Below are positions 1 through 64,000 of a DNA stretch of 64,000 nucleotides, one piece after another. The DNA lies in NCBI RefSeq assembly GCF_000315625.1, contig NW_005434630.1:508711-572710 (forward strand), read 5' to 3'. The position numbers were made by a program, and so were the translations under genes. Origin of the DNA: Guillardia theta CCMP2712. Its lineage: Eukaryota > Protista > Cryptophyta. The notes below the pieces were generated by a model. That model was not told where the DNA came from and did no database searches. It saw only the letters and a list, made by a program, of their open reading frames with translations. How positions within the stretch are numbered: position 1 is the first letter of the stretch; every line of letters begins with the position of its first letter.

Positions 1-111
1 CGGGCGGTTGTCGAGGTCAGAGTTCCATGATGGCCAAGTGCCGTTGAAGGCGAGGGGGAGCTGCTCATGGTGCTGGTACTCCTGGCGCCACATCCACAAA
101 GTCTGGAACAT
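1..111 (-). CDS. Internal exon fragment of a gene running off the window start (MFQTLWMWRQEYQHHEQLPLAFNGTWPSWNSDLDNRP), unknown product
   Basis: Open frame on the minus strand immediately preceded by a 'tatccag' acceptor; no recognisable domain. Confidence 0.3.
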   Translation of the reverse strand, partial: MFQTLWMWRQEYQHHEQLPLAFNGTWPSWNSDLDNRP

Positions 112-442
112 CTGGATAGATTGTCAATACTTCAACAGAATGAGAATCATTCTCAAAAGACCAGCAAAGAAGCACAAATACATTTTGCGATGGACATCGA
201 TCATGAGGGAACATGTTTCTGTAGTGTTTTCCTTACGGAAACCATGGGAAACATCATTATCCGGCATCTCACACTATGCATTATCATGCTCGTTCAAGAA
301 TAAGAAGGTCTTTCATCAAATATCCCGCTTGTCATCTACAAACTACTTGTGTTCATCCCAATCATTAATCTCTCACACCATACAACTTCTTTCTGTATTA
401 TATCATACTTCATTGTCGCTTCTCTCTCGTCTCTCCTTGTTT

Positions 443-565
443 TCCTCCTCCTCCTCCTCCTCCTCCTCCTCCTCCTCCTCCTCCTCCTCCTCCTCCTCAT
501 CATCATCCTAATCATCCTCATCATCATCCTCATCATCATAATCCTCATCATCATCATCATCATCG
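443..565. repeat. (CTC)n followed by (ATC)n microsatellite
   Basis: Directly visible trinucleotide runs. Confidence 0.95.
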
Positions 566-1236
566 TCTTCACCTTCTGGTTTGTTACTTCAGGCCTGCTT
601 GCCCTCGATTATAAAGCACTTCCACCACCCCACCTCCTATTCTTGAGATCAGTTTAACCCTACCCCCAGAAATCTCTGTGACCTTGATGCACCGCTACTG
701 TTGAAGGTACCTACCTTGTATTTATGCTAAATTCATTTCGAGAAATATGGGGTTATCCAATTACCCCACCCCACTCAATATGACAAAACATGGAAAACTT
801 CCAGTCAGAACCCCACCATGAACATCTGAATACCACCCCACCCTCAAACAAGGCGTTCGACGACATTCCCAAAATAGACTGAGACAAGTGACCACATCCT
901 CCCACATCCCCTCATCGATCCTGGGAAACTCATCCCCCTCCTTCACCTGCGCGTGAAAGGTATTTAGCTAATGGAGTTTGAAATAAGACCATAGGCGAAA
1001 ATGCTGAAGGAGGAATACGAGGAGAAGGGACAAAGAGGCAGAGAGAGGGAAGGGAGAAAGGAAGAGAAGGAGAAAAGAGTTGAGATGGAAAGTTTGTATC
1101 CATGAGCTGATTTGTTGTTGAGAGGAGGTGGGAAAGGACAACACGATCAAAGAGGTTGAAGAATGCAGATGAAACAGGAGGTCGGAAACTGTGATCGAAT
1201 CGATCCCAGTGCAACATTAATATCAAGGATTCACTT

Positions 1237-3329
1237 ATGGATAACAGGTTTGCTCTGCTTTTCGACAGACGGCGAATTCAAGGATATGAAATGAAGCAGG
1301 TAGGCAAGAAGAAACACGTCCGTGCTATGGCAATGCTGATGGCGGCTGTCTTGCTCGCGGCAAGTGACTGGAGTGTTCTTGCAACACAACGACCCTCAAA
1401 GGAAAAGACAGGCTGGAGCATATCGGTGCAAACGGCTCTGAGACTCAGAGGAGGGAAACGGAGGAGGATAAGAGAGCCTATCACAGGAATCCTGTCAGGG
1501 CTCAAGGAACGAAGCCCCAAGAGCCCTTACTACTATGAGCAGCGAGAGTTGGCCGCGGAAATGCGGAAGCATCGCAAGAAGAGCAAGAGGAAGGAGAAGG
1601 AGGTTGACTGGGAGAAGGAGCTGAGGGAGAAGAGAGAAGGTCTGATCGATCCCAAGAAGCTTCCCGACGAGAAGAAGTTTGGAAAGAAGAGAAAGAAGAG
1701 CATGATGGAAGACCTCGCCTACCTGCAGAGGAACATGTCTCTACGTCAGGAGAAGACGCTGAGTGACGCGGGGATCACGCTCGACAGCCTGATGGAGACG
1801 AGGCCGCAGTTTCACCTGATGAACCTGACGGTCAGCCCCTGAGCTCGACCAGGACAGTGCTGATTGCTGCAACAGAAGACACAGCTGATCGAGCTCGGCG
1901 GGGTTCTCACCAAGCACTGCGAGTAAGACTCCTCCCTTGCTCTCGTGCCACTAACGTGCCGGAGGGTGGTGAACGACTGGATAGACCGCAAGAGGAAGGG
2001 GGAGGAGACGGGGGAGTTCGACGAGGTCAAGTGAGCGAATGCCATTCGAATCTCCAGCGATGTTGGACGGCTCAAGTGTCGGCAGGGACGAGAAGACGAA
2101 GCAGAGGCTAAGGCTTTTCGACGCCATCGAGTTCGGTATCTTTTGCTGCCACCATCTCCCCCTCCCTGCTCGCCCATCCCTTGCCTCTCCCTCCTCCTGC
2201 TCCTGCCTTCCGTCAGCCGCGTGTTGCAGGAAACCTGAAGCAATTCTTATCCGCCATTGAGCTGGGAGCGGACGTGAACTCTTGCTATCAGAACGAGGTA
2301 TCGCTCTCTGCCCCTCTTCCTTCTAGTTCACACACACTCTCCTCCTGCCAGGATCTTCCTCAGCAGTTGGGCATGAGCCCGCTGCAGCTCGCGTGCTCGC
2401 TGGGTAGGCGAGAGATGTGCCGCATCCTCCTCGAGGTTTGACAGTCTTCTGTTCCTCCCCCGTGTGATTGCTCGCAGCACGGAGCCAACGCAACATTCCG
2501 CGACCCTCGGTGCTCTGTCCTCTCTCCCCCCTCTTAGTTCATCCCTCCTCCTCTTCTCTTCGCTTATCCTCCTCTGCAGAATGGAGACTCCCCTCCACTA
2601 CGCTGCAATGAAAGACGACGCTGAGGTGGTGAGGATGCTGACAGCAAAGGTCTACCTATCCTCCGACTTCGCGTCATGCTTCCACTGAGCCTCATGGCAG
2701 GAGGTCCCTGTCAATGTTCGCAACCTCCACAGCTACGATCCCTTGTACGCCCTCGTCCTCGTCCTCGTCCTTGTCCTCGTCCTCGTTGTCTTCGTTGTTT
2801 CAGCTCTCCTCATACCTTGCAGGCACCTTGCAGCTGGCTTGGGAAACGTCAAGGTTGCAGCGGCGCTGCTTGATGCGGGGGCGAATTTCAGTCGGACTGT
2901 GAAGCCTTGGCGGGAGCCGGGGATGGAGTTTCTAAAGGGGATTCCATGCTTCAATCCAAACTCGTACGACAACTGCTGCTCCTTCTCCTGCCCCCCCCTG
3001 ACCGTTAAGCTGCAGATGTGCGGTTGCTGTTCTATGCCATCAGGTGGAGGTCGTCGAGCTCTTCCGGGCCCGGGGGATACTCCCGAAACATCTCGAGGCT
3101 TATAGGTGAGGAGGCCGAGGAGGAGGAGGAGAAGGTGGTGGTGGTGGCGGAGGAGGAGGAGGAGGAGGAGGAGGTGGTGGTGGTCGTGGTGGTGGGGCAA
3201 GCTGAGCAGATTGTCAGAGGCCCTCGAGGAGGGGGACAAGGCGAGCAGCAAGGAGAGAAGCGAGTGTTGGGACCTTGGGAGGCTCGAGGATTCACTTCAT
3301 TCCGGCCTGCCGGATTCTCTGGCTCGTAA
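1237..3329 (+). CDS. Multi-exon ankyrin-repeat protein with signal peptide, LRLRGG motif and Lys/Glu-rich N-terminal region
   Basis: Hydrophobic leader AMAMLMAAVLLAAS; LRLRGG at 1438-1455; ankyrin motifs GADVN, MSPLQLACSLG, TPLHYAA, HLAAGLGNVKVAAALLDAGAN in successive exons. The last exon (stop 3329) is my splice inference and the start codon is uncertain (1237/1291/1327). Confidence 0.75.
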
Positions 3330-6300
3330 GATCGCCTTGGCTGCTGTCTTGCCCTTCCGATTCTTGAGGTTCGGATCGGCTCCGAACTCCTCGATCAGGA
3401 CCTGCCGACGAGAGTGAAGGAGGGGAGAGCAGGATAAAGTCTCATTAGAAGTCTTCCCACCCGCACTGCCTCCCACGCCTTGGCCTTCACAGCGAGGTAG
3501 AGGGGAGAGTTTCCTGCCCTTGTGTCACTTTTATCCGTGTCTCATCTCTACCTGCCTTCTTCGTTCTGTGCGTCCACTTCCGCCCCTGCCCTGCAGAGCA
3601 GCCGCACGACCTGAGAACTCTGAGCTCGCTCTCTCCCCCTCCCTCTCCCTCCCTTCCCCCCCGCCCCCCCGGATCCTCCTCCCCTTCCTCCTCCTCCTCC
3701 TTCTCGTACATCGACGTGATTGTTGCTCGCTGCCCAGTGGAGGATGTGCCATCCCTTGCGATCTACAAAGTTTACGTTTGCACCATGCTCCTGCAGGCCA
3801 CACTCAACGAGGGAGAGAGTGCGGGGGCAGGAGCAGAGCAAGAGTCGATTCTTGCCAGAAGGAGGCTGACAACTTCCGCATGCCCATTCTCAGCCGCCGC
3901 CTACAGCAAGAGCAGTTACAGAAGCGAGAAGCGGGGGGGGGGGGAGACGGAGGGAAGGAGAAGGAAGCAGCAAAGGGAGGAGCCGTTGCGAGCTGATACG
4001 GGTCGGAGAGTAGGGGAAAGAGGAAGTGGAGGAGGATGAAAACGAGGAGGAGGACGAGGAGACCTTGAGGGGAGTGTAGTTGACGAGGTAGAAGCAATGA
4101 GGATGCAGCTCTCCTCCACTCGATACCTTCACCATCTTCATTACCTCGTCATCGGTCTCATCATGCTCACCGCGTCTACGTCGCTGCTGTTGACGGAGAG
4201 GAGGAAGCGGCAGATCTCCGCATGCCCTGGCCGGCTTGTCATGTCGAGGGAGAAAGGGAGCAAGGGGCTACCTCGAGAGGAGGCGAAGAAGAGGCAACGA
4301 GGAGCGTACGGGTCGTAGGAGATGTCGGGGGGGAGAGGAAGGTTGGGGGGGAGCTGAGCACGGGCTCTTGGAGGAGCGCAGACGTCAGCACCCTTGGCGA
4401 CGACGCTCTTAAGCAGGTCCAACTCTCCGTTGATAGAAGCCTGTCGAGCCCGCTCGCACAAACAGTCGAAAACCTGAGACAGCACTCAGCCCCTTCTGCC
4501 ACCTCCTCCTCCTGCCTTGCTCTTGCTTCTTCCCTCTTCCTCGCGCTCTTTCTCCAGCCTCACACCCACTGGCACCCCCCCATGCCGCTGCTATTTTGTC
4601 CCCTCCCTGTCGTCCTCCCCCTCCTTCTCGCCTGTGTATAGAGCGACTTCGCATCCTTGAGGTACTCCTGGAGTGTCGCGATACTTCGTCCGTCTTCGTC
4701 CAGCGGGATCTTATGACAATTCATAAGGAAGGTGAGAGAGAGCAAGAGCAAGGGCAAGGGCAAGGGCAAGGGCAAGGGCAAGGGCAAGGGCAAGGGCAAG
4801 GGCAAGGGCAAGGGCAAGGGCAAGGGCAAGGGCAAGGGCAAGGGCAAGGGCAAGGGCAAGGGCAAGGGCAAGGGCAAGGGCAAGATATCTCGAGTCCGCA
4901 CCTGGTTCTCCTTGCAAGAAATGGAGGCATCATCGTCGGGAGGAAGAGAATCCCCCGCTGTCGCGTTGAGGTATCCTCCCGGAGCGAACTCGCTGACCCT
5001 CTCGATCTCGTAGACGAGGTCCCTGATAAGCTGATTGACTTCGGCCAGGGTAACCTGCCGGCACTGGTGGTCAGCTCCAGCAGCGGACAAGCAAGCTCAC
5101 CTTGTTCGACACCAGGTTCTTCGATTCCTCTGCAGCATATCTGCATGGAGGAGGTGAGAAGAAAGGCGGAAGAAGAGAAGAGGGACAGGCGAGATTGAAC
5201 ACGATCAGGCATACAAGGACAGCTGGGGTTTGAGGCAACGGTAGCCGGACAGTGTCGAGAACACCTGACTTCGATGCGGACTTTCTTGACGACGATGAAT
5301 CCTCGGTTCACGATACGTCGAGCTTCTTGTGGGCTGATGGAGGGGGTCAGAAAGATCACCTCAGCCTTCTTGCCTCACGTCGCGTAAGTCACGAAGGCGA
5401 ACCCGGCGCTGTAAAGGATGTTGTCTTGCCTCTTGATAACGTCGCACGACACAACCTGAAACGTCTCAGCTCACGCCGCGTCATCTCCCCTCTTCCTCGT
5501 CGTCTTTCTCCTCCTCCTCCTCCTCCTCCTCCTCCTCGACCTCCCCGAATCTTCTGAGGACGGGAAGCAATTCCGACGCGATGAGCTGCGAGCACGGGGA
5601 GTCAGAAGGGGAGACGGAGACAGCAGGAGGAGGGTTGACCTGTCTTGTTCCCCCGAGGAAGACCTTGTTTGTCTTGCCCGTCTGCGTGTTCCTCACCTTA
5701 GAAAACTCTCGATCCGCCATCTTGGAGAAGACGATCTGCTCCCTGATGCGCATGGGCCCATGGCTGATGCACTGCAGCGGCCGGTGAGCGTGGCAGCGAG
5801 CGACCGAACCCTCACCTTCATCGCCTGCGCGCTGCTCGCAAACATGACAAACGCGTATCCCTTCGGCTCATCGGTCACTTGGTCGCGGATCACCACCAGG
5901 TCTGCAACGTCAATTGAGTTTCCCAACCTCCTCCTCCTCCTCCACCAGCACCACCACCACCACCTCCTCCTCCTCCTCCTCGTCCTCGTCCTCCTTATCG
6001 TCCTCCTCGCATGCTGTTGACTTATCACCATCAATCTCGCCGCAGAGCCGTTCGATGTTCACCCATAGCTCCCATTCTATCCAACAGCATCAGCAGCGCG
6101 ATCAGCCAACTAGCCTGACCTTGTAAGTCTCCTGTGTTGCCCAGGAACACCGACCGCTGCGCAAGTTTGCTGTCTTGAGGGGGGGGCCTCTCCCTCGCAC
6201 TCGCCCTGCCGCCCATATTGGAGATGAGCTGAGCATCAGCAGCAGCGTCGGTCACCCTGGAAAGAACAAGCAGGAGGCGTCAAGGTCAGCTCGCAAGCGC

Positions 6301-6580
6301 TTGAGCAGCCAGAGGACCTGTCGGGCTCGACCATGCCCTGCTCTTGTGACTGAGAGGATCGCCGGGGGATCCACACCTTGGGTCGCTGCATGTACTTGCT
6401 CCTCAGCGACCTCATGTCCTGCTCTTCCCTGCCCTTCTCCTTCATGTCCGCGTCTCCTCCTCTCAGCCGACAGAGGCAGGGCAGCGATCGCGGTACCCCT
6501 GCACCCGCAAGCGGCTCATGGCGAGAGCTGCAGGAGACGGTGAGGAGGAGGAGGGCGGCGGAGGTGACGTGCTTGAGCAT
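3297..6580 (-). CDS. Multi-exon protein: signal peptide, CRLRGG, two RRM domains, C-terminal ankyrin repeats
   Basis: Leader MLKHVTSAALLLLTVSCS; RRM motifs VFLGN/KGYAFVMF and KVFLGG/GFAFVTY; ankyrin motifs GELDLLKSVVAKGADV, GHAEICRFLL, HGANVN...LHWAASNNH, GADPNLKN; stop at 3297. Could be two genes. Confidence 0.7.
4752..4883. repeat. (GGGCAA)n hexamer microsatellite, intronic
   Basis: About 22 perfect copies, lying between exons of the RRM-ankyrin gene. Confidence 0.95.
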
Positions 6581-6792
6581 GTTCTACTGGACCGCTGCTT
6601 GCTTCATGTGCTCCAGGAGCGGCGGGGGAAGCAGCGGGGGAGAGGGGGGGGCGGGAGAGCGGGGGGGAGGGGGGGGAGGGAGGGGGGGAAGGGAGGGGCG
6701 CAAAGGCGGTGGAAAAAGAAAAAACAGACTGAGGGAGGGAGCGGTGAGGAAGTGAATGTAAGTGAGGTAGGAAGAGAGAGAAGGAGAGAGAG

Positions 6793-8295
6793 ATGGGGAG
6801 GTTGATGTGCGCCATGATGATGATGGTGAGCGGCATGATTGCGGGAGAGAGCCGACAACACGCCATGGCGTTCGGCCTGATGCAGGGAGTTGGCATGACG
6901 AGAGGGTCGGGGTCGCTGGCATCCTCGACTTCATCCTCCCGCTGCCTCAACATGCAGCTCGGAGGTGCCATGGAGGACAGCCGAGTCTTCATCTTCGGTC
7001 TCGGATACGTGGGCCAGGCCCTCGCCAAGCATCTCCAGCAGCGCTGGGGATGTCAAGTCAGCGGGACCTCGCGGTCCGGCAGAGAGGCAGAGAGGCTGAG
7101 CAGCCTTGGGATCCGGACCTTCCTCTTCTCGGGGGGGGAAGAGCCTCTAGCGCTGTGCGAGGAGGGGCAGGGGAGGCTGCGGGAAGCAACCCACGTCCTC
7201 TCCACGATCCCCCCCAGCTCGAACGGGGACCCTGTGCTAGTGGAGCACTGCGAGACGCTGAGGAGCCTCCGCAGCTCGTGGGTCGGCTTCTTGTCTACCT
7301 GTGGCGTCTACGGCGACCACGAGGGCGAGTGGGTGGACGAGGAGAGCGCGACGAGGGTGGGGCAGGAGGATCGGGCGGCCCAGTGGCTGCAGGTACGTCA
7401 ACCTTGGAGCATGCGACCTTGACTGAGGGCGAGGGAGGCGGAGGAGAGGTGGCGAGCCTGCACGGGAGGAGGAGGAAACGTCTTCCGGCTCGCTGGGATC
7501 TATGGGACAGGACGATCAGCCATCGATTCCGTCAGGTCCTCCATGGCCCTCCCTCCTCTTCTTCCTCCCTCCTCCTCTTCCCTCTCATCCCTCTCCTTGC
7601 TCCTCCTCCTTCCCCCTTCCCCTCCTCATTCTGCCTCCCTCTTCCCTTCCTCCTCATCTTCCTCGCTCCTCCTCCTCCTCCTCCTCCTCCTCCTCCTCCC
7701 TGATCTTGAGGGAGCGCAGGAGTGGCCGGGCCGCGAGGGAGGACGAGGACAAGCTCGTGTCTCGCATCCATGTTGAAGACATCTGCAGCGTCCTCCGCGT
7801 CTCGATGGAGTCAAACTCCCAAGCTCGAGTATTCAACGTGGCTGACGACTACCCATGCTCCCGCAGTGAGGTACCGTACATGAAGACACTTGCATCTTCC
7901 CGCTCCTGCTGCTCTCCTTCTCGTCCTCCTCCTCGTCCACATCATCATTATCATACCGCCCCTTCCCTTCCTGATTCCAGCACAGGTATACAACTTTGTC
8001 AGGCATCTGCTGGAGCAGGAGGGAGTCGAGGTTCCCGACGCAGCAGCAGCAGCAGCAGTCACCGATGTGGGCAAGAAGGGGAGGAGGGCGCGGAGAGGCA
8101 GCAAGAAGGTCAGCAACCGAGGATCAAGAGAGAGCTCGGTATCGTGCTGGGGAGGAAAAGTCTTGGAGCTGACCCCCAGCAGGCGTCGAGCTTGCTTATC
8201 CGAGCTACCGTGAGGGGCTTGCGGCTGTCTTGGAAGAGTTGAAGGCATCGGGCGAGCTGACGAGCAGCAGCCGAGGGGAGGCAGGGAAGACTTGA
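6793..8295 (+). CDS. NAD(P)-dependent epimerase/dehydratase, atypical SDR (YeeZ-like), probably plastid-targeted
   Basis: VFIFGLGYVG Rossmann motif, FLSTCGVYGD-HEGEWVDE, FRLAGIYG, SRIHVEDI, FNVADD, C-terminal YPSYREGL; leader with AMAF motif. Confidence 0.85.
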
Positions 8296-8350
8296 CATGA
8301 GTTCAATACAATACCCGATTCTTGACATGAGTTCAATACAATACCCGATT

Positions 8351-11300
8351 CTACAACGTGCCCTGCTTCTTGAGCACCCCTCGCCCTACTGGACGCGTCG
8401 ATATCTCCACGGGACCTGAAGGGTCGAAGTGAGTTGGAGCCAAGCAGCGAGGAAGGAAGAAAGAGAAAGAAAGCATCAAGGAGGCAGCGAGAACGAGGCA
8501 GTGGACGACGAGGGAGGAAAGAGAAAAGGAGGGAGAGGGTGACCATTGTTGTTCGATCGTGGGATGAAAGGGAAAATTCCTCTCCCGATGTTCTCAAAAG
8601 TGCCCAGAATCCCCGCGCCAACCTCCCCTATCCTCTTCGCCTCTGTTGGCTTGCTGCCGAATAGCCCCCGGCCCTGTGACGCGATGAAGCCCCAGCCTTC
8701 CTCTTGCCTGCCAATGGGACACGTCAGCCTCCAACCTCCTGCTTCCCACACTCACAGGTTCCTCGCCGTCGGCAACCTTGTGCTTCTGGTTGTGAGAGCG
8801 CCGTCGAGGCTCTTCCTCGGAGGAGGGGTGGAGAAGTTGAAAGGAGAGAAAGGAAGATTGACTTTGATGGCGGAGGGCAGAGGGTCGAAGCCGAAAGGGC
8901 CCGAGATCGCTTCCGAGACCTTGGAGAGATTGGACGTGTTGGAGTCGACTCCCTTCCCCCGGCCGTTGGTGAGCATCACCTCAGGGGCCGCGGCCCGAGG
9001 GGTCTGTCGGATTTGATCAGAGGGAAAGGGAAGGAGAAGGTAGCACAGTACCATCACAAGCTTCTTCGGCCGAGGCGTGCACTGGTCAGCTCCAAGGATC
9101 TCCTTCTCGAAGCCGGACAAGCGACCGTGCAGGTCGTCCATGTCATTGACAAGTGCCTGTGGGCGGATGAGGGAGGGAAGATTCTCGAGTGGACCTTCAA
9201 GCGCAGTTCAATAAGAACTCACGTTGGATTTCTCTACTAAGAGGGAAAGCGGTGAAACAGTCTTTCTCCAGCACCCCCTTGTCCAGCAAGGGAGGTTCGT
9301 TGGACGTGTTGAAATTTTCCTGCATCGGACTTCAACCAGCCAGAATGCGTGGGATGCGCAGCCATCACCAGCAGCACGGGAGCGAAGTCTCGATTCATTT
9401 GCGCCTCCTCCGCCAGGATCCCCTTGATGGTCATGAGGGCAGTGACAATCCTCTTCTTGTTCCAACGCCCGTCCAGTTTCTTTCGAGATTTGATCAGACG
9501 CGCGCAGAAAGACAAGACAAGTTCCTCACGTCTGCCTGCATCACGCTCGAGAGCTCTCGCAGCTGAAAGCGCCTCAGCGCCTGTTTGATCATGACCATGA
9601 ACTCCTGGATACCTGCGAAAACACTTGGATAAGTGCGTCGGAAAATTCTTCATGCATGCTTTCTTATATCTATCCCTCTGTGTCTCTCTGTCTCTAGACG
9701 TAGATGTGCATGCATACACGCAAACACGTGTGTACAGATGTACAGATTCATCAAAGGCCCTGACTTCTTGTGCTTCGTACCCATGTATCCATGCGCATCG
9801 CAGAGCTTCTTTTCCTCGACGTACTTCTCCCAGTGAGGCCGATGAAACATGATTGGAGGTATACAGCTGATAAACGCTTAATTTCACTCGAAACACATCA
9901 GGGCAAACCTCACCCCAGGTTCAAGAAGCCATGATACAGGTTCGTATGATTCAGCCTAGTGTTCTCCCCTCCGGTCAGGTCGGCTGCCCGAACGATTCGA
10001 ATGAAGAGGAACGTGATGCGCTTTTCCAGGTCGTCCACATCATGATACGTGCACAAGTCTTTCGCTATGATTGTGAGAGGACAGCGGTCGTGAACCGGAG
10101 CTTTCTCCTTGACCTTGTGCCGCTCCATCTGAAGTGAAGTCGACTTGGTCGCCGCTCGAGCGAATTCATCCAGGAGCACCGCAATCACAACATTGACTAG
10201 AACAAAGGAGACCAGAAGCTGGTAGCTGACAAAGAAACTGCAACGCCGGGCCCGTTCCCGGTGAGTATGAAGAGCTGTCGAGAGATGTAGGCCCAATTAT
10301 CTCCCGTAAGGATCTGAAACATGGTGAACATGGTCGTGAAGAAGTCACCAAAGTACTCAGGCCAGCTGGAGCTGAAGAAAGAAACAGCCATGATCGAATA
10401 GATGCATGTGACAAGACAGACAAGGGCAAAGGCGTTCATCATCGGCGGGATAGAGAGGTTCAGAGCAATCAAGATCTGGCGGAGCGACGGGACCCTCTTG
10501 AACAGTCGGAAGACCCTGAAAGTCCTCAGCAGTCGCAGCACCTTGATCACAAAAGTCAGATGGTTGCAACACAGGAAGCTACATCAGCACCGAGATCCCA
10601 GGGACGTTGGGACTGAAGTTTGCGACGACGGAGATAAGCACAACGGTGGTGTCAAACCAGTTCCAAGCATCCCGTATGAATTCATTGACAAGAGTAGAAA
10701 ACATGTTGGTGATGAGCTCCAACAAGAAAAGCCCAGTGAAAGATGAATCTATGAAGTTGAGGATGTACCTCAGACCGGCAAGATGCTCATCTTGCAATTG
10801 ACTGTCCATGATATTTACAACAAAGTTGAGTGAGATCATCGTGGCGATTACAATCTGAGTTCGGTCTCCCAGGTATAACCATCTCACATACCTCCGATAG
10901 GTCTGCAGTCTTGTCATCGGAACAAAACTTGAACGATCATAATGCCTCATGATGCGCGCGATGCTAGAAACCCACACATCCAACTCTTCGTACGAGCTCG
11001 TCTCAAAAACGAACTGCCGCCCCCGATGATACCCCTTCAGACTGGTGCATATGGAAAACTGCAGATCCTGCAGAGTGCCCAGCAGTTCCTTTGCCTTAAG
11101 CCTCTCTACTTCATACTCCGGGTCCATCGAGAAGATGGCATCAAATTCTTCATCCTCCATTCCGCAAAAAACGATGCCACAAACATCTCCAAAGTAGATT
11201 CTGTCCAGCACGCAGCCACCATCCGTGTTCCCATACGAAATGTACTCAGAGGTTAGACAAATATTCCTCAGCAGAAAGGCGCTGGTTGGATAGAAACCAC

Positions 11301-11640
11301 GTTTGCGAAGCGCTCCTTCCAGCCATACGGTGTGACTATCCAACAACTGAGCGTCCGTTAGGTCTTGTAGTTTTCCAGACAGAGGCTTCTTTGATTTCCG
11401 TTTCACTGTTCCCACCTTTCGGCGCAATATGGCGCCTATTCTCAAGAGTGCACGCATACCTCCTCAATCCAGGATCGACGGGGAGCTGCGGCAACTCCAG
11501 AAGGTTACGAAGAATACCTGCCCTACACTTCGAACGATCGTCTCCTTTAACTCATTGTGGTGTCCGGTTCGAAGAGCTATGACGGAACCATATTTATGTC
11601 TGGACGGCTACCAACGCGGAGATAGGACGATGGAGCATGG
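8351..11640 (-). CDS. Single-domain (6TM) voltage-gated cation channel, BacNav/EukCat-like, with N-terminal PH domain and long C-tail
   Basis: S3 WNWFDTTVV; S4 VLRLLRTFRVFRLFKR; pore FTMFQILTGDNWA; S6 FVLVNVVIAVLLDEF; PH-like LEGALRKRG...FVFETSSYEELDVWVSSI. The 5' start and distal C-terminal exons are approximate. Confidence 0.8.
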
Positions 11641-11771
11641 CCTTTACCACATTGAGTGGCACGACGGTGGGCAAGGCTAAGAAGCGGAAAGAACGAGTGG
11701 CAATGCGGCAAGGAGAAGAGGTTCAGAGCAGCAAGGAAGAAAGAAGTGATGTGGGTGGTAAGTAAGGATAG

Positions 11772-11772
11772 A

Positions 11773-11837
<65 letters not shown>

Positions 11838-11838
11838 C
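11772..11838. repeat. (AGCAGG)n microsatellite
   Basis: Directly visible. Confidence 0.95.
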
Positions 11839-12720
11839 AAGACGCCTAAATTTCCTTTCGAGCTGCCAGCATCAAGCGGTAGGGCAGGAGCACCCCTATG
11901 AAAATAATCGGGTGGGGGTTTACTTGTGGGGGTGGGGGTGCGATAACGAGGACAAAAAGGACCCTTGGGGTACAAAAGTTACACACATAACCCGTACCTT
12001 GAAGTATTGCTTTGATTTCAAAAAAGGGGGTACTTTAGATGGTTTTACAAATTTGGGGGTAGGGTGTGGAGTTTTACTTCCAATAGCAGGTAGGGGTACT
12101 GATTGAGTGGGTGAAGCTTGTGTCTTTAGTAAACTGAAAGATATTATTCTATAACGGTATTTGCTCCAAGGGTGGGTCCTTTGTAGGAAATAGATAGGTG
12201 GTACAAAGAAAGTATAACGGTTTCTGTGTTGTAAAGTAGGTAAGCTAAAATAGAAACAAAAGTAGGTAAGCTAAAGGAGAGTGACTTTTTGCGTCGGCCG
12301 GGCGCCCGGGCCGCGGTGGCAGGCGATCCGACCGGGCCCGGCACAAGGTTCCGGGCCCCGGGAATTTCCGACAGCCGGGCAGTGCCACCTGACGGTCGGA
12401 CATGAAACTCATCGTACTTGTTAGAGGCTTGGTGAAAGTTGGGCCTGCCTGACCCGCCTCAGTTGCCGAGTCACGCCCGGGCCGCATCCGGGCCGTGCCA
12501 GTCTGTGACTCAGGGTGATGATCGACTGACTTGCAACTTCCGAGCCATCCCGGGCCCCTCAGAGGCTATGGGGCCGGCCCCCGGCCGGGCCTTGACACTG
12601 ATCGGACTCTCCGAGTCACCGACCGGGCCGGGGGCCGCACTCGGAAGCCCGGGCCCGGCCCGACGGCGGGCTTCACTGAGTGACACCCGGCGATCCGAGC
12701 AGGCAAACAGATTCCCCGGA

Positions 12721-15700
12721 ATGGCGGCAGAAGCGACTGGTGAGAGGCTATGGCCGAGACGGGGGAAGAGGAGGTGGCGGTGGAGGAGGAGGTTGAGGAG
12801 ATCGTGGATGAAGAGAACAAGATCGTATCACAAGCTTCCTTGCGCCATTGAGTCGTTTTGGTGCTCCGTCTTGACTTTGATTGTTTGCTTTGATCTGGGT
12901 ACTGTAGCGCGCTGGGTTGTATGCTCGCATTCTGCAACTCTGTTGCTGCCACTTTGAGCCCGAAGAATGAGTTTCTCATCCTCTCTGATACTTTGAATGA
13001 TCCTAGGAGAGGCAGATCCTTGAGATGTCAGCGACCCAAGTCCCCTTTGGGAGCGCTCCGCACAAGACCGAACTCCCGTACGACTCATTGCAGTTCCGCA
13101 ACAGACTGCGGGCGCTGCAATGCCTGGTCGAAGACGAAGACTGCCTTCTCTTCATTACAGGTCTGAACCTTCATGCCGAGGTGTGCTGACTGATGCGCGT
13201 GAAGGCATTGATGGAAACTACAACCTCGGGGCTACCATTGCTCTGAATTACTTGTTCTTCGGAAGTTCCGGGATGCAAGTTTGGCATGCAAGGCGTGACA
13301 GCTCCTTTGACGATGTGGATCTTGATCTCCTCCTCTTCCTCCCACTTATCTGTGATGCAGTGCTTCTTTGCCATTGGCAAGTCTCGGACACACCTCTACA
13401 CAGGCTCCGTCGAATCCTTTTGGAAGCTGTACGACCTGTGCGCACCGGTGCGGGGACGCGCTTGCTCTGTTCTGTTGAGCATCAGCGCTGACTTGACGTG
13501 CTCTGCCTGCTTTCAGATACATCAGCTCGAAGTCGTGACGCTCTCTCCCAGAGAGGAGGATGACGTGGACCTCGCGGAGGAAAGGAAGGTGATGACTTTC
13601 CTCGACTTCACCGACAAGTTTCGAGCCGTCTCGATGGACCTGTCGAAGCCTGTGCATGGCAATCTGTCACAGGGGCTGGAGGCTGATCAACCTCAAGTTG
13701 TAGAACACTGGCCTCTCATCCAAGTCTTCGGGATCCAGGAGCTCGGGAGTGAGAAGTTGTCGACGAAGAATCACGAACTTTCTGACTGTCTCTGCAGACC
13801 GAGGCTTTTTCACTATGAACCATCCTGTCAAGGACATCTCTGACAAGCTCATGAAGCTCTACTTACAAGTCGACTCCCACTCGCTGGAGGGCAGTTTGAC
13901 GTACAGGTTGTTCAAATACGTTGCATGGGCTCACGATTGCAAACAGGCAAGACCTTGACATGCTGGTGTTTCACTGGAAGACTTGTACGAACATCCTGAA
14001 CCAGACTGCGGCACATGAACGTCTGAAGGTGACAGGACTGAGATGCTTCGTGTGCACAAGTTTCTTGACTCCCTTGTAGTTGACAGAGGACGCGATCGTG
14101 GAACCGCTTGCCAGTTACTTCGAGTACGGAATCCTGAGGGCTTTCAATCAACATGCGCAGAGCTCTTGGAAGCCACGTGCGACCTTCGGGTTGAGAACGA
14201 ACGAGAAAAGTTCGCATGCCATCGCAAGCATCAAGGTGATGGTTGCAACCCTTCCCTGACATGTGTCGATCTGTGATTTCGACTTCACAAACCCTTGATG
14301 ATTCCCGATGCATTAGGTGGAAAACTCTGGAATAGATCAAAAACCAGCAGTTCACTTTGTCATCGAAGCTGCAGAGCCAAACGGGCCGTTGCGAACAGCT
14401 CGAACATACTTTCTAAGTGAGTGGATGAAAAACTGACTTTCTAAGCGTTGCTGATCGTAACATGCTACAGGCAATGGGGGTGCTGGGGCAAGGGTGAGAA
14501 CTTTTGATTGGGACGGCAATGAGACCAAGCAGGAGGACAACAGACTAGAAAGAGCTGGGAGGTCAGCGTACGCGAGATACCTCATGATGGCCTACTGCGC
14601 TGTGATCCACGTGCACGAGAAGCTGATGAAGTCTTGGTGCGAGGGAAGCGTGTCAAGCGTCGCCGACCTAAAGAAACATGCGACCGAGAGCCTGAAAGCC
14701 CTGGACCTCGACTGGTTCCGCAACTATGATTTCGAATCGGACCTGGATGTTCAACTCCTGGCGTTCGACAACATCGGCAACCCTGTCGAGGCTGTTCGGG
14801 GATCCCCTCACATGAAGTATCTGAGAGTGAACATGTATCACGTGAAGAGCTTGGATCAGACTCCGACGGATCTAGGAGCGGTCTGCTACGGAGACACCTT
14901 CCTTGATCTGCGATCCTCCTCCTCGCATCCGAGCCAACCGTCCAAGTCCAGATTCCTCAACGTGACTGCTCCCATTCCACGTCACCAGGGATGGATTCTA
15001 CCTGGGCAGGAAGAAGACACCGAGTATATGTATGCTCTTCTATCACGCCTGCAGGCCTCCAAGAGGAACCGGCACAACTCCATGGGAGCGCTGCTGCTCG
15101 AGAGCCCCCTCGAAGGGTTTTGCCTGTGCACACATATAAAGGAGCTGCCGAGGGTGTACGGTGACCTCTGGGTGCTGGAGAAAGGATTGATCTTCTCGAG
15201 TCACCAGCTGGGCTCTCTGGCCCTTGACTTGAAGCACGATGTCTCCTCCTGCGAGCTCTTCAACGTTGACTTCGTCGCCCGTGACGACTGCGAGCTCGCG
15301 TTTGCGGTGTTCGAGGTCAAGGAAGGAATGCAGCGCTATGGCATCACCGAGGTATCCCTCTCGCCCCGCAACTCTCGCCTCGTGCTCGCCTCCAGCGCTT
15401 CCGACAGGAGGAAGTTCGCAAGGGATGTGTGTCCCAGCTGGAGGTCGAGCTTGGAGGCGGATGGAGTGAGAGTGAGAGTAGTGGAGAAGGAAGAGCTCGA
15501 GCAGTTCAAGGAAGCCAACCACGTCACCTTGGATGCCGAGCACACAGCTCGCAAACAGGAGTTAGACAGCTTCCTCAGCTGCTACCGTGAGCAGGAAGCC
15601 CTCGTTATGTGCCCTGCCTTCCCGGAGGCAGCGGATAGGCAGAGGGATCAGGTAGGCGAGCAGGAGCTCATCGTGGTTGTCGGGCAACCGTGCTGCGACA

Positions 15701-17275
15701 AGAAGAGGCTCGTGGAGAAGATGATCGACATCTCCGGGGACCGCACCGCCTACAACCTCATCACGTACACCTCGACCAACTGCAGCCGGGGAGACCTCGA
15801 GGGCCTCCAGCAGGTGCTCCTCAGCAACGCGTCCTCTCATCGAGGTGACCTGCCGCATCCTCTCGCCGTTGCTGTCGTTCACGTTGGTGTTGCAGGCAAG
15901 GTCCACGTGCTCGTTCTATCCACGTTTAGCTCCGTCCTCCCCATCGCTGAGTTCCTTGCTGGCAACGAGGAGCTCCGCAGGACCGTGAGGCTCAGGAAGA
16001 TCCACAGCGTCCTCGACGCTCCTTCTGTTGTTCGCTCCGAGAGTCTCTCCGTCCATCCTTCATGCTCGCAGCAGATCCTCGCCGGCATCGTCTCCTGCAT
16101 CCTCCTCGTCAACGTGGAGCAGGCAGAGGACATGACCCTCGTTCAGCGGATGCTCAAGGGCATCAACCACCACAGCCGCTTGCTCCTCACCATCGCTGGC
16201 TCGCTGACGAAGCAGGCGGACATCGAACTTGTGCTGGGAGGAGGTGGCGACCTCTCGTTCGCCAGCGACAAGATGCGCGGCATCCGCGCCTCGTTGTACC
16301 CTGAGAGTTTTGCGAGGAGGGGAGGGGCTTTGCCCAGCTGCTCGACACCTGAGAAGTTCGAAAGGTTTCGATTTCCGCTGCCTCCTTCACTTTGTCTCTC
16401 CAAGCAGCTGCTCGTCCGCTCCTTGCGGCCTCTCTTCGCTACCAAACTCGGTGAGCGATGCCTCGCCCTTCCTCCCCATCACAGCTTTAGCTTTCCTCCT
16501 CCCCCCCTCTTCCCTCACCCCCTCCCTCCCTCCCTCCCTCTCTCCCTCCCTCCCTCCCTCCCTCCCTCCCTCCCATCGCTGACAGCCTTATTCAGACAAC
16601 ATCCAGTCGTTCGCAGCAGCTGCCAGCAAGCAAAAAAGCATGAACCTCATGTGCGTCAAGATTTGCGCGAAGTTTGCGGGGGAGGAAGGGAAACCAGCTG
16701 AGCTCAAGATCATGAAGCTGAGGCGTCGGAGCCTCGTCATCACCCCCCTGCCTGCTGGGGCTGAGCTGAGCCTAGAGGCTGGCGGACAGCACGTAGACCT
16801 CCAGCTCATCATTTCCTCCGTCCTCGCCGGTCGCTCGAGCGTCCCCAGGCTGCTGGTGGTGACGAAGGAGGTGGGGGCGGGGGCTGACGAGCAGCTTGCA
16901 GGTGCCGCGGAAGGCGGAGGAGGTGGGGGCGGAGGAGCGGGAGAAGCTGAAGGAGAAGCACAGGGAGGAGAGCTTGCCCGAGGGCTTCTACTACAACGGG
17001 ATGAAGTTCGTGGACTTCGAGGGGAACGTGCTGAAAGAGCACCCGCTCATGTCGTCGTGGATCGCCGAGTTGCTGAAGGAGGAGGCGCGAGGTGAGAGGC
17101 GAAGGAGGAAGGGAGGAGGTGACGAGGCTGTGTGCAGAGATGGAGCAGAAGAATCAGAGCATCCGGCAGGCGATGGAGGCGGTGGAGGAGGAGGAGCGAA
17201 GGTGCATGTTGCACGCAGCAGAAGCGAAGGCGATGTGAGGAGGGAGGAGGCAGCAGGGGAGGAGGAAAGAAATGA
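12721..17275 (+). CDS. DNAAF9: Dynein axonemal assembly factor 9 (C20orf194/Shulin) homolog
   Basis: Family-like motifs recalled from memory: GIDGNYN..NYLFFG, EHWPLIQ, GFFTMNH, GPLRTARTYF, C-terminal LPEGFYYNGMKFVDFEGN..HPLM; multi-exon, ends approximate. Confidence 0.8.
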
Positions 17276-17349
17276 TCTACTTTACATCTTCCAAAGAGCA
17301 CAAGAGCCCGTGACCCTCAGCTTCTCGTGGAGGAGGAGGGACTTGAACC

Positions 17350-20300
17350 TCAGGGCCCTTCCGTCACATCGCAGGGTCGCATGGCAGGAGAGGACGCGGC
17401 GTTGAGCTCCTTCCACGCCCTCTCCCCGCTGCTGAGCTTCAGCTGGAGACTCTCTTGGATCTCCCGCATCTTCTGCTCGTGCGCAGACGTGCTCTGCCTG
17501 ATCTTTGCGCGGGTCTTGTCGTCCTGCTGGGGAAGAGCTGAGTGGACGGCAGTTGCGAGCTTCAGGTCCCTCTCCCGCGTCTGCTTCCTGTACTTGCCGT
17601 TCTTCCCCGCCGCCTTCTCCACCATCTTGAGCTTTGCGCTCTCTGCTGCTCGGCAGATCCGCTCGAGGCGTATGGCGACGATCTCCCTCCTCTGCCGCTG
17701 CGCGTCCTGCTGGTACCAGTCCAGGAACTTGAGGATTTCCTTTACGTCATCCGCCCCCTCGCCGCCCTCCTCCATGCCCTCCTCCTCCCGGTCCAGGTCC
17801 ATGCTGCCGCTCTGCCGGACATGCCGGGAGGGGAGGAAGCGCTCGGCAACCTCGGCGTCCTCGATGGCCTTGAGGATGATGCGACGGTTCTCCTCGACTT
17901 GCCCGAGCACATTGCGGAACACGAGGATCATGGCGACCTGCAGGTCCTGCTCCTGCGGGAACGAGTGGAAGAGGCGGAGGAGGAGCTCAAGGCCGCAGCC
18001 CTCGCGGAAGGAAGCCTTCTCCGCCACCCACTCGAAGCTGAAGCCCTGCATGAGCATGGCGGCGCCAGAGGAGGAGAGAGGAGCTTGAAGGCAGTGGATG
18101 ATGAGCTTGTCCCGCAGGTCGAGGAGACCGACCTCAAGCATCATCGTCCTGATCTGATTTGAGTTGCGATTCGCCACCCGATTGAGGATCCTGACAACGC
18201 GAAGCGGGAGAGCAGGGGAGGAGGAGGAGGAGGAGGAGGAGGAAGATGAAGGAGAGGACAAAGAGGAGGAGGACTCGACAAGACGTCGGAAGATCCGCTC
18301 CAAGCTCTTGAGCACGGCGTTGACGTTGGGAGTCTGAGCCGGAGAAATCTCAGCGTTCTCCTCTAGCCGCTGGAGAATCTGGGATGCAAAAGTTAGTCCA
18401 GCGTGGACGGATGAGGAGGAGAACGAAAGGGTTGGAAGGAAGGGAATGCTTGCAGGTAGGAGGAGGTAGAGGGTTACCTCTTCCAGGACGGGGAGATACA
18501 GCAGGTCGTTTCGAATCAGCTCCTTCACATTCAGAACCTTCACGTCCTGCCACAGCCCGTGCCATGCCATGCTCCCTGCCACCCTCCCGATCGTCTCCCT
18601 CAGTTCTCTCTGCGTCCGCTCCCACTGGTCCCCTCGCCCTCGCCCTGCCCGCCCCTCCTCCTCCAGCCGCATGAGGATGCGTCGGCAGCAGTCAAGGCCG
18701 CCGGAGAGGAGGAACTTGACGGAGCTGAAAGGGTCGTCGAGGAGGAGGAGGACGCGCTTGCAGACGTCTAGACTCGCATCTTCCTCCTCGAGAGCAGGGA
18801 GAAGGTTCAGCAAGACCTGTAGGAGGTAGAAGTTCGGAAGCAGCACGGGCTCTTTCTCTGCCCTGCTCTCCGCCGCAGCCTTCCGCAGCAGCGCTGACGT
18901 GGCGTGCTGGAGCAGCGCATTGACGAGCATCATGCTGCTCCTCTGCGCTGGAGGACCTCAAGCATGAGCTCGAAGCCGCAGGACTTGAGGAAGAGCTTGC
19001 AGTCCTTGGGGGAGGAGAGGAGGAGGGCCAGGACATCGACGCCCCTGCAGCGCAGGCTCTCGTCCTCTGAGGAGAGGAGGCAAAAGCCGAGCTGGAACCC
19101 TCCTGCCGCTCGGAGGTAGTCGAGAGGGACGACAGAGGAGGAGGAGAGGGTGAGGAGGAGGAGCATGAGGTCGTTGTTGACCTGCGAGAGGTGCGGCAGG
19201 TGCATCCGACCGATCACCGCTTGCATGATCTCCGACACGTCGTTGACTGTCCACAGCCTGCAGGACCAGTCAGATGCATGGAGGAAGTGGGAGAGGCGAG
19301 GAAGGGAAGGTGAGGATTGCGAGGAAGGCAGAACAGAAGAAAGAAGGGAGGAGGGGGAAGAGGAAGTGGGGAAGGAGGATGAAGATGGAAAGGTGAGGAT
19401 AGGAAGGGGAGGATCGAGGAGGAAACTGGACCAGACATGGCGTGCAAGGAAAGGTTTGAACTTACGGCGCAAGCTGCTGCATGAGGGAGATGGAGATGGT
19501 CCAGAAGGAGGGGGGGAGAGCATCAAGAAAGTAGAGGAGGCGAGAGGTCCCGAGGAGAGGATACGACATCCACATGGTCCGGCTGCTGCTGGAGGACATG
19601 AAGCTGTCCTCAAGCACCCGCAGCAGGTCGCGCTGGATGTCGGAGGAAGAGGAGGGGATGAGGTCGACGAGGAGGAGGGAGACTTCAGGGTCTCTGAGGG
19701 TCTTTCCTCCTACCTCCTTGGAGGAGAGGTGCAGGAGGAGAGACATGACGGGGCCTTGGTCTCCTCCCCGGCCCAGCTGCTGGTGCACGACGTAGCAGAG
19801 AATCTGCAGGATGGTGTGAGGAGGGAGCGAAGAGAGAGAGGAGGGAGGAGGGAGGAGGGAGGAGGGAGGAGGACGGAGGAAAAGAGAGTGGAGACGAAGT
19901 AAGGGAGAAGGTAGGGGAGGAGAGGCTGCGAAGGAAGTACAGCAGAGGAATGGGGGATGAAAAAGAGGAGGAGGAGGAGGAGGAGGAGGAGGAGGAGGAG
20001 CAATGGGTTTCATACGCTGCATCCTTTTGCTGCCAGGAAAGCTCTGAAATTCGGTTCCCAGCGGACGAGAAGACCAACAAGAACCTCAAGCGCTTGAAGT
20101 TGAAGCTGCTCCTCTTGCGGAGAGATGAGCCTGCTCCCGACATTATCTCTCCTCTCCTCCCTCCCCTCCCCTCCCCTCCCCTCCCCTCCTCTTTTCTCTC
20201 TTTCTCTGGCTTCTGCTGCTCACCTTAGCGCTAGTTGAATGCCCCCGATCTGCAGAATCGTAAGGAGAAGGAAGTGAATGATGGGGAAACGAGACTGAGA

Positions 20301-20360
20301 TTGGTTTCGCTACATCCACGCAATGGTGATGTTGATGATGATGATAACGGAGATGATGAC

Positions 20361-20444
<84 letters not shown>

Positions 20445-23400
20445 ATCGCACCTTCCACATGACATCCAGCAGGCAGGATGTCCGATGAGCTTGAACGGCA
20501 CCCACAAGCTCGAAGCACATCCCTTCCTCCCCGCGCGACCGTGTGCTCTTCCCCTTGCCCGGGCTTGACTCAAGTCGGACGATGTCCAGGAACGATCCAT
20601 TGCTGATAGAGGCCGTAGAGACTCCATTCCTCCTCCTCCTCCTCCTCCTCCTCCTCCTCCTCCCGCCCCGGCCCCCACAGCACCAACCGCTCCCCCACCC
20701 TTGGACACAGAGATCTTGTCCACCACATCCTCCAGCAGGTCCGCCAGCTTCTTCCCGCTCCTTGTCTGCGTGTCCAGCACAGACCCCAGCACTTCTCCGA
20801 TCACTCCCCGTCGCGAGCAGGCCCGAGGATGCACCGTCATCAGCGCCTTCACTTCCCCCCCCTCCATCCCCAGCTGGTCTCCACCCAGCGGTCCCCCCGC
20901 AAACATTAGGGAGATGCTGCTGCTGCTCAAGATGCCGTCGGTAACCAGCAGCGGGCTCACCTGCCCCTCCAGCCCGGCCCCCAGCACCTCAGCGCGCATG
21001 CTGGGCTTCTCCTTGCCCCCAGCTGAGGAGACGAACGGGTAGACGGTGAAGCTGCAGCTCTGCACGAAGGAGCCGTCGAGGTAGAGGGAGATGGTCCGGT
21101 TGATCTGTGAGAACACCACCAGGTGCCAGCAGCCGTCCGGGAGGAACGAGGACGCGTTGAACGCGTTGAACCCGAACCCCTCGCTCCTTGCTGCTGCTGC
21201 TGCTGCCCCTCCTCCTCCTCCTGCCGGACCTGGTGATGTGTTGCCGGTCCCCATGCAGGTCCGGACGCCGATGCAGCGGGAGCGATCGTCCTGGGCTCCG
21301 AGCTTCTGCCAGTAGAGCTCGAGGCTCGCGCTGCTTCCCGCCGCCCACCGGAGGATCAAACTCTCCTCCTCCGTGAACTTGAGCACGCGCACCCAGAACG
21401 CGACGGAGTAGCCGGAGGAAGGCTTGGGGAGCTTGCGGTCGATGAGAGGCGAGCGAACGCACCCTTGACGCCCGTCGAGGTTGAAGAAGGCAGGAGGAGC
21501 GACTCTTGCACTCACGGTCTCGATCACCTGCATGGCCTGCAGCCTCGTCCTCCTCCTCCTCTCTTCCATCGAGCTCGTTCCCTCTTCCATCCCCGCATGG
21601 GACGCGAGCTTGAAGAGCAGCTTCGCCTCCTCAGCGCTGATGCTGTAGCTGCCGATGGCGCCGGTGAGTCGGACCCAGGAGGAGGCGGCGGGGAGGTCCT
21701 CGTCCTTGAGCCGCGTGAGGATGACGATGATCGCGTTCACGTTGGCGAGCTGCTGCGCGTTGCCCGGGCGGGAGGCGACGGACCGGCAGAGGAAGTCGAG
21801 GGCGACCTCCTGCGCGCGCGGTTCGGCATGGAGGAGGACGTGGAGGAGCATCCAGGCAGCGTCCTTGCTGCGGAGAGAGAAGTCGTCCTCGCTGCTCTCG
21901 TGCGGCTCGCTGCTCTTGCTGGAGAGCTCGAGCTCGAGCCCCTCCATGCAGAGATCCGAGTTTAGCTCCACGAAAGTGTTGCGAGAGGAGGCGGACCTGA
22001 GGAACAGGTGAGTGGAGTAGGGAGAGAGGGAGGGAGAGGAGGGAGAGGAGGGAGAGGAGGGAGAGGAGGCGCAGAGGGAAGAAGAAGGATAGAGGTGGAG
22101 AAGGAGAAGGGGAGGAAGTAGGAGAGATGGAAAGGAGGAAGGAGGAGGATGTATACTTGCTGGACGAAGTAGAAGGGGTCCGGATGTGCCTGCTCTTGTG
22201 TGCTTGAGCTTGAGGAGGAGCCGAGGCGAGGAGGCGGCGAAACTCCTTGTGGAAATGTTGAGGGCTGGAAAACCTGAGTGATGGGCTGCGATAGCTGAGG
22301 AGGAGAGCATCGGAATTCTCAGTAAAGGTGTTGTCGTACGCGTCGGGGTAGACCTGAAGGAAATGAAGGAGGTAAGAGAAACGAGAGAGGGAGAGGGGGT
22401 ATGCAAGATGGTGGTGGAGGTGGAGGAGGAGGAAGAGGAGCAGGAGCAGAAGTAACGTAGGATGAGAAGGAGGAGGAGGGGGGCATCTGGACTCACTATG
22501 AATGGTGACGTTGAACGTTCGCTGGCGATCTGCAGGAGGGACTCTACAGCTACTTCGTCTTTCTTGAGTGAAGATTCCACGACGATCTGACGAGAGAAGT
22601 AAGAAAGAAGGAGAAGAGCAGGAAGAAAGACGAGGAGAAGGGGAAAGGGGAGAGAAAGATTGGGAGAGGAGAGAACGCCGCATGTTAGGGGATGAAGACG
22701 AGGAGGAGAAGGTTGACTGAGGAGAGGAAAGAGAGTCACCTTGGCGAAATTTCTCAAGCCGACCTTGTTGTCGAGGAAAAGCTTGAGGGAGTCGCGGTTG
22801 AGGAGGAGGGAGGACAACACAGTGAGAGCAGAGTGAGCGAGCGAGGGACCCGCAGACTCGATGTCGAGCAGGAGGCAGGAAACGAGGCCCTCGTCCTTGA
22901 AGCGGAGAGCTACTTCCTTCCATCCGTCCTCCTGCTGCTTCAAACTCCTCCGCATTGCGCAAAGAAGCTTCTCAAATACTTCAGAAGAGAAAGAGGGAGA
23001 TGGAGGGAGAGAGGGAGAGGACAAACTTGAGATGAAGAGCATAAGGGAGGAGGGAGAGAGCAGGAGAAAGATGGAGTAGGTGGAGGAGGAGACCTTGTTC
23101 CGCTTGATGACGGAATATCGCTTGTTCTCTAGGAGGTCGACAATCTTTCGGATGCCATCGTGACAATCCTTTACTATCTCGAGCATCTGAAACTCAAAAG
23201 AATGAGGAGGAAGAGGAAGAGGAAGAGGAAGAGGAAGAGGAAGAGGAAGAGGAAGAGGAAGAGGAAGAGGAAGAGGAAGAGGAAGGAGGACGAGGATGAT
23301 GAGGTCAAGCCGAGGGTAAGAAACAAAGGAAAGGAAGAATATGAGAAGGAGAAGGGGAAGGAACGAGTGGAGGAGGCAGGTTCACCGTAAGGAGCAGCAG

Positions 23401-26400
23401 GGAGGAGAGTTTGTCTGCCTGGCTTGCCATGTACATCTGCCCCAGCATTGCAACGATATCGGCCGACATGCAACAGCGCTGGGACCCGTTGTGGAAGGAC
23501 GTCTGACCCTCCGCCACCTTCGCAGACCCCGCGGCAATGTGAGCCAGCAGCTCCACCAGCGCCATCGTGCACGAGGAGTTCTCCTCCATCCCGCTGAAGC
23601 AGCACCGCAGAAACACCATGGCGACTTCCTTCTCGCCTCCCTCCCATCGCTTCGACCCTCTCCCCTCCTTGTCCTCGTGCGCGTCTGCCACCTTGCCCTC
23701 TGAGTCCTCCCGCGTCCCGCCTGCTCCAACCGTCAACGTCCTCTCCTCATTTTACTCTCCACGCAGCCTCCCCCTCTCCCCTCCCCCCAATCCCCCGCTC
23801 CGGCTCGATCCCTCTTTCTCCGTCTCCAGCCTCCCCTCCCCTCCCCGCGCTTTCTTGCTCTCCTCGTCGTCTACTCCTCACCTGTTCCCTTTTCTTTCGC
23901 TCGCATCGTCTCTCGTAGCGCCTCCTGCGCCCACGTGATCAAGTCGCCGACAACTCCCTTGAGGTTCGCGCTGCTCTGCTTGCGGCAGCGTCTGTCCATC
24001 ACCAGGTCCCTCGCGGCTCCCAGAAGCTTCACGCGGCTCGCCATCGGGATGTTGGGAGAGCAGACAGCGCACCTGAGAATGTCCTCGATGATGCTCGTCT
24101 CGTACTCGCCGATTAGGACGGCACAGAAGGACAGCAGCTCCAGCACCACGTTCTGAAACTTCTCTGCGTCCTGCGACGTTTCTGTTCCCTCCTGCGGTGG
24201 AGACGCTGAGGAGCTAAGGAAGCTCTTGAGAAGATGCTTGAAGCCGTTGACCTTGTGTACACTGAAAGGGATCCAGCGTCAGAGCATGCCATCTTCGCCT
24301 CCCCCTGCTTTTCTCCCTCCTCTCGGCATTTCCATCCCTTACCAGGCAACGTTGTGAGGGTTGGCCAGCAGGATCTCACTCACTCCTTCAGCCGCGCGCA
24401 TCCTCACGGGCATGTCGAGGTTCGAGCCGGAGACGAGCTGCTTCAGAGTCAGAAGGAGAGGAGGAGGAGGAGGAGGAGGAGGGAACTACCTCGAAGAGAA
24501 GCTCAAGCGCATCCAAGTTGCCTACTCTACCGTTGATGTTGCCGTCAAGGCACACGGAGATGAGCAGGTGGAACATGCTCTGAGTGAAAATGAAGAAGAA
24601 GAGAAAGAAGAAGAAAAAGAAGAAGAAAAAGAAGAAGAAAAAGATGATGATGATGAGAAAGAGGGGGAGGGGGAGGAAGAAAATGAGGAGGGTCAGTCTC
24701 GACCTCACACAGGGATGAAACATGTTCACCTCCAGGAAGCGCTTTCCAGACGGCAACGAGTAGTCGTCCACCGACGAGAAGATTCCGTGTAGGATGGAGT
24801 ATCCTTGAATCGCCCGGAACTCCCTCTGGTTGTGAGCGTTTTGCATCAGGAGCTTCGAAACGGCTTCGAACAGCTCGATTTTGGACACGCTCACTGTGTC
24901 CCGCATCTTGTCCACCAGTGTCTTCAGAGCTCCCTGCCGCAACATCACCAGGCGAAGGAAGTCCGGCATCTCTTACCTGGATGCACAGCAGCTCTTTTAT
25001 CATCTCATCCTGTCGGGGTCCTGCATCGCTGCACTTGCCCCTGGACTTGGCCAAGGTCTCGACACCATCGCTATGTGTGAGATACTGAGCTGATGTCAGG
25101 GCTGATCATAGTCGGCAGCACCTCCAACCTCATTCATGCTCGAGTCATCATCTAAGGCTGAGCACATGAGCTCGATCTCTTCAAAGCAGCCCGCCACCAC
25201 TTTGCGGGGGATGGGGAACTGAAAGTCATTGTTGACCTCAGCTTGTGCTTCGTCCTGCGACGGTGAACTCTGAACCACTTGGCTGATCAAGACCTTTGCT
25301 CCTTCCCAGAGAACTGGAGGCCTCAGCGACAGGTTCAGCCCGAGCTTCTTGGACCTGAGACGAGATCAGACGCAGTCAGAGAGCTACGTGCAAGGTAAGT
25401 TAAGAGAACTACCTCTGGTTTGCTGCCTGCACTGCAGAAACTAGCTGCGCCGGGACTTCGCCATGCGCCTGATCGTTCTGAACATCCACTGAGAAGAAGC
25501 TCGTCACGTCATGTTTCGGACTGACAACTGCAAGTCGTACAGAAATGCTTCAGCGTCTTCAGCGCTTCTTTCTCAAGCTCTCCCTCCCCATCAAGCATGA
25601 GCTGAACCACCTGATGCATCAACGGCACTTACAACCTGGAAGCGACAAGGTAGAAGAGGCAACCTTTTTAAATCCATCCAGCCGCCCTATGTTGAGCTTG
25701 CTCTTGACATCAGACCCTATTCTTGTGAGGATCTTCAGTGCAAGCTGCTTTTTCTCTGACCCTTGAACCGAGTCAAGCAGAGATAGGATTTGGCTGAGAA
25801 CCTTCACAAACGGTGGTTAAGGCAGTTCGACTACATTGTTGTCAGATGGTACCGGCAGCGATTCAGCAACGAGGTTTCGATATTTCTCATCGTGAATGAT
25901 CATCTCAGCGCATTCAAGCGCTTTGTGAACCACTTCTGTGACCATCGCTTCACCACCGTCCGCTTGATCCTTGACTGTCCCTTGCCTATACTGAAGTCAG
26001 AGTCCAAAAGGAGGTTTCGATCCGAAATCACCTGTCTACTAGATCAAGGAGCGCGATTAAGATGTCAGAGCAATCTCCAAAGAAGTTGTCGAGATCAGGC
26101 CCATGCTCTTTGTTCTGCAGCTCCTTGTAGGCTAGTTGAAAACTGTCGAGGAAATCCGACAACTTTGCACATTTCAAGGAGACGCTGACATCTCCCATGA
26201 CTGCTTGATACTCTTCCCACAACTTCTTGCATCGTCGATATGTGTTATGCTGTCGCCAGAGCTCGCGTACTTTCCGCATGTCTTCTCAAAGTGAGATTTC
26301 GTTCAAACTAGATCAGGACCACCCTGAGTTTCTTCAACGTTTACAAGATCAGCAACCAGGTAGACAGTCCTCCCTTCAAGCATCTTCAAGTTGGTAACAT

Positions 26401-26425
26401 CGTGACCTCCTTGATCATCTGTCAT
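17350..26425 (-). CDS. Large neurobeachin/Lvs-like ARM-repeat protein with concanavalin-A-like domain; no PH-BEACH-WD40 module seen
   Basis: PPAFFNLDG...LPKPSSGYSVAFWVR and WHLVVFSQ...LYLDGSFV match the ConA-like domain of NBEA/LRBA; extensive helical repeats (NQREFRAIQGY, GGFQLGFCLL); start 26279 or 26425. Confidence 0.7.
20325..20445. repeat. (GAT)n microsatellite, intronic
   Basis: Directly visible. Confidence 0.95.
23204..23290. repeat. (GAGGAA)n microsatellite, intronic
   Basis: Directly visible. Confidence 0.95.
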
Positions 26426-27275
26426 CCTCCTCCCTCCTCCTCCCTCCTCCTCCTTCCTCCTGGCCCGTCGTCATGGCGCCATTTTGGCACTGCATGGCAA
26501 GCTTGACTTCTTTTTATGGCTGCTATTACCCCACCCACCCCTTGAGCACGTTTGACTATCTAAATTACTTCCAGTACCCCCTATTATCACATTCTAATGA
26601 CCCCTACATGGTACTACCCCATCACCTACACTATCACTGAGCTCCTACAGCACAACCCCCCATTATTACCTCCTGCTTTACCCCATCCTCACCACCCGTA
26701 CCCCCTCATTTCCCCATTTTCCCCCTACCCCTGGTCTTCCAAAAGCCTTACATGTTCTGTGACCCCACCCCCCCTCACCGAGTCTGTTGCCCTCTTCCCC
26801 ACTATGTCCCGATTTCCACTGCACCCTCCCAGGTTATGAGCCGCAAATGAGCTGTATGAGGGTTCAGGGTTTTGATGCCCCCCCCTACCCACCCCCTCCT
26901 ATGGCCCTCGCAGGGGTCAATTGAGTTCCGAAATAGATAATATTATGAGGGCTCACTGCCTCGGAGGACCCCTACCCCCCACCACCCTTCGCAGTACCCC
27001 CAAATACACTCGGATGCACCCCTATTACAACCAGGACCCTCACCCCCCCTTAGACCTATGTAACTGCCCCTACAATGGTTCCGAATGTGTACGACCACCC
27101 GCGATCCCATTCTCCACCCTACCCCCCCAAGAATTGATTCACTCTTACCACCCCACCACTCACATAACTAGATCATACCCCTCATTTTGTGGTCCATATC
27201 TTCAATAACTCTACCCCCCACCCCCTCTTTTTACCCCACCCTCTGCCTCAGAACATTGTTGGTGGACTTGACCCC

Positions 27276-28523
27276 ATGCAGACGCCAGCGCGGGGTCCCC
27301 GAGAAGAAGGGACGAGCATGGCGCGAAGCCCGAACTCCTCCTCCTCTACCACGTTCTCTCCCTCCGCTTCATCCATCTCCTCCTCACATCTCGGTTCCTC
27401 TCGTAAAGTCCCATCTGCCCTCTCCCTGTCTCCTTGCAGCAACAAACCATTGGGTCCGTCTCCCCGGCAGGACAACAAGGTGGTTCTGACCTGTATCGAC
27501 GTCGCAGATGCAGTAGCCTCTAGCAGAGGAAGGAAGCTAGAGGAAGTTTTCCACCCCTCTCCGAACAGAAGAGAGCAGATCGTGCCCAAAGACGACGCGC
27601 AGCGGATACAAGCAAACATGGATGGCGTTCCAGACGACGTCAACATCCTGCGGCTGCAGCTAGAGCTGCAGATGAAGCGGCTATCATCGATAGAGGAGGA
27701 GATGAAGCAGCGGTACGAGAGGCTGCGCGATGAGGCCGTGCAGCATGGTATGAAGATGCTTGACGAGGAGAAAGCAAGAAGCAACGAGATGCATGCCTTG
27801 CTGCAAGTTAAGATCGAGTCCCTCGAGGAGGAGCTGCAGAGGACGCGAAGAAAGCTGGGGAAGAAGGTCAGACATTTTTGTTTCACCCGCGCCTCATGTC
27901 TGACGATCCTGCAGTGTTCGGAATATGAGGAGCTGTTGGCCATGGCGAATGAGTTGGCAGTGGAGCAGGAGGGAGTTCCGGTTGAGCACGGGAAGAAGAC
28001 AAGGATTCACGACCAATGCGTGCAGACAAGCGACTTGTCAGACCACACGACCATCTCAGCGGATAGCCTCAGTGTGGACGATGACCATTTCCCCCACCAC
28101 GTCACGGTACATGCCTCCCGGCATTGCTGCAAGTTTCTCATCGCATGCCTCTAGGATGAAGTGCAGACAAGGGACGGGTCAGTAGCGTCAAACGACGAGC
28201 TCTCCAAGGAGAAGTCTCAAGAGCCGATTACCAAGGATCGAGTCTGTTGGTACCTGGTGACTCCGACTGCTTGCATTTGCCGACAAGTTTTGACTTCGTT
28301 CACAGGACGCGTCCCATCGCAACGTAGCCGAGATGCTGACCCCTCGAGGCTCCCGCTTTTGCTCGGTACTCGACGGGTCGGATTCCAGCAAAGAAACGCT
28401 GTGGAAGTCGTTGTCGAGTGCTTTCAAGTGGAATTGATGAGAAGTGTCGGAGGCAAGTGTAGTCAATTAAAGGTTATCTCCAGTCGTACGCGCATATGAC
28501 TTGAGCCAACATCTTCCGTATTG
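27276..28523 (+). CDS. Hypothetical protein with Ser-rich N-terminus and coiled coil
   Basis: 321-aa ORF with heptad pattern (LQLELQMKRLSSIEEEMKQRYERLRDE...LEEELQRTRRKL) and downstream short introns; end approximate. Confidence 0.55.
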
Positions 28524-28649
28524 AGGAGGGGGGGGGGGGTCAGGGAGTGATGAGAGGGGGTCAGGGAGGAGAGGGAGGAGAGGAAGGAGAGAGAGGGAGT
28601 GAGTGAGTTGACGAGAAACCAAATTTACAGCTTGAATTGAGTTTCTCTG

Positions 28650-30405
28650 CCACTATCAACTATTGACGGCAGAAGCTAGTAGTTGCGACGTCGGCTTCCT
28701 AGTCGGGAGAGGTCGAAACGGCGCCTGCAGAATCTCCTAGTCAGACAAGTGATGAGAGGAGGAAGAGAAGTTCGAAGCAGCTATCAAGGAGAGGCTGGAG
28801 GGATAAGGCAGTGACGGGGGCATCGGTCCACCTGAGTCGTACTGCCTCCATGTTGTTGTTGTCCATTTCCATGACTTAAAATCGAGCCAACCAATCCGCT
28901 GGATCTGCTTCCGTTGCTTCCGTTGGCGGCAGCAGCCGGTGGCTCTTGTGATGCACCGTTGGCATACCTGCAGCGAGCATGTAAGAGGGAGCAGTCGGTC
29001 TCAGGATGATCCTACGGGAAGGGAACCATCTTGAAGGGGCTTGCTTCCTGTGGCTTTTCAGAGCCTTGCAATGATGTATGGTGACCTGGAGCTAGTCCCT
29101 TCAGCTCCTGCAGGCATCATAACAAGGTTCAACACCTGCTGATGACGTCTCTTGAGGCCTGTTGATGTTCAACATCGCGAGTAATTGCGAACCTGTCCCT
29201 GACGTCAGCTAACGGGTGTCACCTTTCTCCTCCCCATGCACCCGCATCGTCTCTCTGGGGCAGTTGGTACACTCCATGCGCAGGGGCCTGACCGTGAGAC
29301 AGCAGTTTCCTCTCCAGTTCTTCGACCGAAGTCACTCCAGCCGTCTCGTTCCCCCCCCTAGGAGCCCCTGGCGTTGCAAGAATGGAGTCTCCGGCAAACC
29401 TAAAAGGCTCCATGGGCTTGTCGGAGAGGATCCCCGCCGAGCTCTTGTGCATCAGTCGCTCGCCTGCATCTGCCTGCATGTGCACAGGAGCATCCAGCTT
29501 GAGGGGTGGAGGAACCTGCGTTTGATCGTTCCTGGCCCCAGGAGGAGTGCTGAGGATGGAAGGGTAGGGCCGCACGTCCCTCACGGGGATCTCGTAGACC
29601 CCCTCATGCTCATACCCATCGAAGAGGATCGCGCAGTAGTCCATCCCGTACTGGTGTACCGTCCCGTCGTACCACTGGCCGTCCAGGAACAGAGCGTTGA
29701 CGCGCGTTCCGGGGACGATGGCGCTGCTGGCACCGGAGCTGTGGTGGGATGGAGCTTCTTGGAAGGAGCTGGTGATGATGGCTGGGTCGGAGAAGACTGG
29801 GTTCATGCCTGGCCTCGCTGCGATCTTGGGCAACGGGAGGCTGCTCGGAGGCGGTGAGTTGAGGAAGGCACCTCCGGCAAACTTCCCGTTGTGTGAGGTT
29901 TGAGAATTCTTGTTGGATGCAGGCGGAGCGTTCGCCTTGTGCTGCACAGCAAACGGACGGACAGCCGTTGCCTTGTTGGCAGCAGCTGCCACCTGGTTAT
30001 TTACAAGCGCGACGTTGGTGGTCGCCTTCGCCCCCTTCTTCTTCCCTTTCCCCTGGTTCGGCACCAATCGCAAATCCTGATTGACGACCGGAGTCCCGTC
30101 CTGCAGGAAGGAGCGCAGTGTCAGAAGTTCATGTACAGGATGACTTCATCTTCTACAGGGAGGTCGGGACGAGGAGGAAGAGCAGGCGGGGAGGGGCGCG
30201 TGCAATACAGACAGGAGGGAACAGTCAGCGGCAGGAAGGGGCGGGAGATAGGAGGAGAAAGGAGGAGGAGGAGGAGGAGGAGGAGGAGGAGCTGAGCGGT
30301 TACCTCTCCTTGGATGAAGTAAGGAACCAGCGGCCTCTCATTGTTTCTCCCCAGCCTGTCTCCTCCTCGATCCCCATCGAACCCGCCGCCTCCCGCAGTC
30401 GCCAT
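28650..30405 (-). CDS. Protein with PNRC/Edc1-type decapping-activator motif and SMN-type Tudor domain
   Basis: KFAGGAFLNSPPPSSLPLPKI; GTRVNALFLDGQWYDGTV...AILFDGYE; 3' end approximate. Confidence 0.65.
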
Positions 30406-30614
30406 GCTCCCCGAACGTCTGATGACCCCACCCCTTGTTTAACCCCCAAACATTCGAGCAATCACCCCTCCACGAGAATGACTACCCCTACTTTCTACCG
30501 GTACGACAAGTATATCTAGCGGGGATTTGGACTCGTTTATGACCCACCCTGACAAGTTCATCAGCAGGTGGACCCCCACCCCCTGGAGATCATATTCAAT
30601 GTGCCTCCCAGAAA

Positions 30615-31040
30615 ATGGCAGGCGGAGTTGAAGCCGCTGCTTCCTCCTCCTGCTCAGGGACAGTCGTGGATACCCGCCGGCGAGCGCGAGGAGGAAGCGC
30701 TCAAGGTGGAGTGAGCCAGCTCACGAGGAAGCTTCACAACGATCTTCTTGACAGCTTTCATGGTGGCATGTGCGGATCTAACCTTGCTCTTGGACTTTGC
30801 ATCGCAACGATTTTATCTTCTTGTGATCACAAGCATGCTCGCAGCGGTCAAGTCTCCTTGCAACTCCTCTCAACCTGGTTTGCTCTCCTCTATCCTCTCG
30901 CTGACCTTCTTCGTACTCTCTGACCCTACAGCTCTCCACTCTCGCACGTTCACCAGGCAGGACAAGAGGAGGAGCTCTTCCCTCCCTCGTCGCAACATGA
31001 GCGAGGGTGGGAGGAGGAGGCGAGGGCCTCAAGTGGGCCC
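30615..31040 (+). CDS. Possible small hypothetical protein
   Basis: ATG downstream of an ACCCC-rich intergenic block and plausible GT-AG introns; no homology recognised. Confidence 0.25.
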
Positions 31041-31051
31041 TCACCTCCTCC

Positions 31052-32109
31052 TCACTTGAGGACGGGCAGTACTCCGGGGATCTTCCTCACGTCCACCACT
31101 GACATCCCTGCGCTCAGCGCTGCCTCCACTCCAGCATCCGCGTCCTCGTACACCCTGGCGCCTCCCGTCAGCCCTCACCGCCCCCACCTCCTCCCTTCAA
31201 CCTACCGGCACTTGTCGGGGGGGATCCCCAGGCTCCTGGCAGCTGTCAGGAACGGGTCAGGATGCGGCTTGTGCCTCTCAACGTCCTCCGCGCAGATGAG
31301 GACGGCGAAGAGAGTCTCGAGCTTGCACTGGCTCAGGAACTTGGCGACCATCTTCCGAGGCCCTGCGGCGCCAGGGTCAGGCACGGGGAGAGGGGAGGAG
31401 GAGAGGGCGGGGGGAGAGGGGAGGAGGAGAGGGGTGCGGGAGAGGGCAGGGGGAGAGGGCAGGGGGAGTGGGCGGGGGGAGGAGGAGGGACAGTAAGGTC
31501 ACCGCTACTGACGACCGCCATTGGGATTCTGCCATGGTTTGCTCGGGCAATGTCACAGACGGGTTTGATCTCCCTGACTAGCGGGATCATCTCAGAAGCA
31601 AGGTCGTCCTTCTTCCTGTAGAACGCGTCCGGGTCGACATCCACCGCCTGCTCCTTGCAGAGAATCTTGAAGGTCTCCTCAACTGTCTTGCCCGCGTGCG
31701 AGTAGAACTCTTCTTCTGTCAGCTTCATCCCAAAGTGCTCGCACGTCTTGATCCAGTTCTGCATGCGACGTCAGCCGCAGAGATGCAGGAGTGGAGAAGA
31801 AGCCGCTCTTACCTCACACCACATGGGCATGGAGTCGACCAGAGTGCCATCGCAGTCGAAGATGAGGGCTTCCACGCCGCTCAAGTCCTCTATGTTGTCT
31901 ATCTTCATCGCGGGAAGGCCCTTCCTTGCTACGGTCGTGGACAGCGGCGAACGTCGGCGTACGACAGCAGCGGATGGGAAGGATGGGAATGAAGGCTGGA
32001 AGGCAAGGAACGAAGCTTGGTACAAAGAGGAGGGGGAGGGGAGGAGGGAGGAGGAGGGAGGGAGGAGGAGGGAGCAAACTACGAGGATCAGGTGCAGCGG
32101 CTTCTTCAT
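31052..32109 (-). CDS. HAD-family phosphatase (beta-PGM/YqaB/CbbY-like), probably plastid-targeted
   Basis: Motif I IFDCDGTLVDS, motif II VVSSG, KPHPDPF, motif IV YEDADAGVEAA; leader with signal peptide and LAFQPS. Confidence 0.88.
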
Positions 32110-32288
32110 CCCGCCATAGCAGGCGATGCCGTCGGGATGGGGAATAGGGTGGGTACTCTTGATACCAGGGGTAGTGTATTCTGTATTGAGTTTTCAGGTA
32201 CCACATACGAGGGGTGGTGGTTAGAGGTGGGTGCAAAGAATGGGGGTCGGGGTGGGGTGGGGTGGTTGGTGTGGTAGATTTTGAAGCG

Positions 32289-35099
32289 ATGGTGGGACCC
32301 AACGAGGAGGCAGGGAAGATGCTCAAGGAGGCGGCGAAGAAGGCGAGAAGCGAAGGCATGGCGAAGGCTCTCCTCAAGGCCGCCAGAAATGTGAGCGCAT
32401 GTCCCCTCCCCATCAGGAGCAAGCACGAGGCCATGGCGATCAAAGGGGTGGGTGAGAAGATCGCTGGTATGATTATGAGGATGATCGAGGGGAGGGGAGC
32501 AGGTCAGGCAGACGAGGTGGATCATGATGCAGCTCAGCCTCGAGATGTTGCTGGAGCTCTGACAGGCGAGAGCGCCTCCATGCTTGAGACCGACCGACAT
32601 CGCGAGGGGGAGCAAGGAAAGAAAAAGCGGAGGCGGGAAAACAAAAATGCGAGCAACGAGGCGGAGGACGAGACGTCAGAACCTGCTCATCGACCAGACC
32701 GACAGTACCAGCCGAAGACAAGGAGCGGAGCATACGCTCTCCTGATAGGTCTGTATAGGATGGAGAAGGTGCTCTCAGTGAAGCTCCTTTGCGGAGGGAG
32801 GGGCTGAACTGCGAGCAGGGGATAGGAACGGGAGTGTGCGTACGACCTGATCGAGAGACTCTCGCGAAGTTCTCGCAGCAGGTAAGAGGATGGAAGACGT
32901 TGTGATCATGTGCTGAAGCTGCTGCAGTGGGCAGATGAGAGGATTCTGTGCGATAGAGCGCATTATTGTGGATGGGACTCCATGAACAGGACCCTGGTGT
33001 GCTGTCGGTTGTCGTGGCGGAGGTTGTTGATGCTGCTCAGGTTCCCAAGGGTCTTGTCCAGGCATACAGGAATGGTCCCCGCAAAGTCTTTGAGCTGTCT
33101 CAAGAGGGGAGGGCGCTGGCGGAGGCGTTGAACGTCAGAGTATTGGAGTCAGAAACAGGAGAAGCAGGGGGAGGATCAGGAAGCGAGGTGAAGGGAATTC
33201 TACTCGTTGCTTCTCTGACTGTCTCGGGCAGTCTGTAGCGACAACAAGCTCGATCGGGGACAGGAGGCCAGGAGATCGCAACGTCGGGAGGTGATGACAT
33301 GTCAGGTCGAGGTAGCGGAATGATCCTGTTGATGACAGTCACGAGCCTTCTGACTTGCGGGCCTGTGAGCTCGTCGGAGAGTCAGCGGTGAGATAGTAAG
33401 TCCAGCTACAGCCGAGCTGATCTCCTCGCGTCAGGCTGGCTCGCGTCGCCTGCCCGATGGGTCGAAGCTGGAGGTTCTGCTGCTGGTGGACAACAACGAG
33501 CCCCCTGAGGTTCTTCACTTCGTGGAGGCGAAGCACATCAGGTCAAGTCGCCTCCTCCTGCTCCCAGTGCGTGATCTGATCCGATAGGTACAAGAGGACG
33601 CAGCTCATGATCGGAGACTTCATGTGGGTTGCCGTCCCGCAGGTTGGACGCTGGAAGAGGAGGAGGCGGTGGTGGTGGCGGCTGCTGAAGAGGAGGTGGT
33701 GGCTGAAGAGAAGGAGGCTGAGAAGGGTCTACAGGGTCAAGAAGTCGCATCTGTGAAGCTTGAGGATGCTGTGAGCTTCTGGTCGTCCACATCCTCCCCT
33801 GGCGACTCACTCGCTCCCCCAGATTGTCCTGGACTTCATCATCGAGCGCAAGAGCGTCAGCGACCTGCACAGCAGCGTCATCTCCAAGCGATACGAGTCG
33901 CAGAAGTACAGGCTGCAGCGATCGGGTGAGGAGGGAGGAGGAGGGAAGAGGGACGAGTGAAGGCTTGTGCTCCACAGGCTTCAGCAGGATCGTCTACCTG
34001 CTTGAAAACTCAGTGGACGGAATGAGGCAGTCCGGGTACCACGGTTAAGAGAAGCGAGCGGACAAGGTGCTGTGCTGAACGAGTTAGCAGATGTGACGGA
34101 GGAGGTGGAGAAGCGAATACGAAGCTCGACTGTTGACATTCAGATTCACAGTCAGTTCTTCCTGCACCAGACTGGCAACTGGAAGGTCAGAGATCGACCT
34201 AATCTCCATATCACTCCCTTCTCCCTCCTCTCCCTCCTCCTCTCCCTCCTCCTCTACTGTCGCTTCCGCCATTTGCCCACGTTGCTCTTCTCCGATGACT
34301 CACGTTCCTTCCAGGAGACTGTCGATCTGCTGCACCTTATGACGCAAAAGATATCTTTGATGCTGAGAAACCAAGGCCTCTCCTCTGACGTTGCCATGCT
34401 CATTGAGCATGACCTCGTCACCTTCAAGGCTTTCTCGGTACCTCAACACTCATCCTCTTCCCCCCGTGTCATCCCCACCCTCTGCTCCTCCTCCTCCTCT
34501 CTTCCGGAACCTCTTCTCTTCTCCCTTCCCTGCTTCTGCTCCTCCCCCTTGTTGTTCTCAATCTGTAAACTCTGTCTGCTGTTACGGCTCCTCCTAAAAG
34601 TTCGACTGGCAGGACCGCATGAAGAACTTGTCCTCTCGCACTTTCTCGGAACTTCTGCAGATCCAGGTGAGGAAGGAGGAGACTAGGAGTAGGAGAACTG
34701 CGGTGGGGAAGGGACATGTGTAGAACTACTCGAGCAGTGGGTGTGAGGAGCAGAGAAGACCAAGGGAGGGGAGCAGCAGCAGCAGCAGCAGCAGGTCACA
34801 ACGTCGGTGGTGGTGAGACCGTGGCAGCTGGCTAGCGCTGTTCAAGGCCTCGGCTCCAAGGCGGTCGACACCCTCGTCGAGGAGTTCGCGACGCTCCCGG
34901 CGCTTCTTGACTTCTGCCGCCGCTGCCAGTCGCTGGAAAACTTCAAGAAGATCGTCACGTGGGTGCTGGCCGCCTCCCTCCAGCTGCTGACGAGCTGAGC
35001 AGGCAGAAGTTCCGTGAGAAGAACAATAGGGCGCTGAACCCGAAAGTGATCGAGAGGTTGTGGATGCTTTGCGAAGGGAGGGAGGGCGGACAAGAATAG
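32289..35099 (+). CDS. MUS81: Crossover junction endonuclease MUS81
   Basis: N-terminal HhH (IKGVGEKIA), winged-helix start YQPKTRSGAYALL, ERCC4 nuclease LLVDNNE, GDFMWV, FIIERKSVSDL..S..KRYESQKYRL, C-terminal HhH VQGLGSK. Confidence 0.88.
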
Positions 35100-35420
35100 A
35101 GATAGAGAGAAGGGGGAGAGGAGGAGGAAGACGAGGTTCAAACAAGATGCGGTGGAGCAAGCGGAGTCTGCGAGATAAAACCGAGGGAGAGAGCAGGGAC
35201 GAGAGGCGCAAGGTTGACTTGAGTGATTCATTTAAGCTTGTTGAGAACCATGTCAGGTGGCAGTCCGAGATTGCTTCACTCCCTGTCAGCCTCTGCCTTG
35301 TGCTGCTTACCTGCACAAGTTAATCTCCTCCTCCTCATCTCCATGACGATCCTCATGCTCTCGCCCTCCCTTCCTGAGAGATGGAGGGGTGAGCAGAGAG
35401 CGAGACGACGAGAACCCTAC

Positions 35421-37854
35421 TCAGGCATTCTTCTGCTGCTTCGTCACAATCTCAGCATTCGCATCCCCCATGTCTGGTGTGACTGACACCACAATGTCCT
35501 CCTGGTCGTTCTGGTCGTCCTGGGGCCCATCGCCTCCTCCAGTCGTGTGCTCTTGCGACTCTCGGTCTTCTACCGCCGCATGCACGTTGCTGTAAAGCGT
35601 TGCGATCTTCTCCTCTTTCTCCCCGTGGAGCTCTTTGAGGAGCTCGTAGAACTCGTTGAACGTGAGCGCCTCTGAACCTCCATCCTCTAGCGTCCGCTCG
35701 TCCACCTTGGAGGAGGAGAACTTCTCCAGCTCGTGCGCGATCTCTATCGCCTGCTTGCGCGTGATGCGACCCGAGCCGTCCGCAGCCCTCGAGAAGTGTT
35801 GCTGCAGCTGATCCTTGGTCTTGCCGGCCACCAGGATCGAGTGGATCCCAGGGCCCATGTAGGAGGCGAGGGCGATCTCCCGCGCCAGCCTCCTCCTCAC
35901 GGCCTTCTTCGCTCCTGCCAGCGCCACGCTGGTGGACGGCGAGATGCCCTTTACCTTGACGACGATGTCCTTCATGGTGCGCATGGAGGAGGAGTCGAGC
36001 CGGTTCACTCCCGACAGGTCGAGCACGAGACGCCGCAGCTCCCCCCTCGGCTTGTCCGTCTCAGACACCATGTGGAGCGCGAGCTTGACCTCGTGCAGCA
36101 CGGCGTCGCGGAACCCGTTGCAGTTGGCGAACCACAAGTCCATGTCCTGCCAGCGAGTCAGAGCGAGCGACAAGCACTTACGTCACTCACAAAGCGGATA
36201 ATGAGGATGCCGGGGACTGGAACGGCAGACTCCATGACCTTCATGTCATGGTAGTTGTGCGTGCCGGGCACTTGACCCAGTACGGAATAAGTGGGGCTCG
36301 AAGTCTGAAAAAGGAGCGCGATGATGGAGCAGGCGAAACCGACGGCAAGGCCGAGCTCAGCACCGAGCAGAAGGGTGGCCATGAAGGTGACGCTGAAGGC
36401 AATGAGCTCCTCCCAGGCCTCCAGCTGGTACAGGTGCCACGGCTCGTGGGTGTCGAGGAGTCCAGACACGGCGATGATGACGATGGCACCCAGCACGGGC
36501 TTGGGGAGGTAGTAGAAGAGAGGAGTCAGAGCTCCCAGCACGATCAGCATCAGCAGCCCTGAAATGATGCCAGCCAGCTGCGTCCTCGAACCTGCATTGG
36601 CGTTCACAGCTGAGCGACCGAACCCTCCGGCTGCTGGGTAGCAGCGGAAGAAGCTGCCGACGATGTTTGAGACGCCGAAGGCGACGAGCTCTTGGTCGGG
36701 GTTGATGGCGTAGCCGTTCTTGTTTGCATACGTTAGGCCGACAGCGATGGACTCCATGTACCCCAGCATAGAGCTGATCAGCACAAATGAGAAGAGCGCT
36801 CCCATCCCTGTCGACGGCAACTCAGGTGCCTGCGGGACAGGAACACCAGCCGGGATAGTTCCGCAGATCTTGAAACCTGACTTGTCCAGACGGGCTCCCC
36901 ACGAGATCTGCTCAAACAGAAGCGTCACGAGGCAACAAGGCGAGGACAATGGCCACCAGAATTCCGATGACGACGATGAGCATCGCCGAGGGAACTTTCC
37001 TCAGCCTGGGAACTTTCTTGAACACCATCAAGAACGCCATGACTCCGATGCCCATCAGAACGGACGGCCAGTGAGCCTCACCCAACCGAGCCAGCATGTC
37101 TACAATCACAACAAATGTGTTGTTCGATTCGCTCAGGGAGTATCCCAGCACATGCTTCATCTGGCCCAGCCCTGCAGCAGAGTTACAGGAGCAGCGGGTA
37201 GCCACAGGAATAGTCACCGATGATGATGGCAGCTGCTGAGGTGAAACCGGCGACGACTGGATGCGAGAGGAAAGAGGTCAAGAAGCCAAGCTTAAACAAT
37301 CCCAGCGCGAGCTGAAACAAGCCGGAGAGGAAGGAGGATGCAATAGCTAGCTTGATGAAGGCGGGGTTTGCACTTCCATCCTCTAGCTTTGCTGGAGCGA
37401 TGGAGTTCAGACCATGCGAGACCAGCAGCGAGACGATGGCGACAGGGCCGACGGCGAGCTACAGCACAGCACGAGTGAGCCAAGAGCAAGAAGATGAGGG
37501 AGGAGGGACCTGTCTGGACGTTCCTAGAAGACCGTAGACGATGAGAGGGAAAGAGCCCGTGTAGAGGCCGTAGATAGGAGGAAGGTTGGCAACGAGTGCA
37601 TACGACATGCCTTGAGGAACGAGAAAGAACCCTACCGTGAGACCCGCGAATATGTCCCCCATTAGGTCCTCCCGCCATCCTCCGTTGATGTATTTGGGGA
37701 TCCATACAGTAGAGGGGACGAGGCTGCTGAGCTGGTACTGACTCTTCAAGAAGCTCAGAGCTCTGTGCTTGAACGGCGGTGGTTTGTACTCGTCAAGATA
37801 CTCAGTGCGCAATAGATCGACATTCTGGTCCTCCCGCTTGTCCTCGCGGTCCAT
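35421..37854 (-). CDS. SulP/SLC26 anion (sulfate/bicarbonate) transporter with STAS domain
   Basis: DIFAGLTVGFFLVPQGMSYA..LPPIYGLY, GTSRQ, GFTSAAA, NPDQELVAFG, GFGRSAVN, STAS LWFAN/LVLDLSGVNRLDSS. Confidence 0.92.
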
Positions 37855-39138
37855 GCCGAAGAAGAAGGGTTTGACCGCAAGTGGATGAGGAGCAAGTGAC
37901 GAGTAGAACAAAGAAGGAGATGAAGGTGTAGCTTGATCTGGACTCACAAGGACGAGGAAGCTAGAAGGGGAGGAGAGGAAGGAGGAGAGGGAGAGGGGGA
38001 GAGAGGGAGGAAACAGAATCCTCAAAACAAACTATACAGTCGGTGGGGGGGGGGGGGGGGACGATTGACGGGGGTGGTATCGAAATGATGGGTGGGGGTG
38101 AGATAATGTAGGGTGATGAGTGGTCTTTATTGGTACATATAAATGATAAAAAGGGGGTAGGGTAAAGCTTTTGTTGTGGTTTGTGTTCACAGAGTGATTT
38201 TGTTTTATGGAAGGGTAGGGTACTCGACGACAATTTTTTTTTCGGATAGAGATTTCAATTTTTTGTAAAACTTTTCAAATTTAAAGATTATAATTTCAAT
38301 AAAGCAGCAGATTTGAGAGTTTAGCCGCTAGGTGCACAGCACGACGGTCCTGACATGATAGATAGGGGTAGTAAGATATGAAAGTAGGGGGTAGGGGTAT
38401 CTCCAGTAGTAAAGTCGCAGAGGACAAGTCCCGCCGTTACTCTGTGACTGGATCATGACCGGGTCCTTTGAGTCAATTTATAGGGGTGGTGGTGACATGG
38501 TGGGGGGATGGCGGGTCCTGACGGGACGTGACTGGTCATGTACTATAAATCTCAGTGACAGGACCACTTCCCAACCCCCGGGTGCTCTGACTCCGACGGG
38601 CCCAGGTGGCTGAAGAGGCAGGGGAGCGAAGAGGCGAATGCTGTCGCAGCTCAAGGAGAAGGCGCAGGGAGGAGCCGCCGCAGCCAAGAGCGCGCATGGC
38701 AAGAAGTTCTTCGGGAAGAACGGTAGGACATGTACAAGCTGATGTCCCTTGCTTCTCGCTTGCTGTGGGCTCTTGCTCGGGTAGGATCCTACTCCCTACT
38801 ACACGTGCCCGAGTGGGGAGTAGGAACCTACTCCCTCCTCGCTTAGCACCGCGCTTCCGTTCCTTGGTTCCTCCCATGTGTGAGCTAGAATCCGACTGCA
38901 CGTAGAAGAAGATGTCGCCTTGATGTGCTGCGAAAGATTATGATAACAGTAACAGCCTGCATCGCCTTTGTTTCTTGTCATGCTCCATGGGTAGTGATAG
39001 CTTGCAACTGTTCCGATTGCCGTGTTTGAATGCCTTTGTGATGGTTTGCTGATATTTTCTTATCAGAAGGAGTTTGGACGCTTTGGAACCACTTTTTTTG
39101 AGCGTTTGGTGTTGAAAGCAAAGTGATCTCTGGGGGAC

Positions 39139-39381
39139 ATGTTGTCTCGGCTCCTGCTGTCTGTGTTGTCCGTCGATCCATCAGTTCCTCTCTTCGGAGA
39201 GAAGCCGTATCCCTATGGTGAGGGCGAGGTGGAAAGAGTGAAGTACCCTTGCACGTCTTTCGGCAAGGGAGGAAGTGATCAAGGATGTCCTGACTGCATG
39301 AATGAGCCGCCGACCGGAACTTGGTACTTCTACATGGATCCGACCTGGGATTTTTCGGCGGACGAACCGAAGAAGCGTTGA
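39139..39381 (+). CDS. Small hypothetical Cys-containing protein or final exon of a gene starting near 38696
   Basis: 80-aa ORF with protein-like composition (YPCTSFGKGGSDQGCPDCMNEPP..WYFYMDPTWDF). Confidence 0.35.
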   Translation: MLSRLLLSVLSVDPSVPLFGEKPYPYGEGEVERVKYPCTSFGKGGSDQGCPDCMNEPPTGTWYFYMDPTWDFSADEPKKR

Positions 39382-39461
39382 AGATTGATTGTGACAGAAA
39401 TAAAATTTTGAACTGCTAAATGTGGTTCGAGACATTTACAAATGATATCCGATCTAGGGTT

Positions 39462-40854
39462 TCAGGCTGCACAGACGCAATTGCCGTTGTTGCAGGTGGA
39501 GCATTCGCTGCCAAGAGTCGTGCAGTTGAACACGCAACGACCTGACTTGCAAGTGTAGGAGGAGTAGCTTGGAGGCCGATTGCTAGAATCTCCGCAATGT
39601 TCCCCGACTTGTCGAGGTGTCGCGCATCGACAGTTGTTGCCAGCACAGTTAGGGCAGAAGTTGGGATCCGAACACATGAAGCCACAGATTTCTCCTCTGG
39701 CGCACTCCGCAGAGAAGTGGAAGGGGTTGCTGTGCTTCGACGCGTCTGAGAAGCTTGCCCCACAAGTCCTGGCTCGGCGGCTGTCGGCTCGACCCTCAGT
39801 CAACATCTCATCGCGCAGTGCGACAGCAACGGCGGGAGGAGGAAGTTCGCAATGGTCCCATCGAGCTCTATCCCCAGATGTCTGGATGTATCCTGCTTGC
39901 CCACATTCTCCTCTGGTCTTGCACCACGAGGTTCCCTTGCTGCCTGGAACCGCCACACACTGTCGATGTACTCGTCCCTTGTACAGGAAAGGGAAGTCGC
40001 ACTCGCAGCCCTTGACTGTCCGAACCATCGGGTCCTCGCAGTAATCCCACGAGCCCTCTGCCTCCGTGTGTCCGCATCCATCATGCGTGTAGCACCAGGC
40101 GCGATCGCGTCCTCTCCTTGTGCAAGAGTGGAAGACCTCCCCCTCGTATTCAAATGAGCCCTTGCAGGAGCACCCGCCAACCGTGCCGGTGCCCCCGCGC
40201 CTTCTCCTCTTCTCATTGCTGACGCTGCTCTTCTCTGGCGAGTTGAGACTGTGAAGCTTGGAGGGATGGGAGCGCAGGCTCGTCTCTTTCGGCTGCAGAA
40301 CCTCTTCAACCGCGTTCATCGCTGCCTTGGTGATGTCTCGGCTCACTATCGTTTCAGGAGCTTCGTAACTTCTGGGTAGCGACGGATTCTCCTGCTCTTC
40401 AGCTGGTTCCAACAGGTTCAGCATCGCGTGTTGGATTGAGTTTGAGACAATTTGCTGCACAGCCGACGGGTTATAGCTCGCTACACGCGACTGTTCGACC
40501 CCGGACCAGGAGCCGTCGCGTGGGTGATAATGAGCTATCCTCTTGATGCGCAAGTTGCCCTGTAGGCGCTTTCAGAACAGAAGGCAAGAGGGCAAGAGGA
40601 GGAGCTACCTGCACATACTCTCCGTTGACTACTCCATGTACACTGGCGAGGCCTGAATCATGACTACCGGGGGGAAAGTAAACCTTGTCGATGACTATGT
40701 TCTTCATCAAGGGGTTCCCTGGGCCCAGATGAACGCGGACATGACGGGACGTCTGTAACAGAGAGGAGATGCTCGAACGCTGGCTTAGAGATAGCAACAC
40801 GACAGCACAGGCAGAGAGGAAAGCCAGCCCACAAGCAACATGCTTCATCTGCAT
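39462..40854 (-). CDS. Secreted or membrane-anchored protein with two fibronectin type II-like domains and Cys-rich tail
   Basis: Hydrophobic leader; CSCKGSFEYEGEVFHSCT...AWC...WDYC and CECDFPFLYKGRVHRQC...SWC...WDHC; one intron near 40570-40610. Confidence 0.7.
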
Positions 40855-41140
40855 CCTCCCTCCTGGTGTGACTAGCAGGGTCTCAGAATCGAGAGCAGCC
40901 GGTCAATCTCCGAGCATGGTGTGATCTCCTACCTCTCGTTCATGCCTCGTCCTCTCCCTCGATCGCCCAACCCGCTCTGCTTCCTCCTACTCCTGTCGCG
41001 TCTCCTCACTCCCCTTCCAACAACACCACCCCAACCATTGAAGTACCCTACCCATCCTTTGTATGTAATAATGTCAAAATATAACCCCCACACAAATACC
41101 CCTACCCCCTGGGGACGAAATTCCTTGGAAACGAGGAGAC

Positions 41141-41461
41141 ATGGCAAGGGCGAGATGGTTGGTGGTGGCGGCGATGGCGGCGATGGCGATCCTCGGGCAC
41201 AGCACGAGAGCTGCTGAATGTTACGACAAGCCGGGATGGCACAGCCCGCAGAACGACTTGGTGACATGCTCGTGGTTTGCGGCGCCTCCAAAGAACGACG
41301 AGTACAACAAGTGCTCCACCTTCAACCGAGCCTTCGACGTGTACGATGGGCACACGGCGAGCTCAGCATGCTGTACATGTGGTGGAGGTTGTAGACCGGC
41401 AATCCTGACAGGAAATGATCCATCGTGTAACGTCTCGTGGGTGTACACTGGCACCGTGTAG
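41141..41461 (+). CDS. Small secreted cysteine-rich protein
   Basis: Signal peptide followed by CYDKPGW...C..F...C...ASSACCTCGGG module; intronless ORF. Confidence 0.7.
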   Translation: MARARWLVVAAMAAMAILGHSTRAAECYDKPGWHSPQNDLVTCSWFAAPPKNDEYNKCSTFNRAFDVYDGHTASSACCTCGGGCRPAILTGNDPSCNVSWVYTGTV

Positions 41462-42252
41462 CGATACCGCAGATGTCACCTGTGCACAATGTAGACAGCG
41501 CCAGTACACGACTGGTTGATTGGCGTTACTAGGATACTATGCTGTTTCCTTCCCTCCTTGGGAGATCAACCTTCACCCCCCCTCTCTTAACGTTTCTGCA
41601 AACGAATGCTGTGTCAATAACTGTACAATAAACTCTTTCTTTACCAAGACAACGGAAATGCGATTTACATCCTCGTGCTCTAACTCGGCAAGGCATCGAC
41701 GTTTGCTCGACTTCACGTCCTTGTCTCTGATTGCTCGCACGGCTTCTAAGTTCGGATGGATGGAACGAGTGACGATGAGACCTCTAGCACGATGCCTGTT
41801 GAAATAAACGTTGGCGGTGGGAAGGGAAGGGTTGGGATGGGGATTGGAATTGGAATGGAATGGGGAAGGGGGAAAGAGGAACAAGAAAGAGATCGTCAGA
41901 GCAAGAATGAAAGAATGAAGGTCTTGCAGGTGTGTATGAAGACAGCATCTACTCGATACTTGTTTTCTCCTCTCGGCGTTGCGAGAGCCACTCGCATTGC
42001 CCTCTAGAATGACAAGCATCATCGAGCGTGTGCCAGACGAAGAAAAGGAGGAGAAGGAGGCTGTCATGGGATGATCTTTCTTTTCTGCTTACTGAGGTGC
42101 CGAATGGCGTCGATGTCCTGCCCTTTGCTCTCTGTCAACTCTACGGTGCTACATGCGAGATCACCTCCTCATGGTTTTCAACGCGTTCTTTATTATCTTC
42201 TGCTCTCTGTCAACTCTACATCACCTCTCTGTATGGTTTCTCTCCCCACCCC

Positions 42253-42624
42253 TCAGTCCTTGGTGAGTTGCTTCAGCTCAGCTTCAAGCTGCTCCCTTGC
42301 TTGATCGATCTTGATGATGTCCGGGTGCTCTTCCAACGCCTTGTTGAGGTCTTTGGGTTTTGCTTTCACTTTCTTTGCCAGAGATGTCGAATTCTCCACG
42401 ATGCGGCTGCGAAACTCCAAAAGCTCCGCAAGCACTGACCTGATCTCGTCAGCTCTGGTACCCGCGCTGTTCGCGTCGCACATGGAGACCTTCAAAGGAG
42501 AGCGGTTGACCAGAGCATTCTGAGACAGAGGGAGACGAAGCGAGAGGGAGGGCGAGGGCGAGGGGGCGAGGAAGGCAGAGGCAGCTGACGCCATGAGCGC
42601 GAGGCCAGCGACTCGTCGTGCCAT
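42253..42624 (-). CDS. Small plastid-targeted helical protein, resembling a cyanobacterial conserved hypothetical protein
   Basis: Signal peptide ending ASA-FLAP, Ser/Pro/Arg transit peptide, mature ELLEFRSRIVE...AKKVKA...LEEHPDIIKIDQA. Confidence 0.75.
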   Translation of the reverse strand: MARRVAGLALMASAASAFLAPSPSPSLSLRLPLSQNALVNRSPLKVSMCDANSAGTRADEIRSVLAELLEFRSRIVENSTSLAKKVKAKPKDLNKALEEHPDIIKIDQAREQLEAELKQLTKD

Positions 42625-42921
42625 GGCGGCCGATAAATGTGTCAGAGAAGCTTTCGGAGACAGCAGCACTACCCTACCATCAAGACCACCCTCCTGCTTG
42701 ACTACCCCTCCATTCATCACAGCAAGCCTTCTATGACCCCTTTTTTCCCTGTTGTAAAACCCGTACCTTGACTACCCACAAATGGCTACACCCACCCCCA
42801 CCCCCATTCACTCGAAAACAACTGTCCTGGTCAACAGTCCTATGAGGACCCTGAGGCAAGCCCGTATTTTCATTAACTAAAACATCACTCTAGCAGGAAG
42901 CATCAGTGAGTCATAGAACAT

Positions 42922-44278
42922 CTAGCGGGCGATGCTGCTGCGACTTCCTTTCCTGCTGAGAGTCGCGGTGTAGGAAGTTCTCGTAGACTCTGACCGCCAG
43001 TCCGTCCCCTCCCCGTCAGAGTCAAAGGAGTCCGGTGAGTCCTCCCGGGTGAAGGCGTAGAGTAGCTTGCTCGTGTGCGCGCTGGAGAGCTCGCTGGTGA
43101 CCAGCTTCTGTTGTACGAACGTGGTGACCACGTCCTCAGCCTGCAGCTCCTCCTGTGCAAGCAACTGTCACAACAGCGAAGAGAAGATGGTCACAGGAAG
43201 ATGATGCATACTTCGTCCTCCTCCTCATCTGATGCAGACAGGACGACCTGCGGCTTCGGATTCGGAGCGAGCCTCCTTTCAGCAAGCTCAATGTAGTCGA
43301 CCTCCATCTCCCTGGTCGCGTCCTTCCTCCTCACTCGCAAGTTGTGCCTGCACCATCTCAGCACATCTCCTTCGACACCTTCGACGCACTTCTGCAGCTT
43401 GACAAGAAAATCTTTCTCAGCTTGTTCCAAGGTAGGGACTGAGTCTTCTCTGCAGCTACCATCAGGTTCTCGTGCATCAGAGGAAGGAAGAACAATGGAA
43501 GAACACGCTTGCTCCGCACCTCCCCGTCAACTTCTGTTTCTGCTGCTTTGAGCTTCTTTCGCGGAGGCTCCTGGACGCCGACGACCCTCGTCTGCCCGTT
43601 CGGCCTAACACCGCGCCTGCGGTTTCACCTGGTCGAGGTTGCTGCTGCTGGAACTTCCCGTCCCCCGTTATGCTGAGGTGTCTCAGGTCGACGATGTCTC
43701 CACTCGCAGTCAGAATTCTCTCTGCCCTCCTCTGCTGGACCTTAGCAGCGCCATATGTGGGGTCCTGACGGTTGGGGCGAATGAGAACGACAGACAGTAC
43801 AAGCCTTGACGAGTGCTACCTGACAAGCGCTTCTTTGCCTGCCCTCGCGTTCTCTCCTCCTCTCCTCCAGCCAAGCGTCTATCGCTCCGCCTGATGGCTG
43901 CGAGGCATGATAGACGACACCGCTGACTTCCTCGAGAGGGAGTACAGGATGACCTTGACCTGCCGCAAAGAGGTCAGGAGTTGCGTCAAAACAAGCAAAA
44001 GCGTGCCGCTTCCTAGACTTGATCGTATTAGTGCCATCTGTGCGACTGCCGTGTCGTGCGCTTGCTGCTCCAACGCCTTGAGCCGCCTCTCAATCCTCTG
44101 CTCGTCCGACTTGTCTGTCTCTGCAGAAGAGCATCAAGAAGAGAAGGAGCCCTGGACGGGAGGGGAGCGTGCCTGAGAGCGGCCAGTGCTCCTTGTACAC
44201 CTGGTACTTGCTGTACGCCATCCTCATGGCGTCCTGCTCCATGCCCGTCGGCATCGGCGGGGTTGGAGGTCTAGCCAT
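42922..44278 (-). CDS. Hypothetical multi-exon protein
   Basis: Chain of open exons with GT-AG introns from MARPPTPPMP to RSSIAR-stop; no domain recognised. Confidence 0.55.
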
Positions 44279-44535
44279 GTTGATGGTGGGTCAGGCAGTG
44301 GAACAGGGGGTAGGGTGATTTAAAAGGGAAAGAGTGGGGTGGGTGGGTAAATTGATAGGCAAGATGCGACCGGATGGAGGCGTGGCGAGGGAGGGGGACG
44401 GGAGGACAAGATGCAGCGGGGAGAGAGGAAGAGAGGAAGAGATACTGAGGAGGAGAGGAAGAGACTGAGATCCCGATGAGGGCGGCGCTGCGTGCCAAGA
44501 CGAGGTCGAGTACTGAGACCAGTTTCGATCCCAAC

Positions 44536-46299
44536 ATGTCTTCCTTGACCCTCCTGCTCTTGACGGTGGTCCTGATGCCCCAAGGAGCGGGTGGTGAAGC
44601 GAACTTGCGCTTGATCGACTCGCATCCTATTGTTGCGCTCACAGCATGTCTGCGGCTGCGAGGAGGATCACAACCTGATGGAGACATGGAGGCCTTCAAG
44701 CGGGAACTTGAACGTTTGAATGAGATGCAGGGGGGGGAGGAGGGGTACGATGCTGAAGTTCGCTCAAGCGACATCAGTGAAGGCACCGACTCAAGTGAGT
44801 GGATCAGCCCGCGTGCTCGTGAGTTGATGTCGGGGGGGCAAAGCAAGCGAGCAGCTCCAGCGGTGGCGCAAGTTTCAACGCCTATGCCTAAGAAGAAGAG
44901 AGCAGAAGTGGTAGAGGAGGAGACCGTTCAAGCCCCAGAGGATCTGCCGCTTGGAGATGGCGCGAGGTGAAGGAGGGAGAGGAGTGAGGAGGAGAGCCTG
45001 ACTTGAAGCAGGTATGATCGGCAAACGCGAGAGCATCTCGTCAGCAAGCACGACGCCAAGGCAGGCATGCGTGTGTCTCTCTCCACCCGCGCGCTTGTCA
45101 ACAGCTCTCGAGCTGATTTCTTCTCGCGCTATCGGTGACGCCCCTCTACCCTCCTTCACCTTCACCCTCCTTCAGCCTCCTCGATCCTGCTCGTTTCTGT
45201 TTCTCTCTTGCTGACGCTCTGCGACGTCAGAGGTCTGGTGGGCGTGTTGGAGGAGCCGGTGGATGAACGTCAGCTGGCCTGGTGCTGGGAGATGCCGGGC
45301 AGGTGCGAGCTGAGAGATGCGCAGGTGGGTGAAGTTTCCAGGGTTCCCTTGCGACTTCTTCATGACGGGGCAAGAGAACGAGTTTCACCTCGCGTATGCT
45401 CGTGAGAAGAACGTGGGGTTCAGCTCGAAATTCATGCAGAAGCACGCCTCCTCCTCCCTCTCCTCCCTCCCAGGTCAGCTCTCCCTGCTTGCAAGGTGAA
45501 TGAAAGCTGGTCAGGGCTGGCCAATCGCTCGAGGCTCGTCACGGACATGCTGTGGAACGCGACGATGACCGGGGATGTCGATGGGATCACAGAAGCGATC
45601 ATGGTGATGAGAGGAGGAGGTAGAAGGGGTGAAGAAGGGGAGGGTAAGGAGGAGGAGGAGGAAGGGGTGAAGAAGGGGAGGGTAAGGAGGAGGAGGAGGA
45701 AGGGGTGAAGAAGGGGAGGGTAAGGAGGAGGAGGAGGAAGAGTTGAGCGCAGGGAGGGATGAGGAGAGAGAGGAGACGAGAGGAAGAGGCAGAGNNNNNN
45801 NNNNNNNNNNNNNNNNNNNNNNNNNNNNNNNNNNNNNNNNNNNNNNNNNNNNNNNNNNNNNNNNNNNNNNNNNNNNNNNNNNNNNNNNNNNNNNGAGGAG
45901 GGGGGAGAGAGAGCAGAGGAGGAGTAGGTGCTGAAGTACGTGCCAGGCGGGAGCGGATGTGAACTCAAAGCGAATGGTCGGAGCGATTTTGAGCACACCC
46001 CTGCATCAAGCCATCTTCTTTGGAAATGTAATCCACTCCCTCCCTCTCTGAGTTCTCAAGTTTTCTCGAATCTCTGTCCCCTTGTGTCTTACACATGCTC
46101 GCTCTTGTCCTGACACAATCTCTCTCCCCGCTCTCTCTTCTCATCTTAGCATCTTGTTCTTGCTCGTCTCCTTGCGCACAACGCAAACATTAAGGTTGTT
46201 GTCACTTGAACACGAGCTGGATGTTCAGCTGGGGGCTGCAGATGGTGGACGAGTATGGGGCGACTCCTCTACATCATGCGGCAGCACGAGGGGACAGGT

Positions 46300-46340
<41 letters not shown>

Positions 46341-47307
46341 TGAGGACGAGCGATGAAGGAAGAAGAATGCTCTCCAGCTGATGATGATGCAGCCAAGCAG
46401 TTCTGACTCTCCTGGACTCCGGGGCATCGGTAAAACACTTGAAAAGGGAGGTGGGAGAGAAGTGAGTTGGAGGCAGTTGGAGGCCAAGACGAGCATGGGG
46501 TTTACTGCCTTGCACTTGGCTGCTCAAGCCTGCAGCCAGGAGTGCATGCACAGCCTGATCAGCAAGGGCGCTGACGTCAACGCCCTTGACCATGTTCGAA
46601 CCTCACCCCTCCACATCGCCGTGCAGCTGGAGTCTCCTGCCTGCGTCCAGCAGCTCTTGCTAGCAGGTGAAGTTGATGAGGAAGGGACGAGCAGGAGCAG
46701 GATCAGCAGGGTAATCTGAGCGTGTAGGAGCCAACTTGAGGGTGAAGACTATCGACGGCACCACTCCGATAGACTTGGCGAGCCAGCAGCAGGACAAGAA
46801 GCTCTACAACCAGCTGAGGTCAGTCGCTCGCCCTGCTCAAGTGGCTGAGAATGGGAGCAGGAAGATTCTGAGCCTGCAGGAGGAAGGCAAGCTCAAAGAC
46901 GAGCACTTGGCGATCCGCGTGCTTGTCAGCGTCTGCCAGCAGCTGACGGCGGAGGAAGCAGAGCTGCAGGACAACCTGCTGAAGTCACTAGGGGGTCAGA
47001 GAGGCTTGACGAAGCGAGGAGACAGTGCGGGTGCTGCTGATGCTGCTGCTGCTGGGGAGGAGACGAAGTCGAGTGCGGCAAAGCAGGAGGAGGAGGAGAG
47101 GCAGCAGGAGAAGAACGAAAGCTCTGAGAGCTCGTCGGAGTCTGAGGAGGAAACCAAATCCTCCTCCCCCTCCTCTTTGGCATCGCAGCAGGTGACAAGC
47201 GAGTATTGAGGTTCGAGTGGATCCTGAGTTTCTTGCAGAAGGAGAATGAAGAGGAAGGGGAAAAATTTATGGATAGCGACGAGCTGTTCCCCAAGCTCGC
47301 CGTGTAG
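44536..47307 (+). CDS. Ankyrin-repeat protein with signal peptide and LRLRGG motif
   Basis: Leader MSSLTLLLLTVVLM; LRLRGG at 44650-44667; ankyrin motifs GADVN, GATPLHHAA, GFTALHLAA, TSPLHIAV, GTTPIDLA; spans a 100-N gap. Confidence 0.7.
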
Positions 47308-47442
47308 CTCAAGCTCCTCATCCCTTCCTCGACTGATTCTCCCGTTAAAATTCTTCGATCTAGTCGAGTAATTCTTCCCTCCTCATCCTGCTCCGCTCAA
47401 ACCTGCCACGTTTTAACCGCCACCCCCGTCGCCTCTCCTCTC

Positions 47443-50090
47443 TCACAGTCTCGTCAACTTCTCCGCGCTGGAAGTCTTGCTGGGGGGAACACCAACGATG
47501 ACATCGTTCTTGGTGCTCAGCTCAGGGAGCAGCAACTTGAAGCTGAGGAGCCACAGATCAACTCCTCCTCCTCCTCCTCCTCCTCCTCCTCCTCCTCCTC
47601 CTCCTCCTCCTCCTCCTCCTCCTCTCGCTGCTGCTCCTGCAGCTGCCACTGCTGCTCCTGCTGCCACTCGATGCCCTCCTTCATCCTCTCCTCCCATCTT
47701 CCCGCCCCTCGTACTGACAGGAGCGTGACGTAGCCATNNNNNNNNNNNNNNNNNNNNNNNNNNNNNNNNNNNNNNNNNNNNNNNNNNNNNNNNNNNNNNN
47801 NNNNNNNNNNNNNNNNNNNNNNNNNNNNNNNNNNNNNNNNNNNNNNNNNNNNNNNNNNNNNNNNNNNNNNNNNNNNNNNNNNNNNNNNNNNNNNNNNNNN
47901 NNNNNNNNNNNNNNNNNNNNNNNNNNNNNNNNNNNNNNNNNNNNNNNNNNNNNNNNNNNNNNNNNNNNNNNNNNNNNNNNNNNNNNNNNNNNNNNNNNNN
48001 NNNNNNNNNNNNNNNNNNNNNNNNNNNNNNNNNNNNNNNNNNNNNNNNNNNNNNNNNNNNNNNNNNNNNNNNNNNNNNNNNNNNNNNNNNNNNNNNNNNN
48101 NNNNNNNNNNNNNNNNNNNNNNNNNNNNNNNNNNNNNNNNNNNNNNNNNNNNNNNNNNNNNNNNNNNNNNNNNNNNNNNNNNNNNNNNNNNNNNNNNNNN
48201 NNNNNNNNNNNNNNNNNNNNNNNNNNNNNNNNNNNNNNNNNNNNNNNNNNNNNNNNNNNNNNNNNNNNNNNNNNNNNNNNNNNNNNNNNNNNNNNNNNNN
48301 NNNNNNNNNNNNNNNNNNNNNNNNNNNNNNNNNNNNNNNNNNNNNNNNNNNNNNNNNNNNNNNNNNNNNNNNNNNNNNNNNNNNNNNNNNNNNNNNNNNN
48401 NNNNNNNNNNNNNNNNNNNNNNNNNNNNNNNNNNNNNNNNNNNNNNNNNNNNNNNNNNNNNNNNNNNNNNNNNNNNNNNNNNNNNNNNNNNNNNNNNNNN
48501 NNNNNNNNNNNNNNNNNNNNNNNNNNNNNNNNNNNNNNNNNNNNNNNNNNNNNNNNNNNNNNNNNNNNNNNNNNNNNNNNNNNNNNNNNNNNNNNNNNNN
48601 NNNNNNCCCCCTCCGACCTCGGACCTCCGACCTCCGACCCTCCGACCCTCCGACCCTCCGACCCTCCCTCCCCGGGCGACGCTCCTGTCATCGTTCCCTC
48701 CCTCCCTCCTCCCCCCTCCCTCCTCCTCCCCCTCCTCCTCCTCCCCACCGGTTTCACGTTCTTCAGCTGGGCTTCAGCTGACCTCTGCGCGAGGATCTCG
48801 ACCGACTTGCGGTTCATGTCGACGCCGATGAAACGGCAGCCGCTGCTCCTCCTATCAGCCGCGAAGAGGTAGAAGAGCAGCTCACGGCAGCACAGAGGCG
48901 AGAGGGAGGAGGAGATTGCCTGAGCCGCAGCCGAAGTCAACGATGACAGGAGCGTCGCCCTGGTCCTTGAGGTCACTCGGACAGGACAAGTTTGTCGGTC
49001 ACCTCCCAGCCTGCGAGGATTTCTCGGAGGAGGAGGAGGAAACTCTCCACTTGCTTCCTGTCTGCGGGTCAGCAACATCAACGAGAGCAGAAGCAGAAAC
49101 CGCTTCCTCGTCGCTCTGCTCTCCGCTGTCTCCATCTTCCTCTCCCGTCGCCGCTTCCTGCCGTCCTCCTCCTCCTTCAACGTGAAGTCTGGCCGGCAAG
49201 AGCTGGGGATGCTCTCCCAGTCTATCACGAGCTGCTCGGGGCAAGACAGCTCCCGCCAGGCGTCAGTTGAGAGAGGAGGAGGAGCGAGGCGATCGATGAC
49301 CTGAGCCAATTCAGCGGCGACGAGGAGCAAGGCAGCAGAGACAAGCAAGAAGATGAAGACAGAAGAGAGGAGAAGGCGTGGAAGGAGGGAGGAATAGGCA
49401 CTAAAAGGAGGAAGAAGACCTTCTTCAATCCTTCTTGATTTCTGTCGATTTTCCTCCTCCTCTTTCGCGAGTTGTGAGCTTTCCGTACCTCCAGGCGAGT
49501 CTTCTTCTCCTCCTCTTCTCTTCGCCTCCTCTCCTCCTCCTCGGTGTCAAACTCGCTCCGTTTCTTGGCTCTCGACGCTCGGAGCCTCGCGCGCGCTCCC
49601 TCTCCCATCTCCTGTCCCTCGACGCTGTCGATGACGCGCTGGACGAGGGAGGAGTGACGGACCTTGAGGAGCGCGTAGCCCTGGTGCTCCTTGTCTGCGT
49701 CCCTCCTGCTTCTCTTCTCCTCGAACGCCACGACCAGCAGCTCCGAGATCGCGTCGCTGACCCTCCTCTCCTCCTCTCCTTGCAGTGGCAGCTGACCGAG
49801 AAAGCGAGAAAGCGCCGCCTCCACCTTATGCATGGGACTATGCCAGTCAAGGAAGCCGACGTAGACCCAAACGTTCCCGTCCTCCCTCCCTCCCTCTCCT
49901 CCCTCCCCTCCCCTCCCCTTCCCTTCCCCTCCCTCCCTCCTCTCCCTCTCCCCCCCCCGCCCTCCCGAGTGAAGAAGGAGAGCAACGATGCGAGATGATA
50001 CCGCGTGCCTGAGCGGGGAAGATGATGAGAGAACATCTAGAGAGCTCAAAAATGCCTTCACCTGATCTCACTGCTACTCGAACGACGAAA
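47443..50090 (-). CDS. GSTCD-like class I SAM-dependent methyltransferase (partial, interrupted by gaps)
   Basis: IDWESIP..CRP, RATRKR..QVES, motif I VIVDFGCGSGNL, FIGVDMN, C-terminal LPELSTKNDVIVG. Confidence 0.7.
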
Positions 50091-50542
50091 NNNNNNNNNN
50101 NNNNNNNNNNNNNNNNNNNNNNNNNNNNNNNNNNNNNNNNNNNNNNNNNNNNNNNNNNNNNNNNNNNNNNNNNNNNNNNNNNNNNNNNNNNNNNNNNNNN
50201 NNNNNNNNNNNNNNNNNNNNNNNNNNNNNNNNNNNNNNNNNNNNNNNNNNNNNNNNNNNNNNNNNNNNNNNNNNNNNNNNNNNNNNNNNNNNNNNNNNNN
50301 NNNNNNNNNNNNNNNNNNNNNNNNNNNNNNNNNNNNNNNNNNNNNNNNNNNNNNNNNNNNNNNNNNNNNNNNNNNNNNNNNNNNNNNNNNNNNNNNNNNN
50401 NNNNNNNNNNNNNNNNNNNNNNNNNNNNNNNNNNNNNNNNNNNNNNNNNNNNNNNNNNNNNNNNNNNNNNNNNNNNNNNNNNNNNNNNNNNNNNNNNNNN
50501 NNNNNNNNNNNNNNNNNNNNNNNNNNNNNNNNNNNNNNNNNN

Positions 50543-50693
50543 AGCCTGTGGCGTTCCGCCTCGCATCATCACCCAAGTCCACCAAGCTTCCGCCCGGTGA
50601 GCAATGGCGACCGCCACCTTGAAGTCGGCGCAGGATCGGCATTGGTAAAGATGGGCCCTCGGCCTCGCCCGCACAGTCCAGACACACTCCCCC
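50543..50693 (-). ncRNA. 7SL: SRP RNA (7SL), internal fragment between gaps
   Basis: Same sequence as the helix 5/6 region of complete copies. Confidence 0.7.
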
Positions 50694-51369
50694 NNNNNNN
50701 NNNNNNNNNNNNNNNNNNNNNNNNNNNNNNNNNNNNNNNNNNNNNNNNNNNNNNNNNNNNNNNNNNNNNNNNNNNNNNNNNNNNNNNNNNNNNNNNNNNN
50801 NNNNNNNNNNNNNNNNNNNNNNNNNNNNNNNNNNNNNNNNNNNNNNNNNNNNNNNNNNNNNNNNNNNNNNNNNNNNNNNNNNNNNNNNNNNNNNNNNNNN
50901 NNNNNNNNNNNNNNNNNNNNNNNNNNNNNNNNNNNNNNNNNNNNNNNNNNNNNNNNNNNNNNNNNNNNNNNNNNNNNNNNNNNNNNNNNNNNNNNNNNNN
51001 NNNNNNNNNNNNNNNNNNNNNNNNNNNNNNNNNNNNNNNNNNNNNNNNNNNNNNNNNNNNNNNNNNNNNNNNNNNNNNNNNNNNNNNNNNNNNNNNNNNN
51101 NNNNNNNNNNNNNNNNNNNNNNNNNNNNNNNNNNNNNNNNNNNNNNNNNNNNNNNNNNNNNNNNNNNNNNNNNNNNNNNNNNNNNNNNNNNNNNNNNNNN
51201 NNNNNNNNNNNNNNNNNNNNNNNNNNNNNNNNNNNNNNNNNNNNNNNNNNNNNNNNNNNNNNNNNNNNNNNNNNNNNNNNNNNNNNNNNNNNNNNNNNNN
51301 NNNNNNNNNNNNNNNNNNNNNNNNNNNNNNNNNNNNNNNNNNNNNNNNNNNNNNNNNNNNNNNNNNNNN

Positions 51370-51638
51370 GGGCTCCGGGTGATCCGCCCCCCAATTCACC
51401 CACGTGATCGCTTCACTGATGACGGCGGAGACTTTTCCTTGCTCTGTTTCCAGCCTGTGGCGTTCCGCCTCGCATCATCACCCAAGTCCACCAAGCTTCC
51501 GCCCGGTGAGCAATGGCGACCGCCACCTTGAAGTCGGCGCAGGATCGGCATTGGTAAAGATGGGCCCTCGGCCTCGCCCGCACAGTCCAGACACACTCCC
51601 CCCGCTCGGGCTACAGCCAGGCGCGACCCTGGCCGGGA
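51370..51638 (-). ncRNA. 7SL: SRP RNA (7SL), 3' end lost in gap
   Basis: Alu domain, helix 6 and helix 8 present. Confidence 0.8.
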
Positions 51639-51778
51639 AAGCTCTCCGAGGCATCGAACCTCGCCATAAGGGCCTTCAACCCTGAGAGCCGCCTCTCCTC
51701 CCCTCCCCTCCCCTCCCCTCCCTTGACGCTCCCCAGAGGTTGCGAGCCCCTGACCCTGGGCCTTCCCCCAGAGAGAGC

Positions 51779-52081
51779 AAAACATTGCGCGTGCCTGTCC
51801 CATCCTAGCAGGGCTCCGGGTGATCCGCCCCCCAANNNNNNNNNNNNNNNNNNNNNNNNNNNNNNNNNNNNNNNNNNNNNNNNNNNNNNNNNNNNNNNNN
51901 NNNNNNNNNNNNNNNNNNNNNNNNNNNNNNNNNNNNNNNNNNCCCGGTGAGCAATGCAGACCAGAACTCTTGAAGTCGTAGCAGAGATCGGCACTTGTAA
52001 AGATGGCAGGCATGCCTCGTCTGCACAGACCAGCCACACTCTCTCCTCTCGGGCTACAGCCAGGCGCGACCCTGTCCGGGA
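51779..52081 (-). ncRNA. 7SL: SRP RNA (7SL), gapped divergent copy
   Basis: Both ends present; many substitutions next to the gap. Confidence 0.6.
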
Positions 52082-52221
52082 AAGCTCTTCGAGGCATCGA
52101 GCCTCGCCATAAGGGCCTTCAACCAGGAGAGCCTCCTCTCCTCCCCTCCCCTCCCCTCCCCTCCCTTGACGCTCCCCAGAGGTTGCGAGCCCCTGACCCT
52201 GGGCCTTCCCCCAGAGAGAGC

Positions 52222-52522
52222 AAAACATTGCGCGTGCCTGTCCCATCCTAGCAGGGCTCCGGGTGATCCGCCCCCCAATTCACCCACGTGATCGCTTCAC
52301 TGATGACGGCGGAGACTTTTCCTTGCTCTGTTTCCAGCCTGTGGCGTTCCGCCTCGCATCATCACCCAAGTCCACCAAGCTTCCGCCCGGTGAGCAATGG
52401 CGACCGCCACCTTGAAGTCGGCGCAGGATCGGCATTGGTAAAGATGGGCCCTCGGCCTCGCCCGCACAGTCCAGACACACTCCCCCCGCTCGGGCTACAG
52501 CCAGGCGCGACCCTGGCCGGGA
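52222..52522 (-). ncRNA. 7SL: SRP RNA (7SL), complete, ~300 nt
   Basis: Alu domain UCCC-G-GCCAGG(gucgcg)CCUGGC-UGUAG-CCC(gagc)GGG-GGGA; helix 5 GUGUGUCUG/CAGGCACGC; helix 6 CCGGGC-GGAA-GCUUGG; helix 8 CAGG-CUG-GAAA-CAG-AGCA (SRP54 site); ends in UUUU. Confidence 0.9.
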
Positions 52523-52574
52523 AAGCTCTCCGAGGCATCGAACCTCGCCATAAGGGCCTTCAACCCTGAGAGCC
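52523..52574 (-). ncRNA. 52-nt tRNA-like element fused 5' of SRP RNA (representative copy; others start at 51639, 52082, 52979, 55704, 56175, 56615, 57066, 57566, 58022, 59381, 59822)
   Basis: Acceptor GGCUCUC/GAGAGCU plus discriminator U; middle hairpin AGGG-UUGAAGG-CCCU; T arm CGAGG-UUCGAUG-CCUCG (B-box GGTTCGANNCC); one tRNA arm missing. Confidence 0.75.
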
Positions 52575-52677
52575 GCCTCTCCTCCCCTCCCCTCCCCTCC
52601 CCTCCCCTCCCCTCCCATCCCTTGACGCTCCCCAGAGGTTGCGAGCCCCTGACCCTGGGCCTTCCCCCAGAGAGAGC

Positions 52678-52978
52678 AAAACATTGCGCGTGCCTGTCCC
52701 ATCCTAGCAGGGCTCCGGGTGATCCGCCCCCCAATTCACCCACGTGATCGCTTCACTGATGACGGCGGAGACTTTTCCTTGCTCTGTTTCCAGCCTGTGG
52801 CGTTCCGCCTCGCATCATCACCCAAGTCCACCAAGCTTCCGCCCGGTGAGCAATGGCGACCGCCACCTTGAAGTCGGCGCAGGATCGGCATTGGTAAAGA
52901 TGGGCCCTCGGCCTCGCCCGCACAGTCCAGACACACTCCCCCCGCTCGGGCTACAGCCAGGCGCGACCCTGGCCGGGA
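52678..52978 (-). ncRNA. 7SL: SRP RNA (7SL), complete
   Basis: Same motifs as the 52222-52522 copy. Confidence 0.9.
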
Positions 52979-53207
52979 AAGCTCTCCGAGGCATCGAACC
53001 TCGCCATAAGGGCCTTCAACCCTGAGAGCCGCCTCTCCTCCCCTCCCCTCCCCTCCCTTGCCGCAGGTGAGGGGGAGGGAGGGCAAAAGCTTTCCATATT
53101 ATTGGGCNNNNNNNNNNNNNNNNNNNNNNNNNNNNNNNNNNNNNNNNNNNNNNNNNNNNNNNNNNNNNNNNNNNNNNNNNNNNNNNNNNNNNNNNNNNNN
53201 NNNNNNN

Positions 53208-54703
53208 CGATCTCTTCGCGTATGCGACGCCAGCAGCTCGGGACATCGCGCGCCGGCTGCAGGAGTTCATGCGGGAGTGCGTGTATCCGGCCGAGGAGAG
53301 CGTCATGCGCCATGCGCAGGGCAAGGAGCGCTGGACGGTACCGGCAGAGGTGGAGGAGCTCAAGGAGGAGGCGAAGAGGAGGGGCCTCTGGAACCTCTGG
53401 ATCACGCGCGACCTTGATCCCGGACATGATGGCGCGGGCTTGACCAACGTCGACTACGCGGGGCTCGCGGAGGTGCTGGGGGCGGTTCCCTTCGCATCCG
53501 AGCTGGTCAACTGCTCGGCGCCGGACACAGGGAACATGGAGGTGCTGCTCAAGTACGGGAGCGAAGAGCTCAAGCGCAAGTTCCTCCCCGACCTCCTCAG
53601 CGGCAAAGCAAGGAGCTGCTTCGCCATGACTGAACCAGCCGTCGCCTCCTCCGATGCCACCAACGTGCAGTCGACGATCCGGAGGGAGGGCGATCGCTAC
53701 GTGCTCAACGGGAGGAAGTGGTGGACGTCAGGCGCCATGGATCCGCGATGCAGCGTCATGATCTTCATGGGCAAGACGGACCCGTCGGCTCCTCGTCACC
53801 AGCAGCAGTCCATGGTTGTCGTTCCCATGCCCTCCCCGGGACTCCGCGTCCTCCGTCCCCTCAGAGTCTTCGGCTTCGACGACGCTCCTCACGGCCATGC
53901 GGAGGTCGAGCTCAAGGACGTCTCAGTCCCCGCCAGTCACCTCCTCCTCGGCGAGGGTCGAGGCTTCGAGATCGCGCAGGGCAGGCTCGGGCCTGGGCGC
54001 ATCCACCACTGCATGAGGCTCATCGGACTCGCTGAACGTTCGCTGGCGCTCATGTGCAAGCGAGCCAAGCAACGAGTCGCCTTCGGGAAGAAGCTGGAGG
54101 AACAAGGGACCATCAGGGCTGACATCGCTCGCGCTAGGCTCATGATCAACCAGGTCTCCTCTTGCCGCTGCCCTCCGCTTCTCCTCCCTGCCTCTCACCT
54201 TCTCTCAGACTCGACTCCTCTGCCTCGACGCCGCTCGTGCCATCGACATGGGAGGACCCAAGGCAGCGCGGGAGGCCATCGCGCTCATCAAGGTGACGGG
54301 AGGAGGAGGAGGAGGAGTCCCTGACGCCCTGCAGGTCGCGGCACCTCAGATGGCAGTCTGGGTCACCGACAGAGCCATGCAGGTTCAGTCCCTCATCACC
54401 CTACTGCTCCTCTTGCTCCTGCTCTCCCTTCGCCTTGTTGTCGTTCCTCCTTCTCCATCCCCCTCATCCTAGAGCGAGGGTTCTCTGCTTCTCTTTCCCT
54501 CACGTGCAGCAGGTGCATGGAGCCGCAGGCTTCTGCGACGACTTTCCTCTCTCCTTCCTCTACGCTCAGGTAACATCAGCACATCTTGACCCACACCCCC
54601 TCATCTCGAGCAGGCGCGAACCCTCCAGATGGCCGACGGACCTGACGAGGTTCACTTGGAAAGCATCGCAAGGATGGAGCTCAACAAGCACAAACAAGAC
54701 TAG
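53208..54703 (+). CDS. Acyl-CoA dehydrogenase, ACAD10/11/IBR3/FadE2 type (5' end in gap)
   Basis: [74 protein letters not shown]. Confidence 0.95.
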
Positions 54704-54909
54704 AACAACAAATCAGATGCATCTACAATACAACCAATCGAAACGCAAAGACAACCTTCAACCCTGAGAGCCGCCTCTCCTCCCCTCCCCTCCCCTCCCC
54801 TCCCCTCCCCTCCCCTCCCCTCCCCTCCCCTCCCCTCCCTTGACGCTCCCCAGAGGTTGCGAGCCCCTGACCCTGGGCCTTCCCCCAGAGAGAGCAAAAC
54901 ATAGAGAGC

Positions 54910-55203
54910 AAAACATTGCGCGTGCCTGTCCCATCCTAGCAGGGCTCCGGGTGATCCGCCCCCCAATTCACCCACGTGATCGCTTCACTGATGACGGCGG
55001 AGNNNNNNNNNNNNNNNNNNNNNNNNNNNNNNNNNNNNNNNNNNNNNNNNNNNNNNNNNNNNNNNNNNNNNNNNNNNNNNNNNNNNNNNNNNNNNNNNNN
55101 NNCACCCAAGTCCACCAAGCTTCCGCCCGGTGAGCAATGGCGACCGCCACCTTGAAGTCGGCGCAGGATCGGCATTGGTAAAGATGGGCCCTCGGCCTCG
55201 CCC
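54910..55203 (-). ncRNA. 7SL: SRP RNA (7SL), partial gapped copy
   Basis: 3' end and helix 6 region visible. Confidence 0.65.
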
Positions 55204-55538
55204 NNNNNNNNNNNNNNNNNNNNNNNNNNNNNNNNNNNNNNNNNNNNNNNNNNNNNNNNNNNNNNNNNNNNNNNNNNNNNNNNNNNNNNNNNNNNNNNNN
55301 NNNNNNNNNNNNNNNNNNNNNNNNNNNNNNNNNNNNNNNNNNNNNNNNNNNNNNNNNNNNNNNNNNNNNNNNNNNNNNNNNNNNNNNNNNNNNNNNNNNN
55401 NNNNNNNNNNNNNNNNNNNNNNNNNNNNNNNNNNNNNNNNNNNNNNNNNNNNNNNNNNNNNNNNNNNNNNNNNNNNNNNNNNNNNNNNNNNNNNNNNNNN
55501 NNNNNNNNNNNNNNNNNNNNNNNNNNNNNNNNNNNNNN

Positions 55539-55703
55539 ATCATCACCCAAGTCCACCAAGCTTCCGCCCGGTGAGCAATGGCGACCGCCACCTTGAAGTC
55601 GGCGCAGGATCGGCATTGGTAAAGATGGGCCCTCGGCCTCGCCCGCACAGTCCAGACACACTCCCCCCGCTCGGGCTACAGCCAGGCGCGACCCTGGCCG
55701 GGA
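55539..55703 (-). ncRNA. 7SL: SRP RNA (7SL), 5' half
   Basis: Alu domain and helix 6 present; rest in gap. Confidence 0.7.
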
Positions 55704-55873
55704 AAGCTCTCCGAGGCATCGAACCTCGCCATAAGGGCCTTCAACCCTGAGAGCCGCCTCTCCTCCCCTCCCCAAGCATCTAGGAGCTTCCCGTCCCCTC
55801 CCCTCCCCTCCCCTCCCTTGACGCTCCCCAGAGGTTGCGAGCCCCTGGCCCTGGGCCTTCCCCCACAGAGAGA

Positions 55874-56174
55874 ACAACATTGACCGTGCCTGTCCCATCG
55901 TGGCAGGTCTCCGGGTGATCCGCCCCCCAATTCACCCACGTGATCGCTTCACTGATGACGGCGGAGACTTTTCCTTGCTCTGTTTCCAGCCTGTGGCGTT
56001 CCGCCTCGCATCATCACCCAAGTCCACCAAGCTTCCGCCCGGTGAGCAATGGCGACCGCCACCTTGAAGTCGGCGCAGGATCGGCATTGGTAAAGATGGG
56101 CCCTCGGCCTCGCCCGCACAGTCCAGACACACTCCCCCCGCTCGGGCTACAGCCAGGCGCGACCCTGGCCGGGA
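55874..56174 (-). ncRNA. 7SL: SRP RNA (7SL), full length with variant 3' end (no T4 run)
   Basis: Core motifs intact; 3' end reads ...GGCACGGUCAAUGUUGUUC. Confidence 0.8.
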
Positions 56175-56313
56175 AAGCTCTCCGAGGCATCGAACCTAGC
56201 CATAAGGCCATTAACCCCTGAGAGCCGCCTCTCCTCCCCTCCCCTCCCCTCCCTCCCTTGACGCTCCCCAGAGGTTGCGAGCCCCTGACCCTGGGCCTTC
56301 CCCCAGAGAGAGC

Positions 56314-56614
56314 AAAACATTGCGCGTGCCTGTCCCATCCTAGCAGGGCTCCGGGTGATCCGCCCCCCAATTCACCCACGTGATCGCTTCACTGATGACG
56401 GCGGAGACTTTTCCTTGCTCTGTTTCCAGCCTGTGGCGTTCCGCCTCGCATCATCACCCAAGTCCACCAAGCTTCCGCCCGGTGAGCAATGGCGACCGCC
56501 ACCTTGAAGTCGGCGCAGGATCGGCATTGGTAAAGATGGGCCCTCGGCCTCGCCCGCACAGTCCAGACACACTCCCCCCGCTCGGGCTACAGCCAGGCGC
56601 GACCCTGGCCGGGA
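56314..56614 (-). ncRNA. 7SL: SRP RNA (7SL), complete
   Basis: Same motifs as the 52222-52522 copy. Confidence 0.9.
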
Positions 56615-56764
56615 AAGCTCTCCGAGGCATCGAACCTCGCCATAAGGGCCTTCAACCCTGAGAGCCGCCTCTCCTCCCCTCCCCTCCCCTCCCCTCCCCT
56701 CCCCTCCCTTGACGCTCCCCAGAGGTTGCGAGCCCCTGACCCTGGGCCTTCCCCCAGAGAGAGC

Positions 56765-57065
56765 AAAACATTGCGCGTGCCTGTCCCATCCTAGCAGGGC
56801 TCCGGGTGATCCGCCCCCCAATTCACCCACGTGATCGCTTCACTGATGACGGCGGAGACTTTTCCTTGCTCTGTTTCCAGCCTGTGGCGTTCCGCCTCGC
56901 ATCATCACCCAAGTCCACCAAGCTTCCGCCCNNNNNNNNNNNNNNNNNNNNNNNNNNNNNNNNNNNNNNNNNNNNNNNNNNNNNNNNNNNNNNNNNNNNN
57001 NNNNNNNNNNNNNNNNNNNNNNNNNNNNNNNNNNNNNNNNNNNNNAGGCGCGACCCTGGCCGGGA
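56765..57065 (-). ncRNA. 7SL: SRP RNA (7SL), gapped copy
   Basis: Both ends and helix 8 visible. Confidence 0.8.
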
Positions 57066-57200
57066 AAGCTCTCCGAGGCATCGAACCTCGCCATAAGGGC
57101 CTTCAACCCTGAGAGCCGCCTCTCCTCCCCTCCCCTCCCCTCCCTTGACGCTCCCCAGAGGTTGCGAGCCCCTGACCCTGGGCCTTCCCCCAGAGAGAGC

Positions 57201-57565
57201 AAAACATTGCNNNNNNNNNNNNNNNNNNNNNNNNNNNNNNNNNNNNNNNNNNNNNNNNNNNNNNNNNNNNNNNNNNNNNNNNNNNNNNNNNNNNNNNNNN
57301 NNNNNNNNNNCCGCCCCCCAATTCACCCACGTGATCGCTTCACTGATGACGGCGGAGACTTTTCCTTGCTCTGTTTCCAGCCTGTGGCGTTCCGCCTCGC
57401 ATCATCACCCAAGTCCACCAAGCTTCCGCCCGGTGAGCAATGGCGACCGCCACCTTGAAGTCGGCGCAGGATCGGCATTGGTAAAGATGGGCCCTCGGCC
57501 TCGCCCGCACAGTCCAGACACACTCCCCCCGCTCGGGCTACAGCCAGGCGCGACCCTGGCCGGGA
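57201..57565 (-). ncRNA. 7SL: SRP RNA (7SL), gapped copy
   Basis: Alu, helix 6 and helix 8 visible; gap near the 3' end. Confidence 0.8.
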
Positions 57566-57720
57566 AAGCTCTCCGAGGCATCGAACCTCGCCATAAGGGC
57601 CTTCAACCCTGAGAGCCGCCTCTCCTCCCCTCCCCTCCCCTCCCCTCCCCTCCCCTCCCCTCCCTTGACGCTCCCCAGACTGACCCTGGCCTTCCCCCAG
57701 AGCCTTCCCCCAGAGAGAGC

Positions 57721-58021
57721 AAAACATTGCGCGTGCCTGTCCCATCCTAGCAGGGCTCCGGGTGATCCGCCCCCCAATTCACCCACGTGATCGCTTCACT
57801 GATGACGGCGGAGACTTTTCCTTGCTCTGTTTCCAGCCTGTGGCGTTCCGCCTCGCATCATCACCCAAGTCCACCAAGCTTCCGCCCGGTGAGCAATGGC
57901 GACCGCCACCTTGAAGTCGGCGCAGGATCGGCATTGGTAAAGATGGGCCCTCGGCCTCGCCCGCACAGTCCAGACACACTCCCCCCGCTCGGGCTACAGC
58001 CAGGCGCGACCCTGGCCGGGA
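57721..58021 (-). ncRNA. 7SL: SRP RNA (7SL), complete
   Basis: Same motifs as the 52222-52522 copy. Confidence 0.9.
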
Positions 58022-58176
58022 AAGCTCTCCGAGGCATCGAACCTCGCCATAAGGGCCTTCAACCCTGAGAGCCGCCTCTCCTCTCCTCCCCTCCCCTCCC
58101 CTCCCCTCCCCTCCCCTCCCTTGACGCTCCCCAGAGGTTGCGAGCCCCTGACCCTGGGCCTTCCCCCAGAGAGAGC

Positions 58177-58328
58177 AAAACATTGCGCGTGCCTGTCCCA
58201 TCCTAGCAGGGCTCCGGGTGATCCGCCCCCCAATTCACCCACGTGATCGCTTCACTGATGACGGCGGAGACTTTTCCTTGCTCTGTTTCCAGCCTGTGGC
58301 GTTCCGCCTCGCATCATCACCCAAGTCC
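58177..58328 (-). ncRNA. 7SL: SRP RNA (7SL), 3' half
   Basis: Helix 8 and terminator visible. Confidence 0.7.
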
Positions 58329-59077
58329 NNNNNNNNNNNNNNNNNNNNNNNNNNNNNNNNNNNNNNNNNNNNNNNNNNNNNNNNNNNNNNNNNNNNNNNN
58401 NNNNNNNNNNNNNNNNNNNNNNNNNNNNNNNNNNNNNNNNNNNNNNNNNNNNNNNNNNNNNNNNNNNNNNNNNNNNNNNNNNNNNNNNNNNNNNNNNNNN
58501 NNNNNNNNNNNNNNNNNNNNNNNNNNNNNNNNNNNNNNNNNNNNNNNNNNNNNNNNNNNNNNNNNNNNNNNNNNNNNNNNNNNNNNNNNNNNNNNNNNNN
58601 NNNNNNNNNNNNNNNNNNNNNNNNNNNNNNNNNNNNNNNNNNNNNNNNNNNNNNNNNNNNNNNNNNNNNNNNNNNNNNNNNNNNNNNNNNNNNNNNNNNN
58701 NNNNNNNNNNNNNNNNNNNNNNNNNNNNNNNNNNNNNNNNNNNNNNNNNNNNNNNNNNNNNNNNNNNNNNNNNNNNNNNNNNNNNNNNNNNNNNNNNNNN
58801 NNNNNNNNNNNNNNNNNNNNNNNNNNNNNNNNNNNNNNNNNNNNNNNNNNNNNNNNNNNNNNNNNNNNNNNNNNNNNNNNNNNNNNNNNNNNNNNNNNNN
58901 NNNNNNNNNNNNNNNNNNNNNNNNNNNNNNNNNNNNNNNNNNNNNNNNNNNNNNNNNNNNNNNNNNNNNNNNNNNNNNNNNNNNNNNNNNNNNNNCTCCC
59001 CCTCCCCTCCCCTCCCCTCCCTTGACGCTCCCCAGAGGTTGCGAGCCCCTGACCCTGGGCCTTCCCCCAGAGAGAGC

Positions 59078-59380
59078 AAAACATTGCGCGTGCCTGTCCC
59101 ATCCTAGCAGGGCTCCGGGTGATCCGCCCCCCAATTCACCCACGTGATCGCTTCACTGATGACGGCGGAGACTTTTCCTTGCTCTGTTTCCAGCCTGTGG
59201 CGTTCCGCCTCGCATCATCACCCAAGTCCACCAAGCTTCCGCCCGGTGAGCAATGGCGACCGCCACCTTGAAGTCGGCGCAGGATCGGCATTGGTAAAGA
59301 GTCGGGCCCTCGGCCTCGCCCGCACAGTCCAGACACACTCCCCCCGCTCGGGCTACAGCCAGGCGCGACCCTGGCCGGGA
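59078..59380 (-). ncRNA. 7SL: SRP RNA (7SL), complete (2-nt insertion in helix 5)
   Basis: Same motifs as the 52222-52522 copy. Confidence 0.88.
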
Positions 59381-59520
59381 AAGCTCTCCGAGGCATCGAA
59401 CCTCGCCATAAGGGCCTTCAACCCTGAGAGCCGCCTCTCCTCCCCTCCCCTCCCCTCCCCTCCCTTGACGCTCCCCAGAGGTTGCGAGCCCCTGACCCTG
59501 GGCCTTCCCCCAGAGAGAGC

Positions 59521-59821
59521 AAAACATTGCGCGTGCCTGTCCCATCCTAGCAGGGCTCCGGGTGATCCGCCCCCCAATTCACCCACGTGATCGCTTCACT
59601 GATGACGGCGGAGACTTTTCCTTGCTCTGTTTCCAGCCTGTGGCGTTCCGCCTCGCATCATCACCCAAGTCCACCAAGCTTCCGCCCGGTGAGCAATGGC
59701 GACCGCCACCTTGAAGTCGGCGCAGGATCGGCATTGGTAAAGATGGGCCCTCGGCCTCGCCCGCACAGTCCAGACACACTCCCCCCGCTCGGGCTACAGC
59801 CAGGCGCGACCCTGGCCGGGA
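59521..59821 (-). ncRNA. 7SL: SRP RNA (7SL), complete, first (most upstream) unit of the array
   Basis: Same motifs as the 52222-52522 copy. Confidence 0.9.
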
Positions 59822-59873
59822 AAGCTCTCCGAGGCATCGAACCTCGCCATAAGGGCCTTCAACCCTGAGAGCT
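59822..59873 (-). ncRNA. tRNA-like element of the first unit, with fully Watson-Crick acceptor stem AGCUCUC/GAGAGCU
   Basis: Repeat homology ends at this element's 5' end; unique AT-rich sequence lies upstream. Confidence 0.75.
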
Positions 59874-60359
59874 ATTGTTTTGTTGTGTTCAAATTAATTG
59901 TGCATCTGGTCGGACCATCCATGCACAAAAGAGAAGAGGAAGTTGTTTCGGTTCGAGGAGGTTGAGAAGTGCATGAGGAATGATGAGGAGGACATGGACC
60001 AGGAGGAGGACGAGGAGGAGCCAGACGAGGACGTGGACGAGGACGAGGTAGCAGCAGAAGGTATGAGGAGGAAGAGGAGGAAGAAGAGGAAATATAAGGA
60101 TTTATCAGGAGGAAGACGAGGAGTTGGAGGAAGCAGGAGGTATGAGGAGGAGGAGGAGGAGGAGGAAGCAGGAGGTATGAGGAGGAGGAGGAGGAGCAGG
60201 AAGCAGAAGCAGGAGCAGCGGCAAGAAGAGGAGGAAGCAAGAGGAGGAGGAGGGGTGGGGGGGGGGCGAGCAGGAGAAATCCGCGGCCTCTGCTGCTGCT
60301 TTATGCTGCCCCTCCGCACGAGGGTGAAGAAAAAAGAAAGGGGGAGAGCAGAGGAAACT

Positions 60360-61030
60360 TCTGTCACCACCCCCACCCTCTCATTTGTACCCCCACCATC
60401 TGCAAACCCCCTTCTTTTTTCTACACCCCTTCATTTCTCCTGGTTGTACCCCATGATTGTAGTCCAACTTCCATCACCCCAGGATGCCTACCCCTTCTTA
60501 TCTCATACCCAACCCCGTGTCCATCCTTCTTTCGTCTCACAGACCCCTGGTTATCGACCCGGGAGTTATCACCCCGCTCCCTCCCCTTTCCTTCTGGACA
60601 TCAGATAGGGTAGGTGGGGTGGTGATACGTTACGAACTTGGAGGGTAGTCAATGGGGGTGGTCCAAGAGCAATTGGGGGTGGGTGAAGTTTGGGGTGGCC
60701 AAGGACAAACTTGGTCGCCCGGGGGGTGGGGGTATGAATGGATAGGAATGGGGGGTAGGGTAGTAGCAAGGGGGTAAGGGGGATGGTGGTTGTAAGTTCT
60801 TACATCACACCGGTTATAACAAGGGGTATTCCAGGGGTTTAGGGGTGGGCGTAGTGGGTCATGGCAGTCCAAGGTGGGGTACCGGGAGGGTAGTATGAAG
60901 GGGGTGGGAGGGGATGGGGTGGAGTAGGAGGGGAAGCATTGGTTTGGAAGGCGCGTGCTATCATGGCAGGGAGAGGAGGAGCAAGAGGAGAAGAGAGCAC
61001 TCTCCTGGGGTGACCCGCTCATAGCCCCAT
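60360..61030. promoter_or_regulatory. ACCCC/GGGGT-rich intergenic block between the SRP array and the cyclin gene; putative bidirectional promoter
   Basis: C-rich half (60360-60590) switches to a G-rich half (60605-60940); the same motif type recurs near most gene 5' ends in the window. Confidence 0.4.
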
Positions 61031-61889
61031 ACCCATTCATCCGAAACTCAAAACTTAACACAAGATTTCTGTCACCTCCTTTCCTGTAAGAAGAACCTTG
61101 CAGTTTCCTTGGCCACGAGTTACCTGGGTAGAAGTGTTGTTGACGCAAAGTCTGCAGAGGGGCCGTGGATGCTGCTGCTTTGCTTGTCATTTTTAGGTTG
61201 TGGCAATAAGTTTGCATTACTTTACCAAGCAGTGTTGCTTGAAAGAACTTGATTGGAACCACTTGCTGCTCCTTGTTTCACGTCGGCAAGATGAAGCTCT
61301 ACCGATGCTTTCTAGTTGTCTTCATTATGGTCTGTGTTCAACCACCTATACTTGGATTGTCTCTGTTTGATTTGAAAAACTGGCAGAATCCTACATACAA
61401 TATCGCCGATGTGAATGCAGATTGTGGTTGTCTAATCGAATCTTCATGCAATCATGGTTTGAGTGGTCTTGCTGCTGCTAGGATCAGAGAACTGGAGCGA
61501 TACGATGACAAATTCTCGGACATGGCATTTTTGCATCCCATTCTGAAGCCAATTGGAGCCGGCACCCACTCTCTTCCAGGGGTGTCATGTCATCTTGAAA
61601 CCCGCGAACCAGCATTCTCACGATATCATGTTGTGGAGCATACGAATGCTTCGGCAGCCGATCACGTTGGTAAACCTGGCTTTCGTTTGGCCAGTAGCAC
61701 GATGTCTGTGATTGCAAAGAGGAGGGCGACAGAAAAGAGTTTGAGATCTGACTCGGACTTGCGCGTAAGGGAACTCAATGATTTCACGAGAGCGATTAGG
61801 GCCGTTAAACTGCGAGAAAGTGTCAGCTTTAGAACAGGATGTGAGAAGAACCTGTACGATGAAGGTAGAATGTCCTTACAGGACTACCA

Positions 61890-62891
61890 ATGCCGTCTAC
61901 CTCTAATGACGAAACTCAAGACTCCATACCTGCTGAGCCCCCAAGGTTCAACGCCTTCTTCCATCCGAGGAGAGCTGGTTGCCAGCTCAACGGCTTGTCT
62001 GGAAGATATGAAATGGCCAAAACTTCCAGCCCTCTTATTTTTCGTAGACAGGATGGATCAACGGAGATTGATCGAGTGCTTCCGCAGTCAAAGACTCAAC
62101 ATTTTCATGCAAAGCCGAAGGCGATCGAACAGATCGATGTGGAAAAATCAGAAACATGGCTGGAGGAAGGTCATACCTTGGATTTGGAATTTGTTCCAAG
62201 GATTGCAGAATTTCTCACTTTGCTCTCTAAGAAGGGAGACAGGATACTGGCCAACAAGCACTCGATAAATGCAGAAACAGTTATCCGATCCAATTTTCAT
62301 GCTCAGCGCAGGCCCAAAGTGTCGCTGAAAGATTATTGTGATCGCATATGCAAATACGGGGGTTGCAGCCCAGGATGCTTGCTTCTCGGCTTGATTTATC
62401 TGGACCGATTACTGGCGAAATGGCCTGGCTACATTGTTTCGGGATGCAACGTTCACAGATTGATCCTTTCGGCAACACTGCTTGCGACAAAACAGTGGGA
62501 CGATACACATTACAACAATGCATTTTGGGCCAAGGTTAGCAAGCCTATATATTCCCTTAATCACAACGCTCACTTTGTTTGTCAGGTCGGGGGGATATCT
62601 ATTGAGGAGTTGAATTCGCTTGAGTATCAATTTGCTTCGAAGATCAGGTGGAATCTTCACGTTCAACCGGATGAAATGGAGTCATACCGTCGAATCCTTT
62701 CTTTCACTGCGAATGACTGGTCAGAGATGAATCCGATTGGCGCGAAGGGCAAATTCGAAAGTTATTCAATGAGGCAGCTCCTCGACGCGCGAGGTGAGGT
62801 TGTCGCAAGAGGTTTGACGGCAGAAAAGAAAGCGTGTGATCAAGAGCGAGCTCGGTTAGCTTCTCTCTTGCCAGCTCCAGTCGCCGCGTAA
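61890..62891 (+). CDS. P/U-type (PHO80-like) cyclin
   Basis: FHAQRRPKVSLKDYCDRICKYGGCSPGC...IYLDRL, NVHRLILSA.LLATK.WDDTHYNNAFWAK|VGGISIEELNSLE; in-frame intron ~62535-62585; true start may lie upstream. Confidence 0.9.
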   Translation: MPSTSNDETQDSIPAEPPRFNAFFHPRRAGCQLNGLSGRYEMAKTSSPLIFRRQDGSTEIDRVLPQSKTQHFHAKPKAIEQIDVEKSETWLEEGHTLDLEFVPRIAEFLTLLSKKGDRILANKHSINAETVIRSNFHAQRRPKVSLKDYCDRICKYGGCSPGCLLLGLIYLDRLLAKWPGYIVSGCNVHRLILSATLLATKQWDDTHYNNAFWAKVSKPIYSLNHNAHFVCQVGGISIEELNSLEYQFASKIRWNLHVQPDEMESYRRILSFTANDWSEMNPIGAKGKFESYSMRQLLDARGEVVARGLTAEKKACDQERARLASLLPAPVAA

Positions 62892-63129
62892 TGTTACTTT
62901 ATTCTTTGATGTACATTATATATTGATTGTAAGGGATGTTGCCTTTCTCTCATTTGAGCTAATTTTCGAAACGACGTAGTTGTGTGGCGCATGAGCAGAA
63001 ACAACAATGAGCAACAAAGCAGATCGGTAATGAAATCAATACCTCCTAGACATATGGAGCTCGGCTTGGTATCACCCCTGTCTTGGGTCGATTCCATTCT
63101 GTGCTGGGCCTGCAGAAATCTAACCTCCT

Positions 63130-63700
63130 TCAACTGCCATGTTATGCTTTCGCACCTCTCGCCAAACTCATCAGCTACCAATGCTAGGTGAAAGGCTCGG
63201 ACCTGCCAACACTGAGGTCGAGGCTGTCGGAGAGTCGAGATACCTTGCCGGCAGCTGTGCCGCACGCGTACCCGATCCTCACTTTCTTGGTGTTGTGCCA
63301 CATCACGTCACAGGTCCAGTTGGGATGGACCTGCCCGGCGAACCTTCAGAGCAAGAGGAGAAGGCGAGGGCAGCTGGACCTTCACGATGACTCCGGTTCC
63401 TCCCTTGGACGGGTCAGCCCGCTGTGTTTCCGATCTTCTTTCTAGCGCCTAGAGATTGGACGAGTGTTACTCTTCGGAGCTAACTGGCAACAATGACCTG
63501 CTCCGTTAGTTTCACCGTCATCCCTACGCGAGGCTGGACATCTCTTCCTATGAGCCTTTCCTGTTACATCCGTGAGATCTCAGGGAGAAGAGACCAACAG
63601 ATACCGCTTGAGAGATTGTGACTGACATTCCTGCGATCTGCCACCATGTTTTCGCAACACATCAGCATGAATAATTGCAAGTTGTCTCGCTTCGCCTCAT
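63130..63700 (-). CDS. Exons of a hypothetical gene entering from the window end; possible Mib/Herc2-like module
   Basis: Spliced by eye: PRVGMTVKL...DPSKGGTGVIVK...TCDVMWHNTKKVRIGYACG...FHL. Confidence 0.35.
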
Positions 63701-63709
63701 CCCACCCCG

Positions 63710-64000
63710 TACCTTTCCTGTCCTTCTTTCCTTCCTCTCCCCTCTCCTCCCCCCCTCCCTTCCTCCCACTCCCCCTCCCTCCCCCCACTCCCCCTTCCTT
63801 CCCCTCCCCTCCCCCTCCCTTCCCCTCCCTTCCCCTCCCCTCCCTTCCCCTCCCCTCCCCCTCCCTTCCCTTCCCCTCCTCTCCCTTCCCCTCCCCTCCG
63901 TTCCCTTCCCCTCCGTTCCCTTCCCCTCCTCTCCCTTCCCCTCCTCTCCGTTCCCTTCCCTTCCCCTCCCTTCCCCTCCTCTCCTCTCCTCTTTCCTCCC
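63710..64000. repeat. Polypyrimidine (CCCCT/CTTCC)n low-complexity tract
   Basis: Directly visible. Confidence 0.95.

Follow-up and report, generated by a model that had tools for sequence, protein, structure and literature searches.

In most studied eukaryotes SRP RNA is encoded by one to a few gene copies. Arrays are known for 5S rRNA, spliced-leader RNA and snRNA genes, where short units lie head to tail, each carrying one small-RNA gene together with the promoter and terminator that serve it, and these arrays are homogenised within a species whilst their spacers diverge between species. Promoter A and B boxes may lie outside the mature RNA, as in yeast RPR1 (in the 5' leader) and SNR6 (after the terminator), and the 7SL genes of trypanosomatids rely on tRNA genes lying upstream of them and are associated with a tRNA-like RNA. 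The original prediction for the locus described here took SRP RNA genes to be usually dispersed, which is only roughly true: zebrafish chromosome 11 has 67 SRP RNA copies of the maternal type in three clusters, at least 91% alike (bioRxiv 10.1101/869651). Solitary variant copies are found elsewhere in the zebrafish genome, and there is a maternal/somatic division of labour (bioRxiv 10.1101/869651). In some ectomycorrhizal basidiomycetes the SRP RNA gene is found inside the rDNA ITS (PMC9849065).

The Guillardia theta locus, at first sight a 9-kb satellite, is very probably a genuine head-to-tail array of Pol III-type cytosolic SRP RNA cassettes, with two blocks, both on the minus strand, lying either side of an acyl-CoA dehydrogenase gene. 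It resembles zebrafish in that many near-identical SRP RNA genes occupy one locus and a solitary copy lies elsewhere, but the solitary Guillardia copy is broken, and the unit is about 450 bp long with tRNA-like B-box modules and a microsatellite. With 5S, spliced-leader and snRNA arrays it shares short, homogenised head-to-tail units of one gene each; it differs from 5S arrays in its cargo of SRP RNA, in its small size (about 17 copies as assembled) and in being split by a protein-coding gene. As in basidiomycete rDNA, the SRP RNA gene has become multi-copy and tandem, but the fungal gene rides in the rDNA repeat, whereas in Guillardia the repeat unit is the SRP cassette itself. No rRNA was found near the array in an Rfam scan of the window (the whole 64-kb stretch of DNA that was analysed).

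SRP RNA genes in the repeat units

The repeat had been predicted to consist of SRP (7SL) RNA genes, and a check against Rfam upheld this. A cmscan of the window with Rfam 15 returned nine full-length matches to RF00017, the eukaryotic SRP RNA model of clan CL00003 (model positions 1–299), all of them on the minus strand, with scores of 110–134.6 bits (gathering score 70 bits) and E-values from 3e-34 to 3e-27. Five matches scored 134.6 bits, followed by 132.6, 128.6, 118.2 and 110.4 bits. The seven scoring at least 128.6 bits are the seven gap-free genes, in agreement with the seven gap-free, near-identical copies originally described. A whole-genome RF00017 search returned the same nine matches as the window scan.

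The SRP hallmarks listed in the prediction (UGUAG motif, helix 6 GGAA and helix 8 CAGG/GAAA/AGCA) were all present in the RF00017 alignment. In the Alu domain, CUGUAG (the UGUNR motif), a paired helix 2 and the helix 3/4 region were visible. Helix 6 was GGCGGAAGCU with a GGAA loop of the GNAR type, helix 8 (CAGG..GGAAAC..AGCA; CCACAGGCUGGAAACAGAGCAAGG) showed a GNRA loop and the conserved internal loops, and the 3' end of the RNA was AAUGUUUU. The helix 6/helix 8 region of the S domain did not vary across the relatives compared. Compensatory change was seen in 11 of 91 predicted pairs, which still pair after changes on both sides, in a comparison of four sequences only, among them the relatives L028 and L029 and the broken copy on C24 (see below); in helix 2, pair 8–19 changed from A-U to G-C relative to the relatives. 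The score over the full model, both domains and the compensatory changes all agree, and the repeat units carry canonical cytosolic SRP (7SL) RNA genes with full Alu and S domains.

A DNA search of the whole 87-Mb assembly found SRP RNA copies in the array and at one other site only, on C24. The C24 copy has insertions of 21 nt and 57 nt, and TTT in place of T4. The 57-nt insertion is a piece of a dispersed repeat of about 80 nt, which has 752 candidate sites genome-wide and further copies around the C24 gene. Mobile-element fragments thus break up the C24 copy. The array is the sole intact source of SRP RNA, an essential RNA, within the 87-Mb assembly. In one RNA run, a metatranscriptome, a contig of 278 nt matched 59535–59812 with no differences. 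It lies inside the predicted RNA of the first gene of the array, and shows neither the ends nor the abundance of that RNA. Amongst the SRP proteins, an SRP19 gene was found on C87 (86.8 bits); a six-frame search, by which short split exons would be missed, yielded neither SRP9 nor SRP14.

Layout of the array

TRF reported repeat periods of 440 and 456, bearing out the tandem unit of ~440–456 bp given in the prediction. When one unit was compared with the window by BLAST, all array pieces fell into a single phase; 13 unit starts were visible, and the units run head to tail with one gene each. Unit-length classes span 436–471 bp because the (GGGGA)n microsatellite varies. The repeat had been described as a single array from 50543 to 59873, and these coordinates are real, but 53058–54754 is unique and the acyl-CoA dehydrogenase gene splits the array (Table 1). 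The 5' end of that gene enters the N-run 53108–53207. The minus strand, the protein-coding interruption and the tRNA-like module after the terminator of each unit had all been absent from the prediction.

Block B adjoins unique AT-rich DNA at its upstream edge (59872/59873), and at its downstream edge (54755) the break falls 17 nt into the upstream module of the next unit. Block A starts at 53057, within the (GGGGA)n spacer, and may continue into the gap 50091–50542. The three array-to-unique-DNA junctions are different from one another, and each lies inside contiguous sequence.

In the assembly, N-runs divide the array into nine short contigs (101–1795 nt). Three of these N-runs, 51836–51942 (107), 56932–57045 (114) and 55204–55538 (335), have exactly the length of the unit sequence that is absent between the flanking pieces, whilst 50694–51369 (676) and 58329–58995 (667) match the missing part plus one extra unit to within 2–4 nt. 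The N-runs 53108–53207, 55003–55102 and 57211–57310 are 100-N placeholders, the lengths of which are uninformative. In the gene at 55882–56173 the T4 run reads TTGTT and the upstream module is also altered; either this copy has decayed or its sequence is of poor quality. An apparent copy of 85% identity at 51943–52229 is probably a poor read end and not a diverged copy, since its mismatches crowd against a gap.

Table 1. Features of the SRP RNA array and the DNA between its two blocks (window positions)
Feature	Position	Strand	Remarks
Array block B	54755–59873	−	11 units as assembled, 1 hidden in gap 58329–58995
SRP RNA gene	59529–59820	−	134.6 bits; gap-free, first of array
SRP RNA gene	59086–59379	−	132.6 bits; gap-free, 294 nt, 2 extra bases at 59301–59303
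SRP RNA gene	57729–58020	−	134.6 bits; gap-free
SRP RNA gene	57284–57564	−	110.4 bits; 3' end enters N-run 57211–57310
SRP RNA gene	56322–56613	−	134.6 bits; gap-free
SRP RNA gene	55882–56173	−	128.6 bits; gap-free, 3'-end substitutions
Unique interblock DNA, not repeat	53058–54754	+	acyl-CoA dehydrogenase gene (N, M and C domains)
Array block A	50543–53057	−	6 units as assembled, 1 hidden in gap 50694–51369
Upstream "tRNA-like" module, reference unit	52978–53029	−	49 nt, then TTT, then first base of SRP RNA
SRP RNA gene, reference unit	52686–52977	−	134.6 bits; gap-free
T4 terminator, reference unit	52678–52681	−	
Downstream degenerate "tRNA-like" module	52625–52675	−	just after T4 terminator; 12 copies in window
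(GGGGA)n spacer microsatellite	52576–52621	−	plus-strand reading (CCTCC)n
SRP RNA gene	52230–52521	−	134.6 bits; gap-free
SRP RNA gene	51362–51637	−	118.2 bits; 3' end enters N-run 50694–51369

Cassette order and tRNA-like modules

Read in the sense of the RNA, each unit comprises the upstream module, TTT, the 292-nt SRP RNA, T4, the degenerate module and the (GGGGA)n microsatellite. The window holds 13 copies of the upstream module, all within the array. The ends of this module are complementary (GCTCTC..GAGAGC); it also contains a small hairpin (GGG..CCC) and a T-arm-like hairpin, in which GGTTCGATGCC lies within CGAGG..CCUCG and fits the B-box consensus GGTTCGANNCC. In the downstream module of the G. 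theta array the B box is broken (GGCTCGCAACC); in relatives, and behind the U3 genes of the G. theta genome, this module is well formed. The terminator AATGTTTT was found after every good-quality copy, and the terminators of relatives range from T4 to T6.

A covariance model of the modules (R1) recovered elements outside its seed, in L031, in L027 and following U3 snoRNA genes (E of about 1e-8 or less). The T-arm helix was 98.7% paired, with two pairs changing on both sides, and the acceptor-like helix just 66% paired in the model-fitted alignment. ARAGORN called no tRNA in the window, the Rfam tRNA model gave no match to the upstream module at E up to 10, and the modules have no D arm and no clear A box. 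With the mascRNA-type model RF01684 one relative's module scored 31.5 bits, below the threshold of 42.5.

The likeness to RPR1, SNR6 and the trypanosomatid 7SL genes lies in the B-box-like GGTTCRANNCC carried in T-arm-like hairpins on both sides of the Guillardia gene. The Guillardia modules differ from these systems in being D-armless, mini tRNA-like and oriented with the gene, the upstream one abutting the first base of the RNA, and the SRP RNA itself differs from trypanosomatid 7SL in keeping a canonical Alu domain. The mascRNA (RF01684) of MALAT1 and MEN-beta is likewise a small tRNA-like fold that immediately follows another RNA, but in the Guillardia units a T-run terminator separates the RNA from the module, so RNase P cleavage would not be needed for the 3' end. 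We infer that the cassettes are transcribed by Pol III by way of these modules. The two extragenic B-box modules may recruit TFIIIC, in the manner of the RPR1 leader promoter and of the B box that follows the SNR6 terminator in yeast, and the upstream module might itself be transcribed and then removed by RNase P or RNase Z.

Copy number and homogenisation

Visible sequence accounts for 15 genes as assembled, 7 of them gap-free. Gaps had been expected to hide more copies, and their lengths imply two further genes, giving a total of about 17 as assembled. The predicted minimum of 15 copies therefore stands for the assembly, by visible sequence and by gap phase, but independent evidence secures only at least 8. 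This evidence comes from the gap-free gene-to-gene spacers (n = 8, 140–171 nt), which comprise seven distinct sequences differing by whole 5-nt repeat units, by a 15-nt insertion and by a rearranged segment. Seven distinct complete spacers imply at least eight real copies; the figure of 15–17 is that of the assembly only, and copies above eight depend on this gap-ridden scaffold with contigs of about single-read size. The public runs were compared as contigs and so carry no copy-number information. In each of three independent runs, the contig of the collapsed unit ran on beyond 59872 into spacer sequence instead of the unique flank.

Two readings would deny the array its genes or their function. 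If the assembly were over-expanded, only one to three real genes would exist, the reads of few copies having been placed many times. The breaking of the array into nine short contigs between N-runs would fit this, as would the position of some apparent variants at contig ends, like read-end errors, and the word depth in run X2, where the depth-like figure was 13 for the unit contig and 4.73 for a neighbouring single-copy contig. This 2.7x ratio would translate to about three copies if X2 were genomic DNA, but the figure is not a copy number, and the longest X2 contig, of just 6.3 kb, suggests a run of RNA rather than DNA. Near-identical repeats are usually collapsed by assemblers and not expanded, which counts against over-expansion, as do the seven distinct spacers, complete within contiguous sequence, and the three different junctions with unique DNA. 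Metagenome run X5 also speaks against it, having assembled the unit but not the adjacent unique DNA, as expected of multi-copy sequence, and we hold over-expansion to be very improbable. The copies might instead form a dead 7SL-derived satellite, with the working gene elsewhere or in unassembled DNA. Small-RNA genes can give rise to satellites, and unit 55882–56173 lacks the T4 run and has a changed upstream module. Against this, full-scoring structure is retained in every good-quality copy, the RNA-coding sequence is conserved relative to relatives, with compensatory changes, and the flanking modules are kept in those relatives. The only other assembled copy, on C24, is disrupted, and the RNA-run contig is identical to array sequence. 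A dead satellite is thus hardly credible.

Concerted evolution of the genuine array, as originally proposed, is supported by sequence comparison. Good-quality copies showed zero differences in the RNA-coding part and identical spacer flanks, whereas RNA-coding identity to the nearest metagenomic relatives was ~84% (83–86%) and the spacers of relatives could not be aligned outside the modules. Identity within the array is therefore far above that to orthologues, spacers included. The modules of the array cassettes are also found in L028, L029, L027 and L031. The comparison of gene organisation in relatives, put forward with the prediction, showed a shared tandem arrangement on a single contig with two copies (L029, with genes starting at 883 and 1303, a 420-nt period and the same cassette order), and in L028 one gene, with none other within 2.7 kb of it. 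The units would be homogenised through unequal crossing-over or gene conversion, and the microsatellite would be the slippery part during this process.

Identity of ~100% among copies, spacer included, would also be expected if the copies had arisen by very recent amplification and not by continual homogenisation of an old array, and only one relative contig has two copies, L028 having a single gene. The tandem copies of L029 have the same cassette order, with a different spacer and the 420-nt period, and so the tandem habit is probably older than the split; moreover, there has been time for several length classes of the microsatellite to arise in the Guillardia array. We therefore consider a recent burst rather unlikely. 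An adaptive reading, put forward with the prediction, would link high gene dosage to the ER import of plastid proteins, a complex-plastid alga routing an unusually large number of proteins co-translationally through the ER. This appears more doubtful. The existence of the array would fit it, but zebrafish, which has no plastids, also has multi-copy SRP RNA clusters (bioRxiv 10.1101/869651). In addition, RNA level is poorly predicted by the number of genes.

The reading that we prefer is that of a genuine, concertedly evolving array, which may provide bulk SRP RNA to G. theta as 5S and spliced-leader arrays provide theirs. Arrays are unusual for the SRP RNA gene, with precedents in zebrafish and in fungal rDNA.

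Identity and layout of the repeat

The whole window was scanned against Rfam, which gave nine full-length matches to RF00017 (eukaryotic SRP RNA); they lie within 51362-59820, and every one is on the minus strand. Five of the nine scored 134.6 bits and the others 132.6, 128.6, 118.2 and 110.4 bits, against a gathering score of 70. In the RF00017 alignment we found the Alu-domain CUGUAG, a helix 6 with GGAA closure, helix 8 as CCACAGGCUGGAAACAGAGCAAGG, a long helix 5 and the 3′ end AAUGUUUU, that is, every SRP hallmark motif listed in the original prediction. Tandem Repeats Finder returned periods of 440 and 456, and when one unit was compared with the window by BLAST all array fragments shared a single phase. 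The common phase, the periods and the Rfam matches with their motifs together confirmed that the apparent satellite is a tandem SRP RNA array, to which we can add the strand, minus, absent from the earlier description. Intact SRP RNA genes lie head to tail, each with a terminator and conserved flanking modules, and are homogenised within the species. We are confident that this is a genuine and functional array of SRP RNA genes.

The array had been described as one continuous tract from 50543 to 59873. It instead consists of two blocks separated by unique DNA, which a comparison with the whole assembly showed to be single in the genome. Both junctions between block and unique DNA lie inside contiguous sequence, but a 100-N placeholder stands between them, so the assembly does not fix the distance from block to block. 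The unique DNA holds an apparently intact, intron-containing acyl-CoA dehydrogenase gene (53058-53107 and 53208-54700), transcribed opposite to the SRP genes, whose 5′ end enters the 100-N gap, with block A under 200 nt away.

Coordinates of the array blocks, the DNA between them, and related loci elsewhere in the assembly (G000)
Feature	Position	Strand	Remarks
Block B	59873 down to 54755	-	repeat breaks 17 nt into the next unit at 54755
Unique DNA between blocks	53058-54754	+ (coding)	acyl-CoA dehydrogenase N-terminal, middle and C-terminal domains (Pfam)
Block A	53057 down to 50543, possibly into the gap below	-	starts inside the microsatellite
C24 copy	L016 1200-2000 = G000:C24:213000-213800		only SRP RNA copy outside the array
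Three U3 snoRNA genes	L032, L033, L034 = G000:C10 881.4 kb, 924.0 kb, 925.4 kb		RF00012, 94 bits

Number of genes in the array

For each N-run, the length was set against the stretch of unit that its flanking sequence lacks. Runs of 107 (51836-51942), 114 (56932-57045) and 335 N (55204-55538) had exactly the length of the missing repeat part, the last of them if the unit is taken to belong to the common, short class of microsatellite length. Two longer runs, of 676 and 667 N, equalled the missing part plus one extra unit, to within 2-4 nt, whilst three runs of exactly 100 N are placeholders. Given these fits, the letters flanking the sized gaps are continuous in repeat phase. Gap sizes derived from mate pairs would hardly be expected to match the repeat phase so exactly, and the exactly fitting runs may instead stand for bases of known number that were masked or could not be read. 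As assembled, the array has 15 genes with visible sequence, seven of them free of gaps as originally counted, and two more inside the large gaps, about 17 in all.

Among the eight gene-to-gene spacers without gaps there are seven distinct sequences, set apart by whole 5-nt repeat units, a 15-nt insertion and a rearranged segment. Seven distinct spacers require at least eight genes, a figure that we regard as firm on sequence grounds. The original figure of at least 15 copies therefore stands as a count of the assembly, with only this lower number firm; the true number is probably about 17, but 15-17 is the claim of the assembly.

Public sequencing runs were compared as assembled contigs (Logan), which give no true depth. 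In three independent runs the unit had collapsed into one contig of 430-468 nt that continued past 59872 into the spacer and not into the unique flank of the first unit, which is how a tandem repeat behaves after short-read assembly. One run, X2, gave a word depth of 13 for the unit contig against 4.73 for a nearby single-copy contig, a low ratio that points away from a high copy number, but the figure is not a copy number. The longest contig of this run, at 6.3 kb, suggests that RNA was sequenced, since algal DNA normally gives long contigs from the organelles. The ratio was left out of the count, and we kept at least eight as the firm number and left 15-17 to the assembly.

Between 51943 and 52229 identity falls to 85%, with the mismatches crowded against the adjoining gap. 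An anciently diverged copy was rejected as the explanation, as mismatches packed in this way resemble a poor read end, and part of the apparent divergence between array copies is probably noise. The unit contains two spurious ORFs; no record was found of their exact products, and no other assembly of the array was traced by that route.

Intact genes, relatives and the case for concerted evolution

A DNA search of the whole 87-Mb assembly found SRP RNA sequence only in the array and at one place on contig C24. The C24 copy is ~99% identical to the array gene in the RNA part, carries insertions of 21 and 57 nt, and ends in TTT instead of T4. Direct copies of an ~80-nt dispersed repeat flank it on both sides; this repeat, probably a mobile-element end, has 752 candidate sites genome-wide, and an inverted fragment of it makes up the 57-nt insertion. 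The two insertions and the lack of a T4 run ruled it out as a second working gene; judged by its sequence it is a pseudogene, so that within the assembly intact SRP RNA genes occur only in the array. One RNA run yielded a 278-nt contig identical to 59535-59812, within the predicted RNA (59529-59820), and an SRP19 gene was found in the genome, both of which agree with functional array genes. SRP9 and SRP14 were not seen in a six-frame search, which misses short split genes.

One scan with a 31-nt helix 8 word matched five metagenome contigs. Three of them (L028, L029 and L030) hold SRP RNA genes scoring 137-162 bits and 83-86% identical to the array gene, and 11 base pairs are altered on both sides between the array RNA and those of L028 and L029 yet still paired. 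On L029 a second gene begins 420 nt past the first with the same order of parts, so this relative also has tandem SRP RNA genes, with a spacer of its own. Copies within our array do not differ in the RNA part or in the spacer flanks. Such identity may come from a recent burst of amplification in each lineage. Read from the sequences, identity inside the array combined with divergence between species and a shared tandem habit is the signature of concerted evolution, and it supports the original proposal to that effect.

Two metagenome contigs showed further features. L031 (Ga0307489_10057064, 1430-1660) has an SRP fragment of ~95 nt with the S domain only (helices 6-8; 41 bits), which is preceded by telomere-like CCCTAAA repeats and ends in T6, with a well-formed downstream module after that. 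We read the fragment as either a mini SRP-like RNA or a truncated pseudogene. On L028 (Ga0115567_10043980, 800-1300) a tRNA-like module at 1226-1272, ~480 nt upstream of the SRP gene, scored 31.5 bits with the Rfam mascRNA-menRNA model, below threshold, and is followed by GC-rich structured sequence without an Rfam match. These may be further small-RNA cassettes. Separately, 75-85% of a sampled set of unit 31-mers (query 52230-52685, spacer included) occurred in more than 10 aquatic metagenome runs from six studies. Several of these carry a freshwater, lake or runoff label, which is unexpected of a marine alga; library carry-over, a widespread close relative, or a multi-copy unit that alone is abundant enough to assemble are possible reasons.

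Flanking tRNA-like modules and their possible role

The upstream module occupies the 49 nt before the SRP RNA and is followed by TTT and then the first base of the RNA. It has complementary ends (GCTCTC..GAGAGC), a small GGG..CCC hairpin, and a hairpin CGAGG-UUCGAUG-CCUCG in which GGTTCGATGCC fits the B-box consensus. The downstream module, directly after the T4 terminator, is of the same kind and degenerate in this genome; in relatives both are well formed. A covariance model, R1, was built from eight module elements. In the window it found 13 upstream and 12 downstream copies, all within the array, and its non-seed matches were on L031, on L027 (from another relative) and downstream of three U3 snoRNA genes of this genome. 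Each U3 gene has a T4 run and then a D-armless tRNA-like/B-box module as in the SRP genes, ~15 nt past its 3′ end. Two of the three are divergent and ~900 nt apart. In the R1 alignment, pairing reaches 98.7% in the T-arm-like helix, where two pairs are changed on both sides, and just 66% in the acceptor-like helix. Neither ARAGORN nor the Rfam tRNA model called a tRNA in the modules, and on these grounds the upstream one was rejected as a genuine tRNA gene. The modules lack a D arm, and no A box was identified. We read them as putative extragenic B-box elements for TFIIIC.

The module pattern also matched at G000:C32:535096-535117 (L035) and G000:C235:6855-6881. No Rfam family was found at L035, and a small RNA lacking annotation may lie beside its module. 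CCCTC/CCTCC-type microsatellites occur in the window at 20147-20193, 48609-48746, 49877-49966 and 63730-64000 as well, so the spacer repeat is a low-complexity motif typical of the genome and not specific to the array.

Each unit would be an independent Pol III transcription unit and the array would supply the SRP RNA of the cell, its units presumably kept alike by unequal exchange or gene conversion whilst the (GGGGA)n tract may change length by slippage. Yeast RPR1 has a leader promoter, yeast SNR6 has a B box after its terminator, and both resemble the array modules; trypanosome tRNA genes, which drive 7SL transcription, are a looser likeness. Tentatively, and with the odds against so broad a reading, Pol III-type small-RNA genes (SRP RNA, U3) of cryptophyte-like algae might be cassettes between D-armless tRNA-like modules, with these serving as extragenic promoters bound by TFIIIC. 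The upstream module might also be a processing handle, with RNase Z making the 5′ end of the SRP RNA from a tRNA-like/7SL precursor, and the tandem array might be a conserved trait of the lineage rather than a one-off amplification.

The essential SRP RNA usually has one or a few genes. Arrays are classical for 5S, spliced-leader and snRNA genes. The original prediction offered the idea that a high SRP gene dosage may be linked to the heavy protein import of a complex plastid. Zebrafish has 67 SRP RNA genes in three clusters on chromosome 11, besides solitary variants (bioRxiv 10.1101/869651), and so shows that clustering arises without plastids. In some basidiomycetes the SRP RNA gene lies inside the rDNA repeat (PMC9849065). 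Our literature search found no paper linking SRP RNA with Guillardia, or SRP/7SL RNA with cryptophytes; a frog tandem-repeat paper and a Schistosoma ncRNA paper were set aside as precedents, since neither describes SRP RNA arrays. With this kind of array already known, the conserved module architecture is the less ordinary feature.

Within the assembly, the SRP RNA of this alga is encoded by a homogenised array and nowhere else. Its units of ~450 bp, with a built-in microsatellite length marker, make the array a compact natural system in which to study how a Pol III gene besides 5S evolves in concert. For annotation, the locus is badly assembled and would otherwise be masked as satellite. The dosage and plastid-import idea is now open to comparison of plastid-bearing with plastid-lacking species. 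The more interesting lead is the modules that flank the SRP genes and follow U3. In this lineage they point towards a promoter or processing architecture not described before.

Follow-up and report, generated by a model that had tools for sequence, protein, structure and literature searches.

Introduction

The SRP RNA of eukaryotes is regarded as a primary transcript of Pol III, the 5′ end of which is the start site. In bacteria, the 5′ end of the 4.5S (SRP) RNA is made by RNase P, which acts directly on the SRP hairpin. The tRNA mimics of the mascRNA type, namely the MALAT1 mascRNA and MEN-beta elements, lie 3′-terminally in Pol II lncRNAs and give rise to a 3′ end via RNase P.

Several RNAs are expressed together with a tRNA or a tRNA-like sequence. 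The known heterologous Pol III dicistrons comprise tRNA-snoRNA, tRNA-miRNA, tRNA-5S, and tRNA-RUF70 units, with examples in Yarrowia (tRNA-5S rRNA and tRNA-RUF70), plants (tRNA-Gly-snoRNA), and MHV68 (tRNA-miRNA), and neither SRP RNA nor a non-decoding mini-tRNA is among the dicistrons listed (Acker et al., PMC2566860). A second arrangement is the leader promoter of Saccharomyces cerevisiae RPR1, an 84-nt tRNA-like leader that is removed from the mature RNA; SNR52 is likewise of the leader type (PMC2566860). In trypanosomatids, the 7SL and snRNA genes are accompanied by a tRNA-like B-box element, which is divergent, lies ~105 bp upstream, is separately transcribed and acts as DNA (PMC4950102). 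No fusion of a tRNA-like element to 7SL was found described in the literature searched.

Here, a stretch of 64,000 nt from the genome of Guillardia theta CCMP2712 (the window; G000:C44:508711-572710, in a genome of 87 Mb and 669 contigs) was analyzed, in which the SRP RNA genes directly follow a 52-nt miniature tRNA. The best explanation for this arrangement, with a probability of roughly 0.6, is that the leader and the SRP RNA form a precursor that would be read by Pol III and cut by RNase Z, and that the leader would at the same time serve as a promoter of the leader type.

The SRP RNA Gene Array

Nine full SRP RNA genes were found on the minus strand of the window with the Rfam model RF00017, at scores of 110–135 bits. 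The gene described here (52226–52522) was of full length: it scored above the gathering score, comprised both the Alu and the S domains, and its alignment (52230–52521, minus strand) covered model positions 1–299 at 134.6 bits. The Alu domain was canonical in this alignment. The genes belonged to a tandem array on the minus strand (Table 1) with at least 12 assembled SRP 5′ ends, which was interrupted by many assembly gaps and by ~1.7 kb of foreign sequence (53065–54755). An open frame of 351 aa that resembled a fragment of acyl-CoA dehydrogenase (53269–54324, plus strand) was observed inside the array beside an assembly gap, where it may reflect either an insertion or a mis-join. All array units were separated by (GGGGA)n microsatellites (e.g., 52575–52620), which also recurred near 20150, 49900, and 63800–63920 of the window. 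Within the 353-nt unit of leader, SRP gene, and T4 run, the TTTT at 52222–52225 was the only one.

The mini-tRNA leader abutted all 12 assembled SRP 5′ ends. Ten leader copies were identical except that in the most upstream one an A instead of G at position 1 turned the G-U pair into an A-U pair. The two variant leaders (52082–52133 and 56175–56226, minus strand) had pair-breaking changes, and both belonged to decaying units: the SRP of one gave no Rfam match, and in the other the T4 run had become TTGTT. As pair-breaking changes occurred only in units with a decayed SRP or terminator, the leader and the SRP decay together. The identity of the array copies reflected recent duplication and is therefore not independent evidence; independent support for the module came from its diverged paralogs. 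The original prediction had placed the element at each SRP gene. This was true of the whole array and failed for a degenerate SRP copy on another contig (C24), which had no such element.

Table 1. Positions of the leader, the SRP RNA gene, and associated features in the window.
Feature	Position	Strand	Description and evidence
Tandem array	50543..59873	-	units of leader, SRP, T4, trailer, and (GGGGA)n; motif and BLAST mapping
Mini-tRNA leader, 52 nt	52523..52574	-	R1 77.2 bits; fold; sequence reading
Leader acceptor stem, 7 bp	52568-52574 paired with 52524-52530	-	G1-U wobble and six Watson-Crick pairs
Leader D-like hairpin AGGG/UUGAAGG/CCCU	52553-52567	-	4-bp stem, 7-nt loop, GG at 3′ end of loop
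Leader linker UAUGG, 5 nt	52548-52552	-	
Leader T arm	52531-52547	-	5-bp stem, loop UUCGAUG
Pol III B box in leader T arm, perfect	52534..52544	-	GGTTCGATGCC (GGTTCGANNCC); consensus as in own tRNA genes
Leader discriminator U	52523	-	
SRP (7SL) RNA	52226..52522	-	predicted mature 5′ end U52522; RF00017, RNA contigs, start of homology in C24 copy
First T4 run past leader start	52222..52225	-	likely Pol III terminator and/or U-tail of SRP RNA
SRP trailer, diverged second mini-tRNA copy	52169..52221	-	directly after T4 run; T loop degenerate
Leader of first (most upstream) array unit	59822..59873	-	A at position 1
AT-rich TATA-like box upstream of first unit	59888..59901	-	AATTTGAA at -22..-15 from leader position 1

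Anatomy and Classification of the Leader

The sequence of the minus strand from 52574 to 52523 was identical to the element originally predicted, and the predicted fold was the minimum-energy structure of the leader alone (−24.1 kcal/mol, z −2.1; 6 of 200 shuffles were as good). This fold stayed intact when the whole 353-nt unit was folded. The element was said to adjoin the SRP gene without a spacer, and indeed the discriminator U52523 was directly followed by U52522 and CCC, the opening of SRP Alu helix 2. The hallmarks of a tRNA were present, including the 7-bp acceptor stem, the T arm with its 5-bp stem and UUCRANN loop, and the discriminator. The anticodon arm was missing. The middle hairpin had been read either as a D loop or as a Phe anticodon loop. 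The D-loop reading was favored because the GG at the 3′ end of the loop was kept in the copies found behind the U3 and SRP genes and U33 was not kept; the Phe-anticodon reading was dropped.

No tRNA was reported by ARAGORN on the leader in standard, relaxed, or mitochondrial modes, and its sole call at the lowest threshold was mis-registered across the leader/SRP junction. The Rfam tRNA model RF00005 gave no match to the leader at E ≤ 10. The best Rfam match of the leader was mascRNA-menRNA (RF01684) at 19.4 bits (E 0.049 on 101 nt), below the threshold of 42.5. The leader is not a tRNA gene and not a decoding tRNA. Its A box was weak, with three of the six specified consensus positions matched (judged by eye from a comparison with the genome's own tRNA genes), and the spacing between the A and B boxes was shorter than in tRNA genes.

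RNA Coverage and the 5′ End of the SRP RNA

Contigs from two RNA runs covered only 52234–52512 and 52236–52513. The raw RNA reads, all in SRP sense, piled up at 52455–52514, and a few of them reached 52515–52529; neither 52530–52605 nor the spacer on the 3′ side carried any. The SRP flanks were evenly covered by a DNA-like run. Among ~40 reads and 3 contigs, none spanned the leader/SRP junction. In the 14 rows of RNA-type runs, ~0.33–0.76 of the 521-nt query was contained, which was about the share of the SRP body, and the DNA-like rows contained 0.83. The restriction of RNA contigs and reads to the SRP body indicated that the steady-state SRP RNA does not carry the leader. The leader adjoins each intact SRP gene, yet it is missing from the mature RNA; therefore, the two are most likely made as one transcript and then separated by an enzyme of tRNA processing.

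Thirteen reads stopped matching at 52512/13 and went on with a constant ATG (plus-strand orientation) and ~8 letters that agreed poorly among the reads. These letters look like an adapter or template-switch junction and not like RNA sequence. Owing to these adapter-like ends, the 5′ boundary of the RNA was placed only within ~52510–52529. A mature 5′ end at 52512/13 was rejected, since in that case the 5′ strands of Alu helices 2 and 3, both retained in the gene, would be lost.

The sole SRP copy outside the array was located on contig C24 (L009 1380–1960; G000:C24:213154-213734). It was ~99% identical over the aligned SRP stretch, lacked the leader, and was degenerate, with two insertions of 21 nt and ~57 nt. 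Its homology to the array set in precisely at U52522, immediately behind the discriminator, and extended to the T run. This boundary, known from one copy in a rearranged region, would fit a derivation of the copy from a 5′-processed RNA. It is suggestive of a retro-copy and was not accepted as a clean one, as the locus carried inverted duplications of its own flank. The insertions and the upstream flank had GTAAATCCTAT-type motifs in common, partly as inverted copies. The locus suggests a hairpin-forming or transposon-linked rearrangement.

Once released, the mini-tRNA could itself be a functional small RNA, either as a partner of SRP, comparable to the tRNA-like RNA of trypanosomatids, or as a mascRNA-like RNA, and this role could be added to the main explanation. 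The stable fold and the weak Rfam resemblance to mascRNA would be in line with such a role. However, the canonical Alu domain of the SRP RNA needs no substitute, and the leader was not attached to the mature SRP RNA. The proposed role as SRP partner was thus unnecessary, and a function for the released RNA was considered highly improbable.

Predicted Transcription Start, Promoter, and Terminator

The U6 gene of this genome had AATTTGAA at −22 to −15 from its own +1, the same 8-mer at the same offset as in the unique DNA that precedes the first array unit, where it is measured from leader position 1. By chance, agreement in an 8-mer at an identical offset anywhere within 60 nt would occur about once per thousand trials. 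If measured from the SRP start, the box of the first unit would sit at approximately −70. Position 1 of the leader was a purine (G or A), and the junction UUUCCC contained none, so the argument from a purine start in the original prediction was upheld. From leader position 1 to the SRP end there were only T3 runs, and no T4 was located between the leader and the SRP. The tRNA genes of this genome had TATA at approximately −30 and ended in T4–T7 within 0–15 nt, and its genuine tRNAs contained internal TTT. A tRNA-Thr(CGU) gene was followed after ~10 nt by a tRNA-Ser(CGA) gene with no T4 between them (G000:C45 ~202402–202570, L078), and this pair is a probable dimeric tRNA gene. The spacing of the box, the purine, and the lack of an internal T4 together predicted a start at the leader and read-through into the SRP. 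In the inner units, (GGGGA)n took the place of the AT-rich box; as they lack a TATA-like box, their own expression is uncertain.

The U1, U2, and U6 genes (L101–L104, L059) shared an upstream element, GCCCGCCATCG(A/G)G, at approximately −69 to −53. In U1 and U2 this element was located at −69, and these genes then had a CAAACAAA-type 3′ box. In U6, the snRNA-type upstream element (GCCCGCCATCGG at −64) was ~5 nt closer to the start and was combined with the AT-rich box, which is a plant-like USE/TATA layout. The U3 and SRP genes did not have this element and had the mini-tRNA modules instead.

The joint transcription of leader and SRP, the polymerase, the cutting enzyme, and the precise position of the cut are inferred from these features as follows. 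The leader and the SRP RNA would be one transcription unit, with Pol III as the most likely polymerase in view of the B box, the U6-like box, and the T4 end. The start would lie at or just before the purine at mini-tRNA position 1 and would be set by the TATA-like box (in the first unit) and the leader B box. The polymerase would pass the TTT at the junction and end at the T4 run that follows the SRP. On its own, the leader would fold into a stack of the acceptor stem and T arm with a D-like elbow, and RNase Z would cut after the discriminator U52523, giving an SRP RNA with a 5′-monophosphate at U52522. The leader would be a leader-type promoter and a cut-here signal at once.

Alternatively, the leader may act as a promoter only, that is, as a B-box DNA module that binds TFIIIC and lies outside the precursor, with the SRP RNA starting at its own first base. 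The B box is perfect, and the U3 genes, which are without the upstream element of the snRNA type, have the same module 3′ of their T4 run, in a position that recalls a downstream B box. The tRNA-like sequences at trypanosomatid 7SL and snRNA genes would be a precedent, although those elements are divergent and ~105 bp away (PMC4950102). However, when measured from the SRP start, the leader B box would sit at −22 to −12, where the initiation complex of TFIIIB and the polymerase must sit. In addition, the junction has no purine, the spacing of the U6-like box fits a start at the leader, and compensatory changes preserve the stems of the module, something that a DNA site bound by a protein would not require. 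This alternative was regarded as unlikely.

Related Modules at Other Genes

The original prediction missed a second, diverged copy of the module 3′ of each SRP gene. This SRP trailer was present in every unit, where it aligned over its full length with the covariance model R1, which was built from the SRP leaders and U3 trailers, at a weak 11.2 bits. It also aligned from end to end with both the leader and the U3 trailers, and it shared the junction AAU-N-UUUU/GCUCU with the U3 trailers. Since the SRP trailer is homologous to the leader and the U3 modules, each SRP gene is bracketed by two homologous modules. The fold of the trailer was no better than that of shuffles (z only −0.9).

In all three U3 genes, the T4 run was directly followed by a 50-nt element that aligned over its full length with the SRP leader. 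The U3 trailers and the leader had GCUCU, AGGG, GGCCC, and the T arm in common. A 48-nt element with the same three-part build as the mini-tRNA module was located ~48 nt 3′ of one H2A gene. Among the 150 candidates scored per genome search with R1 and a second model, R2, the SRP array, the three U3 trailers, and the H2A trailer were the only matches, which gives a lower bound. The H2A trailer was the next R1 match after the SRP array and U3, and nothing else among the matches listed was strong. A search of the genome for the T-arm pattern returned mostly noise; the ten exact matches examined outside the array and the U3 genes were coding sequences or true tRNAs. No adjoining mini-tRNA was found at the U6, MRP, U1, and U2 genes.

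In an alignment of the modules with ten distinct rows (A3), which was fitted to the model so that its pairing figures lean towards structure, 93.6% of the cells paired, compared with 82% in shuffles and 38–65% with slid partners. Compensatory changes occurred in 7 of the 14 pairs, and none of 500 shuffles was as good. The conservation of the stems rather than of the sequence argues for a role of the module at the RNA level.

These modules bear on the possibility that the leader is a non-functional relic, i.e., a tRNA-derived fragment that lay beside the ancestral SRP gene, was co-amplified with it and is kept only by homogenization of the array. The array copies are near-identical through recent duplication, and other species offered no support for a function: a metagenome scan with a pattern that joined a B box to the 5′ motif of the SRP Alu domain gave six loci, all of which were chance matches on bacterial-like contigs with no SRP match. 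However, the discriminator abuts the SRP start exactly, the T arm is canonical, and the paralogous modules at U3, the SRP 3′ flank, and H2A keep the fold despite changes of sequence. Moreover, pair-breaking changes in the leader were confined to units whose SRP or terminator had decayed as well. A relic was therefore held to be very unlikely.

Candidate Processing Enzymes and Possible Array-Wide Processing

At least two RNase Z homologs, matched exon by exon, were encoded in the genome, together with one gene for the protein-only RNase P, PRORP (G000:C100:26975-27586, plus strand). The nuclear RNase P RNA gave no match with the Rfam model in the genome, a result short of proving its absence. 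An MRP RNA gene was present (L060), without a T run just downstream. Owing to their positions, different cuts are expected at the two kinds of modules: RNase P would cut at those 3′ of the U3 and histone genes, and RNase Z would cut at the SRP leader, which is 5′ of its gene.

The leader had been proposed to supply a B box and/or a processing signal. The perfect B box, the absence of the leader from the mature RNA, the lack of a T4 run between leader and SRP, the U6-type box, and the RNase Z homologs agreed with this proposal, while the precursor was not seen among the reads and contigs.

The bracketing of each SRP by two homologous modules could also be explained by a long precursor of the array or of several of its units, in which RNase Z would cut after each leader and RNase P (PRORP) before each trailer, leaving a UUUU 3′ end. 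The TATA-like box was found in the first unit only, T4 is at the short end of the terminator lengths of this genome, the AAU-N-UUUU/GCUCU junction is common to the U3 trailers, and a PRORP gene is present. On the other hand, the spacer and the trailer had no RNA coverage, the T loop of the trailer was degenerate and its fold was not better than that of shuffles, and long Pol III transcripts are unusual. Array-wide processing was judged unlikely as well, and a precursor of one leader and one SRP RNA was preferred.

A broader, tentative idea is a nuclear “tRNA punctuation” in G. theta, in which mini-tRNAs without an anticodon would bracket the SRP RNA and follow genes for U3 and histones. The 5′ end of the SRP RNA would then be made by RNase Z, and U-tailed 3′ ends by the protein-only RNase P. 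We consider this idea doubtful. If it were true, the inner SRP units without a TATA-like box could be carried on polycistronic transcripts that read through from the first unit, and the SRP RNA would have a processed 5′-monophosphate instead of the usual primary triphosphate.

Comparison with Known Systems

The only intact SRP genes of this free-living alga appear to need tRNA-type processing for their 5′ end. As proposed here for G. theta, the 5′ end of the bacterial 4.5S RNA is made by a tRNA-processing enzyme, but the bacterial RNA has no tRNA-like leader and does not involve RNase Z. The trypanosomatid 7SL promoters also couple a tRNA-like element with a conserved B box to a 7SL gene. That element is divergent and ~105 bp upstream, whereas the G. 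theta leader is on the same strand with no spacer.

The mascRNA family (RF01684), the best and sub-threshold Rfam match of the leader, likewise consists of non-decoding tRNA mimics that are recognized via the acceptor stem and T arm. In contrast to mascRNA, the G. theta element is at the 5′ end of its RNA and would use RNase Z to make that end. Within its own genome, the leader belongs to the same sequence family as the U3 trailers and shares its build with the H2A trailer; the trailers are 3′ of their genes, whereas the leader is 5′ and may carry the promoter. If the SRP 5′ end is indeed made in this way, the SRP leader and the U3 and histone trailers together would point to a lineage in which miniature mimics of tRNA are general signals for making the ends of nuclear RNAs. 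The leader would also offer, in compact and natural form, a cassette that releases RNAs with exact ends.

As in RPR1 and SNR52, the putative promoter elements of the G. theta unit would belong to a transcribed 5′ leader, which the mature RNA lacks. The G. theta leader has a perfect B box, and it differs from that of RPR1 in its weak A box and conserved fold. In RPR1, the leader does not form a closed tRNA fold with a terminal discriminator at the mature 5′ end.

If the main explanation is true, SRP RNA would join the short list of RNAs that are expressed behind a tRNA-shaped leader (PMC2566860), and such a leader need not be a real tRNA. Like the dicistrons of that list, the G. theta unit has a tRNA-shaped leader in the same orientation, with little or no spacer and no run of T ≥ 4 between the two parts, and its downstream RNA would be released by tRNA-processing enzymes. 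Unlike them, its leader is a mimic without an anticodon arm instead of a decoding tRNA, and the RNA that follows it is SRP RNA.
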